DNA of 62,859 nucleotides, filler included, from Stramenopiles sp. TOSAG23-2 (Eukaryota): NCBI GenBank assembly GCA_900128395.1. It is 32 parts of 32 records of this genome, joined end to end, with 100 filler letters (N's around TTAATTAATTAA, not from the genome) between each part and the next. Parts side by side here need not be neighbours in the genome. Positions count along the whole stretch, not along the records: positions 7,925 to 9,802 come from LT652252.1; 31 more parts are not named here. One strand, 5' to 3'. Shown here one piece after another: positions 1-62,859 of this stretch. Under the pieces are notes generated by a model. That model had not been told where the DNA came from, did not search any database, and saw only the letters and a program-made list of their open reading frames with translations. Numbering within the stretch: position 1 is the first letter of the stretch; each line of letters begins with the position of its first letter. Both the position numbers and the translations under genes were made by a program.

Positions 1-890
1 GAAATAATCTATCTCACACAAGTGTGTTGATATTCTCATAATCGAAAATACCAATATATTATATATAGTACGACGTATTGTACATAATACCATTATTTTA
101 GTAAATGGTAAATGGTACGAGGGTACGGAGTACGGACGCTCATACGGTAGCATTCATGCAAGTAATTACATACCTTTTGGATAGCATGTATATGATATAT
201 AATCGATAATTTGATACAAAAATTGTGACTAAATGAAGTAGGAGAGCTGGGAATATAACAAATATATAAAATTTTTACAACAGGACCTTTCACTTTGACA
301 GCCTCACCGTTGTCGAATGAGCCCGGCGTCCAGCGCGTTCAACGAGTGCGCACGGAAGGATAGAAACCTACTTGTGCTTGTAGAGTATTAGTTTGCAGAG
401 GTGCATTAGAGCTTTACTCTATAGTAGGATAACATATTATTCTTGCGATTGAGTATTGAGCATATTACTTAACACGAGAAGTGTAAAATTATTATAACTT
501 AGATTTTAACCATCATTTATTAAAATATTGAAGTTAAATATTATATATTGAATAAGAACGTTTTTAAACAAACAGGATTAACGCGATAACGCACACAATT
601 ACATCAAACGTCATCTCTCCCTCCCACGCAAATCACCACATCACACAATAATTTTATAAGCTCAAAATATGACAGTACGACGTATATAACCACACACAGA
701 TATTGAGTTTCAAAATCATCTGTATGATTATTTCTCTTCATCATCCATAACCTTTCCTGATTTAAAAAAAAAAAAAACAAAACAACACGATGTATACCAT
801 CACACACACACGAGATCGTATATACCAAACACTCTAGTAAACATCAATCACTTCTGCTCTTTTCTTCCCCCCCCCTCTGCTTTTTTCTTT

Positions 891-1882
891 TCACGGTTCA
901 CGCCAAAATTCTTTACTTAAATGTGCAAATGTTGGTGCACCAAAAAATGCAGTTAATTTTAATTGTGGTGGTACATAACCAAATCGTTTACGAATACTAT
1001 CAATTAATGTATCGACATATTTTTCTAATTCTTTTGTTTGTCCACTCATTGCTTTTTTCAATGTTTTATTTTCCTCTTTGATACGATCCATTTGTATTTG
1101 CATACCATTTAATTCAATATTTAAATCACGATTAACATTTTGTGATTCTTCCAATTCGTTACTTAAACGTTCTATTGATGATGTTTGCGATGATAATAAA
1201 TCAGATAAATTAGCATTTTGTATCACTTGTTGTTCTAAACGTTGATTTAATTCCTCATATGATTGTTTTGCAGCATCTATATCAGCTTGTTTCGATGCAA
1301 TGATTTTCTCTACGTTTCCAATGATATTAGTTGCAACAATTTCAGCTTGTTTCACAACATCTTTAATACTTCCACCACCAACAGATTCTTTTAACATGGA
1401 ACGTACTTCTTCCTCTGCATTTAATGCTGCATATGCAGCACGATCACCAATTGGCATATTCATTTTCTCCGCTTTACCAGCTAATTCTATTTTTTTACAC
1501 ATTTCCATACATTTCACAAATAGATATTCTTGTGCTAATAATTTCATACGTGTATAATCATGTTCATTTTGCTCTGTTGTTAAACGTTTCGATAATTTAC
1601 CTTTTTCTTTATCTTTTACATTGATTTGTCCACGATATACTTGTATAGCAGCTTTTGCTTTGCCTAATTTATATTTCATTGGACCAAATGATGCACTCCA
1701 ATTGGTAATTTGATCACCTGCATTCACAGTATCTGTACCACGTGGATAACCTTTAATAGATGTTGATGGATCCCATTTAATCATCATTTTATTACTTTTT
1801 GATGATGTATTTCCTTTTTTTCTACGTTTTTTTAAACGACGACGTTTTGTACTGCGTTTTTTCTTTGTTCTATTTTCACCAT
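891..1882 (-). CDS. Coiled-coil protein, 5'-partial, with a basic NLS-like stretch (KKRSTKRRRLKKRRKKG)
   Basis: 298-aa ORF whose frame stays open towards the contig edge; heptad-rich C-terminal half. Confidence 0.7.
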
Positions 1883-1982
1883 NNNNNNNNNNNNNNNNNN
1901 NNNNNNNNNNNNNNNNNNNNNNNNNNTTAATTAATTAANNNNNNNNNNNNNNNNNNNNNNNNNNNNNNNNNNNNNNNNNNNN
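1883..1982. other. Artificial contig linker N44-TTAATTAATTAA-N44 (first of 31; others start at 3865, 5846, 7825, 9803, 11781, 13758, 15734, 17708, 19679, 21650, 23620, 25590, 27558, 29526, 31493, 33459, 35425, 37389, 39353, 41316, 43278, 45240, 47201, 49162, 51121, 53079, 55037, 56994, 58950, 60905)
   Basis: Identical 100-bp spacer recurring about every 1.96-1.98 kb; the 12-mer has stops in all six frames; contig lengths decrease along the window. Confidence 0.99.
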
Positions 1983-2754
1983 ATGATGTAAAAAAAATGG
2001 ATTGATTTACATCTGTGCCAATAGTTGTTTTCATTTGTTCATATAAAAGCCAATATAATGCGGAAAATGGGACATCTCTCCACAATGTTGGTGACAAGCC
2101 ACGCCATAATGATGTGAAACCACCTTTTTTTACAATACTTCTAAATTTTTTAACAATACCTTCTGAGGCATCCGTTGCACTTGATTGCATTTGTGTTCGA
2201 ATTAATTCGAATGGCGCTACAATTGTACCTGAAACTACTCGAGCTGCACCTCCAGCAACTATTGCTGAGGTACTCATGGAAAAATTATAAGACGGCAATA
2301 TATTGTGACAAAATTCATCATATAACACCATATATATCATTGTATTAGGTATGGCCATTAAAAGTGTTGGTGCAAGTCCATCCCACAGTGCAGCCACGCC
2401 TTCTGTGCGGACAATTCTATTCATTACCGCAAACATGCTCGAGTTGGGACTTATCGAATGCTTTAATGCTTCACTTGAAAAATGTGCACAATATGATTTA
2501 TGAAATACATGTTCCATTAACCCATTACTAAAAGTATAGTGTGAACATGTTTTACATGCTCCAGGGCTTACACCAGCACGTACAACTGTCGTGCTACTTT
2601 CTGCGACAGCTTGTAGCCGAACCTTCACTACATCTAGCGGAGTTACAACCAATGTTGTTATGATAGAACCGACACAAGCCGACACCATCTTGGCAAGAAT
2701 TCTAGCTTTCCCAGCTTTTCTATTATCAATATTATTATTATTTTCACTAGTCAT
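1983..2754 (-). CDS. SLC25A39/40: Mirror copy of the SLC25A39/40-like carrier (other arm of the palindrome, probably artefactual)
   Basis: Reverse complement of 3093-3864. Confidence 0.5.
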
Positions 2755-2903
2755 CGGCGAAGTAGCATATATATTTTTGTTGTATTTATTATAAAAATTA
2801 TTGTGATGATATGAATATAGTACAGTATTATTATTATTATTTCTCATATTATTTTTCAATATGGGACAAAGTGGTAGATACATATTCATCTTTTCCTCTA
2901 CTA

Positions 2904-2943
<40 letters not shown>

Positions 2944-3092
2944 TAGTAGAGGAAAAGATGAATATGTATCTACCACTTTGTCCCATATTGAAAAATAATA
3001 TGAGAAATAATAATAATAATACTGTACTATATTCATATCATCACAATAATTTTTATAATAAATACAACAAAAATATATATGCTACTTCGCCG

Positions 3093-3864
3093 ATGACTAG
3101 TGAAAATAATAATAATATTGATAATAGAAAAGCTGGGAAAGCTAGAATTCTTGCCAAGATGGTGTCGGCTTGTGTCGGTTCTATCATAACAACATTGGTT
3201 GTAACTCCGCTAGATGTAGTGAAGGTTCGGCTACAAGCTGTCGCAGAAAGTAGCACGACAGTTGTACGTGCTGGTGTAAGCCCTGGAGCATGTAAAACAT
3301 GTTCACACTATACTTTTAGTAATGGGTTAATGGAACATGTATTTCATAAATCATATTGTGCACATTTTTCAAGTGAAGCATTAAAGCATTCGATAAGTCC
3401 CAACTCGAGCATGTTTGCGGTAATGAATAGAATTGTCCGCACAGAAGGCGTGGCTGCACTGTGGGATGGACTTGCACCAACACTTTTAATGGCCATACCT
3501 AATACAATGATATATATGGTGTTATATGATGAATTTTGTCACAATATATTGCCGTCTTATAATTTTTCCATGAGTACCTCAGCAATAGTTGCTGGAGGTG
3601 CAGCTCGAGTAGTTTCAGGTACAATTGTAGCGCCATTCGAATTAATTCGAACACAAATGCAATCAAGTGCAACGGATGCCTCAGAAGGTATTGTTAAAAA
3701 ATTTAGAAGTATTGTAAAAAAAGGTGGTTTCACATCATTATGGCGTGGCTTGTCACCAACATTGTGGAGAGATGTCCCATTTTCCGCATTATATTGGCTT
3801 TTATATGAACAAATGAAAACAACTATTGGCACAGATGTAAATCAATCCATTTTTTTTACATCAT
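3093..3864 (+). CDS. SLC25A39/40: Mitochondrial carrier, SLC25A39/40 (Mtm1)-like, 3'-partial
   Basis: Carrier motifs PLDVVKVRLQ and PFELIRTQMQ; LWDGLAPTLLMAIP and PTLWRDVPFSALYW are typical of this subfamily; Cys/His loop in repeat 1. Start at 3093 preferred over 2958. Confidence 0.88.
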
Positions 3865-4149
3865 NNNNNNNNNNNNNNNNNNNNNNNNNNNNNNNNNNNN
3901 NNNNNNNNTTAATTAATTAANNNNNNNNNNNNNNNNNNNNNNNNNNNNNNNNNNNNNNNNNNNNCTCAGGCACCTTCCCTGAGGTCACATTCAACGGGAT
4001 TTCTGGCTAGGTAGTGGTATACCCATGCTATAAATAGGATACATACAGCATTAAAACCACTATTTTTAAGGATAACACCTGTAAAAACCATACATTTTAC
4101 TGTCTGTAATGCGATTCACACATATACATCCATATGAAAATTGAAGGAT

Positions 4150-4235
4150 TGATAAATTATATATATATTTATAATATGATGATTTAAAGCATTACGTCGC
4201 TTAAACTGTTTGCCACAGTATGGGCAATTCGGCAT
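4150..4235 (-). pseudogene. Isolated, degenerate C2H2-like zinc-finger fragment (MPNCPYCGKQFKRRNALNHHI)
   Basis: CxxC-x3-F-x5-L-x2-H pattern; the second ligand His is not clearly present. Confidence 0.4.
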
Positions 4236-4860
4236 ATTTTTATTTGTTAATAAATGAAAGTATTTGTTTTTGATTTGAAAGTAAAAATTTTGATTCGTCA
4301 TAAGTTGTTGTCGGTTGTTGCAAGTTGTTTTGCGTATCTTTCTATATTTGAATTGAAAATGTGTGTATATATATATCATCACATAGATTACATTCTATTT
4401 TTATTGTCACATAGATCAATGAAAAAGATGCGGTTATTCGGCCAATTACCTATATAATTAAGTACTGCTGTTGTACACTAAGGTGTTTTGATCAGGTCTC
4501 TAGTTAGACAAGATCAAGTTTTGTAAGGATAGTTCATCCTGTGTGTATGCTATACATAATAACACACATAACAATGGGGAAAACCTGTGAAAATCGAGGA
4601 AATGGTCTAAAAATAATTGGAAATATGTGCTTGATACCATATTTCATGTGAAATTATGCGGATATAAATATTATTTTTCTAATTTAAGGTCATTTTGATC
4701 ATTTAGTAGGATAATATTATTGCTTTAAAGAGAAATATTTTAACACTTGAAAATTTAATATGAACGTTGGAAAAATGTACATATTAGAGAAAATTTACCC
4801 ATTTTCAAATTCAAATGTGCGGATATATTAATAATTAATAGAATAAATGGAAATATACGC

Positions 4861-4991
4861 AATTCGTCAAATCCACTTTCCCAACCTTTTTATTGTATAT
4901 TTTCGTCAGGGATTCAATGGGGGGCAGCCCCCCATTGTAATCCTTCTTTTCTTTTTAAATTTGGAGCACAGGAAAGTGGTTTTGACGAATT
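4861..4991. mobile_element. 131-bp symmetric element: 21-bp terminal inverted repeats around a central GC hairpin (MITE-like)
   Basis: AATTCGTCAAATCCACTTTCC (4861-4881) matches the reverse complement of 4971-4991 at 20/21; hairpin GGATT-CAATGGGGGG-CAG-CCCCCCATTG-T-AATCC (4910-4943) sits exactly at the centre. Confidence 0.6.
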
Positions 4992-5082
4992 TGGCCATTA
5001 ATATGCAAGATATATGCAAGACATTACAATAGTCTGCTGTTATAAATAAAAAATAAACCGTGTTACTATGGGAAAATATTAC

Positions 5083-5278
5083 TTATTCTCGTCAAATATG
5101 CTCCTTAATCAAAAAATATCCAGGGAAGGTGCCAGAGTATTAATCATCGCACCATATGCTGTGGCATGCTGGGCATGCCCAGCATGTGGCATGTGCCCAT
5201 CATCAATTTTTTTTTTTTTTTTTTATTCTCGTCAAATATGCTCCTTAATCAAAAAATATCCAGGGAAGGTGCCAGAGT
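5083..5278. repeat. 56-bp direct repeat (5083-5138, 5223-5278) flanking a perfect 22-bp palindrome (5165-5186)
   Basis: TTATTCTCGTCAAATATGCTCC...GTGCCAGAGT occurs twice; CATGCTGGGCATGCCCAGCATG is self-complementary. Confidence 0.9.
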
Positions 5279-6743
5279 TATTGTCCCCAGCAGAGAGAGA
5301 TCTATGGAGATCCCGGCTTTCCACTGGCCTTGCTGGCTTGGCCTGTGGATGATTTGAGATGATATTCTAATCCCTTTCAAGTATAAATTATTGACAATTT
5401 GATAGGTAGGCATAAATGAAATTTTGGAAAATCTTTCTTTTACTTTTCTTTTTCTTTGGCAACCTTAAATCCTTTGCAAAATCCGTAAAAATTTCTAATG
5501 GTGCATGGCATAGACATAACACTAAGTACAATGGGGATTAGGTATCATACTATTACATACCACCAGTGGTAGCCAGGTAGCTCTAGCCGGGCTAGCAGCT
5601 TCTAATCTCAGTCAGGCCGTCACGTACCGTTACCGTGCTTGTCGTATAATATTTAAACAGATTTTTTAATAATTTAAGGACATCATGACGACATCAATCT
5701 TCTTTTTTTTTATATAATAATAATAGAGCGAGCTACCTGGTGCACTGGTGGTGGTGGAATATAGCACAATAGTAATAAAATTTATTATTATAACTGCAAT
5801 AATTTCATCTATTTTTATATATATGTACAGACATAGATATACAATNNNNNNNNNNNNNNNNNNNNNNNNNNNNNNNNNNNNNNNNNNNNTTAATTAATTA
5901 ANNNNNNNNNNNNNNNNNNNNNNNNNNNNNNNNNNNNNNNNNNNNAATATAATATCTTGTTTTTGATCGATTTACTACTCTGCGTAATATGCATATATAT
6001 ATATCTGTATTTTGGATGAAGATGTGTGTGACTGTACACGTATACACAGATGTAGATAAATCTTTTCTAACATTATACAACTTGTATCTTCTTGCTGGCT
6101 TGGATCTTATTCATTTTTATTTTTTTGTTGTTGTTGTTTGTGCTGCTTTTTTATTTTGTTGGTGTTAGTGTTGTGTGGTTTATTGTTTGTTTTGCATTAA
6201 TAATATTGAACATAAAATTCCATTATTTTTATGTTCACTACTTGTATCGTTTAATTGTACATCACTTTCATATACTGTATATAATAATAGAATTTATATC
6301 TGTTAAAATACAATAATTAGATATAAATTATCTAATATCCGAATTAGTCTAGTATCGCGATGGCACACCTCCAATCATACCAGCATACCAGCATACCAGC
6401 ATACTGTACTGCAGTATATACTAATACTGTGCTGTATCAAATACATAGTATAATATAATACCTCTCGGTATGCCAGTATGTAGGAGCTAAGCCAGTATTA
6501 ATAAGAAGCGATGATAATAATATAAAAAAAAAAAGAAAAAATGTCATGCAAATCATCATATTCTAATAATAATAAATAAAGTAAATATATGGTACTGCAC
6601 AACGAAAGACGAGTAAAAAAACAAAGATAAAATCTTATTCTCAACCATTTTAAATGCAATTAAGTCATATTATTTTAAATAATTTAATTAAAAGAAAGCA
6701 AATTACTAGAAAAGTGTATCGTTCTATTTATTGTTACAAAAAA

Positions 6744-7792
6744 ATGGCATCAATAACAACAGAAACTAATAGTCAACAATTAGAAGAAGAAGAAGAAGAA
6801 AATACTACTACTACCGCTACAACAATAGATTCAACCAAACCATTGTAAAGAAGAAGAAAATACTACTACTACCGCTACAACAATAGATTCAACCAAACCA
6901 TTGTATCTGGAAGATACATATTTATTTGAAAAAAAAGATGTTAAATTTATCGAAGTTCGCATGGTAGGGGAAGATGAATCGAAGTTAGAAACTGTGGTTA
7001 TCACTGAATCGACTATCTTTCATCCGCAAGGTGGTGGGCAACCATCTGATACCGGGATTATGAAACAAGGAGATAGTGTTGAATTCAAAGTTTCAAAAGT
7101 ATCTAAAGCTGGTTTATTTGAGAATAATTTAATATACCATTTTGGTGAGTTTACGTCCGAAACAAAAACATTTGATGTGGAAAAACCAATTTATCAAATT
7201 GTAAACGAAGAACAAAGAAGGCGAAATGCCCGTGTACATTCTGCTGGCCATTTGCTTGACCAAGCAATGCGACGAGCTGGTAAAGGAGATATGATAGGAA
7301 CAAAAGGTTTCCACTTCCCTGCTGGATCCTATGTTGAATTTCTAGGCTCTGTTCCAGCAGAAGAAAGACCACAATTAATAATTGATTTACAAAAACATTG
7401 TGATGCTTTAATTGGAGAATCAATTGATACGATTGTAAAACATGTACAAGATGAAAAAGAATTATGTGATAGTTGTCTACCAGGGAGTAGTGATGGTGCA
7501 ATTGGTAGATTGGAAGATGGACCTGTGTAAGTAAATTTTATTTTTTCAATGACTCCTATATATATACAGTATATAGATTATTTCGTTTGTGATGATAGAA
7601 ATTACTTTCTAACCCAACCACACTGTTTTTTAATATACGCTTGATAGACGTGTTGTAATTGTCGGTGGTGACAAAGGTTGTCCTTGTGGTGGTACTCATG
7701 TGAAAAACACAAATGAAATTAAAAAAATGACCGTTAGAAAATTGAAAGTGAAGAAAGGAAGAACAAAAATAAGTTACGATGTAGAACCGTAG
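6744..7792 (+). CDS. alaX: Freestanding alanyl-tRNA editing protein AlaX; exons 6744-7526 and 7648-7792; frame broken near the 5' end by a 59-bp tandem duplication
   Basis: LYLEDTY, TIFHPQGGGQPSDTG, HSAGH (HxxxH) and exon-2 CPCGGTH (CxxxH). GTAAGT..TTCTAAC..TAG intron at 7527-7647 restores the frame. Confidence 0.92.
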
Positions 7793-7924
7793 AGAGGTAA
7801 AGGTGTTTGTTGTTTTATCATATANNNNNNNNNNNNNNNNNNNNNNNNNNNNNNNNNNNNNNNNNNNNTTAATTAATTAANNNNNNNNNNNNNNNNNNNN
7901 NNNNNNNNNNNNNNNNNNNNNNNN

Positions 7925-9802
7925 TTGTTTGTTTTTAATCCTTCACCAATACTTTGTACATCAGTAATATTATTATGACTTAGGTTCAATATCTCTAATG
8001 TATTGTTTGTTTCTAATCCTTCACCAATACTTTGTACATCAGTAATATTATTATCATATAGTCTCAATGATGTTAATGTATCGTTTGTTTTTAACAATTC
8101 ACCAATAGCTAATGCATCCTCATCCGTGAGATTTTTTCCATGCAAATCCACTTCCGTCTTTGTACCAATCTCCTGTTTCCATTTAATATATGCAGCACTC
8201 TTTTTCTTATCTACTACTTCTTCTACTAGCTTTTCTTTTAGTGCACGATTTTTATCATTCTGCATATTCCTTTTTTCGTTATTGTTGTTATTATCATTAT
8301 CATGTTGTTCATCTGATTCTGTCAGTTCTCGATACAACTTGCTTGTTCTCGATACAACTTGCAACTTTATTTTCTCAAATTCAATATTATCAAAACATGT
8401 CTGTTCTGGTATTTTTAGTGAAGAATTCAAGGTGTTATCAGCGATTTCTCGTTCACCATGATCTTGATCCACATGATCAACATGTATCACCTTCTTCAAT
8501 TTACGCTCGGCACTATCTTGTATAGTATGCAATTCAATTGAATTATTACTATTTTGAGTTAAAACTGCATCTTTTTTTTTTCCTACCTTCTTTTCAAAAC
8601 CTGTAAGCAATACTTGTTTCTTGCTTTCCATTTCTAATTTTTTCTTATTATCGTTGAATTTTGTACCTTGGCCAATATCGGTAAACCAGCCGCCTTGCAT
8701 AGGTTCTGTTACTATAGCCACTAATTGCTTTGCTCTAGTTACGGAACGATAAATGATCGATTTATCATATTCCAATGTATCTTTCATCTCATCCAATTCT
8801 CGTTCGAATCCAACAAGAACCGCTACATCATATTCCAACCCATCTTGATTTGTGATGGTATCAACTACTAATTGAATAGGTGCACGTCGTTTTTTAAATT
8901 GTGGAAATGTACTAAACATTGTCTCTGCATTTATAATGTTAAAATCAAATGTTTCATCGTCATTCATCTTTGCTTTCAGTTTATTTTGAAAATCATCATT
9001 GTTAAAATGTTGGTGATCATTATTATCAGGCAATATTATCGAGACACGGTTGTCTAGACCAAGAAACGATTCTCTCCTATTACAAATTTTGTCTACGGCA
9101 TAATCTAAGGCGATGGCTGTTTGTTCAACATATTGATCTAATATATCTTCATTTTCATTTTCTCGTTTCACGACAAAAAATTTAACCGCATCACCATATT
9201 TATCATTTGCACACTTTGCTATTTCATCACGTTTTCTAAATAGATTCGATGACATTGTTATTCTCTTTGTCGATCGTATTACATCAATAAGTTTTATATT
9301 GAGTAGTTTTTTGGCATCACGACGAGTAATGTAGTTTATATTCACCTCTATGGCATTCATTCTTACAGGATTTTGCGATAAATCTGAGAGAATAATTCGC
9401 TGTTTTGCTTTAGAAAAGTGATTCTCCCGTATTTCTTCCCAAATCGGATCCTCTCCGTCTATCATATGATGTGCTTCGTCAACAACAAAAAGCTCATATT
9501 TGTCAACTATTTTTCTAATGTTTACAAATTCTAAGCTCACTACATCGTCCTTCAAAAGTTTAAATTGCAATTGTTTTGGTGTTGCACCTATGTCTTTAGT
9601 GCAAAAATGAATGCAATTTAATATCGTTCCAGGATCCACTATACTGTTAACTTCCCCTTTGCTTTCGTTATCAGTGTATAAAATAGGATCTTTACTCAAT
9701 ATACGTATAAGTATCCACCTTGCCAGAAACATAGCAAGACTATTTTTCAAGGGTGGAGGAGAAGGGGTTTGAGCGTCCTTTAGGACGCCCAAATTCCTGG
9801 CA
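7925..9802 (-). CDS. Superfamily-1 helicase (UvrD/Schlafen-like C-terminal motifs) fused to RI-like leucine-rich repeats; partial at both ends
   Basis: VVDEAHH (motif II), ILSDLSQ (III), VIRST (IV), TITNQDGLEYDVAVLVG (V), IYRSVTRAKQLVAIV (VI); then a linker and 26-aa LRRs (LTSLRLYDNNITDVQSIGEGLETN). Confidence 0.8.
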
Positions 9803-9902
9803 NNNNNNNNNNNNNNNNNNNNNNNNNNNNNNNNNNNNNNNNNNNNTTAATTAATTAANNNNNNNNNNNNNNNNNNNNNNNNNNNNNNNNNNNNNNNNNN
9901 NN

Positions 9903-10068
9903 TTGCACCTTTCTTTGGTTGTACCGACGCTTGATGGCGATACATTTTTGCTGCTACAACTGCGACATTTTCACCTTCCCGTAAATTAGTTTTACTACGT
10001 ATATCCAATGCAGAGGTATTACATGCAATCGTTGCCGCAACGATTAATAATAATTTATATGCAAACAT
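9903..10068 (-). CDS. Secreted protein N-terminus, 3'-partial
   Basis: Signal-peptide-like MFAYKLLLIVAATIACNTSA; ORF runs off the contig. Confidence 0.55.
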
Positions 10069-10599
10069 ATTTTCCTTTTATATATATATATATGTTTCTC
10101 TCTCTGTATTATATCTTATTGAATAATACGAACATATATATTATACATACGTGTATGATCATGACAATTCATATGCAACTGCTGTAGACACTGTTTTCTA
10201 ACTGTATATTAGAAATTATATACCAGTCCCCCCCTCCGTTTTAATAACATCACATCGTCCCATCCATTTTTGTTTCCTTCCTCACAAAATGCACAAATTC
10301 TAATAACATGCAATACCATTAGTGTCTTCAAAATTTCGTCTTAGAGCTCAAGAGGATAAAATGGAGGAGGAACTAGAACACCATGAAAGTGGACCATTTA
10401 TATTTATCGGGTATTTAATGTTTTGATCGATCGAAGAAATATTTGAATATTTGGGAATTTAATCAACAAAAATATCCACACCAATTATTCTCCTCTCCAT
10501 GATGAAAATAATACATATGATAATAATGTATTTATGAAAGTAAGAATGCAAAGAGAGACGACAGGAGAGGAATGGTAGATACATCGAAAGGAAGACCAG

Positions 10600-10953
10600 A
10601 TGAGTGAACTGAATCAATATGGAAAAGTCAAAAAAGGAGGGCTGAAATTAAAAGGTGGATTGTCGTTATCACACGATAAGACGAAGAAAAAAAAGAAAAA
10701 AAAGAAAAAGAAAAGAAAAAGAAATGAGGAGGAAGATGTAAAAAAAAATAGTGATAAAACAAATGTAAGAAAAGATTATAGAACACCAGCAGAGAAAGAA
10801 TATGATGAAAAAAATGAAGCGCGTGAATTGGAAAGGTTAAAAAAAATGGCAAAACTAACACATAGAGAAACAATCGATCAATACAATAATTATTTAGCAA
10901 GTCTATCTGAGCATCACGATGTCCCAAAAGTAGGTAATGCAGGAATGGGTTAA
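10600..10953 (+). CDS. FAM32A: FAM32A (DUF1754) family nuclear protein
   Basis: GGLKLKG, poly-Lys, TPAE, THRETIDQYNNYLASLSEHHDVPKVG. Confidence 0.9.
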   Translation: MSELNQYGKVKKGGLKLKGGLSLSHDKTKKKKKKKKKKRKRNEEEDVKKNSDKTNVRKDYRTPAEKEYDEKNEARELERLKKMAKLTHRETIDQYNNYLASLSEHHDVPKVGNAGMG

Positions 10954-11145
10954 TGTATATTAAATAATATTAATATATCGTTTTATATTTAATATATATA
11001 TTTAAATTTTATCATACACATCATATTTTATTTAAAATAAAATACGAATATATTATAAAAATTAAACGATAAAAATAACTAGAGATGATAACATATATGA
11101 GTTTTTTTATATTTTACTTTATTTTTTCCCTTTTTTTTTCCAAAC

Positions 11146-11780
11146 TCATCTCATATCATTTCGTCGATGTTTACGAATATTACGAATAGCATTTTTAAAT
11201 ATTGGATCAATTTTTGATTCGTCACTTTCTTTCATCCATAAATCCATACCAATATTATAACATTCAGAACATATAAAATGCGGATATATCTTACATCCTG
11301 TATGCGATTTACAAAAATATTTTTGACATTTGCGATAACAGTCCTGCTCGTTACCATTCTTACCACCATATGGTCTATAAAATGTACCTTTTAAACCTAT
11401 GCATCTATTAAAAGAAAAATAAAGTTGACTTTTTGTACAACCAGCAATTTGACACCTTCTAGAACTATTTTTATTCTTAGTAGTAGTACTATTATTATTA
11501 TTAATGCTAGTTACGGTTTCTATCCTAATTTCTGGTTGGTTATCATTGGAATCATCCAACTGATCTGCATTTGCTAAATCTTGACCCAATTCTGTTGTAG
11601 GAGCAACAAGTTGAAGTGTTTTTGCAGATCTTTTTAACATATCAATTACCATCTTTCTTCCTTCAGGCTTAGTATATAAATAATAGATCGTAGTGCCTGC
11701 TACACAAACAACGTAATAATAAATATAAAGCCATACAACTGCATCCTTCAGAGCATTAAAAAAATTCAAGATATTGTCAA
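11146..11780 (-). CDS. Membrane-anchored Cys-rich protein of unknown function, probably 5'-partial
   Basis: 207-aa ORF with an N-terminal hydrophobic helix and a Cys/His cluster (CxxCxxxFCxxH...CSEC). Confidence 0.6.
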
Positions 11781-11880
11781 NNNNNNNNNNNNNNNNNNNN
11801 NNNNNNNNNNNNNNNNNNNNNNNNTTAATTAATTAANNNNNNNNNNNNNNNNNNNNNNNNNNNNNNNNNNNNNNNNNNNN

Positions 11881-12119
11881 CTCGTTGCTTTACTTGTTGT
11901 TGTCGTAAAAAGAAAAAAGTAGGAAAATTATCATCGGTGGTTGAAAACATAAATTTACCAACACCAGGGAAAAAAATGAATATGAAAGTAAATGAAAATG
12001 GGAATAAATACAAAGTTAAAAATGATAATACCATTTCATCCTTGACGATGAAAAAGGAAGAAGAAGAGGAGAAGATTATGATGGATGATAATGAAGTTGA
12101 AGTGATAAAATTAACTTAA
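11881..12119 (+). CDS. 3' end of an unknown gene
   Basis: Open frame from near the contig edge; acidic low-complexity tail. Confidence 0.4.
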
Positions 12120-12615
12120 GAGAGAGAGAGAGGTTTAAAAAATCCAAAATGCTATACATATACATACAAGTGTGTATAGTCTTTTCCAGTTTTTTCCAAG
12201 AAAAAACAGACCACATCATCCTCAATCCTCAGTCAACTTTTCCTATAGGATTTCGTACGGATCTCCATATACAATAACAATATGTCTATTACTTTTTCCT
12301 TAAAGTGAGATTTAAGATCAGTCGTATCTCTGGCAAGCTAAAGCTAAAGCGCAGAGTCTTCCCATCAGTACACTATAAGGTATTATATAATAAAATGGTG
12401 AATTTGATAGGAAGACGGATTTCAGGCCTTAATAATAAATAAAAAAAGTATTGACATATATATATAAAAAAGATATTATATAAAATATGCACGAATTTAT
12501 ATTTATGGCCAGTATTATAATGTACAAGAATAGCGATATTATATAGAAACAAAGAAAGTTGTTATGAAAAAGAGACAAAACATACGTCTCCGATCAACAT
12601 TGCCATCGAATAAAA

Positions 12616-13757
12616 ATGCATTTTAAAACATTATCTGTATCTTTTGTATTATTATTGTCAATCATTTTATTTATCAATTCAAACGCTATTAATAATAATA
12701 GAAATTTTGCTGTGATAAATAGGCAAAGATTGAAATCTACTTGGTCACGTACACAATGTGGATCGCCATCTGGCAATGCAGATATACCAACAAGATGGGC
12801 CTACGATGTTTCACCTTACAAAACACCACTTACATCGTACCCACGCCCAATGATGGTGAGAAAATTGCCATCTACAAATACAGCTGAAAAATCAATTGGA
12901 AGGAAGAATATGGAAAGAAATATTTTAAAACGACTGCGTGACGTTGGCACTGAAGACCAATGGTACAATTTGAATGGTTTATGGGAGTGGGAGGCAACAA
13001 CGGNNNNNNNNNNNNNNNNNNNNNNNNNNNNNNNNNNNNNNNNNNNNNNNNNNNNNNNNNNNNNNCCATTTGGTAAAACATTAAATAGTAGCATATTAGT
13101 CCCATTTCCTGTAGAAAGCTGTTTATCCAATCAAGCTCCGTCTAGTGCAAAGGAAAGCCGAGAAAAACAAAAAATGTGGTATCGTCTAAATTTTCAAATT
13201 GAAAAAGGAAATCAAAAAACGTTATTGCATTTTGGAGCAGTAGATTGGCAAACACATGTATATTTAAATACACAATACTTAGGAAATCACACTGGTGGAT
13301 ATGATGGCTTTTCATTTGAAGTAACTGATTTATTAATGAAAAATGGAAATACGAATGAATTAATTATATATGTATTTGATCCAAGTGATGATGGTGCTCA
13401 ACCAAATGGTAAGCAACGAATTTCAGCAATTGATAATCCGGGAGGAGATCAATATACCCCTAATTCTGGTATATGGCAAACAGTCTGGTTAGAAACAGTC
13501 CCTGATATATATATTGATAATATTAGCATAAATGCAGATACACAAGAATTAAAAGTGAGTGCTAATTTGATAAATAGTGGTACAGATACAATAAAAGTAT
13601 CTTTTGATGTATATGATGGTGGGCATCGTATTGCAGGAAGTCAAGTTATGCCTGGAACTGTTGCAACGATTCAAATACCAAGTGCAAAAACGTGGAGTCC
13701 AAATAATCCGCATTTGTATGACCTTATTGTTACATTATCAACTGGTGATTCGATAAT
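12616..13757 (+). CDS. Secreted glycoside hydrolase family 2 (sugar-binding and Ig-like domains), 3'-partial, internal N gap
   Basis: Signal peptide; YPRP, NLNGLW, ILVPFPVES, LLHFGAVDW, HTGGYDGFSFEVT, GKQ, SGIWQTVWLE, WSPNNPHLYDL. Confidence 0.9.
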
Positions 13758-13859
13758 NNNNNNNNNNNNNNNNNNNNNNNNNNNNNNNNNNNNNNNNNNN
13801 NTTAATTAATTAANNNNNNNNNNNNNNNNNNNNNNNNNNNNNNNNNNNNNNNNNNNNTC

Positions 13860-13985
13860 AATTTAAATGAAAATGAATTAAATGTTTTATTTCATCATCT
13901 TGACCCATCTGGTGATAATCGAATTACATTAGGAGAATTTAGTTATATGTATTTTAATCGTAGAAGAATGACAAATTTGGTTTAA
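13860..13985 (+). CDS. C-terminal EF-hand of a 5'-partial gene (absent from the ORF track)
   Basis: Translates NLNENELNVLFHHLDPSGDNRITLGEFSYMYFNRRRMTNLV*; DxSGDxRIxxxE loop. Confidence 0.7.
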   Translation, partial: NLNENELNVLFHHLDPSGDNRITLGEFSYMYFNRRRMTNLV

Positions 13986-14173
13986 AGTGTGAAAGATACC
14001 CCGAGAGGTACAGGACACAGTGTGTGTATAGAGACAGAGTCAGAAGAGAAAATTATTTACATATATATTGTGTGTTGTACGAAACGTAGTATTCGTACAC
14101 ATTATGTCTTGATATCGCATATTTTTATATTTCTTTTCCGAACACGTATATGGTAAAAGTATGCGCGCGTAAT

Positions 14174-14386
14174 TTATTCTTTTGTTGTTGAAGCATCGAT
14201 TTTCTTCGTATTGTTTTTTTTTCGTGCAAACAGACGACGAAAAAGAAAGTAAAAACCAAGTGATATAACAGCAGATAAAGTCCTTGATCTTGTTATAGTA
14301 AATGAACGTTTAAAACGTTCATATGCAATACTATAAACAAGCACTGTTAAACTTGCACTTGCAAGAAATACAATTTTAGATGACAT
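14174..14386 (-). CDS. Small two-helix membrane protein (70 aa)
   Basis: ATG-initiated ORF with two hydrophobic segments and a basic tail. Confidence 0.5.
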   Translation of the reverse strand: MSSKIVFLASASLTVLVYSIAYERFKRSFTITRSRTLSAVISLGFYFLFRRLFARKKNNTKKIDASTTKE

Positions 14387-14881
14387 ATTATGTTATTAGT
14401 GTAATGGTGTATATGTATGTAATATGAAAATACATATATATATATATAATACTGTATAAACTACGTTAATTGCATCTATGCACCTATTATTATTTAAAAA
14501 TAAATCTATATATACAGTAGTATGTGTATTTGCATGCCAGCAGCATGTTTGCATCCACAATTTATTAGGTAAAAACTAATTCGCGAAAATGACCACACAC
14601 ACAGCATACCACCACTGGTGGTAGGAGAGCTATCCTAGAAATATGAGTACAGTCCGGATGGGTATAACCCCCATGATGTTGCCCTATAACTTATAACTTT
14701 AAGGATAGTTTACGTAAGCTTATTAATAAACCTCTCGTAAAATAAAAAGATGCTGACGCCGCAGCTACGTATAGGCAGCTCTACAGTACTGTATTACTGT
14801 ACGAGGTAAACCAGGTAAAGCACTAAACCTTTCGTCTCGTGTTTGACAGAATTACACTATTTTCTCTTCAAAAAACTATAT

Positions 14882-15733
14882 TCATTTATGTATCTTCTGA
14901 TATCTTTTTTTTCTACCTGCTATTAATTCCGCTTTTTTGTTTATTCTTTGAAAATCGTTATATTCAGAAAATTCAATTAAGTATGGTGCAGAACTTTCAT
15001 CAATATTTTTCATTACAAAAACTTCAACTACTTGAATTAATTCATCTAAAACAAACTGTTTCGCGTATATTAACATTCCAAGTGCATTTTCTTCATTGAC
15101 TATGTTTTCATCTCCAGTGTATATCCATCTGAGTAAAGCATTAAAAATATGTTTTGGGCAATTGATGGCGACATTTGATGTTGGTGATGACTCCTTGAAA
15201 CCACCACATAGTAAAGACTTAAAATATGGATTGGTTGTTAAAATTGCACGATGTGCACCAATTATAGCTTTTGTGTTGCCACTACTGGTATTACCAAGTA
15301 TATCATTCTTGTCATCATTGCATTCAAAATGTACATCATAATTAGTAGAGTTACTACTGTGTAACATATTATTAAAATCCAATATAAAAGACGAAGCATC
15401 ATATTGACTATCATTTACGTGTTTTTTATTTTCATTTTGAACAACAGATATATCATTAAATTTTAAAACGTTTTCCATTTGCCTTTTACTACTATTGTTT
15501 TGGTCGTTATTATGCTTGTAGTATATCCCAGCAGCATTATTATCCTTTACTACCATTTTATTCCGTGTACTCACTTGTCGTAAAGTGTTCTTTCTATTTT
15601 CTCCAAATTTTTTAATTGAATCCAGTAACATTTGGCGTTTTCCTGCCAAAACACTTGAGTCTTGAATTTTTTCCTCAATTTTAGTAGCTGATAAACCAAC
15701 ACATCTTGCGTATAAATTTTTTAAATTAAATTT
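14882..15733 (-). CDS. BTB/POZ (plus BACK-like) protein with a WH2-like motif, 5'-partial
   Basis: YDVHF...IGAHRAILTTNPYFKSLLCGGFKES...FNALLRWIYTG; RQMLLDSIKK...TLRQV; frame open to the contig edge. Confidence 0.85.
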   Translation of the reverse strand, partial: KFNLKNLYARCVGLSATKIEEKIQDSSVLAGKRQMLLDSIKKFGENRKNTLRQVSTRNKMVVKDNNAAGIYYKHNNDQNNSSKRQMENVLKFNDISVVQNENKKHVNDSQYDASSFILDFNNMLHSSNSTNYDVHFECNDDKNDILGNTSSGNTKAIIGAHRAILTTNPYFKSLLCGGFKESSPTSNVAINCPKHIFNALLRWIYTGDENIVNEENALGMLIYAKQFVLDELIQVVEVFVMKNIDESSAPYLIEFSEYNDFQRINKKAELIAGRKKRYQKIHK

Positions 15734-15834
15734 NNNNNNNNNNNNNNNNNNNNNNNNNNNNNNNNNNNNNNNNNNNNTTAATTAATTAANNNNNNNNNNN
15801 NNNNNNNNNNNNNNNNNNNNNNNNNNNNNNNNNG

Positions 15835-17707
15835 CGTGATGGTTGGGGTGTGGATCATGGTTATACTAGTGTTAGTTTTTCATCTCCATCAAGAAAATCA
15901 GATTTAACTATAGAACAACAACAAAATATCATTGTAAAAAAAAACAAACAATTATTACGTAAGAAACATGGTAAAACAAAACAATCATTAAATATTTCAA
16001 AGGGGGGTGACGTACCCACCACTGGTCCAAGAAAATTGTCATTGGATGCAGAGGAAAAGAAACTATTAGAGCAAATTAGAGTTGCATATAAGAAATTGAA
16101 AAATGTACGGGAAGGAGGTGTCGAAATAGAGGAAGTTGGTAACGACCGTGCTATTCTTGTGTCATATAATTTACCATTTTCATTGACACGCTCTAGATTG
16201 GAAGAATATTGGACTGCAACTCCTAGTCATCTTGCTACTGGATTTGGCGTCAATGCTCTTGAACAAGTTAATTTTCAATGGGCATATATCGGTTGGCCTG
16301 GAGTGGAAATACAACCAAGTGAACAAATAAGTTTTCGAAATCAATTATTGCAAGAAAATGATTATTCCCCAGTATTTTTAAAAGATAATTTAGAACAGTT
16401 ATGCAGGGATTTTTGTTATCGAATATTGCACCCGGTCTTACACTCCACATCATTAACAACGGATTTTCAAATGGAAATACATGATCCAGACGTAGAAGGA
16501 AATAATTATTTATTAGAAGAAAAAATGTGGACGGCATATGTAAAAGTCATGCAGCAATTTGCCGATGTCATTAAGGAAATGTTTGAAGATGGTGATGTTA
16601 TATGGTTAAATGGTTATCAAATGATGTATTTGCCAAAATTAATTCGGCAAATTTTACCAAATTGTACCATTGGATATTCATTATTGGCACCATTTCCAAC
16701 ATCTGAGTTGTTTCGCGTATTGCCTAGACGTGAAGAATTATTGCATGGTTTATTAAGTTGCGATTTACTTGGTTTTCAATCACATGGGCATGCAAGGCAC
16801 TTTTCAAGCACTTGCATGCGTATTTTGGGATTAACATTCACAACGACAAAAATTAATTATTTTGGTCAAAATGTTCATATTAATATTTTACCAATGGGTG
16901 TAGATTTAAAAGCAACGGCTATTATGCAACGAAGACATGCAGTAAAGATACGCGCGACGGAATTGAAAAAAGTGTTTGAAGGTAATTTTGTTTTTCTCAG
17001 CGTAGGTAGACCAGATTTAGATGGTGGGATAATGCATGGTTTATTTGGTTATGAAGAATTTTTAAAGCAGTATAGTAACACACACAATAAACGAGTAATT
17101 TTTGTGCAAATTGCCCTTGTAAATACAGTAACGGAAGGCCAAGTAGGTAAATCATTATATCGACGAGATTTACAAATTGAAAGTAGTATCAGTCGTGTTG
17201 TCGGGCGAATCAATAGTAATTTTGCTGTCATGGGATCCAGAGGTCCAGTCTATTATTTGCAACATGATCCTGAAGTAATAGGAATGGATGAATTATATGC
17301 ATTATATGAAATTGCTGATTGTATTATATCAACCCCATTGCGAGGTGGGTTAACACTTGTACCTGCACAATATATGTTATGCCGTCATGGAAGAAAGCGT
17401 ATTGGAACGGTCGTCATCAGTGAATTTACAGCGAGTGCAGAAGGCATGAGTGGCGCCTTGCGTGTCAACCCATTTGATACAGAAGGCATCTCCAAAGCAT
17501 TGAATCTTGCAGTAAAATTAGATCAAGAAAATCGCATGAAACGTAGCAATCAAATTATTTCATTTGTTAAATTATACACTGCACATCGATACTTAAAAAA
17601 GTTTTCAACTGACTTGTTGAAACTTGCATCTAGAAGAAAGGCACCAAATTATATGCGAAAACTCGATACAAGTGATTTAACACAATTTTATTTACAAGGG
17701 GCACCAC
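15835..17707 (+). CDS. Trehalose-6-phosphate synthase-like (GT20) protein with degenerate catalytic motifs, partial at both ends
   Basis: LVSYNLP, YIGWPG, PFPTSELFRVLPRREELLHGLLSCDLLGFQ, VISEF, ALRVNPFD. Confidence 0.9.
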
Positions 17708-17807
17708 NNNNNNNNNNNNNNNNNNNNNNNNNNNNNNNNNNNNNNNNNNNNTTAATTAATTAANNNNNNNNNNNNNNNNNNNNNNNNNNNNNNNNNNNNN
17801 NNNNNNN

Positions 17808-19678
17808 CATTTAGAATTAATGCCAGAAGGCGGGCGAGTTGGAAAATGGAACATTAAACGGGAATTTTCATTGGAAGCATGGTTATTCGCTCCTAGAACA
17901 GAAACACTTTTCGCAGAAACTTCTACAAATGTTAGAAAACATACAGGTGTAGTAACAGATTCCAATGGTAATTTTAAAAAATGGAAATGCTGTGGGAGAG
18001 AAGATCCAAATATATTTGGATGGTGTCCAGCATGGCAAGGTGATATGACACAATCTGTTACGCAAGAATATGAAGAATATGAAAATGGTGACGACCACCA
18101 TCACAACAATCAACATCATCAAAAACATAAAAAGAAAAATGATAACCGTTTTAATATATCACGAGATCAAAAAATGAAAGAAGGTATTTTTGCACCACAC
18201 CGTACAAATCCATGTGTTATATTTGCACGTCCTGGACAATTCACATTGCATGATACAGGCGGCTATTGCGCAGCAAATGGAAAAAAATATGGCTTTTCAA
18301 TAACATCAAAAGATGGTGTTGTTTCAACATTAACAACATTTTCAATACCGGTAGATCGATGGTTTGTATTAAGTGCTGTATATGATGGATACTATTTGAA
18401 AGTTTATGTCGATGGAGAGGAAGTGGCAACTGATCGTAGACAAAATGATACGTGTGAAGGAATGTTAAATCAACCTAAATCAAATGTTATTATCGGTGGT
18501 GATTTTACTGGTATGATATCGCATGTACGCGTATGGAATACAGCAAGGACGAAAGCTCAAATTAACAATGCGATACGAAATCGCGTATCGGTAAAGGAAG
18601 TGCATAATAGCGGTTTACCTGGCCATGTAAGTTCCTCCGCTGCAGCTGATGAAGTTTTTGTCCCAAATCCAGCGGCAATGGAAGGTGGAACGGCAACTAG
18701 TTTATTAGCTGATATTGCTATATATAATGTAAATAATTTTGATCATGGGCATATTGAAGATTCTTCTATATATGGCCACAACGCACATTTCTTTTGTGAT
18801 CATTTTGCATGGAGAATCAATCCACCAATGTTTTACGGTGCACCTAGGCCATATACACATGCTGCATTAAATGCGACATACCACCAACGAACAACAATTG
18901 CGCATAACAAACATGCAATTGCTTGGAATTGGTATCCAATATCTGCATTGGCAGAAATGGTACGTGGTTGGGGTAAAATACGCATATTAGCACGTTGGGA
19001 TCATAATAAACCATTTGACAACGCTGCAGTTGCATTTTGTCATCGTTTCATTCATTTATTAGCAAAACAAGATTTCCCACAAGATTGGATATTTGACATA
19101 AGAAGTACAACGACCGTTCAAAATAGTCATTTGCCACCATGTACTAGTGATAGCAATGAGTTTACGTTTTTCCTTGCAATGTCACATTTAGATATGAACA
19201 ACAACAGGCATGAACGTGTATTATTTACATCTACTAGAACGGATCAAATTGAATTTCCAGATTGTAAACCGTTGTTATATCAAGTAGAATATCAAATACG
19301 CCTTTATACTACATTTTGGCATTCGGAAGTTTTTAAAGAAGTAAAAGCATTGTTACGCGCAAAATTAGCTGCCGCAAAAGAGGAAGCTGAAGTAACTACT
19401 ACTAGAACATTGCGTACTGCCTTATTAATGAATATTAAAAAACATGGTTTATATAAATTATTGGAGAACATTCATAAATATTTGCCAATGTCCACACGAT
19501 CTGGCGTAGATGAAAGTACAGGTTTAAGTGCATCTCAATTGACGCAAAATTATTTTGAAATTGCGATATGGATGATAGGGGTTGATAAAAATATACCAGA
19601 TATGATTGTGTATGGCACCAAATTAGCTGCTCATCGATTGCATCTCTGCAAGCGAAAAGAGATCGAGGCTGAAAAAAC
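17808..19678 (+). CDS. LamG/concanavalin-like domain protein with a BTK-type Zn motif, partial at both ends
   Basis: FSLEAW...RWFVLSAVYDGYYLKVYVDG...IGG.FTGMISHVRVWNTART; HTG..WKCCG..GWC. Confidence 0.75.
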
Positions 19679-19778
19679 NNNNNNNNNNNNNNNNNNNNNN
19701 NNNNNNNNNNNNNNNNNNNNNNTTAATTAATTAANNNNNNNNNNNNNNNNNNNNNNNNNNNNNNNNNNNNNNNNNNNN

Positions 19779-20201
19779 GTTGAAGAACCAAGCCCTAACC
19801 CTAACTTGGAGGCTGAAGTAGGTGGAACAGGGGCTTCATCAGCTAGCAACGGTAAGAGCTCAAATCAAGACGATGCAACAGAAACGATACAAGTAGAAGA
19901 GGAGGATACTACACAAAATAATAATTATAATGATACGATTTCACCTAATCAAAATGTTGAAGGAGCTGATGATGATGAATCTCAAGTATACACAGAAGAG
20001 GAATTAAAACGAAAAGCGGTAGTTCTGTCGAAATTAAAGACTATCAAATCAAAATATGTTTTAAAAACAAAAGAGTATAATATCGAAAAATTAGAAGAAT
20101 TGCATGCAACTGTAACAAGAACAATGCAAAGTTATTACAAATCAGCATTGAGTTTAGAAATTTTATTAGATATACTTGAAGCACATGCAAATGGGTTGTA
20201 A
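19779..20201 (+). CDS. C-terminus of a probable ATAD2/Yta7-like AAA-bromodomain protein, 5'-partial
   Basis: Acidic linker followed by VLKTKEYNIEKLEELHATV, resembling the ATAD2/Yta7 C-terminal helical domain. Confidence 0.45.
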   Translation, partial: VEEPSPNPNLEAEVGGTGASSASNGKSSNQDDATETIQVEEEDTTQNNNYNDTISPNQNVEGADDDESQVYTEEELKRKAVVLSKLKTIKSKYVLKTKEYNIEKLEELHATVTRTMQSYYKSALSLEILLDILEAHANGL

Positions 20202-20232
20202 ATAAAATATATATATATAATATAATCTGGTT

Positions 20233-20470
20233 AGGTAATAGTATTAAAATTATTTCTGGTAACTACACATATATAGTGAATATAACATTATGAGTAAATA
20301 AAATCTTTAACACTCTTATAAATATGTCATAAGAGAATTTTTTATATATATATATCATACTAGATTATTTCAGTTATTTTATTCTTTTGAAGAGTAGGAA
20401 TTATCATGAGTAAATNNNNNAGTATGAGTAAATAAAATCTTTAACTTATAAATAAGAGAATTTTTTATAT
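20233..20470. repeat. Dispersed AT-rich repeat shared with 45535-45640 and, in part, 29783-29809
   Basis: TATTTCTGGTAACTACAC..ATATAGTGAATATAACATTATGAGTAAATAAAATCTTTAAC on two contigs; GAAGAGTAGGAATTATCATGAGTAAAT at 20389 and 29783. Confidence 0.85.
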
Positions 20471-20619
20471 ATATAATATATATATACTCGTACCTCAAAG
20501 GGTATTCTCTCTCTTACTAATGCTAGAATAATTTATTTTCTTTTCCTTTTTAATTTTAATATTTACATTTTGTTGTCACTCCAACATAACACCTTCAATA
20601 TACATCCTGTGTGTGTATA

Positions 20620-20745
20620 TATGCGCGTGTTCTCTTTTAATCAGTACACCACATACAACATCTCGGTTCAAACTATGTTTCAATATATTATAATTATTGA
20701 TCTTTCTTTTACATATATTTGTACGTCATAGATATTGCATGTAAA
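20620..20745 (-). promoter_or_regulatory. Candidate SECIS element in the SelK 3' UTR
   Basis: Minus strand reads AUGAC-GUACA..AUAUAUG-U-AAAA ... UGUAUGU-GG-UGUAC-UGAU: GA quartet, about 12-bp stem and AA motif, but an unusually long apical region. Confidence 0.55.
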
Positions 20746-20808
20746 TTATACTATATCCAAAGCTTCTAAAACAATTCGTGTGTCTAACTAAAAAACAGTT
20801 AAGCACAC

Positions 20809-21135
20809 TTACGTTCCTCATGATGAAGCACTTGGATTACAATCAACACGACCTATTCTTGATGTTCCACCTCTGTGACCTGGACCACTTGGCCTTTGAC
20901 CTGGATATCCTGGACGTCCACCGCCGCCACCGCCGCCTCCACCGCCGCCGCCACCACGTCTGCTTCTTGGCATATACCTACCACCTTGTGTTGCCCCTTT
21001 CTCAGCCGTGCCAAATAACGACGAAAAGAACAACCCAAAAAAATTCAAGATTGCCCAAAAAAATTCTGGTACAATTGACAATCGAAATATCGATTGTTTC
21101 TTTTGCAACGATCCACTACTATTAATGTACACCAT
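20809..21135 (-). CDS. SELENOK: Selenoprotein K; the TGA at 20820-20818 is read as Sec, giving the C-terminus ...ASS-U-G-T*
   Basis: MVYI start, FRLSIVPEFFWAILNFFGLFF helix, Gly/Pro/Arg-rich tail; TGA GGA ACG TAA places U third from the end, as in SelK. Confidence 0.88.
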
Positions 21136-21749
21136 TGTGAATAATATATATATATATATATAGTAGTAGTAGTAATAACTATTTCTTTATATGTATGTGT
21201 GTATGTATGTACATTCTACTTTTTCTATTCTTGCACTTCATCATTATTTAGCACTTTCTTCTTTTGATTCGGTCGGGATTATTGCACTATTCCAGAAGAA
21301 AAGAAGACACGTGTGTGTGTGATGTAACCATGGTAAAGCCTATTTCCATGCTGTAGAACTAGACCACTAATACAAGTATAATAGTAATAGTATAATATCT
21401 ATCATAGTGCTATTTCTATCTTAATCTCGATTTTTTTTAGTTTTTAGTTGCCACTTTTTGTTTTGTTTTGTTTGTTGTGTGCTTGCTGGGCTTGCCCGCT
21501 TGCAAGGCTTGCTGGGCTTGCCTGGCTTGTTGTTGTTGTTGTTGCAACTTTTTGCATGCATGCCTCTACTCAGGAAACCCCGCTATGCTATTCGCATATA
21601 CAGTATGGCAGCGACAGCTGCCATACTGTATATACTCAGGAAATGAATGNNNNNNNNNNNNNNNNNNNNNNNNNNNNNNNNNNNNNNNNNNNNTTAATTA
21701 ATTAANNNNNNNNNNNNNNNNNNNNNNNNNNNNNNNNNNNNNNNNNNNN

Positions 21750-21826
21750 CCATTAGTTGGATCCATGTTTACTTTTGCTAATGGAACTTTTGCCTCTGGC
21801 CACAGTGGTATTATTGATGATGTCAT
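21750..21826 (-). CDS. Possible 5' end of an esterase-like gene (MTSSIIPLWPEAKVP...)
   Basis: ATG-initiated frame running off the contig; IPLWP motif recalls alpha/beta-hydrolase N-termini. Confidence 0.3.
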
Positions 21827-22259
21827 ATTATCGATTCTATATAAGAATTTTTCGAATGTATCTTATACATTGTAATATGGAATGTATACATATATGGCCT
21901 GCTAGTCATCGTCTATCTCTCGTCTCAATATTGTCTCATTGCCTTTTTTTTTACTAATAAATAATTAAATTATTATTATTATTATTTATTTTTTTCTTCT
22001 GCATAATAAATAATAGTAGCAGCAGAGCTAATAAGTCGTCAGTCGTCTCTTACTATAATATCTTAATCTACCTATCATTAGACGACTATTGATGGTAGCT
22101 ACCTGTAATAATAATAATAATATAAATAATTATTATATATATACATTATAATGCTTTACATTTTCAAAAACAAAAAAAAGTAAAAAGAAAAGAATAAACA
22201 TCGTATTATATATTTTACCCACACAACCATATATACAGATAATACCAAAAACAAATAAA

Positions 22260-23441
22260 ATGAAACGATCAGCATCAAATTCCAATTCTTCAACAGTTAT
22301 GAAAAAAAAGAAAATTGAAACAAATGCAGTAACATGTTCAGAAGTTACAGCAAATGGTGATTCCATTTTAACAGTCATGAATTATAATATTGATGGCTTA
22401 GGAAGAGATTTATTGGTTCGAACAAAAGCTTGTATTAATATTATTATTGAACAAAATGCGGATATTGTAACATTACAAGAAGTGGTACCTCCAACAAAAG
22501 ATTTATTAGAACATGTATTAACAATAGCTGGATATGAAAATAAAAGTGGTTCTTCTAGACCTGCAGTATCTTATTTTACTATGTGTTTTATTAAAAAAAA
22601 ATCAAACTTGAAATTTTTAAGTTGTTCAAGAAATCCATTTCGTAAATCACGTAGCAGGATGGGAAGAGATGTATTAACTGTATGTGTCGAAATTGGCGGC
22701 ACAAAAGTTCAAGTCGTAACTTCTCATCTAGAAAGTACGAAAAGTCAGTCATCCATCCGATGTCAACAATTAAAAGAAATTTTTGATGATTACTTATTTT
22801 CAAATGAACATCCAGTCATTTTTTGTGGTGATACAAATTTGTCTTACAATGTAGAAAAAAAAATGCCAGATGAAGCAGTCGCATTGTCTTGGGAAGGTTT
22901 AAATAGACTTGATGATGCATATAAAGCATCGACTGCTCCAACAAAATTTAGCACAACATGGTCGAGAAGATTTGGTCCACCTGGCAGTAGAAAATTGTAT
23001 TGTAGATTTGATCGATTTTACTCAAATAAAAAAAATATACAAGTAATTGGATTTAATGATGGAGGATTTAATGTTGTAGGTAAAAATGAAATACAAGGTG
23101 TAAATGGCGTCGTTAGCGGATATGATACTCCAAGTGATCATTTTGGTGTAGTTGTAAAATATGCAATTAAATCAAATACAAAAAAAATACCAAGTACGTC
23201 TTTAGATAATAATAATGGTAATAGTAATAATAATGATAATAATAATAATAGTAATGTCCTATTAAATATTGAAGAGTTAAGAGCGAAAAGACTTGCTGCA
23301 TTGACTGGTAATAAAAATGACAATAAAAATGAAGGTAGTGGAAACAACAACGTGGATCAACATACCACCTTGAAGAAAAATACAAACGTTCGTAATAATG
23401 ATGTCAAAAGTGATGATGTAATAGATTTAACCGATGATTGA
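22260..23441 (+). CDS. TDP2: Tyrosyl-DNA phosphodiesterase 2-like EEP nuclease
   Basis: NYNIDGL, LQEV, YFT, SRMGR, TSHLES, CGDTNL, RFDR, PSDHFG. Confidence 0.88.
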   Translation: MKRSASNSNSSTVMKKKKIETNAVTCSEVTANGDSILTVMNYNIDGLGRDLLVRTKACINIIIEQNADIVTLQEVVPPTKDLLEHVLTIAGYENKSGSSRPAVSYFTMCFIKKKSNLKFLSCSRNPFRKSRSRMGRDVLTVCVEIGGTKVQVVTSHLESTKSQSSIRCQQLKEIFDDYLFSNEHPVIFCGDTNLSYNVEKKMPDEAVALSWEGLNRLDDAYKASTAPTKFSTTWSRRFGPPGSRKLYCRFDRFYSNKKNIQVIGFNDGGFNVVGKNEIQGVNGVVSGYDTPSDHFGVVVKYAIKSNTKKIPSTSLDNNNGNSNNNDNNNNSNVLLNIEELRAKRLAALTGNKNDNKNEGSGNNNVDQHTTLKKNTNVRNNDVKSDDVIDLTDD

Positions 23442-23777
23442 GAGAGAGAGGAAGATGATGATGTATATAACATTTTTGTTTTTTTTACGAGTTCGTATTT
23501 TTTATTATTAATTTATAATATATAAACATTTTTGTTACCGAGGAATTATTTTTTTCTTATCATACTCCCTCTTCTGGTCTTGGTGTTATTTTGCTCAGCG
23601 TTGGTGCATATATTAAAACNNNNNNNNNNNNNNNNNNNNNNNNNNNNNNNNNNNNNNNNNNNNTTAATTAATTAANNNNNNNNNNNNNNNNNNNNNNNNN
23701 NNNNNNNNNNNNNNNNNNNAGTTATGTGGTGAATGAACAAGTTTTTCCACTAAAATAGCGTTTTTTTGTAAATCGGG

Positions 23778-25535
23778 ATGAATGAACATAATAATATTAA
23801 TAATGATAATATTCATGAGAATTATAATGATGATAATGATGATAATAATAATAATAACAATAATGGTGACATTCACATTTTGAATCAAGATAACAATAAT
23901 TATGAAAAACAAGAAGACAATGATGTAATAGAAAGCAACAAACTCGAACAATCACGTGTACCAACAACATCTGATAATACAAAGCAAACGCTACCAATAA
24001 ATAATAACAATAATAATAATAACATTCCTGAGCCTCCTCCAGAACAAATTGCAAAAAATGCTCATAGAGGTTGTAATTTATTACCAATATCACGATGTAA
24101 AATGGAAAATCCAGGTATTGTTATTTTATCCCATAATCGTGTGGAATATGTCAAGAAAACAATTCAATCGTTACTTGGTATGCCAGAAGTATTGAATTAT
24201 AAAGTATATGTATCAATAGATGATCCTAATTCATTTGATGTTATTGAAAATGCCATTCGTGAAATCATGGAATCCTATCAGAATTCACATCCAAACTTTC
24301 ATATTAAAACATGGAAAAAATCAGACGTTATGACTGGTCATAGATGGTATAATTCAGCATTGTCTAAAATTGCACAGCATTTTAAATTTGTTTTAAATAA
24401 AGGTTTCATGGAAATGATGCATTCACATTTAATTATGATCGAGGATGATTTATTGTTAGGGAAAGATTTTTTACAATTATTTGAGGAAACGGCATGGTTA
24501 ATAGAAGCTGAGCCGGATAAAACATATTGTGTTTCTGCATGGAATGACAATGGTTTAAAAGGAGTGGTAAGGCAAACGGATGAAGGTAAATCCAATTTGT
24601 TACGGACAGGATATTTTCCTGGTCTTGGTTGGATGACAACAAGGGATGTATGGGTAGATCTACGCGATCGATGGCCTGATAAGCCTACAACTGGATGGGA
24701 TCATTGGTTACGTTTATCAACATCAATGAATGGGAAAGAATGCATATATCCAGAAATCCCACGTACAAAACATGTATCAACACATGGAACAAATGTAAAT
24801 AGTCAATCTGCAATTGCTAAATTTGAAAAATATGCATTTGTCAACGATATTGTTGCCGAAACACAATCCGAGAAGGATGTTAATTTCGGGACTACGAAAT
24901 TTATAAATACCCAAGATTTATTGTATTCCAATTACCAAGCAAAAATGAAAGCACGTGTATTAAATGCACATCGTGTTAATCATGTATCTCAAATTGAATC
25001 AAATCGTTACCATTTACAAGCAAGCGGCACAGAAAGCTTAGCATTTTTAATTTTATATAAACGAGAAGATTATGAGTTTTTAGCTGAAAGAGTTGGTTTG
25101 CCAAGGACTCAAGCACGTGGGTGGCATAAAGGAATTGTACAAACATTTTTAAGAGAAACAAGTAAATATAAAGGTAAACAATTATTTTTAGCAGATAAAC
25201 GTACTGCAGAATATATACATGAACATGAAAAAATCAAACCAAATCCAAATATGAAAGTGATTGGTGCTAATCGTGGAGAAGATTGTTCCACTGCATGTCG
25301 TCGTAGAAATTTAAGATGTAAGGAGGATGATTTAGCATTTGTCAATGATTGCGGCAAGTTTAAAGATATTTTTAAATGTGAAAATGGTTGTGGCCATCAA
25401 GTTGGTGCAGAGATACCATGTTATGTAGCGGCAGTAACGGAGCCAACGTATCGACAATGTTTAATAAGTGATAGCGGTAGAAATAATTGTGGAGCAAAAC
25501 ATCACGCGACACAAAGACTGTGTGCGTGTTCGTGA
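23778..25535 (+). CDS. MGAT1: GT13 N-acetylglucosaminyltransferase I-like protein with a C-terminal Cys-rich domain; 5' end uncertain (no signal anchor seen)
   Basis: KIAQHFK, IEDDL, CVSAWNDNG, FPGLGWM, WDHWLR, ECIYPEIPRT. Confidence 0.85.
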   Translation: MNEHNNINNDNIHENYNDDNDDNNNNNNNGDIHILNQDNNNYEKQEDNDVIESNKLEQSRVPTTSDNTKQTLPINNNNNNNNIPEPPPEQIAKNAHRGCNLLPISRCKMENPGIVILSHNRVEYVKKTIQSLLGMPEVLNYKVYVSIDDPNSFDVIENAIREIMESYQNSHPNFHIKTWKKSDVMTGHRWYNSALSKIAQHFKFVLNKGFMEMMHSHLIMIEDDLLLGKDFLQLFEETAWLIEAEPDKTYCVSAWNDNGLKGVVRQTDEGKSNLLRTGYFPGLGWMTTRDVWVDLRDRWPDKPTTGWDHWLRLSTSMNGKECIYPEIPRTKHVSTHGTNVNSQSAIAKFEKYAFVNDIVAETQSEKDVNFGTTKFINTQDLLYSNYQAKMKARVLNAHRVNHVSQIESNRYHLQASGTESLAFLILYKREDYEFLAERVGLPRTQARGWHKGIVQTFLRETSKYKGKQLFLADKRTAEYIHEHEKIKPNPNMKVIGANRGEDCSTACRRRNLRCKEDDLAFVNDCGKFKDIFKCENGCGHQVGAEIPCYVAAVTEPTYRQCLISDSGRNNCGAKHHATQRLCACS

Positions 25536-25897
25536 GAGATATTTAATTTAAAAAAAAATATTAAATATTCGTATAATAAAAAATTCTCTNNNNNNNNNNN
25601 NNNNNNNNNNNNNNNNNNNNNNNNNNNNNNNNNTTAATTAATTAANNNNNNNNNNNNNNNNNNNNNNNNNNNNNNNNNNNNNNNNNNNNTAATATGCTTT
25701 GCCATTTGTTTCTTTTCTTTGTGTTTTTTTTTTGTTCGATGAATTCATAACATGTGTTAGTGTGGGTTGAAGTTATAATAATACATCTATATTCGAATAT
25801 TAAATTTTACATTTTGGAAAGAATATGTACTACATATAGACAAAGTGGTGTTGATTTCTTATTACGTACGATCATTATATCAACCGCAACATATATA

Positions 25898-26827
25898 ATG
25901 ACATCAATAGCAATAAATAATAATAATGTGAATGAGAATAATAATAATAATAATGTGAATGAGAGTAATATTAATAATAATATTAATAATGAAAACAATC
26001 TTTATGCATATCTATTTGGCTTGAAAAATCAATCTTCCTATAACTACCATGTTGTTCAAATTCTTTCTACCAAACTGTTTTATGACAATTTATCAAAATT
26101 AAATGAACGAATTCCAGTAAAATTACTTTCTTTGAAAAAGCGTCTATCAGCTAAGGTGAAAAATTTGAAATTATTTAAATACGTATCAATAAATGAGTTA
26201 GTGAATGGAACCATAATACAAGAACCAATACCAATGTTACAAACAAATTTACCAGATACAATAAAATTAGTTGATATTATTGACCTGGTGGAAAATGAAT
26301 TCGAATTGCCACAAGGTTTGGGTAAATATATCGCTTCATTTTTAACAATTAGTGAAATGGTTTATAATAATGTCAAAGCAATCGGTTGTTCATCTACTTC
26401 TAAACAGTTTGAAATTAGTGAAGTATTAAATACAAAAGAGAATACGTGGTGGATATCCAATGGACGCTGTCCCCAATGGGTTGAATTTGAAATTGATAAT
26501 CCAACTCTTTTACGCCAAATTTGCATTAAGATACCAGCTCTTCCCTACGGTCCATTATCAGTGCGTCAGTTCAAAATTTCAATTTTGAAAAACAGGAAGA
26601 AGGGAAAGGAGAAAAAAGAACAAGATGATGAACAAGATGATGACAACGATACCAATATGTTTATTCAAGATGATCGAATATTGGAAACACTTGATACTGA
26701 GAAAATGCAAATTTTTGCATTAGATCCACCAATTTTATTACATCACAATAAATTTCGTATTGAATGTTTAACCACTGCGAAACCAAATCAATTTTCAGTA
26801 GGTTATTTTTCAATACAATTTGCATAG
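25898..26827 (+). CDS. Putative F-box protein with a C-terminal galactose-binding-like (discoidin/F5-8-like) domain
   Basis: ELPQGLGKYIASFLT F-box-like motif; CSST...NTWWIS...PQWVEF...VRQFKI. Confidence 0.55.
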   Translation: MTSIAINNNNVNENNNNNNVNESNINNNINNENNLYAYLFGLKNQSSYNYHVVQILSTKLFYDNLSKLNERIPVKLLSLKKRLSAKVKNLKLFKYVSINELVNGTIIQEPIPMLQTNLPDTIKLVDIIDLVENEFELPQGLGKYIASFLTISEMVYNNVKAIGCSSTSKQFEISEVLNTKENTWWISNGRCPQWVEFEIDNPTLLRQICIKIPALPYGPLSVRQFKISILKNRKKGKEKKEQDDEQDDDNDTNMFIQDDRILETLDTEKMQIFALDPPILLHHNKFRIECLTTAKPNQFSVGYFSIQFA

Positions 26828-27007
26828 TATAGCTGAGCTAGCAAAACAATATTTTTCCAGTGTATTTACCAATGCACTTTTGTGTGTAAAATATCAAAAA
26901 AATAATTAAAAAAAATAATTTTTTTATAGAATATCTTCTTTTTCAATAATTTTAAAAATATGATACGCGTTTTTTATATATCATATATATTTGAAATATG
27001 TAGTTTT

Positions 27008-27225
27008 TTATTTCTGATGTAAAAGCCAATCATATAGAAAGTCAGATTCATTTTTCCCCATTGCCGTTCCCATATTTTCAATCGAAGTAAAATTAAAATT
27101 ACTCCCACTTCCCCATTTACTTTTGATCTTGTTCAAACATTCATTAACATCACTATAAGTACTATCTCTATCATCCATCGGTACATACAACAAAATAACA
27201 AAAGCTAAAGCTATTCACATCATTT
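27008..27225 (-). pseudogene. Frameshifted fragment, possibly vWA-like
   Basis: FCYFVVCTDG in one frame continues as DDRDS...ECLNKIK in another; no clear start. Confidence 0.3.
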
Positions 27226-27657
27226 TTTTTTTGAAAATGTTGTTGCTCATCATCACAACAATCAATGATGCACCATTGCATTTCTCTGGACACCTATTAA
27301 AATAGAGGCTTTTCCTAGGAAAGTCTAATGTACCAGGTACGTTTTCCTACCATTGCATCACCATTGGCACAATCAGTTGTTGTTGTTGTTTTATAATATT
27401 ATATAATAATTTGAAATAATAAATAATAATAATAATTTCAATAATAAATTTCATATTACTCTGTATATTTATTTTATTTGATGATGAGTGCATGATGACG
27501 ATTCAAAAAAATTACAAAGGTAAATAGACAGTGTTGTAGACCCACAAAGAAAAAAACNNNNNNNNNNNNNNNNNNNNNNNNNNNNNNNNNNNNNNNNNNN
27601 NTTAATTAATTAANNNNNNNNNNNNNNNNNNNNNNNNNNNNNNNNNNNNNNNNNNNN

Positions 27658-28744
27658 GACGTCTTCATCATATGCATTGCCTTCCCCCTGTTGGTTCGTC
27701 ATCCCAAAACCATTTAAGTGAGCTTGGTTATGTTCTTCTTGCTTTGTGACAATATGATTTATAGCTTGCTCCCATGCTGTTGCTTCATCTATGGTATTGC
27801 ACAATAAATTAAATTGTCTCTTGGTTTCCGGTGCGCTGTCAGTCGTAGTATTAACAATTAAATCTATTTTGTTTCTCATTTTAACATTCTTCTTTTTCTT
27901 TCCACCAGCCGGGCGCATAACGGTTGTTTGCGCAGTAATTATCATCGCACCACTTGCTTTGNNNNNNNNNNNNNNNNNNNNNNNNNNNNNNNNNNNNNNN
28001 NNNNNNNNNNNNNNNNNNNNNNNNNNNNNNNNNNNNNNNNNNNNNNNNNNNNNNNNNNNNNNNNNNNNNNNNNNNTTTGTTAATATCCTTACACTTGGCT
28101 TTGGAATCAAAATAATATATTTTTGGTACTTCTCCCATTAACTCAATTTTAAAATATCGTTGTTTCCACTTTGTATTTGATACAATAGATTTTATTCCTC
28201 CCTTTTTTTCACCTTTCTTCCATATGATACCACCATCGTAATTCGCACCAAGTGTTGTCCTTAATAAGTTTACGTCATATTGGGGATGATCTGGTATATA
28301 ATTGTCATAATTATAATCACTATAACCATAGTCATCATCTTTGAAACCAGTTTTAATTTTATGCGCAGCAGAATCTACTGTTTGTGACATTTTTGATAGT
28401 TCTTTTTGTAACTGTTCAGACCACTCGTGAAAACGTGGATCTTCTATTAGTTCACCGGTATATTTATCGAATACTGGTTCGTCCTGCTTTTGGTAATTGC
28501 CACCACTTGTTGGCGATTGGTATGCATGCGGAAATGAAGTTGCAGAAAAGCGTCGTTTATGTGCTGGCAATTTACTCATACTTTCTAAGTGGTCCACTGG
28601 GTGCATTTGTAACGCATCATCTTGTCCACCTTCGTTCATATGATCATTATCTGCACCATAATAATCAGTCATATTACTTTGTTGTTGGTTTAATCCCGGG
28701 GACGTATGTGCTCTTCCTAAATTAGGATGATTTGGATTATTCAT
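27658..28744 (-). CDS. PH-domain protein, 3'-partial, internal N gap
   Basis: GIIWKKG...KWKQRYF..IYYF before the gap; FNLLCNTIDEATAWEQAI after it. Confidence 0.8.
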
Positions 28745-30014
28745 ATTTGTCGAATATATAATAATAATAATAATAATATGATGTGATATAGTCAATAATG
28801 TTTGGTAATATTCGTTCTATTATGTATATACATATGTGTACCTACAGTATATATTTATATAATTATATATTTATTATTATTTTCTTTTTAGTAGTTATTC
28901 ATTTTCTATTTTCCAATTGTTATACGTGTTATTTTTTGCAAAAAGTTTTGTTTTCGTATAAGTTTAATGCTATGAGTACAGTATTTACACGTCGATGAGA
29001 ACAATTTCTATAACAGCTAAATATTGAACTGCAATATTTGTTCCCTATCAAAATGTAAATAAATACCACGTTTTAGTTTTAAGTACGACAAAGAAAGATC
29101 CGTAAAATGTAATGTCTTATTCCCACACATCTCGTGCTCGTCGGTATTATAATACAATCTACAGGCACACCAGCACACCAGCACTAAAACAATACAAGTT
29201 TTGTAAGCGGTTTGAATTATTCATCCACCAGTATAGTGGCTATATTGCCTGGATTGGCAACAACAACATATATTTATGAATATTATAGCCGCCTAGCACA
29301 CACATAATAATATTCAATACAAAACATAATGGTTGCAATAATAGAAGAAGTTGTATGTATATATATATATACACACACAGGGAGAGACATACAGATAGAA
29401 AATCGGTTACCTGTCCCATAGTTAAGAAACAATATTTAGGACACAAATAAGAATCATAGCACAAATAAATAATATTAACACTTGGAAAACATTATACATA
29501 TATAAATCAATATCCACCATGTTAANNNNNNNNNNNNNNNNNNNNNNNNNNNNNNNNNNNNNNNNNNNNTTAATTAATTAANNNNNNNNNNNNNNNNNNN
29601 NNNNNNNNNNNNNNNNNNNNNNNNNCCCATCAAGATGAACAACATATTTTAAAATAACGTTTTCTTATTTTTGTTTTTTTTTTGGTTGTGGTGGTGTTAA
29701 TTACCTGCTACAGTATAATATGATTTTATCATCGAGGTATGCACGGTAATATCGATTTAAATTCCCTTAATAAAAATAAACCGAAGAGTAGGAATTATCA
29801 TGAGTAAATTAGAAATTAAATTATTATTATGCATAAATTAAATATATACATGGCATATGAATCGTACCGGGAGTAATCTATATACGCTGCTATACCAGGT
29901 ATGCTGACAGATATTATTCAAATAAAAAAATACAATATTCTTGATACAATTGTATCTCGTATAAAATATTTCAGTCAGGATTATCTGTGGGTATTTTTTA
30001 TTGTTGAGATAGCT

Positions 30015-30617
30015 TTATAAATTCAAAAGTATTTTTGAAATATGTATACTGAGATTCATATTTGGGTGCATATTATCCCTGAAAAGTGAAGAATGATCAG
30101 TGGAAACATTCACACCAGATACTGAAGTTTTTGTTCCATTCCATATGAAACTATTCAAGTCAATCAAACTAATATTTAATTCATCGGCTACTTCTTTTAT
30201 AGCTGCATTTACAACATTGATTCTGCGATAACATGGTTCATTTTTTAATATAGTAGCAAGGTAAATGTTTGCACTTACAGGTTTACAATGTTGAACATCA
30301 CGAATTCGTGCTATTAAATTTCTTTTGTATTTATAAATGGTAACGTTCGGCATATCGAAAGTTGTCATATTTAACATGTTTTTAAAGCTGGGCTTAAACA
30401 AATCTTCAGGTCCGTAACACAATTCATTTTTCGCAGCATCATTATACAAAATAAATTGTTCGTCCCACCATGCTGTAGCCATGTATATAATGGAAGATGG
30501 TGGCCCCATGCGATTTTGGTATAATTGTAAACCTTTGCATATACGTTGTGGTGATGTTGCTATTATCATAATTGAACACCTCAAGTATGTCACTACCATG
30601 AGCAGGGAAATCAGCAA
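30015..30617 (-). pseudogene. SGNH/PC-esterase-like C-terminal fragment; the upstream frame is broken
   Basis: RRINVVNAAIKEVA..LIDL..LFRDNMHP (DxxH); no in-frame GDS motif found upstream. Confidence 0.45.
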
Positions 30618-31673
30618 CGATTGCTGCTTCTGTTACAAAATAATAAAGAAAGAATGGCAGCACCAAACAGAAGTTGACCAGTTTTGTAACGCTAATTTTA
30701 CGCAACGTAAGAAAAAGGCTGGATTTACCTTTGACGTAACAATTAGTCATTATTTCCTTTACGAACTTTATGACTTGATAAGATGGTAGAACTCTACCAT
30801 GAATTACCAATTGGTACGACACGACAGCGCTCTAGTTTTTTTATTTCTTTGGCATGCAGGAATAATCTTGCCATGCTTTTAGCTTGCACAACCGACTTTC
30901 TAACTTTCTAATGCGACAGTATTATATTTATGGTTCTCTTCGTGCCAGAGTTCTCGAAAAGTAGCCTATGCTTCTTTGGTATGCCGGTATGATGATGTCT
31001 CCACTCCACCTGCACTCCAGCACTCCAGCCCGGCCAGCCAGGCGCACTCCACTATTCACGTTCCACACACTTATGTGTCAGCCTATTTTTTAGCTGCTGT
31101 GTTGTACTATTTTTCCACTATAGAAATAGCATAAGCACTGTTTTTTGGAAAAGACACCCTCCACGTGCCCACCCCCAACCCCTATACTATATAAAACAGC
31201 TAGGAAAGTTGATAGTAAATTGGTACTTAATAGACTATGCATTTTCCGCTAACTTAAGCATGGATTTAGTATTAAAAGTTGAATATACCTGCAGAAAAAC
31301 CGGTGTGGGCGGATTTCATGATTAGTGGTAAACGTATGGTAAATTCAATATGTCAGTAAATTTTCGTAGCTCACAATACAGTTGAGTGTGAGTATATAGG
31401 ATCAATATCCGAAATACACTACAAAAAACCACTCAAGTGCATCTATTCATCAGTTGTGTATGCCTGGTATGCCTATTTACTGTGCTTTGGATNNNNNNNN
31501 NNNNNNNNNNNNNNNNNNNNNNNNNNNNNNNNNNNNTTAATTAATTAANNNNNNNNNNNNNNNNNNNNNNNNNNNNNNNNNNNNNNNNNNNNCTGTTGAT
31601 ATAATAAATATAATGTACTTTATTATTAGTTTTTTTTTGTATTAGTGTAGAAGTCAGAACTTTGAATTACATA

Positions 31674-32044
31674 CAATCCGATGGAGAGCCGTTTGCTAAC
31701 GTTAAAGCAACACCTTTTTCATTTGCAAGTGGACTCCACTTTGCTGTAGTCACACTGTCGTCGTATTGACCTAACACATAACAAGCACCACCAAATGGAC
31801 TTGGTTTTGTTTGTACTGCCATGCCACTTGTCACACCATCTGGATCATTTGGACATTCCGTCGAACTCGTTCCGCATATATTCAATGGATAAGTATACCC
31901 GCTTTGGTTTACTGAAATATCTTTTCCTGCTATTTTTGTAAAATCATACTTTGTACCATCAGGGCTAACATATTGACATGGCGCTGTTTGCGCATAGATA
32001 TGATTTATAGCCAATAAAATTATGATTATTTGCAATTTATACAT
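31674..32044 (-). CDS. Secreted or membrane mannose-6-phosphate-receptor-homology (MRH/ATG27-like) protein, exon 1
   Basis: Signal peptide; C..YDF..YTYPLNICG..C..C..LG..GVALTLANG..C; GTATGT donor at the end of the ORF. Confidence 0.75.
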
Positions 32045-33558
32045 ATTTTATCTCTTTTTATTATATATATACGTTATATATATATATTATCGTAAAATTT
32101 TGTAGTATATTAATTTACTTTTAATCGAGATCTTCCTCTTTTTATAAGATTTATATGATGTATCAATATGTGATGGTACAAAAAACAAAAAAACTTTGCA
32201 TGTAATATCTCTCTCCTCGTTTCTATTATATCTATCTATAGCGGAATATCTATACTTGTATATCTTTTTGTATCTTTTTTTCTGTTTTTCCAGTTAATAG
32301 TTAAAGTGCAAGTGAAAAAGTTCAACTTGGAATAATTTATATACCGCTACCACTGTGCCACCATTATATTTAATAAGGGATTTCATAATATTACCCAGAG
32401 TTGCCTTTACCTTAATTTTATATATTTTATTTATATTTTAATAATGATATATTAAAAATTAAAAATGATAAAGGATGTATAAACACATATACAATACGAT
32501 ATGTACATATTGATATATACTGTATATATATATGCATACATGTATAAATGAAATAAACGATGAATGTACCAACATTACCAAAACCGGAATTGCATTTGTT
32601 AACCATTGAGGAAGTGACGGAGGTAACGAAAGAATGTATTAAAGAAACGGTTGGGGAATATGAGGAATATAGTCCAGAAATATATACAGAGAAAACAAAA
32701 GAATTAACCATTTTCTCTATTCCAAAATATTCACATACTTTTTCTTTCCAAAGAGATCCACATTCTTTCATTAACCATGTTGATGGCAATGTTACATGCC
32801 GATGATCTTTTGCATTTCCATGTTTTTTATTTATTAAATATTCAAATGCTGAATCTACTACAGCTAATCTGTTATCTAATAAATCTACTACAATTTTTTC
32901 ATATACCGATTCCATCTTTATTTTTTACCGATTATGTATATGTTACTACCAAATTAATATGAAAATAAACGATTATTACGCGTTCAATAGTGTGAAAATA
33001 AAATAAACGAGTACACGAGTAATATATTTAATGGCTATGGTTGTATCCATATATCTATTGCATATTGAGTTCATTCATAATACAATAATATATTATATCT
33101 TTTATAAATGTAGTACACCCTCATGAAACGTTAATAATATTAACCGATTTCTTGCGCGAAAAATGCGAAGAAATGTTGGAAGCCGGAAGCCTCTTTTGGA
33201 TAGCATAGGAATAGCATTAGATCTTGTACCGAATTTTGTTGTTGCGAACCAATAATTATTCTTCGTTTATGTGGTGCCTTATGTGTATACACTGAACTAA
33301 AATCCTCTTTTATTTTTTATCAATTTCTATCAGCTGATTTATGTAAACACTTCCGACTAAATAATTGTATCGCTCCCCTTCAATAGTGTTTTCAATTCGT
33401 TCTCTTTTATCATCCTGGCTCTTTTGTTTCTTGTAAATTTGCCATAATAATTTTAAATNNNNNNNNNNNNNNNNNNNNNNNNNNNNNNNNNNNNNNNNNN
33501 NNTTAATTAATTAANNNNNNNNNNNNNNNNNNNNNNNNNNNNNNNNNNNNNNNNNNNN

Positions 33559-35424
33559 TCTGTTATTTTTTCTGTGTCTTCTGGATTACCAGTAGGGCCT
33601 GAAGGGCCAATGGTGCATTTAGGTGCTGCATTAGGAAAAGGAATTTCGCAAGGACGTTTGACAAAAAAATTTGATCAATATCAAACGGCGCAGCAACGAA
33701 GGAATTTCTTATCTGCTGGTGCTGCTGCTGGCATAGCTGCAGCTTTTGGGGCCCCCGTTGGAGGCACATTATTTGCAATGGAAGAAGTTGCTTCATATTG
33801 GGATACACAATTAACATGGCAAATATTCTTTTGCGCGATGGCTGCTACGTTCACTGCAAATACGTTTAGCACTGCATTCAAAGGTTTTCAAGCAAGTCCA
33901 TTGCCGTTTGGTGTTTATACCAAAACGGAAACTATATTGTTTGAAGTGGAGCATCAATTGCCTGTCAACTTGTTCATGCTTATTCCTGTACTTTTTATCG
34001 GTTTGCTTAGCGGTATCTTAGCTTCTATTTTTACAGTTATAAATTTAAGAGTTACACGTTGGAGAAAGAAAATGATTTTTCCAAATAAATATTTAAGATT
34101 AGTGGAAGTTTGTTTAATTGCAATAGTCATGGCTACTCTTTCAATCTACCTACCAGCTGCATTCCCTTGCGTAACTACATGTGCGAAAGGTAATATAGGC
34201 GATAAAAAAACAGATATAATATCACCGGATGATTCATGTTTACTGCGAAGACGTAATCCACGATATGTAAGTCCACGACTACCGGTATTCATGTGTGAAG
34301 AAATTGATCATGTGACAACAAAACATCATACTTCATCAATAGCAAGCAATGCTTCGCATAATGAAACAAAGATTATACCTGAAAATACGGAAAATGTACC
34401 GGAGAAACATAAAGATACACAACAATACAATGAAATGGCTGCTTTGATAATGTTGCCGGGTGACGAAGCTATAGAGCATTTATTTTCACGTGCTACACCA
34501 AATGAATTTCATCCTGGGGTTTTATTGGTCTTTCTGCTTATATATTTCCCGTTAGCTGCATATACTGCCGGTTCAAGCGTATCTAGTGGTCTTGTTGTTC
34601 CAATATTATTAATTGGTAGTTCCGTTGGTAGATTAATTGGCCAATTGACATTTACTTTTGTTGCTAATAATACACAGGTTCCAAATGATTGGGTTGATCC
34701 TGGTGCATTTGCGCTAATAGGTGCGGCATCATTTTTCGGAGGTGTATCTCGCTTGACCGTATCATTGGCTGTCATTATGATGGAAATTACAAATGATGGT
34801 AGCTATTTGATGCCAATCATGTTTGGTTCAATTATTGCAAAATGGACGGCGGATTATTTTACGCATAGTTTATACCATGGTTTGATTGAAATAAAAGCAT
34901 ATCCATTTTTAGACAAAAGCAGCTCGCAGAATTTAAATTCTAAATTAGAACTATATCGAGTTGAAGAGATTATGGTTTCCCCGGTATCATATTTGAATGA
35001 CGTCTCGTCGGTGGAGGATATTGTAAACATCTTAATGTCGACACCGCATGGTGGGTATCCTATCGTTGAGGTGGATCCCCGTGCTGGTAATGGGCGTGGC
35101 GGGCCACCTTTTTTTCGTGGCACTATATTACGATTGCATTTAATCGCAATTTTGGAACATATACAAGAACATGGATTTACTGCATTAGGGAAATCCAAGA
35201 AATCAAAGCGTGGTACTTTAATAGACATTCGGAAGAAAAATCATGGTCAATATGTTGATTATAGATTTTTAGAAAAATTACATATTAAAAACCCGCTTCA
35301 TAAAAATGGTAGTATTTTGACTAATTTTTTACTTGCAATGAAAAATAGCAATTGTGCTGAAAATTTAATTGATTTACGTCCATATTGCAATTACAGCGCG
35401 CCATCTGTAAGTCAAGACTCGATT
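33559..35424 (+). CDS. CLCN6/7: CLC chloride/proton exchanger (CLC-6/7-like) with CBS domains, partial at both ends
   Basis: GPEGPMVH, GAAAGIAAAFGAPVGGTLFAMEE, SGLVVP, GVSRLTVSL, HSLY, CBS (HGGYPIV). Confidence 0.92.
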
Positions 35425-36136
35425 NNNNNNNNNNNNNNNNNNNNNNNNNNNNNNNNNNNNNNNNNNNNTTAATTAATTAANNNNNNNNNNNNNNNNNNNN
35501 NNNNNNNNNNNNNNNNNNNNNNNNACCAGTTAAAAATGTATTAAAATCATTTTTATCTGGAACACCAGGGGAGGTAATCTTTAACTTAATTGGCAATGCA
35601 GAATTGCGTGAAATTACTGCAATTACAAGTGAACCTAACATAATTAGAATAATAGTAAAAAATCCATTTTTTTTATTTGTGAATGGAAATCGAAATAACA
35701 GGCAAACAGCACTACCAGGTATATTATAAAACTACATCTTACTTCTTACTCTAGACTTTTTTGCCACACAACTTAACTGTGTTCAGCCTTTGTCATACGT
35801 AAATTATACTATAGTTATAGTATAATATAATATTTAATATAATACCATAATACCAGCAGGCACAGCAGGTATAATATAATAGACTATACTACCAGGTATT
35901 AAAATATATAAACTAGAAAAAAACAAAGAAGTGAGGAGTGATATTATAGTGAGGAGATAAGGAAAGTGAGGAGGAGAGTGCTTGAGTGCAGGAGGAGATC
36001 CAAATACGTATTATTATTAATAATATTTAATAAATATTTATAATATATATATAATAAATATCGATATATATTTATAGTATCAACAATATATACTGTATTA
36101 TTATTTTCTGTATATGTATACATATCTTATGCTTAT

Positions 36137-37388
36137 ATGTACTATTACGGACCACCCATGATTCTTGAACAAAGTGTAACTTTGCTCGCATTCTGCTGTT
36201 TAATAGCAGTATGTTCTGCTATTCACGACCCTTTACCTTCTACTAATCCGGTTAAGTTGAGTCCGGCAGAGTTTCAAAAGAACATCCAACAAGAACTATG
36301 TATTAGGAAAGCACAGTTATACAGAGAGTGTAGTTTTAGTAAGGAGAGTATAGTTCAAGAAATTAAAAAGGAAACTGGAAATAATCTTGCCCTCACAAGA
36401 GGTGCACAGGCAATTTCAGTACCAATAGGTTGCAAAGCTACGTTGTATAATGAACAAAGGCATTTTGCAATACATATTAGAGGACCAAAAAATTATTGTA
36501 GTGAAATAAATACTTTAGGAAGTATAGATATGGTTAGGTTAGAAGATAGCGCAGGCATTGCATCGCTTGAAAGTGAGTTAGTTAAAACAGAAAAAACATT
36601 AGAAGGTTATAAAAGAGATATGGATTATTTTGAAAAAAAGGTAACATCTACAGCAATTGAACTGAGGAACATACCTGGACCAAAAGGACCAACTGGAACG
36701 CAAGGTTTAACGGTAAGAGGTGAACTTGGAGAAAGGGGAGCGAAAGGTCCAGCAGGTCTAAAGGGACCAAAAGGACATATAGGTGCACATGGTAATCAAG
36801 GTTCTAGTGGACTGCGAGGCGTTCAAGGTTTGAAAGGTAAAAATGGAGAACGTGGTATAAAGGGTATTGATGGGGATCCATTTCAAGGTCCTCGTGGACC
36901 ACGTGGTGATCCAGGTGTATCATTAACCTATCAAACATTTGAGTTTGATAAAGACTTTAGAAAAGGTGAATATGTTTTCTCGAAAAATAGTATTACTTCA
37001 AAACACGACTCGTTGTTTATTGCAAAGAAGTTGTTTCATTCAGGGAAAAAGTTTCCATATGAAGATAAAGATAATTGGGAGAAATTTGTCGCTCCTCACG
37101 GAATAGAAGGTACAGATGGTATTGCTGTCATAGGTCCAAAAGGTGAAAAGGGGGAGAAGGGAGATCAAGGTGAAGCCGGGGAAGATGGCAAAGTAGTCCC
37201 GTGCAGTCGACCGGCGAATGATGCATCGTGGGTAAAACATCCAAAATGTGAGGAAGCGGAAAAGAAGGCGAAAGAGGAAGGGGAAAAGAAAGCGGCAGAA
37301 GAAGCAAAAAAGAAGGCGAAAGAGGAAGCGGAAAAGAAAGCGGCAGAAGAAGCAAAAAAGAAGGCGAAAGAGGAAGCGGAAAAGAAAG
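36137..37388 (+). CDS. Secreted collagen-like mosaic protein, 3'-partial
   Basis: Signal peptide; two Gly-X-Y tracts; K/E/A-rich tandem repeats at the truncated end. Confidence 0.85.
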
Positions 37389-37488
37389 NNNNNNNNNNNN
37401 NNNNNNNNNNNNNNNNNNNNNNNNNNNNNNNNTTAATTAATTAANNNNNNNNNNNNNNNNNNNNNNNNNNNNNNNNNNNNNNNNNNNN

Positions 37489-37637
37489 ATAAATTCTTTT
37501 AATAAATGTTGTAAAAATGGTGTAGAATAATAAATTTGAATCAATTTCAAAATGAATATAAGACCAATAGTTTGTAACACGATGGGTATCGTGATGTTTT
37601 CCACCCCATATGTAAATGATGTTACTATCGATGGCAT
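37489..37637 (-). CDS. 5' end of a membrane protein, 3'-partial
   Basis: ATG-initiated frame with a hydrophobic helix, running off the contig. Confidence 0.4.
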
Positions 37638-38122
37638 TGTAATTCAATATAGTATAGAAATAGAAAAATGTTTTATTTTTGCGATTGTGATATTTTAATA
37701 TTATTTTGGTGCACCGTCTTCTTTCTCTAATTATTATAATAGATATATATGAATGAGGGATCGAGCAGCTCAATTCAAATTGAAAATTAATTGTCTGTCT
37801 TCTAATAATAGAAAAGAATATACTACAAATTAATATTGCTATTCTGCAAAATAAATGTATCAACACTTGGTTAATTTATTTTACTAAATTAACATATAAC
37901 ATTTGCTGGAATTTGCATTATTGATATAGCGAACGACACAGACCATAAAATTGTTTTGATAATATTACAATATATATATATATATTATATCTACAAAACA
38001 GTAAAATAATAATATAAATCAATCAAATAAATTGAAAATCCAATTACAATGGAAACACCAAGTTATTCATGTGACCTTGGGATAGGGCCAAGAAAATTAT
38101 CAATACGACCAATTGAATTACA

Positions 38123-38923
38123 ATGGAAACACCAAGTTATTCATGTGACCTTGGGATAGGGCCAAGAAAATTATCAATACGACCAATTGTATATAAAAGA
38201 CCCGTAAGCATTTGTTTACAATCGAGCTCAATAATTCCTATGTTGCTTTTAGCAATATTATTATTATTACAATATGAAAACTTTCGTTGGGCACTTTATG
38301 GTCTATGTTTTAATAATAAAAAAACTAATTCTAAAACAATTCAAAAATATTCAACAATAAATAATGATGAAGGAGGAGGAGGAGAAGAAGAAGAAGAAGA
38401 AGGCAGGAACCAAAAAGATATTGAGAATCCAAGTCGAAGTAGGGATAATAGCAAAGATAGGAGAGTGAAACAAAACATGGCAATATTCCATGGATTTTCG
38501 TCTTGGATACAATTACGATATCTCATCTTAGCAATTTGTTCAGGATTTCCAATTTTTTATAATCATGATATGTTATTTTTATATATCAATGATAATTGGT
38601 TGGAATTATTTCAAGTTCAACTTTTTTTTACTATTACAGATGATCTATGTTTATTACTTCGTTGGAATGATCATCGAAATCAATTTTGGGAATGTCGTTT
38701 AGCAATGCGATTACTGCATGTATATTTCAATATTGGAATAGAAATTGAAAGTGCTGGAATACGAAATATATTGTTTTTACTAGATGATCTTGTTGCATTG
38801 TATGACATGTATTATTTTTATAAATTAAAACATTTCACATTGAGAAGGAAAACATTTGGCATTGCATGCGTGATACTTATTTTTGGTTGGTTTTTTACAA
38901 CAATAAATGCAAAGTTGACGTGA
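38123..38923 (+). CDS. Multi-pass membrane protein of unknown function; the start region is tandemly duplicated (74-bp period)
   Basis: 266-aa ORF with several hydrophobic segments. Confidence 0.65.
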   Translation: METPSYSCDLGIGPRKLSIRPIVYKRPVSICLQSSSIIPMLLLAILLLLQYENFRWALYGLCFNNKKTNSKTIQKYSTINNDEGGGGEEEEEEGRNQKDIENPSRSRDNSKDRRVKQNMAIFHGFSSWIQLRYLILAICSGFPIFYNHDMLFLYINDNWLELFQVQLFFTITDDLCLLLRWNDHRNQFWECRLAMRLLHVYFNIGIEIESAGIRNILFLLDDLVALYDMYYFYKLKHFTLRRKTFGIACVILIFGWFFTTINAKLT

Positions 38924-40068
38924 GAGAGACTGGATGTGTGAGAATTTGAGTAGTATATACACGTACATATGAACCGTGAATTTAATATAAAAAAAGGTCA
39001 TTATATGCAAAAATATGTTCTCTCTCACTTTTTAATTCATATATATATATATAATAATATTTTTACGATATAAAACTCTCACATGCACAACACACTCTTC
39101 TCTCCGTTGTTGATGTGTGAGAATTTGAGTAGTATATACACGTACATATGAACCGTGAATTTCGTATAAAAAAAGGTCATTATATGCAAAAATATGTTCT
39201 CTCTCACTTTTTAATTCATATATATATATATAATAATATTTTTACGATATAAAACTCTCACATGCACAACACACTCTTCTCTCCGTTGTTGATGATATGA
39301 TATCACACTAATCTTAAATTTTCTTTTACGAACCTTTCGTATTATTTTACCANNNNNNNNNNNNNNNNNNNNNNNNNNNNNNNNNNNNNNNNNNNNTTAA
39401 TTAATTAANNNNNNNNNNNNNNNNNNNNNNNNNNNNNNNNNNNNNNNNNNNNGGATGGGCTTGACCTATATTTTTTTGTATTGAGGTCATATCTTTATAT
39501 ATTTAGACGAGCAGGTACAAACGTTTATGCAGACTATAATGACAGAGTCGGTCGATCATTAAGAAAGTTGTTTGCATTACATCGGCTTTTAAAACGTGAA
39601 AGTTCTTTGTGCTTTTAAAAAAATATAGTGGACTAACTAATTTTTGTAATTCAGTAGTGTTTGTTGTTGCTGTTCTTTAAACCCTAAAACCCTTACTGTA
39701 TTACAGATTATCAATACAGAGTACAAATAAAGACTACAAGCTATCCAGGCTATATCTCGCACACATTTTGGCATTTTGGTGCCCACATTAAACAAAAATA
39801 TTTAAAGCGTGTGGGAGGAGATGTAAGCAGTTGCGTAACACAATTATACGAATTGCAATTGTAATTGATTGCATGTTAATATTTCAGAAGTAATGTGCTA
39901 AAATATATATATATGATGTATATTTCATATATATATATATAGTCTATACATCTTATTATCCTTAGAAAAGATTTAATAATATTATTGAATTATCAACCAT
40001 TCAATTGCGGATCCAAAGCGTCCGTACTTTGCAATACGAGAATTAATTTTAGAAATACATGGTGATAA

Positions 40069-40422
40069 CAAGAATTTTATGAATTACCTAGTACATTCTT
40101 TAAACACGTCGATCCACATAAATCAAAGCATCTTTGGTGGCATGTAAAAAAAACTTGTGAAACAACATGGAGAAGAGTAAAAATAACGGAACATCATACG
40201 GCAGCTACAGTAAATATACATAAAAATCGATTAACGTGTTGGGCTGGTTATAAAGATCGTGATGTTATAGGTTGGAGTAAACATCCATGGGACGTGACTT
40301 TTTTAAGAGATAAAGAAGCTCTTGGTGTAGCACCAGCTGCATATTGGTTTACATCAAAATTTAATACAGATGATCATCCTGCACCGCCATCAGAAGAAAA
40401 TAATGTAAGAGAAGAATTGTAA
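40069..40422 (+). CDS. Terminal exon or fragment ending in the ER-retention-like signal REEL (absent from the ORF track)
   Basis: 117 open codons: QEFYELPSTFFKHVDP...WAGYKDRDVIGWSKHPWDV...EENNVREEL*. Confidence 0.6.
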   Translation, partial: QEFYELPSTFFKHVDPHKSKHLWWHVKKTCETTWRRVKITEHHTAATVNIHKNRLTCWAGYKDRDVIGWSKHPWDVTFLRDKEALGVAPAAYWFTSKFNTDDHPAPPSEENNVREEL

Positions 40423-41415
40423 TATGTCTTTCGACAGAGCAAACCTAATATATCATATAATTGACATATTATATGTACGACGAAGTATTAATGAATTTTG
40501 TTAATTTTTTTAATTTTTTATACGGGAGTTCGCGTAATATATATATATATATACGGAGTAATAATAAAAAAATGTATTTTTCAATAAACTATTTTTTACG
40601 AACTCGTATTATACTTCGAAGCTTTCGCCTATGATAGCTCTTCAGGGTTTCTTATTTTATCGTGTCTGTATTAATTTAAAATATAAGTGCAGATGAGAAA
40701 TACTATTAGTGATCGGTGCAGTCGTCATCATTTTGTTCATCGTAATGCGCGTAGTATATATTTGGTGACTTTAATTCAATTAATAAAAAAAGATAAAATA
40801 TTTAAATTTGGATTAATTAAAGCAAACTACGGCAAGCGTGCAAAGCAAACATAAGTATTATAATATAGAAATAAATTCAAATAATAAGGCCAAATATGTG
40901 CACTCAAAAATTTATGTATAATTATAGCTATTAGAAATTTGAAAACGGGGCAACAAAACCTTAAATATACTTTAAGTATAGCTGCTCGAGCTATCGATAC
41001 GAGGAGATACAGTAGAAGATGGCCAGATGGCCCACAGCTGGCCCATCAGCTGGCTACCAGGTACTTTTTATTTACTAGATAGAGCTAGCTCCTAGCCCGG
41101 GCTAGCCCGGCTAGCTAGCTCTAGCTCTAGCCAGCTAGCCGTCTTACAGATACGCAGACACTAGAGCTATCTTACAGACGACCAGACGACTAATAAGACT
41201 TACTCTGTTGTCTCTTATACTACTGTTTATTTTCATTCTACTACCATTAATTATACGACGTACTCAGTAAATATAAGTTTATGAAATCACTCTCAATCAT
41301 GCAAATGGGCCAATANNNNNNNNNNNNNNNNNNNNNNNNNNNNNNNNNNNNNNNNNNNNTTAATTAATTAANNNNNNNNNNNNNNNNNNNNNNNNNNNNN
41401 NNNNNNNNNNNNNNN

Positions 41416-42050
41416 TGTAATGGCCTTGAACAAACATTACAATATGAATAAATTGTTGTTGATGCTTGATTTAATTGTCCAGCACTACCTTTCATGTTTT
41501 TAACAAATTCAGTTGCAACAATTGCTAAGTTATGTTTATGTAACGCTTCAATGTAGGCATGAAACCATGTTTCTGCTCGTTGTCGATTAATATCTATGCC
41601 AGCATTTATTGATAAATCAGCTAATATGGCACAAAATTGTAAATCGCTTTCAATATTGCTATAATAATCTAGTAATGATAAAATGATACTTTTTCTCATT
41701 GTTGTTGTTCCAGTACGATCATCCATTGTAAACATAGCAGATACACCAGGTATCGTTCCACCATTTGCATGTTGATTTAAATTACGAATCTTCTGTCTAC
41801 GATTTGTTGACATCTTCTTCCTCTTATCCAAATAATTTCCATTATCTTCATTATCATCATCATTATCGCCAACACTAACTAAAGATCGAATACTACTATT
41901 ACCTCTTCATTTTTCATCATCATATCCATCTCCATAAATATTTTGCTTTTTACCATTATATACGAGATCTTCTTTGTATTCTTCTGCAATTTTTGAGGCT
42001 TTCTTAATGCCACCACCATATTCTAATTTATCATGTGTTGATATCATTAA
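41416..42050 (-). pseudogene. WDR24: WDR24 (GATOR2/Sea2) C-terminal region lacking the WD40 domain, with an in-frame TGA at 41909-41907
   Basis: DLQFCAIL..ETWFHAYIEALHK..LNQASTTIYSYCNVCSRPL matches the WDR24 pre-RING region. Confidence 0.7.
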
Positions 42051-43080
42051 ATACGAAATCGATTCCTCGTAACGTAAATATACAGTACAGAAAAGCGGCA
42101 AGCGGCAAGGCACTCGACTATGAGCAATAGTAGTATAGTGCTATACTTGTATATAAAAAGATGGACCTTATTATTTTAACTTCAGTATCCCCATAGTTAT
42201 TAGTTATACCAGGTACAACGCTATACCAACTGGTGGTAGTGCTACGAGGATGGAAAACGCGTTAGACGGAATATTAAAATAATGCTAAGTGTATATTATT
42301 TAAAAAACAACAATAGTGTAATCGTTTTAAATAAATAATATACGAGAGGAGTTGGCACGTTGGACCACAGTAGCTAGCCTTAGGCTAGCCGTAGCTACAA
42401 CTGTATATACTGTAAATACGAGGACGAGGTACGCGTATATCGGATGAAAAAATCGTTGGGCCTAATTTTCAAAATTTGTGTCTATATGAAAATAGACTAT
42501 AAAAATATCCGAAAATAATTACAAACTCGATTTCATTATTTTAACATTATCCGGGTAAATATTATACAGATGATTTCCATATTTATATTTTCAGATTCCC
42601 AAAATTTAGCACAATTTTATCGACGATAAACCCATTTAGCCTTGGGCTAGCATGAAACGACCATATACCAGCATACAGAGGGACCCTCGTATATTATAAT
42701 TACTCGGTCCCTTCACACTAATGGTGTTTCGTCTTCTACGTCTTGCCAGCTTGCTTCTCTCCTATTATAATAGCCCTACCATATACCACGGTGGTAGCCT
42801 TATAGCCGGTTTCACCACACAGAGCAGAGAGAGATGATTCATCCACAGCCACGAAATATTGCAAATATTCAATTTTCCTGACCATAATTTTTATGTACGG
42901 TACAGTAGCTTGCCGCTTGTTCGTTTTATTCTAATTGATTATTTGAATTTTTATAACAAAACAAAACAGAGACAAACATACAAACAAACAATATATTCAA
43001 TTATCATTATAGGAACAATAATTATATTATTTTAATAATAGAAATATATATTTTCAAGAAAGGAATAGCGAGAAACAAAT

Positions 43081-43277
43081 ATGAGTAACACAACCATCAC
43101 CGTCACAACACCCGATCTTTGGTGGAAAACTGCAGGGCATACATACACCAACAAGGACACAGGTGCTTTTGGGACAACATTTTCAGATGGGAATTGGTTT
43201 CTCCATGTTTTGCCTGGATTAGTTTGCGGGATCGTAGGACTTATGTTTGTTGTTGTCACATACAATCAAATTAGAAA
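43081..43277 (+). CDS. Membrane protein N-terminus, TMEM45/DUF716-like, 3'-partial
   Basis: GNWFLHVLPGLVCGIVGL resembles the GxFxGHxLPG motif. Confidence 0.45.
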
Positions 43278-43377
43278 NNNNNNNNNNNNNNNNNNNNNNN
43301 NNNNNNNNNNNNNNNNNNNNNTTAATTAATTAANNNNNNNNNNNNNNNNNNNNNNNNNNNNNNNNNNNNNNNNNNNN

Positions 43378-45239
43378 AGTATTGCCACTAGATGCAATGG
43401 TTGCACCAACATCGTCATTAGCTCCAACTTGAAAATTTCTTACTTTTACTGTACTGTTAAATCCGCCAATTTCTATATTAGCAGAAGTGACATCTTTAAA
43501 AATCTCTTTGTCAGCATCGCTGGTTGTAAGTATATTGCCTGTGATGTACAGGTCGTTAACGACTACAATGCCTGCGGCACTAATTGTTGCTTTAGGAGTA
43601 GTTGCAAAATCTCCTATTTTTATGTTGTTCATTCTTACATGTTGGTTTGCAGCACCGATTCTAACATCCATTGTAGTAGCCGTTCCACTGGCATCAACAC
43701 TAAACACTCCTACTTCTCCTGATCCTGAAAAATATAAATCACCAGCAATATCCAAATTGCCTTGGAAAGTGGCATTTTCTTTAATATTTAATGTTCCCCT
43801 CACTTCCATACCTACATCAGCTGAGATTGTGGTACCAGCAGTTTTTTTTAATTTACAATTTGTGTGAGTGGTTGAAATACTACTCCCGACACTTGAACCT
43901 GCTGTTGTTTTCAATTGCATATTTGAATTAGCATTTACAGGGCCTAATTTGTAATCCCCATTCGTGGCGGTCACGGCACAGTCTGTTAATGTTACAAAAT
44001 TATTTACAGCATAGTCGTAAGTGTCGGTGGTGCTAATCAAACCACCATTAGTGATACCAGTAACAGTAACAATATTTCCTCTCCCCACATCTAATTTCGG
44101 TACTTTGACAATAGAGCTTGTACCTCCTATAGTAACAGCACCAATGTAATCCGTAGTCCCATCGGAAATTTTGACAAATATTTCTTTATTTGCTGATTGC
44201 GGTGCAATTATATGGCTACTAATGTTAAGATTTCCCTCAACCGTTAGTGTACCGTGAGCATGTATTGTTCCATCCGTATTAAAATTGCCAGATTTTTCTA
44301 TTGTTGCTCCAGTGTTCCCAGTGGTACTACCAGTATAACCTACACCTTCCCCACCAATTTTTATTGCGTTTAAATTGATATACGTGGTGCTACTAGTAAC
44401 GTCACCAATCGTAATTGTCTGAGACGTAATCGTATCAAATATAGTTTTATCTTCATTCGCATCGCTTATTATATTTCCACCAAACGTGACACTGCCGGTT
44501 AGGGTAGAAGTCCCATCAACTTTAAGGATTCCATTCAATGATCCGTCCCCATTTGTTGCAAAAGTAGTACCGGTGCTGGAGTATCCACCACCAACTTGTA
44601 AAATATTTTGTAATTTGACTGTACTGTTAGTGCCACCAATAGTTATAGCCTTATTGGCTAATGTGTCTGTAAATATATTTTTATTTTCATTCTGTGAACT
44701 TTGAATATCACCTTTAATCATAAGATCTTGTGCTGTTATTTTGCCATCGTCATCGATATATGATTTGGTATTTGTTGTACCAATTTCAAGATAGTGCATT
44801 TTAATATGCGTCCCAGCCGATCCTATTGTTATAGTTCCAGATGTAGCTGAAGATCCGTCGGTAACGAATATTTCTTTATCAATAGTAGTGGTTCCGGCTA
44901 ATATGTTTCCATAGATGGTGACATCATTTTCAAATGTCACACTACCATCTACAATAAGCTCACCGACTGTTTCAATGTTTCCATTACTGTGTATCGTAGC
45001 ACCTGTTGTATTGTAGCCACCACCGATTTTTAAATTATCCATTTTAACATTACTACTTGTCCCACCAAGTTTAATGGTACTAGTAAATTGAGAGTTATCT
45101 GCAATTTTGTGAAACAGCTCTACGGGATCAGAGGTGTCACAGCGAATGTTGGTATGAATTGTTACATCCTTCGTAAATGTAGAATCTTTTGTAACAAGCA
45201 AATTTTCGGTTATATCAAAATTTCCATCTATAATAACTT
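43378..45239 (-). CDS. Large Thr/Gly/Ile-rich repetitive beta-solenoid or fibre-like protein, partial at both ends
   Basis: More than 620 open codons; recurring KEIF..ITIGG.SS.V..L.IGGGY.TTG.TI..G..G.L.VDG units. Confidence 0.8.
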
Positions 45240-45938
45240 NNNNNNNNNNNNNNNNNNNNNNNNNNNNNNNNNNNNNNNNNNNNTTAATTAATTAANNNNN
45301 NNNNNNNNNNNNNNNNNNNNNNNNNNNNNNNNNNNNNNNGATCCGTTTATCGTAAATAAGTGGGATGAAACGATGAAACTCTCCACAAAACAGTGGGGTT
45401 GAAATAAGTACAGATTTAGTTTAGTAGTTTTTAATATAAATATATATTCTGTAAAAAAATAATCGGAAGTTTTCATCCCTAATTATTTCTCTTTGATTAT
45501 TATTTTAATATTTTAAGGTTTTATTGGGGTTCATAGGTAATATAGTATTAATTATATTTCTGGTAACTACACACATATATAGTGAATATAACATTATGAG
45601 TAAATAAAATCTTTAACTTATAAATAAGAGAATTTTTTATAATATATATATTATATATCATAGATATATTGGTGAGTTGATATGAAACTATTTGACTGTA
45701 TCAAAATATACATATGATACCCTATCATTAATAAATATATATTCATTATGATAATATATATCATATGATATATATATAATACATGTATGAGGTATTGATG
45801 TATTTTTTTGCATGCTGTATTATCATTTGATATATGAATTTGTATATATATACATATATAACGAATGTTCATGTATGCGTGCATGCGTATATAGTCTTTC
45901 TATGATATACTAGGTATCGGTAGAAAGGAGGGATAAAC

Positions 45939-47198
45939 TTAAATTCTTGACAATTCAGTATCTTTACCTGTAACTTCAGATGGAGATCCATTCTTCATTC
46001 TGTAACTTCTGAAGATTAAACAGAAAGCAATAAAGCAAAAGATAACCCCGATAATCGAAAGGATTGCTTCGAGCAATGAAACCAGTGCTGGAATTGCAAT
46101 GAAGATATTAGCGATTTGATCCAATTGTTCTGGCGTTGCAGAAGAAACTTCATACGTTGCATAATATGGAACCATAGCTACTTTCATATCAGGTGTATAC
46201 ATCGGTCCGTTTCTTGATAAAGCATATATCCCAGTCACAGTTGCCCCTTTAATAGCCGTCCCTAAAACCGGTTCAATGTAAAACCTGCTCTGATCTTCAT
46301 CGGATAGTTTGACGTCGGTCACGGTATCGCCTTTACGTTTTGTCACATTTGCTTTCGCAACTGTAACATCATTTTTTGAAGTTGTTAATTTATTACCCTC
46401 ACCACAACCATAGAAATCAGCACTGCCATAATAAATACTTAAAGCATTATCCTTTTTCAAATTGACTAAACATGTTGGATTTTTTTCTGGGCCTTCGAAA
46501 TTATCTGAGCTTACTAGCATTCTTTCATCGTACGACATTCCTCCCCATGTCTTACCCGTTGGAAGTTCATTCTTGGTAAACCTAGTCCATGCTGTTGGGG
46601 CATACTTTTGTGCAACAACTGTCTGCTTGTCCCCTTTTAGTGCAACATTTTCTTTGAAATCGAATTTTAATGGTCGGGATAATGCACTAATCCACATAGT
46701 GATTGCTTCAGGGAACATTTGTTCATTATCTTTCTTGGCATTTTCGATATATTTTTCTGCAGCTTCCAAATCCTTACTACCTTCAAGCTGAAATTCATAA
46801 TGAATCTTTTCATTTTTATCCAGGGCTATTAATGGTGGGACTTTGGCACCTCCGTAACCTACTAAAGGAACTGCTTCTCCCCATTTCAATGCATCTGTTT
46901 TATAATATGTTTTAAAAGGATCTCTTCTATCTGTCGATCCCATTGCTGCTGTATTTCCTCCATCGGAGTGAACTTTGAACATCTTTTCCTTGCTTGCTGC
47001 TCCTGTGTATATTTCTTTGGAGTACATAAGTTTTTTGAAATGGCATGGTTGTTTCCAGCGATCGTTGCGACCTGAAGCGATGAAGTTTGTTGCGCGTTGA
47101 ATATCGTTTGGATCAGTACATGTTTTTGGTACCGATTGCCCTGGCTGCACAGCATTTTCTAATTTGGTAACTGTAAATGTATCACGTTCCCAACAACT
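45939..47198 (-). CDS. CD36/scavenger receptor class B-like protein, 5'-partial
   Basis: LSRPLKFDFKENVALKG, IYYGSADFY, FYIEPVLG, MVPYYATYE, then a C-terminal TM helix and short tail. Confidence 0.6.
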   Translation of the reverse strand, partial: SCWERDTFTVTKLENAVQPGQSVPKTCTDPNDIQRATNFIASGRNDRWKQPCHFKKLMYSKEIYTGAASKEKMFKVHSDGGNTAAMGSTDRRDPFKTYYKTDALKWGEAVPLVGYGGAKVPPLIALDKNEKIHYEFQLEGSKDLEAAEKYIENAKKDNEQMFPEAITMWISALSRPLKFDFKENVALKGDKQTVVAQKYAPTAWTRFTKNELPTGKTWGGMSYDERMLVSSDNFEGPEKNPTCLVNLKKDNALSIYYGSADFYGCGEGNKLTTSKNDVTVAKANVTKRKGDTVTDVKLSDEDQSRFYIEPVLGTAIKGATVTGIYALSRNGPMYTPDMKVAMVPYYATYEVSSATPEQLDQIANIFIAIPALVSLLEAILSIIGVIFCFIAFCLIFRSYRMKNGSPSEVTGKDTELSRI

Positions 47199-47965
47199 AT
47201 NNNNNNNNNNNNNNNNNNNNNNNNNNNNNNNNNNNNNNNNNNNNTTAATTAATTAANNNNNNNNNNNNNNNNNNNNNNNNNNNNNNNNNNNNNNNNNNNN
47301 CCATGTGGACTAATATGTCTACTATGAATCGTGCACGTTTTAATGCGTAGATTTTCACAAAAAGAAAAAAAAGAGTTAAAAGAAGAGTTAAGGTGTTTTC
47401 GTTTTTTTCCCAACCTATCTACCATCCCAATGGATCGTAAATTAGTATACTAATATGTACTAATTGTGCAATCGATTTATTAAGTGTATATATTAGTATA
47501 TGTAATAACCCAATCCCCAAATGAAGATATAGGGGTGCTGGGTTCGTAAAATCTGCCTATCAACCCTCCACCTGGATTTTACGTTAATATACTAACATGT
47601 ATCAAAATGTTACCGAGTGATTTGTATGTACTTATTAATATATACAATACTCCTTCCCTGATGTAGATATAGGGAATCGGCCCGGTTTGCAGAAGAATAA
47701 AAATTATCAAAAAATTGCAAAATTGCATGAATGGAGGACACATTTACACACATGTGATAGACAAGTTTCTTCCCGTCTTCCCTCTGGTGTAATGACAAAA
47801 AAAAGACAATTTAATATAGATTAAATACATATTTATAAGATAACTACTATATTTTTATCCATTGTCGAATATACCACCCGACAACTCATACGCTTTTTTT
47901 TTCTTTTTTTCGAATCATTGGTTCCATTGGATAATTATATATAATTGACTCTTTAATTTACAATA

Positions 47966-48668
47966 ATGATGACGAGAAAATGGGTACGACAATCAATAAA
48001 CGTATATATCAGTGTTATCATAATATATATGTTAAAATTATTTGATAATGTTCACGGTATCGAATGGGATTGTGTTTCATCAACAAATACTGGGATATTT
48101 ACACGGTCGATAAATTGTACGATTTCTGGAAATAATCATGTTGCTGTATCGAATACATTGGAAATTACAGGTTCAAATATAGATATATGTTAAATTCAAC
48201 CATGTCCATACCAGAAAAACTTCTTGCAAAAAGTAAAGGAAGTTATTCTTTTATTGTAATTTCTGAATGGCTTGGATTACTTTTGTTTGTTGTTGCAATT
48301 AGTATTTTCGTATATCAAGTAAGTTTTTTTATATTTATTTTTTCCCCTATATTATAATTTTGCTAGAGATATATGAAAATATGTAAAAGAACTAACATTT
48401 AATTAAAAAATATTTTACTATTTTGTATAAATACACACACAATAAAATATAGACTTTAAAGATACAATATACATCTATAAAAGAAATGTATACGGAAATG
48501 AAAAGTAAATTTGCAAAATGGAAGCAAATAAAGAGAAAAAATGATGTAGAACTTACTACAAAGGAAAAAAATGAGCTTAAACCGGATAAAGATGGTTATA
48601 TTCACAATCCAATCTTTAATGATAAATTTAATTATAAGGAATATTCAAATGAAATTTATGACAAATGA
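47966..48668 (+). pseudogene. Internally deleted membrane-protein gene: signal-peptide N-terminus joined out of frame to a TM exon (48202-48318), an intron (48319-48452) and a last exon (48453-48668)
   Basis: GTAAGT..ACTAAC..TAG phase-0 intron joins the TM exon in frame to ORF 48486-48668; stop and frame change near 48190. Confidence 0.55.
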
Positions 48669-49261
48669 ATTACATTGAGTATAAAACGACATTTTGTCCA
48701 TATCAATTATATTGTTGTTGAAAATGAATTATATTAGAGGCAAATATATCGACATTATTGTTGTAACTGCCATGTGATAGCGGTTAATTGTTTTTCAGTA
48801 TAAATCTGGCCAGTGATGAAAAAATACAAAAACTTGAAGAGTGTTGAAGATAATTAAAAAAAATTCTCCATCTCTCATCTCCTCAGGGAATCTCTATGAT
48901 ATATATATAATGATTAAATACTCTCTCTCGTAATTATTAAATTCGAACCGGTTCGTATTTAAATATACGGCGTATATAATTTTACGCACATGTAGGTTTT
49001 TTAATATTTTGCACCAGAATTTTTTAATTTTACTCATTACAAACTTCGTACACTCTGATAATTTCCTAATACTCCTTCAAAAGAATACATTTTTTGAGGA
49101 GATCATATAAAAATTTTTATAAATATTCATTTGGATGTACGATATCAACGACTAAAATAATNNNNNNNNNNNNNNNNNNNNNNNNNNNNNNNNNNNNNNN
49201 NNNNNTTAATTAATTAANNNNNNNNNNNNNNNNNNNNNNNNNNNNNNNNNNNNNNNNNNNN

Positions 49262-51120
49262 CCAGAAATGTCGAGAAATGAAATATATATATTTTTATTT
49301 GAAACTCAATTTGTATAATAAAAAATAAACCGAACGATTATACAGGTAAGAATCTATACAGGTAATTATTTTCGTTTTTACTAATATACATATATATATA
49401 TATATATTGTTACATCTATTAATCTATCTTCTTGAAATGTAATAAATAGGGCATGCATCGTTCATGTACCTTTTTATTTATTTATGAAAGGTTTGTTTTG
49501 ATTTTTCAATTTTTTCATTCTTGAGTGAATTGGTAGGCATGTTTTATAGTATACTAATCAATAGTGGGTAAATATCAGGTAATTAAGAGGATATTAGTTG
49601 TACTTAGATTTGCGACCTACAAGATTATAGACGAGGACCAAATTTTTTTTTTAATTATTTTTTTGTATTTTTTATTTTCGCTGATTTCACCAATTTTCTT
49701 CTGAAAATTTTAACTGCCAAAAGTCTTTCAGAATTTATTTGGAAATTGTATAATTATTAAAAAAAAGGTACAAATAGAAATACGTATTATATGATTATAT
49801 TAAAGTTTGGCCTGAATGGATGTAATAAATCGGGAATATGAATATAATAATGTGATAATTGGAATATGAGTGGGGTGGAAGGCGTTTGAAAACTAAACTA
49901 AAAAATTTAACCGTAAAATTAATATAGAAATAGCATTACAGTGAATTATTATATAGTGTATTGTAGTTAATAGTATATAAATATAGATATTTTGGACAAA
50001 TCATCTTCTTCTTCCTTCATCATCATCCATTCCAGCTAAGAAGGCCAGCATTCTTCTGGCATTCCAGCATTATTCTTTTCATACATACAAGTGTTGTAAT
50101 AATATTTATAAAAGGAAAAAAAAGAAAAACTAACAAAATTAATTATAATAAAATGTATTATTAACATTGTACAATTCAACATACATATATATATATGTAT
50201 GTTGAATTGTACAATGTTAATAATACATTTTATTATAATTAATTTTGTTAGTTTTTCTTTTTTTTCCTTTTATAAATATTATTACAACACTTGTATGTAT
50301 GAAAAGAATAATGCTGGAATGCCAGAAGAATGCTGGCCTTCTTAGCTGGAATGGATGATGATGAAGGAAGAAGAAGATGATTTGTCCAAAATATCTATAT
50401 TTATATACTATTAACTACAATACACTATATAATAATTCACTGTAATGCTATTTCTATATTAATTTTACGGTTAAATTTTTTAGTTTAGTTTTCAAACGCC
50501 TTCCACCCCACTCATATTCCAATTATCACATTATTATATTCATATTCCCGATTTATTACATCCATTCAGGCCAAACTTTAATATAATCATATAATACGTA
50601 TTTCTATTTGTACCTTTTTTTTAATAATTATACAATTTCCAAATAAATTCTGAAAGACTTTTGGCAGTTAAAATTTTCAGAAGAAAATTGGTGAAATCAG
50701 CGAAAATAAAAAATACAAAAAAATAATTAAAAAAAAAATTTGGTCCTCGTCTATAATCTTGTAGGTCGCAAATCTAAGTACAACTAATATCCTCTTAATT
50801 ACCTGATATTTACCCACTATTGATTAGTATACTATAAAACATGCCTACCAATTCACTCAAGAATGAAAAAATTGAAAAAATCAAAACAAACCTTTCATAA
50901 ATAAATAAAAAGGTACATGAACGATGCATGCCCTATTTATTACATTTCAAGAAGATAGATTAATAGATGTAACAATATATATATATATATATGTATATTA
51001 GTAAAAACGAAAATAATTACCTGTATAGATTCTTACCTGTATAATCGTTCGGTTTATTTTTTATTATACAAATTGAGTTTCAAATAAAAATATATATATT
51101 TCATTTCACGACATTTCTGA
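49262..51120. repeat. Whole-contig near-perfect inverted repeat centred on ATACATATAT|ATATATGTAT (50181-50200); no long ORF
   Basis: Arms are reverse-complementary apart from a few substitutions and a 1-bp indel. Confidence 0.97.
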
Positions 51121-51681
51121 NNNNNNNNNNNNNNNNNNNNNNNNNNNNNNNNNNNNNNNNNNNNTTAATTAATTAANNNNNNNNNNNNNNNNNNNNNNNN
51201 NNNNNNNNNNNNNNNNNNNNGTTCTTTTTTTTAGAGAGGATTAAATTTCATATTAAATTTTATTACGACTACATCGAGAAGTGTTTTGTATGATGGATAT
51301 GGGTATGGATGCGTGTATCATATCATAGCGTGTATGACATTATATATATATATGATATATCATATATCATATGCATAGTGTATTTAGAGGAGGGGGGAGT
51401 TTAATTTAATAAAAAACTACGAAGTATATTCGCGCGTCAGCATTTTAAAATAGAATATTGTTTACTCGTGTATGATGCATATGTTTTCTTTTTTTTGTTC
51501 TTGTTTTTTAATAATCCCCTTCTCCATCTTCAAGAAATTCACCACCTGCCATTTGTAATAGAAATTTGCAACATTCTTCATCTGTTGCTGTATATTTGAT
51601 GTGTTAGAGAGGATATCCATACGTTTTTTTTATATATAGGTTATACACTATATAGGTTTCTAGGGAAATAGACGTAGAATT

Positions 51682-52593
51682 TTACTTACCAGATGTTTTA
51701 GTAACAGTTGTTGGTTCATTATTGGGATTTGGAATAAATTCATAACCTTTATCAAAATCTTCTCCCCATAATGCTTTAGCTGTTGCTCTACTTTCTTCAT
51801 TTTCGCCTTCTTGTAATCCTAATATTAATTTTTCCTCTTCGTTTCGTTCAAATTGTTCAAGAAATAGATTGGGATCTTCTTCATTAGATTCATTTACAAT
51901 TATACCATCATCACGCAATGAAGATAACTTGTTCTTATTTTGCTTAATATTATTTCTTGGAGAAATGAAACTTTTATTTAATGGATCAATTAAGCAAAAT
52001 TTAAACATATTTGTTTTCATAATAATAGTTTTTTTTTTTGTTTTATCATCATCATCATCATTATTAAATTGTTCAAGCACCTCTTGAAGACGATTAGATA
52101 CGTTTGTTTCTATTTTTGTATTGTTTTTTTCTACATTCGAATCGGTAGCTATTATATTCAATCCTTTTATTTCATTATATAAACTAGATATTGCACCTTC
52201 TATCGTAGTGATTTTTCCACCAAGCATTGATCTAACTTGAATATCTAACTCTGGTATACATACAATAGCTTCATCATGAATAATAACTGAACGTTGTAAA
52301 TCCATTTGGTCAGTTATAGTTAAAGTTGTTTTCATTCCATATTCTGAAACAGCATCTTTGTTATTATTATTATTATTACTGCTAGTTTTAGAATATCGAT
52401 ACCCGCATTTTTCACAATTAAAAGAAGTAATATCCATACCTCCAAAAGAAGGAATATCTGCAGTGTAAAATAATGTTTTACCGACGGCGCCGCAAGATAA
52501 ACAGTGCACAACATTTGAACTAGCAATTGCATTGGTATCTTTTCTAATTTTCAAATCTTTAAATGTTTTATTAGGGGGAATGAATGCGGTCAT
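51682..52593 (-). CDS. ZPR1: ZPR1-type zinc-finger protein with a single ZnF-A module
   Basis: CLSCG..IPSFG..SFNCEKCGYR, DLQRSVI..IPELD..GKITTIEG, IDPLNKSFI, DPNL..FERNEEE..LGL. Confidence 0.85.
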   Translation of the reverse strand: MTAFIPPNKTFKDLKIRKDTNAIASSNVVHCLSCGAVGKTLFYTADIPSFGGMDITSFNCEKCGYRYSKTSSNNNNNNKDAVSEYGMKTTLTITDQMDLQRSVIIHDEAIVCIPELDIQVRSMLGGKITTIEGAISSLYNEIKGLNIIATDSNVEKNNTKIETNVSNRLQEVLEQFNNDDDDDKTKKKTIIMKTNMFKFCLIDPLNKSFISPRNNIKQNKNKLSSLRDDGIIVNESNEEDPNLFLEQFERNEEEKLILGLQEGENEESRATAKALWGEDFDKGYEFIPNPNNEPTTVTKTSGK

Positions 52594-52843
52594 ATTTTTA
52601 AATTCTGATTATTATTATCATTAGTTAGTAGTAGTAGTAGTAGTCGTGTTTGTTGTTGCGGTTCGTCTCGAATAGTCTTAATTTAATTTAATTTAATTGA
52701 ATTAAAAAAAAAAAGAAAATATCAATCTAGGCACACCTAAAAAAGTAATGAAGAAATAAATTCGTCCCAATAGTCTTAATTTAATTTTTTGATGAACAAC
52801 GAACAACTTAGTAGATTTCGACACAGATATTAATATCTTGGTA

Positions 52844-53031
52844 CCTAATGACGAGAAAAGTTGGGTCATTTTTTGACTGCCTTTTTTGACTGCATTGTTT
52901 TATTGTTTACTTAAAATATACTGATACTATAGCCATAAATAACTATCCTTTATTAATAAGTTAAGGAAATAATAAAAAAGTAGTCAAAAAAGGCACGCCA
53001 AAAAATGACCCACTTTTTCTCGTCATTAGTG
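52844..53031. mobile_element. MITE, about 188 bp, with about 50-bp terminal inverted repeats flanked by TA
   Basis: Left C-CTAATGACGAGAAAAGTTGGGTCATTTTTTGAC-TGCCTTTTTTGACT versus right reverse complement CACTAATGACGAGAAAAAGTGGGTCATTTTTTGGCGTGCCTTTTTTGACT; TA at 52842-52843 and 53032-53033. Confidence 0.8.
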
Positions 53032-53178
53032 TAATTTCGACTCCTATCACGCTTGCAGTAATAATTTTAATCAACTCTNNNNNNNNNNNNNNNNNNNNNN
53101 NNNNNNNNNNNNNNNNNNNNNNTTAATTAATTAANNNNNNNNNNNNNNNNNNNNNNNNNNNNNNNNNNNNNNNNNNNN

Positions 53179-54552
53179 GATGCAATGTATTGGGCATGGG
53201 AGAAACGTAAAGAATATAAGAAAGAATTTCCACGCGGTACGCCATTAGTATGTGCATGTGAAAAAGGACGTTTTGAGGATGTGAAAGTATTGATTACAGG
53301 CTATAATGATGTGAATGGTAGTAATGGTAATAATAATAATAATATGACATTGAAAGAATACGTGAATCAAGTCGGTAAAGATAGTCGTGGTAATGATTAT
53401 ACACCTTTAATGATGGCTGCAAGCACATATAAAATTAAGAAATACTTGATAGATAATGGTGCTGATTTACATAAAACATATAAACAAGAATTTCCACAAG
53501 GTACGCCAATAGTATGTGCATGTGAATACGGACGTTTAGAGGATGTGAAATTATTGATTACAGGCTATAATGATGTGAATGGTAGTAATGGTAATAATAA
53601 TAATAATATGACATTGAAAGAATACGTGAATCAAGTCGGTAAAGATAGTCGTGGTAATGATTATACACCTTTACTGATAGCTGCAGAGAACAAACATTTC
53701 CAAATAGTTAAATATTTAGTTGAGATCATTTATCCTCATGCATCTAAAGTAGAAAAGAAATATTATGCAGAATCTCCAAAAGGTACGCCAATAGTATGTG
53801 CATGTGAAAAAGGACGTTTTGAGGATGTGAAAGTATTGATTACAGGCTATAATGATGTGAATGGTAGTAATGGTAATAATAATAATAATATGACATTGAA
53901 AGAATACGTGAATCGAGAAGGTAAACGTAGTAGTGGTTATGAATATACACCTTTAATGATAGCTGCAATGAACGAACATTTCCAAATAGTTAAATATTTG
54001 ATTGAACAAGGTGAAGCTGATCCTAATATTGCAAATATTTATGGATCGAATGCATTACATTTAGCAGCAGCTAATAACAAAAAGGATACGAAGTTGATTG
54101 AGTTCTTATTAACTCATATGTCTCTTAATAGCATTAATAAGAAGGGGTATGATGTGAATGGTAGTAATGGTAATAATAATAATAATATGACATTGAAAGA
54201 ATACGTGAATCAAGTCGGTAGAGATAGTGATGGTAGTGAATTCACACCTTTAACGAAAGCTGCAGAGAACGAACATTTCCAAATAGTTAAATATTTGATT
54301 GAACAATGTGAAGCTGATCCTAATATTGCAGATAGTAATGGATGTAATGCATTACATTGGGCAGCAAGTAACAACAAAAAGGATACGAAGTTGATTGAGT
54401 TGTTATTAACTAATATGTCTCTTACTAGCATTAATAAGAAGACGTCCAGGGGATTCACTCCCCTGGACTGGGCATATGATAATAAAAGTCCAATTCAACA
54501 AAAGATCATTGATCTTATACGTTCAAAAGGTGGAAAACGTGCAAGAGAATAG
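53179..54552 (+). CDS. Ankyrin-repeat protein built from near-identical DNA cassettes, probably 5'-partial
   Basis: TPL..AA..HFQIVKYL..ADPN..NALH.AA; cassette GTP.VCACE.GR.EDVK.LITGYNDVNGSNGNNNNNMTLKEYVN occurs three times plus a partial fourth. Confidence 0.92.
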   Translation, partial: DAMYWAWEKRKEYKKEFPRGTPLVCACEKGRFEDVKVLITGYNDVNGSNGNNNNNMTLKEYVNQVGKDSRGNDYTPLMMAASTYKIKKYLIDNGADLHKTYKQEFPQGTPIVCACEYGRLEDVKLLITGYNDVNGSNGNNNNNMTLKEYVNQVGKDSRGNDYTPLLIAAENKHFQIVKYLVEIIYPHASKVEKKYYAESPKGTPIVCACEKGRFEDVKVLITGYNDVNGSNGNNNNNMTLKEYVNREGKRSSGYEYTPLMIAAMNEHFQIVKYLIEQGEADPNIANIYGSNALHLAAANNKKDTKLIEFLLTHMSLNSINKKGYDVNGSNGNNNNNMTLKEYVNQVGRDSDGSEFTPLTKAAENEHFQIVKYLIEQCEADPNIADSNGCNALHWAASNNKKDTKLIELLLTNMSLTSINKKTSRGFTPLDWAYDNKSPIQQKIIDLIRSKGGKRARE

Positions 54553-55597
54553 AATTATGTGTGAGATTATATGAAAATGATTTTTTAATTTTTTTTTAAT
54601 TTTACATACATACACAGACCTACATGTATATTTACAGTGTTTTAGTTTTAGTCTAATAGAAAAGTATTATAAGTATTATTTTTTTTTTTTCTTACCGCGA
54701 CGTATTATATTTTTTATTTTTTTAGATTTCACACTTCAATTATTTAATATATGACTTGAGTGTAATTAAAAAAAAATTGAACATTGATCATATATTGCAG
54801 TTTTCAAACGTTAGCTAAATATATATACATATATACATATATATATACATCATAGAATATGTATACGCAATTAAATTAAGTAAATATGACATCCAAAAAA
54901 AATTGAACATTGATCATATATTGCAGTTTTCAAACGTTAGCTAAATATATATACATATATACATATATATATACATCATAGAATATGTATACGCAATTAA
55001 ATTAAGTAAATATGACATCCGTTGCAAATAATAATANNNNNNNNNNNNNNNNNNNNNNNNNNNNNNNNNNNNNNNNNNNNTTAATTAATTAANNNNNNNN
55101 NNNNNNNNNNNNNNNNNNNNNNNNNNNNNNNNNNNNATTATAATAAATATTACGTATTCAGCTAATCAAATATACTCACAGTATAGGACGATAATATAGG
55201 AGCATCGTCATAGCGAGTATAACTGTAGTAATAAAATAAAGAAGAGTGGTTACATATTATTCTAGAATTTTATAATATTTAAATTGTACTTATTAGTATA
55301 CATAGAAACACACGAATGATGACTATAACACTAATAACATAAAATTGTGCATATCATCATCATAACATTATTATTATTTTAAAAATTAATAATAGCACAA
55401 TACATCATAGAAATTTAATTAATTTAATATTTTTTATTATATCTAAAATTTATTGAATTTATACAAATTGCAATAAATAATAATATTTTCAAATTCATTT
55501 AGATATTTTTTCAAAAACATTTTCTTAAAAAAGATACAAAAAGAAAAAGAGTCAATCAGAGAACATTGTCCTGCTTAAATAGTGCTTATCATCATCA

Positions 55598-56622
55598 TGA
55601 CGTCAATGGTAACAGAGCAAAATACAACGAATAATGAAACAACGATTACCATACATGCAACTATTATATCAACAAAAGGTACATTGAAATTAAAAAAGAT
55701 ATCTGGCATGTTAACCTTTCAACAATTCAAAGAGGAAATAATAAAACAATTATTTTCAATTACTAATATGAAACCAAAATATTTGCGAATGCTTATTAAT
55801 GGGAAGGAAATTGCAGATATGAACGCAAAATTAATTACATTGAATGTGAAAAACAAGAAAATTATGAAAATAAAGGTAAATATTTTATTTACTGAACAAT
55901 TCCATTTAATGAAAGATAAAGAAAAGAAAAAAATGTTAGAAAAAGATGCAACAATAAAAAGTAATAATAACAGCATTAAGGATGATAATAATGAAAGCAA
56001 TCGTATTGCCATGACAAATACTAAATCCAAAAACAAGTCTGAAACATATCATATCGAAGGTAATAATGATGAATCGAAAATGATTGCAGCTATTTTGATA
56101 ATATTACATGGTACAAATAAATATACTATCCAAATTCATAAACTTGTTACGTTGCTAGATTTGAAATTAAAATTAATAGAAATATTAGGTATCAGTTCAA
56201 CCAAACGTTTAAAATTAATTGCGAAAGGTAAAATATTAACAGATGATGGTATGATTATATCCAATTTATCAAATAGTAGTAGCAATAAAAAGAAAATAAA
56301 AATACGATTGTTACATGATGAGACATATTATACACATGAAGAAGGCATTAGCGTATTAGAAAAAGTATTAAAATCCTTGGAACAAACGAAAAGAAATGTA
56401 CATTCATTATATTCACAATTGGCTCATAATTTTTACGATAAAGCAAAAATGACATTACAAAGAGGTTCATACGATGATCAACTTGAAATTTTAAAACGAA
56501 ATTTACAATCTATCAAAGTCAAGGAAGAAGATAAAGGTAAAGTTGAAAATGCATTGAAGGAGTTAGAAAAAATATACGAAGAGAATGAAAAAATAAATTC
56601 AATATTAGCAAAACGAAATTGA
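55598..56622 (+). CDS. Protein with two ubiquitin-like domains and a BAG-like helical C-terminus
   Basis: LRMLINGKEI and ILHGTNKY..TLLDLK..LKLIAKGKIL are UBL-like; C-terminal amphipathic helices. Confidence 0.6.
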
Positions 56623-57094
56623 AGGTGGTGGTGGTAGTTTACCTGTAATATTTAATATATATATATGACTATAGATTAAAATATTATTGATATGATTAAC
56701 ATTGAAGGAGTTAGAAAAAATATACGAAGAGAATGAAAAAATAAATTCAATATTAGCAAAACGAAATTGAAGGTGGTGGTGGTAGTTTACCTGTAATATT
56801 TAATATATATATATGACTATAGATTAAAATATTATTGATATGATTAAATGATATCTTGATAAAACTTTTTGAAATATATACTTCGTATAATTTGATATTT
56901 TCGTATGATACCGTGTACACGAACTCGTATAATATTTACACACTTTCTCTCTCCTCTTCTCAAAACAAATCCATCTCTACCAAATTCCAATCCNNNNNNN
57001 NNNNNNNNNNNNNNNNNNNNNNNNNNNNNNNNNNNNNTTAATTAATTAANNNNNNNNNNNNNNNNNNNNNNNNNNNNNNNNNNNNNNNNNNNNA

Positions 57095-58949
57095 GCACCA
57101 GAATATCATGATATAAATGACAGCGGTGGGAACGCATCACAACAACAACAGCAACAACAATCGTTTATGGTGGAACAATTACCAAAATCCATTCAGCAAT
57201 GCCATGAAGAAATCATCGCATTACGCGAAGCATACAACACAATGCTAATGGATGATATGACGAGTACAGAACAAGGGATAGATCGATTAAATATAATGCC
57301 ATCAGCATCTAATTTTTTGTCCAATAACAATGTAAACAAAAACAACAATAGCGGTAACATTAAAAGAAACGGACGTCCCTCTAGCAACTCTATTGATGAT
57401 AATCTTAACACAAAACTATCATCAACACAACGTCAATTGGGTGAATTAAAGAAACGAAATAAAAAATTAAAAGAAGAACGAGATAATTACATGAAAATGA
57501 CAAAAGAATTGGGTGGGAAAGATAAAAAGCAAAATCTTAATCTAAAATTAGAGCAAATGACAGCAAAATATCAAAAAATGTGTTCGGTAAAGAATTTAGA
57601 AATTTCTAAATTAAGAAGTGATAATACGCGTTTGAAAAAAGTTATGACAAATTTACGTTTGGAAACTGAAGAACAAGTACAACGTGCGTTGGCACAGGCA
57701 AGAATGCATAAGCAAAAAGCATCACAAGCAGCTAGTAGTCAGGTTAGAGGTAGTAGTGGTAGTAGTGGTAGTAGTGGTAGTAGTGGCAAACGTCATCGTG
57801 GTAGGCAGCGAACAAGGTCGCCACCAAAGTCTAGAAAAAAGAAGCATAACAATGCTGATGCTATTGCTACACATAGTGATGCTATAAACAATAATAATAA
57901 TAATAATAATAATTCACCGCAATATACCATGATGCCAGGGGAGCAAGTGAGAAACGATCCAATAATAATAATAATTCACCGCAATATACCATGATGCCAG
58001 GGGAGCAAGTGAGAAACGATCCAATAAAGGCGTCGTTGCAGAAACAAAAAATGAAAATTATTAGTAATGGAGAGAATCCAATGAAGAGTGGTACACCACA
58101 CTACATGATGTCGCTAGAACATAGTAATCAAAATCACTTGGCAATACAGCAACAGGAAAGACATGATGAAATATATAATGCAGAACGACATCATACCAAT
58201 GCAGCTCATCATCCCAATCAACAAAATCAACTGTACCACCAGCACCAACAACAACAAATACAACATAATATTAATAATTTCAACAATGCAGATAGTACTG
58301 TAACGCATGCAGAGCATAATGTCCCACCATTACCCAGTGATGTTAATTATCCAAAAGGACATGAGCTGTTGAAGAAAAGTACAAGTGTTGCTGATGTAAT
58401 GAAAACTTATAATATGAATTACGACGATTTGTTGTTAAATAATCACCATAACATAATGCATAACCCGGATGAACCACGTGATATGTCTCAATCAAGGCAA
58501 GATGAATCACCGTCACCACCGCCATTGCTTGGAAATAGTGGAAATGCATATGATAAATATAATATACATGTGGCGACTGAATCATATTCTAACTTTAGAG
58601 CTCGACGCCTTGGGAATAGTCCACCTATGCGATTGAGTATGAATAGCAATAGAAAAAAGGTAGAAACGCAAACATACATAGATGTCTACGATCCAAACAC
58701 CACAAGCCAATATGCAGCTAAGATTCGAACAGCTTCCGATGTTAGACGGGAACGAGGTGCAAATGCATTATTACGCGAACAAGATTCAAAGATGAAAGAT
58801 TATGTGAACAATGATGTGAGAAATAAATTAGGTTTCACTAGTATGAATAACAACAGCAATAGTTTGAGCCCTCGTAGTAATCGAGCAAGATTTTTAAAAA
58901 TTAATGTTAATTTTGCCGATGATAATAAAGATATTTCTAATAATGAAAT
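57095..58949 (+). CDS. Coiled-coil and low-complexity protein, partial at both ends; split into two ORFs by a 62-bp tandem duplication
   Basis: ORFs 57167-57994 and 57991 onward share the duplicated MMPGEQVRNDPI segment. Confidence 0.75.
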
Positions 58950-59049
58950 NNNNNNNNNNNNNNNNNNNNNNNNNNNNNNNNNNNNNNNNNNNNTTAATTA
59001 ATTAANNNNNNNNNNNNNNNNNNNNNNNNNNNNNNNNNNNNNNNNNNNN

Positions 59050-59587
59050 AGTGGCAACCGGAAACTAAAGTGGCATCCCACGTTGTATCGTCTAAACCAG
59101 TATACGAACCAGCACTAGACGTCAAAGGAAATGCTGTATCAAGTAAAGCATATTCTCGCATTGTTAAACACTTCCCGTGACCGGAACATTGCAAGAAACA
59201 TTCTACTCGATCACAAGCAGCGCCTGTCCATGGTGGAAAACATAGACATTCTCCCAAATCTCGTTGGCAAACGCCATTCCCAGAACATTCTTTCATAGAA
59301 TGTGCTGCAATAGTACTAGTAGGTATACCAAACCAACTTCTTCCACCAGGGCATGAACGCAAAGAGCAATCAGGTGTTTTATAGTCAGCAAGATCAGTAG
59401 TTGCTCCCCAACCTTCATCACAACTACAAATAAAGTAGGGGCTATTAGAGCAAACACCGTGACCACTACATCCATTTTGACAATCGGATATGGCTACAGT
59501 ACTTTGGCTATTAACTACAATTATTTTAGTCAATATTATCTGACTAATGAAAACATAAAACACTGTTTGAATTGTTGTACAATACAT
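59050..59587 (-). CDS. Secreted EGF-repeat protein of the stramenopile mastigoneme (SIG1/Ocm-like) type, 3'-partial
   Basis: CSGHGVC..DCSLRSCP.G.SW..AH..ECSGNGVC.R..GEC.CF....GAACDR..C..CSGHGKC..WDA. Confidence 0.75.
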
Positions 59588-61893
59588 TTTGTAACTATCA
59601 CAAAAATATGTTTAGCAAAAATAATTTGAATGTGGTATACACACAAACAATACACAGAGACAATATGCTTGAACGATATCAACTACACTGCAATTTTAAA
59701 TGCAATTTCTTTCCAGGACAACAAATTCTCAATCTATACTAAGGTGACTTATACTATGAATAATTTCGAATATATATATACATATTATAATATATAATAA
59801 CAGTAGTAGTATATTAATTATTACCTGGTACCCTGCTGGCCTGGTATACAACGTCTTGAGCAAAAAATACATTACAAAGTCTGTATCTGATTCGCTAATA
59901 ATAAAAAAGTTGGAATTTGGTATTAAAACCGTAGTATAATATCTTTAGTCAACATATTAATAGTGCTATATAGTATTAATAATTTAAATTATGTATGCGA
60001 TTTAAGTTATATACTAAGGGGAAAAAGAAACTTGTTGTAGACGACTGTACTGTATAATATGCCTAAAAAACCTAAAACTGGATCTTAGCAGCAGTTATAT
60101 TTGTACCACAAGGTATTGCAGGCTTGGGCAGAGGCCTGTGGTATTACCTGTACTAAACTGAACTAAATTATAAACAATTACCAATGAAATATAATAAAGC
60201 CCAACAATATGATAATTATATAATAAAAATTAACAACGTAATACCATTAAAAATAAAAGAGGAAGATAAAAACTACCAAAGAAAAAAACACGCAAAAAAC
60301 GAGGGATGTAAGTTGATACATATATATAAATACATTGTACACATACATCAGAAACATATTAATACACTCAAGTGAAACAGAAAAAAAAGAGTAACTTATA
60401 TATATAATAAAAAATAAAAAGAAATAATAAAAATTAACGAGGGAAGTACTTTAAGTAGGTCAGAAAAAATATCCCAACCTATTTTTCAATTTGTTTATTG
60501 TTTTACGTGTATTTATATACTACCTATTTCAAAGAACAACTATACTGTATTTGCAACCAACAAACAACAGCACTCCAGCACTCGGCAATAAAGCAAATAA
60601 ACAAGAAGTTGCAAAAGTAGTTACTAGCTATAATAGCTAGCTAGACTTATTTTACTAAAAAAATTAATATGTTACCAATAGTGCAATAATAATGATGCAT
60701 CTAACTGTTGGAAAATGTATATAACGGCGAAGATATAAAATTATCCACAGTATATATGTATGTATGAAAATAATATTGAAGAACAGGAAATAACATACAA
60801 CAACTGTCAGGGTATCTCGTCATCAAATTGTTAAATATGAACGGGTATCAATATACAAATAGCAATCATTCTAGTATAGGAACTTATGCGCAACATCTTA
60901 CAAGNNNNNNNNNNNNNNNNNNNNNNNNNNNNNNNNNNNNNNNNNNNNTTAATTAATTAANNNNNNNNNNNNNNNNNNNNNNNNNNNNNNNNNNNNNNNN
61001 NNNNCAATAATATATTTACTGAGACATATAGGATGTGTTGTTATGATATATATTATTGAAATTATATCCATATTATGAGGAGGTGCGGAGGTGCGTATGA
61101 TCACCAAGCAAGGATTACATAGGACATTGTACTTGTAGGACTAAACACAAGAAGTACTGTAAATTTCAATCAATCCGTGGGATACAATGAACAATGATCT
61201 CCTAATCTATTTAAAGCGATACACTATTGATTCTTTTGCCCTATCAGATTGTATTTTTTTTGTAGCATAGCAAGCCAGGCAAGCCTATAAGGCAATATAC
61301 GATTGTGTGTCGTCGGGTAATTTTGAAAACTTTTCCCCATAATAAATTGGTGGTGGACTATAGACGTGAAGACTACTATTGGACTAATGCTATGTAAATG
61401 GTACGTAGACACAACTCCGGCATCATAAATCTGGTAAAACTACTTTCACATTTATTGTACTATGAACATACTATGCACATACTACGCACATATACGATGG
61501 AGTTAAGCCTAATACTGTATGTGTACAGTCACAATATCGGAATACAATGGCAAGCCTGGCAAGCCCACTTCGAGAATAATATATTGATAAAACAACCAAC
61601 AACGACAATTCCTATGTGTTTTAATAATACTATTTCCATGCTATTCGTCAACTCTACTCATCATGATGAAGAATGCACATCACCAACATGTGTTGCACAT
61701 CAGAATATATACGACTGACGACTATGTACGGATGTGATGGAAACATATATATCACTGTAGACATAGAGACAACAGTAGACACATTCTCATTTCGATTCAA
61801 TTCACTATCTCATACATACATAGTAGATATCATACATATACACACAGTAGACACACAGTAGATATCATCCACTATAAGAAGATTTATATCAAT

Positions 61894-62757
61894 ATGTCAC
61901 ATTTTACATTTTCAGATAGTATGGCATCCATGCCACAACCAGCATCAAATAATAATAATAATAACAACAACAATAATAGTAACTATAATAATATGGATAA
62001 TGCAAAACTAATGGAACGTTTGCAAGCTGCAGAACAGCGTGCGGAGACATTTCGATTAGGTAAATTACAGCTTGTACATGATTTGGAACAAGGGTTTTCC
62101 AAAGTTTGCGAATTTATGCAAGAACAATACAATAAATCGCCAGATGATGAAGTGACTGCTAGATGGTTTAAACATATTATTTCTGATTTACGTACCTCTT
62201 GTGAAAGCGAAGCACAACAGAATAAAATTGAACCAATGCGTGAAGAAGATTCAAACGTTATGCAAAAATTTACAGAATCCGATGCCAACTTTATTGATAA
62301 TATGGATTTCAGTTTCTCAGGTATAAATAGTTTTAGTCCAAGAGGTGTAGGTTATGGAACCAGCTTCCAAACAACGTATGGTAATAGTATGGCCGCATTT
62401 CCACATGCGTCGAAACCAGCACCAAAAACCATGGTACGCCAACAAAAAGCTAAAAGTAAAGGTTTCGTCGAATCGAGAGGCAGACCACGTAATGCTACAA
62501 AAAGTAATAAGCCAAAAAAGAAAAAAGATGGAAAAGAACATGTGTACTTTTGTGCAATATGTAATAAGAGTTTTGCTGGTGCATCTGGTTTATGGTACCA
62601 TAATAAACACGTGCACAATGCAATTACACAGAGTAGGCCAAGAGGTAAATCGAAAAAAACTAAAAACAACAATAATACTGTCAAAAATAATAATAATAAT
62701 AATCCAAACTTAAGTTTGACTTTAGATGCTAACAATAATGTTATTGCTGGATATTAA
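61894..62757 (+). CDS. C2H2 zinc-finger protein, putative transcription factor
   Basis: YFCAICNKSFAGASGLWYHNKHVH; AT-hook-like RGRPR; poly-Asn. Confidence 0.85.
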   Translation: MSHFTFSDSMASMPQPASNNNNNNNNNNSNYNNMDNAKLMERLQAAEQRAETFRLGKLQLVHDLEQGFSKVCEFMQEQYNKSPDDEVTARWFKHIISDLRTSCESEAQQNKIEPMREEDSNVMQKFTESDANFIDNMDFSFSGINSFSPRGVGYGTSFQTTYGNSMAAFPHASKPAPKTMVRQQKAKSKGFVESRGRPRNATKSNKPKKKKDGKEHVYFCAICNKSFAGASGLWYHNKHVHNAITQSRPRGKSKKTKNNNNTVKNNNNNNPNLSLTLDANNNVIAGY

Positions 62758-62859
62758 AAAATGAAATATAATATAATAAAGATCAAGCAACAAAAAAAAG
62801 AAATTGTAATATATATATATATGATATAATTAAAGAAGCAAAAAAAAAAAAAAAGGTTT

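What the first reader, a model, noticed from the sequence alone, without database searches (positions are those of the whole stretch)
7925..9802. SF1 helicase-LRR fusion: NLR-like receptor with a helicase in place of NACHT/NB-ARC
Seen in sequence: one frame carries SF1 motifs II-VI (DEAH, SDxSQ, IRST, GLEYD, YRSVTRAK), a charged linker and an array of RI-like LRRs. Established: eukaryotic LRR sensors normally pair with STAND NTPases or ROCO GTPases, while this helicase type occurs in Schlafen-type antiviral proteins and prokaryotic defence modules. Inference: a protist innate-immune receptor in which the LRRs gate a nucleic-acid-dependent NTPase, possibly with an N-terminal effector lost off the contig. 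I do not know this architecture from characterised systems.
Basis: partly seen in the sequence, partly recalled or inferred. Interest (0 to 1): 0.78.

Follow-up and report, generated by a model that had tools for sequence, protein, structure and literature searches.

The report
Protist helicase fused to leucine-rich repeats
A short unplaced contig from a marine protist holds the middle of a very large gene that joins a DNA/RNA-helicase-type motor to leucine-rich repeats, a layout that mimics plant and animal NLR immune receptors but uses a different engine, and whose function nobody has tested.

Summary
Contig 7925-9802 is one open frame on the minus strand, cut at both ends. It reads: SF1 helicase core from just after Walker A (DEAH, SDLSQ, IRST, GLEYD, YRSVTRAK), a 158-residue charged linker, then an LRR cap and 2.3 copies of a 26-residue LRR.

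Pfam on the fragment alone shows no significant helicase hit. The helicase call rests on 239 relatives, an AlphaFold model (pLDDT 82) and fold matches to UvrD (Z 19.5) and SLFN11 (Z 17.7).

The fusion is not an assembly artefact. A 1935-residue relative (P0163, 71% identical) has about 1100 N-terminal residues of unknown fold, then helicase, linker and at least seven LRRs. A second relative (P0164) reads TIR-helicase-LRR.

The wider family is uncharacterised. It occurs in dinoflagellates, Aureococcus and Picozoa, and is fused to LRR, WD40, TPR, Ank, kinase, TIR, F-box, U-box and other modules.

An NLR-like sensor or switch is the best reading, but an immune role is inferred, not shown.

Two cautions:
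- The window is 32 unrelated contigs joined by linkers, so neighbouring genes mean nothing.
- The first 54 gene-sense bases of the contig are foreign to the gene.

Six literature searches found no description of this architecture.

The parts
9748..9802 (-). G+C-rich contig end, read as residues 1-18. It is not part of the gene as found elsewhere and is probably a chimeric or mis-joined contig end.
   Evidence: BLASTP homology to P0163 starts at residue 19. Contigs of runs X4 and X1 diverge from the window at 9747/9748 (table 7). The X4 continuation, translated by hand, matches 9 of 10 residues of P0163 1156-1165.
8677..9747 (-). SF1 helicase core, residues 19-375. It runs from just after Walker A (missing) through motifs II to VI and the conserved GGW tail.
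   Evidence: phmmer found 239 relatives at E<=1e-3. AlphaFold2 with 57 sequences gave pLDDT 82.2 and pTM 0.83. Foldseek top matches are PcrA, SLFN11 and UvrD at E about 1e-7. VIA-align gave Z 19.5 to UvrD and 17.7 to SLFN11.
9466..9486 (-). Motif II (Walker B), VVDEAHH.
   Evidence: D108 is at least 90% conserved across 57 sequences. D, E and H are invariant in the 28-sequence alignment A2.
9373..9390 (-). Motif III-like LSDLSQ.
   Evidence: L138 and Q143 are at least 90% conserved.
8827..8871 (-). LVVDTITNQDGLEYD, the motif V region of the second RecA-like domain.
   Evidence: G321 and E323 are at least 90% conserved.
8728..8754 (-). Motif VI, IYRSVTRAK, with the conserved arginine.
   Evidence: R356 is at least 90% conserved.
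8203..8676 (-). Charged, low-complexity linker, residues 376-533. It contains a 20-bp tandem duplication at 8325-8362.
   Evidence: 38% D/E/K/R over 158 residues. TRF found 1.9 copies at 100%. The duplication lies inside gap-free pieces of X1 record 3 and X5 record 26. X4 record 18 also spans it, and the only indel listed for X4 there is at 8290 (tables 4 and 8). The linker aligns poorly with that of P0163.
7927..8202 (-). LRR cap (around YIKWKQEIGTKTEVDLHGKNLTD) and the first 2.3 LRRs of 26 residues. The array is cut by the contig end.
   Evidence: TRF period 78 bp, 2.3 copies, 86% matches. PDB phmmer hits to RI-like and NOD2 LRRs, E 1.1e-9 to 1.6e-6. 71% identity over 103 residues to the LRR start of P0164. 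P0163 continues with at least seven such repeats.

Best explanation
Shown. The contig is an internal piece of a very large, intron-poor protist gene. The complete protein has the order: N-terminal region, SF1 helicase/NTPase core, charged linker, C-terminal array of 26-residue RI-type LRRs. The helicase is UvrD/Schlafen-like by fold and compact. It keeps the conserved ATPase and arginine-finger motifs, so it is probably an active NTPase. It belongs to a large, unnamed helicase family of marine protists. In that family the same core is recombined with repeat modules (LRR, WD40, TPR, Ank, Arm, RCC1) and with signalling or effector modules (TIR, protein kinase, F-box, U-box, and others).

Inferred. 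The protein works as an intracellular sensor or switch built like an NLR, with the SF1 helicase in the place of the NACHT/NB-ARC module. The LRR array binds a ligand and/or holds the motor in an off state. Its variation is concentrated on the predicted concave face. Ligand or nucleic-acid binding then releases NTP-driven rearrangement of the helicase. That in turn activates the N-terminal part, which is a TIR domain in the relative P0164 and an unknown 1100-residue region in the closest relative P0163. The most likely setting is defence against viruses or other non-self.
For: Architecture. P0163 (1935 aa, 71% identical over residues 1-400) reads about 1100 aa, then Walker A GPAGSGKT, helicase, linker and LRRs. 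P0164 (1460 aa, 41% identical) has TIR_2 at 496-577 (29.7 bits, cut-off 28), the helicase core at 756-1198 (ResIII 770-953) and LRRs at 1337-1460. Its TIR region also matches bacterial TIR structures (4lzp, E 0.0011).

Fold. pLDDT 82.2. The top-ranked Foldseek and VIA-align matches shown are SF1 helicases, with Z 19.5 to UvrD and 17.7 to SLFN11.

Family. There are 239 representatives at E<=1e-3. Of the 150 listed I scanned 117 with Pfam.
- ResIII matches 25 of 57, 27 of 28 and 24 of 27 members in the three sets.
- SLFN-g3_helicase matches 13 of 57, 18 of 28 and 7 of 27.
- Fusions seen: Pkinase 1/57, 4/28, 3/27; LRR_6 1/57, 3/28; TIR_2 2/28; WD40 1/57, 2/27; RCC1 2/28, 4/27; F-box-like 2/28, 4/27; TPR_12 2/28; Ank 2/57, 1/28; Arm 2/57.

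Order of modules. LRRs lie C-terminal to the helicase in all 7 LRR-bearing proteins; one of them, P0063, also has a weak LRR_4 stretch N-terminal to it. TIR lies N-terminal to it in both TIR-bearing proteins placed (P0024 of Picozoa, and P0164).

Tree. On a FastTree of 112 helicase cores the LRR label needs 4 changes, at least 2 of them forced by well-supported branches. So the LRR was joined to this helicase more than once, or lost repeatedly.

Repeat variation. Among 11 repeats, mean pairwise identity is 14% at the five x positions of LxxLxLxx and 70% at the other 21 positions. The same pattern, a conserved scaffold with a variable binding face, is described for fungal NLR repeats (PMC4986451, passages read).

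Reality of the DNA. Pieces at 90-100% identity lie in three independent marine runs from three studies, one of them a metatranscriptome. No joint is reported in the RNA run X5 (table 5). X4 record 20 (8602-9285) bridges the helicase-linker boundary.
Against: - No experiment exists on any member.
- The window's own N-terminus is missing, so its effector is unknown. Its closest relative P0163 has no recognisable effector domain.
- Many fusions in the wider family point to general signalling or ubiquitin pathways rather than immunity: kinase, F-box, U-box, FYVE, PH, SAM, RCC1, PPR.
- PADLOC defence models give nothing for the fragment or for P0163. For other relatives they give only weak, generic RecA-domain hits.
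- High variability at the x positions of LxxLxLxx is a general property of LRRs. Repeat identity here (59% overall) is below the 85% used to define highly conserved repeats in fungal NLRs.
- TIR was confirmed in only 2 located proteins. A third, strong TIR_2 hit (E 4.5e-29) could not be assigned to a protein.
- Independent read support for the linker-to-LRR join at about 8160 is thin. X1 record 2 may be the source sample. X4 record 17 has 30 letters on the LRR side, one short of the tool's criterion.
Confidence: 0.55

Rival explanations
1. It is a general signalling or regulatory scaffold with no role in immunity. The helicase-like NTPase acts as a switch or RNA/DNA remodeller. It is coupled by LRR, WD40 or TPR modules to partner proteins in kinase, ubiquitin or membrane-traffic pathways.
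For: Family members carry Pkinase (4 of 28, 3 of 27), F-box-like (2 of 28, 4 of 27), RCC1 (2 of 28, 4 of 27), FYVE and PH (P0019), U-box (P0038), SAM (P0021) and PPR (P0099). The closest long relative of the window, P0163, shows no immune-type domain. RI-type LRRs also occur in axonemal and cytoskeletal proteins, which are among the PDB hits (DRC5, LRRC34, tropomodulin).
Against: TIR-helicase-LRR (P0164) and TIR-helicase (P0024) exist. The combinatorial assortment of repeat and effector modules around one NTPase is the hallmark described for NLR repertoires (PMC4986451, abstract and passages). Kinase, U-box and F-box modules also occur in immune signalling (my knowledge, not tested here).
Confidence: 0.28
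2. It is a genome-maintenance or RNA-metabolism helicase, comparable to the F-box helicase FBH1 or to UvrD. It has merely acquired a protein-binding LRR tail.
For: The best fold matches are UvrD, PcrA, Rep and AddA (Z 15-19.5). FBH1 is also matched (Z 13.8). Some family members carry F-box-like domains.
Against: There are hundreds of divergent representatives with many different architectures, not one conserved orthologue. The aligned part skips the accessory regions of UvrD: 277 residues are aligned over chain range 61-640. TIR fusions also argue against this reading.
Confidence: 0.1
3. The helicase-LRR junction is an assembly or amplification chimera. Two unrelated pieces were joined through a highly repeated LRR unit.
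For: The contig is 1.9 kb and unplaced, and its other end (9748-9802) does look chimeric. The LRR unit is present in very many contigs: at place 8013 there are 18 contigs of X1, 35 of X3, 22 of X4 and 21 of X5. Other contigs diverge at about 8160. Independent bridging of 8160 falls one letter short of the criterion.
Against: Six other proteins from other sources show the same order, helicase then LRR. They are P0163 (EukProt), P0164 (NCBI), P0004 (MetaClust), P0046 (JGI), P0063 (Abedinium) and P0090. The frame runs uninterrupted from helicase to LRR. P0163 aligns with the window from K19 to the last residue.
Confidence: 0.03
4. It is a gene of a giant virus or mobile element rather than of the protist's own genome.
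For: The DNA is low in G+C. The only record is a short contig from marine samples. P0164 carries a Peptidase_S74 chaperone domain, which is known from phage tail spikes (24.8 bits, cut-off 22).
Against: Relatives lie on long nuclear contigs of Aureococcus (up to 8.1 Mb) and on Symbiodinium contigs. The G+C content matches the other 31 contigs of the window, which carry ordinary eukaryotic genes. The viral-contig scan could not be run, so this rival was not tested directly.
Confidence: 0.04

Closest known systems
NLR / STAND immune receptors, especially plant TIR-NB-LRR and animal NOD2-type
   Same: The tripartite order is the same: N-terminal effector (TIR in P0164), central P-loop NTPase, C-terminal repeats. 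The LRRs are RI-type, and their best PDB match is the NOD2 LRR (E 1.5e-17 for P0163). Domains are assorted combinatorially across the family.
   Different: The central module is an SF1 helicase with two RecA-like domains, not a NACHT or NB-ARC STAND module. No Pfam hit to either was found. Oligomerisation and signalling are untested.
Schlafen group 3 proteins (SLFN11, SLFN14, SLFN5)
   Same: They have a compact SF1 helicase of closely similar fold (Z 17.7, rmsd 3.3 over 246 residues). Many relatives hit the Pfam SLFN-g3_helicase model (38 of 112 members of the three alignments). In animals these proteins act in antiviral and stress responses (my knowledge).
   Different: No Schlafen N-terminal nuclease core appears in P0163 or P0164. 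Schlafens have no LRRs. Sequence identity is only 12-15%.
UvrD/PcrA/Rep SF1A helicases and the F-box helicase FBH1
   Same: These are the best structural matches (Z 19.5, 277 residues). Relatives hit UvrD_C_2 (7 of 57). Some relatives carry F-box-like domains, as FBH1 does.
   Different: The aligned part skips large stretches of the UvrD chain (277 residues over range 61-640). Those helicases have no LRR, TIR or kinase fusions.
Fungal NLRs with internally conserved WD/ANK/TPR repeats
   Same: Repeats have a conserved scaffold and a few variable positions on the binding face. Effector, NTPase and repeat modules are shuffled (PMC4986451).
   Different: Here the repeats are LRRs, which that paper did not find in fungal NLRs. 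Repeat identity is lower (59% against 85% or more). The NTPase is a helicase.
ROCO LRR GTPases of brown algae and bacteria
   Same: LRRs are joined to a non-STAND NTPase and have been proposed as candidate immune receptors in stramenopiles (PMC11378527, search listing and abstract start only). The LRR of a bacterial ROCO protein (5il7) matches the P0163 LRR at E 8.3e-17.
   Different: No Roc/COR GTPase domain is present. The NTPase here is a helicase placed N-terminal to the LRRs.

Membership tests
SF1 helicase superfamily (UvrD/Rep/Schlafen-like) | Two RecA-like domains with an SF1 topology | tested here: met
   AlphaFold2 model pLDDT 82.2. Foldseek gave 99 matches at E<=0.001, topped by PcrA, SLFN11 and UvrD. 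VIA-align Z 19.5 to UvrD and 17.7 to SLFN11. The first RecA domain is incomplete on the contig.
SF1 helicase superfamily (UvrD/Rep/Schlafen-like) | Walker A (motif I) | tested here: inconclusive
   Not on the contig, because the frame is cut. It is present in the relatives P0163, P0164, P0152 and P0007 just upstream of the homologous start.
SF1 helicase superfamily (UvrD/Rep/Schlafen-like) | Motif II DExx and the motif VI arginine | tested here: met
   DEAH at residues 108-111 and TRA at 355-357. D108 and R356 are at least 90% conserved.
SF1 helicase superfamily (UvrD/Rep/Schlafen-like) | A curated helicase HMM above its cut-off | tested here: not met
   For the fragment itself, DEAD scores 16.7 bits (cut-off 26) and ResIII 15.7 (cut-off 22.5). 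The test is met in relatives: P0163 ResIII 31.4 and DEAD 36.5; P0164 ResIII 48.8.
Schlafen group 3 | N-terminal Schlafen core (nuclease) domain ahead of the helicase | tested here: not met
   No such Pfam hit in the full-length relatives P0163 and P0164. None is among the family counts listed for the three alignments (only the 25 commonest families are shown per set). The window's own N-terminus is missing.
Schlafen group 3 | SLFN-g3_helicase model above its cut-off (24 bits) | tested here: not met
   No hit for the fragment. P0152 scores 22.0 bits. More distant members do pass (P0016 28.9, P0019 30.0, P0024 25.1).
NLR / STAND | NACHT or NB-ARC nucleotide-binding domain | tested here: not met
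   No NACHT or NB-ARC hit up to E 10 in the fragment or up to E 0.01 in P0163. P0164 has only a sub-threshold NPHP3_N stretch over the Walker A region (16.9 bits against 24.8).
NLR / STAND | C-terminal ligand-sensing repeats and an N-terminal effector | tested here: inconclusive
   Repeats: yes. Effector: off the contig. It is TIR in P0164 and unknown in P0163.
NLR / STAND | Ligand-triggered, nucleotide-dependent oligomerisation | not testable with these tools
   This needs biochemistry or structures.
RI-type leucine-rich repeats | Tandem LxxLxLxxN units with a regular period | tested here: met
   78-bp (26-residue) period, 2.3 copies. L4, L6, N9 and I11 are invariant in 11 of 11 repeats. PDB hits reach E 1.1e-9. 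Pfam on the fragment is just below cut-off (LRR_4 24.5 against 27). P0163 passes (53.4 bits).
RIG-I-like receptors | SF2 DExD/H helicase with CARD and a C-terminal RNA-binding domain | tested here: inconclusive
   The listed fold matches are SF1 helicases and no RLR chain appears among them, which does not exclude a weaker match. No CARD or RIG-I C-terminal domain hit was found. MDA5 RecA1 appears only as a weak generic profile match (E about 2e-4 to 6e-4).
ROCO proteins | Roc GTPase plus COR domain | tested here: not met
   No Roc or COR Pfam hit in the fragment, P0163 or P0164.

The most novel reading that the evidence does not exclude
Marine protists of several supergroups (dinoflagellates, pelagophytes, Picozoa and the window's organism) may carry a so far unrecognised class of intracellular immune receptors. 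In these a Schlafen/UvrD-like SF1 helicase replaces the STAND NTPase as the central switch. The order would be effector (TIR NADase, kinase or an unknown 1100-residue module), then SF1 helicase, then variable repeats (LRR, WD40, TPR, Ank). One polypeptide would then combine RLR/Schlafen-style nucleic-acid sensing with NLR-style repeat gating, assembled repeatedly by domain shuffling.
Probability: 0.35. Interest if true: 0.85.

Novelty: new variant of a known kind. Interest (0 to 1): 0.66.

Why it matters
Very little is known about how single-celled marine eukaryotes sense viruses. NLR-type receptors are thought to need a STAND NTPase.

A family that builds the same three-part layout around an SF1 helicase would be a third, independent solution beside STAND and ROCO. 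It would link two receptor ideas usually kept apart: helicase-based nucleic-acid sensing (RLRs, Schlafens) and repeat-based ligand sensing (NLRs).

The TIR-helicase-LRR relative P0164 gives a direct handle. NADase activity, ATPase activity and LRR deletion can all be tested in vitro or in a heterologous host.

If the family instead turns out to be a general signalling scaffold, it is still a large, unnamed helicase family of ecologically dominant plankton.

Tried and rejected
- Single-sequence AlphaFold2 of residues 1-400 gave pLDDT 32.9 and was unusable. It was replaced by the model built from an alignment.
- PADLOC gave 0 families for the fragment and for P0163. P0164, P0024 and P0152 gave only weak generic RecA1 hits (HamB, type I REase, mad8). 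These were not taken as kinship to bacterial defence helicases.
- No whole genome is held for the window.
- The search for related loci with P0001 in metagenome contigs matched 104 pattern stretches, none confirmed. Three attempts with alignments A1 and A4 failed because no stretch was conserved enough. So no genomic context was obtained, and viral contigs were not tested.
- The protein atlas gave no usable hit for the N-terminal regions of P0163 (1-1090) and P0164 (1-760). PDB phmmer found nothing in the P0163 N-terminus. P0163's precomputed list names PF27087.1, which my Pfam copy did not report, so I could not identify it.
- The local WD40 seed returned 33 proteins, far more than the Pfam counts suggest. 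It probably overlapped conserved non-WD sequence, so the figure was discarded.
- The maximum-likelihood quick search did not finish. FastTree was used instead. It gives local support only, and it flagged the window's clade as long-branched and compositionally unusual.
- A strong TIR_2 hit (E 4.5e-29) and an NPHP3_N hit (E 1.4e-23) among the 28 members of A2 could not be assigned to proteins. A motif search and six further Pfam scans missed them.
- Word depth is 1e3-1e5 over the LRRs against about 5-20 elsewhere. It was not used as a copy number; only counts of contigs were used.
- Gaps in cover of single runs, and runs with small shares that I did not lay, were given no weight.
- Six literature searches found nothing on helicase-LRR or TIR-helicase architectures. 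I also read the passages on 'helicase' in PMC7159879 and PMC8195603. Those mention SF1 helicase modules only as effectors beside PIN domains in bacterial systems. Supplements were not seen, and subscription journals are not covered.
Full report
**What the window is.** The 62,859-base window is not a continuous stretch of chromosome. It consists of 32 contigs of 1855-1882 bp, sorted by falling length. They are joined by N44-TTAATTAATTAA-N44 linkers, which place a stop codon in all six frames. Neighbouring genes therefore say nothing about each other.

The finding's coordinates, 7925-9802, are exactly one such contig. G+C content is about 30% throughout the window. Other contigs carry ordinary eukaryotic genes in long open frames. 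Examples are glycosyltransferase family 20, a CLC channel, GNT-I, a collagen-repeat protein and an ankyrin-repeat protein.

**The observation.** The minus strand of the contig is a single frame of 625 codons without a stop, open at both ends.
- DEAH in VVDEAHH, residues 106-112
- LSDLSQ, residues 138-143
- VIRSTKRI, residues 174-181
- DGLEYD, ending at residue 325
- IYRSVTRAK, residues 350-358

A 158-residue linker follows, with 38% charged residues. Then comes an LRR cap and 2.3 copies of a 78-bp (26-residue) unit.

Taken alone, the fragment is weak evidence. Pfam gives DEAD at 16.7 bits (cut-off 26) and LRR_4 at 24.5 bits (cut-off 27). PADLOC gives nothing. A single-sequence fold failed, with pLDDT 32.9. 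PDB sequence search matched only the LRR part, to RI-like and NOD2 LRRs with E down to 1.1e-9.

**The helicase is real.**
- phmmer of residues 1-400 against 1.84 billion representatives found 239 proteins at E<=1e-3, 72 at E<=1e-10 and 3 at E<=1e-30.
- Aligned with 56 of them, the fragment keeps every position that is at least 90% conserved: D108, L138, Q143, L171, R176, G203, G321, E323 and R356.
- With that alignment AlphaFold2 gave pLDDT 82.2 and pTM 0.83.
- Foldseek against the PDB gave 99 matches at E<=0.001. The top ones are PcrA, SLFN11, UvrD, HelD, Rep, nsp13 and Upf1.
- VIA-align gave Z 19.5 to UvrD (277 residues, rmsd 3.5) and Z 17.7 to SLFN11 (246 residues, rmsd 3.3).
- A profile of the alignment matched RecA1 domains of many helicases, and PcrA/UvrD beyond motif II.

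Relatives hit ResIII, DEAD, SLFN-g3_helicase, AAA_30 and UvrD_C_2. Close relatives show a Walker A (GxxGSGKT) just upstream of where the window's homology begins. So the contig starts inside the first RecA-like domain.

**The ends of the contig.** Residues 1-18 (9748-9802) are G+C-rich and do not align with any relative. BLASTP homology to P0163 starts at K19. A contig of the independent marine run X4 leaves the window at 9747. A contig of X1 that shares the G+C-rich piece leaves it at 9748 in the other direction (table 7). By my hand translation, the X4 continuation matches 9 of 10 residues of P0163 1156-1165. I conclude that this end of the contig is a mis-join. At the other end the contig simply stops inside the LRR array.

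**The fusion is real.** P0163 (EukProt, 1935 aa) is 71% identical over residues 1-400 and aligns with the window from K19 to its last residue. Its order is:
- about 1100 residues with no recognisable domain
- Walker A and helicase
- a divergent linker
- at least seven 26-residue LRRs and a short tail

P0164 (NCBI, unnamed, 1460 aa, 41% identical) has four recognisable parts:
- Peptidase_S74 at 227-279
- TIR_2 at 496-577 (29.7 bits, cut-off 28)
- the helicase core at 756-1198
- LRRs at 1337-1460

Its LRR start is 71% identical to the window's over 103 residues, much closer than the two helicases are to each other. This suggests exchange of LRR modules between paralogues. Its TIR region matches bacterial TIR structures. 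It contains the S..Y..S..C..EL-type stretch that, from memory and not from a call, holds the catalytic glutamate of NADase TIRs.

Helicase followed by LRRs also occurs in four further proteins:
- P0004: helicase, kinase, LRR_6
- P0090: helicase, LRR_6, kinase
- P0046: JGI metagenome
- P0063: Abedinium folium

A local search of all 179 stored proteins found LRRs of this type in 8, including the window and one cluster-mate of P0046.

**Read evidence.** The contig's words are held by two small 2015 runs of one organism, which may be the source. They are also held by marine metagenomes and metatranscriptomes from many studies. I laid X1 plus three independent runs from three studies: X3, X4 and the RNA run X5.
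- Pieces at 90-100% identity tile 8107-9703 when the runs are combined.
- X4 record 20 (8602-9285) bridges the helicase-linker boundary.
- No joint is reported in the RNA run X5, which is consistent with one exon here (table 5). Three single-contig skips in the DNA runs X1 and X4 (8017-8100, 8517-8554, 9285-9460) were not followed up.
- A 20-bp tandem duplication in the linker (8325-8362) lies inside pieces of X1, X4 and X5, so it is natural.

Presence in an RNA library does not by itself prove transcription.

The LRR unit is different. At place 8013 it is carried by 18 contigs of X1, 35 of X3, 22 of X4 and 21 of X5. Several contigs diverge from the window at about 8160, with other cap sequences. 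So the unit is shared by many genes or arrays. The join at 8160 is bridged by X1 record 2. In the independent run X4 it is bridged only by a piece with 30 letters on one side, one short of the tool's criterion. For that junction the relatives' architectures are the stronger evidence.

**The family.** Named members come from Aureococcus anophagefferens (helicase plus WD40 propeller), Symbiodinium, Abedinium folium and a Picozoa single-cell genome. All are annotated as hypothetical.

I scanned 117 of the 150 listed hits with Pfam; 33 were not scanned. Besides the helicase models, the members carry:
- Pkinase: 1 of 57, 4 of 28, 3 of 27
- LRR_6: 1 of 57, 3 of 28
- TIR_2: 2 of 28
- WD40: 1 of 57, 2 of 27
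- RCC1: 2 of 28, 4 of 27
- F-box-like: 2 of 28, 4 of 27
- TPR_12: 2 of 28
- Ank: 2 of 57, 1 of 28
- Arm: 2 of 57
- NPHP3_N: 1 of 28
- Singly: FYVE, PH, PPR, U-box, SAM and SEC-C

TIR lies N-terminal to the helicase in both proteins where I could place it (P0024 and P0164). LRRs lie C-terminal in all seven LRR-bearing proteins, though P0063 also has a weak LRR_4 stretch N-terminal to the helicase.

In a FastTree of 112 helicase cores, the window groups with P0163, P0164, P0152, P0004 and P0012 in one clade. Support is 100, but the clade is long-branched and compositionally unusual. The other LRR-bearing members sit in three other clades. The LRR label needs 4 changes, at least 2 of them forced by well-supported branches. 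So LRRs were joined to this helicase more than once, or were lost often.

**The repeats.** In 11 repeats from the window, P0163 and P0164, positions L4, L6, N9, I11 and I17 are invariant. Entropy peaks at positions 2, 3, 5, 7 and 8 (1.9-2.9 bits), which are the x positions of LxxLxLxx on the concave face. Mean pairwise identity is 14% at those five positions and 70% at the other 21.

This resembles the conserved-scaffold, variable-face pattern reported for repeats of fungal NLRs (PMC4986451, passages read). However, overall identity here (59%) is below their 85% criterion, and such variability is common to LRRs in general.

**Interpretation.** The following is shown: a fragment of a giant protist protein with a probably active SF1 NTPase core, a linker and RI-type LRRs. 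It belongs to a large uncharacterised family with NLR-like modular assortment, including TIR-helicase-LRR.

The following is inferred: it acts as an intracellular sensor or switch in which the repeats recognise a ligand or hold the motor off, and NTP-driven change passes the signal to the N-terminal module, most likely in defence.

The main rival is a non-immune signalling scaffold. It is supported by the kinase, F-box, U-box, FYVE, PH and RCC1 fusions and by the lack of any immune-type domain in the window's closest relative. A genome-maintenance helicase, an assembly chimera and a viral gene are less likely, for the reasons given under the rivals.

The protein is not a member of the NLR/STAND, Schlafen, RLR or ROCO families, because a defining domain of each is absent. 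It may nevertheless work like an NLR.

**Novelty.** Six full-text searches found no paper describing helicase-LRR, TIR-helicase or helicase-WD40 architectures. Two broad surveys of conflict systems mention SF1 helicases only as effector modules in bacterial systems. Supplements and subscription journals were not covered.

I rate the finding a new variant of a known kind: an NLR-like three-part receptor with a different NTPase. Interest is 0.66.

Noticed in passing
window 1-62859: The window is a string of 32 unplaced contigs (1855-1882 bp, sorted by length). They are joined by N44-TTAATTAATTAA-N44 linkers with stops in all six frames. Any reading that uses gene neighbourhood across these linkers is void.
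   Followed up: yes
window 9748-9802: A G+C-rich 55-base contig end that no relative shares. Contigs of two runs diverge here, and depth in run X1 is higher than in the adjacent gene (35.5 against 0-5). It is probably a chimeric join.
   Followed up: partly
window 8325-8362: A perfect 20-bp tandem duplication (1.9 copies) inside the coding linker. It is not a multiple of three, yet the frame stays open. It is present in contigs of three runs, including the RNA run.
   Followed up: partly
window 7925-8176: The 78-bp LRR unit is carried by tens of different contigs in every run laid (18-35 at place 8013), with several alternative upstream sequences at about 8160. This indicates a large family of LRR arrays sharing nearly the same DNA unit.
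   Followed up: partly
P0164 residues 227-279 and 496-577: This relative combines a Peptidase_S74 (endosialidase chaperone) domain, a coiled region and a bacterial-type TIR domain ahead of the helicase and LRRs. The S74 domain is unexpected in this setting.
   Followed up: no
alignment A2 (28 long relatives): One member has a strong NPHP3_N (STAND-type NTPase) hit (E 1.4e-23). One has a strong TIR_2 hit (E 4.5e-29) plus TIR (E 1.1e-14), alongside the helicase. I could not identify which proteins these are.
   Followed up: partly
P0163: The precomputed Pfam list names PF27087.1, which my Pfam copy did not report. The 1100-residue N-terminal region has no hit in Pfam, the PDB or the protein atlas.
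   Followed up: partly
window 43378-45237 (-) and 45942-47198 (-): Two long open frames (620 and 419 residues), the first spanning its whole contig, with no Pfam family at E<=1e-5.
   Followed up: no
window 53179-54549 (+): An ankyrin-repeat protein with a weak N-terminal match to a phage-type PDDEXK endonuclease model (PDDEXK_15, 27.8 bits, cut-off 27).
   Followed up: no
window 36044-37387 (+): An open frame with collagen triple-helix repeats (E 7e-17) in a protist contig.
   Followed up: no
window 6829-7527 (+): On the neighbouring, unlinked contig: a 233-residue frame with a weak match to the editing region of alanyl-tRNA synthetase (tRNA-synt_2c, 30.5 bits, cut-off 30.3).
   Followed up: no
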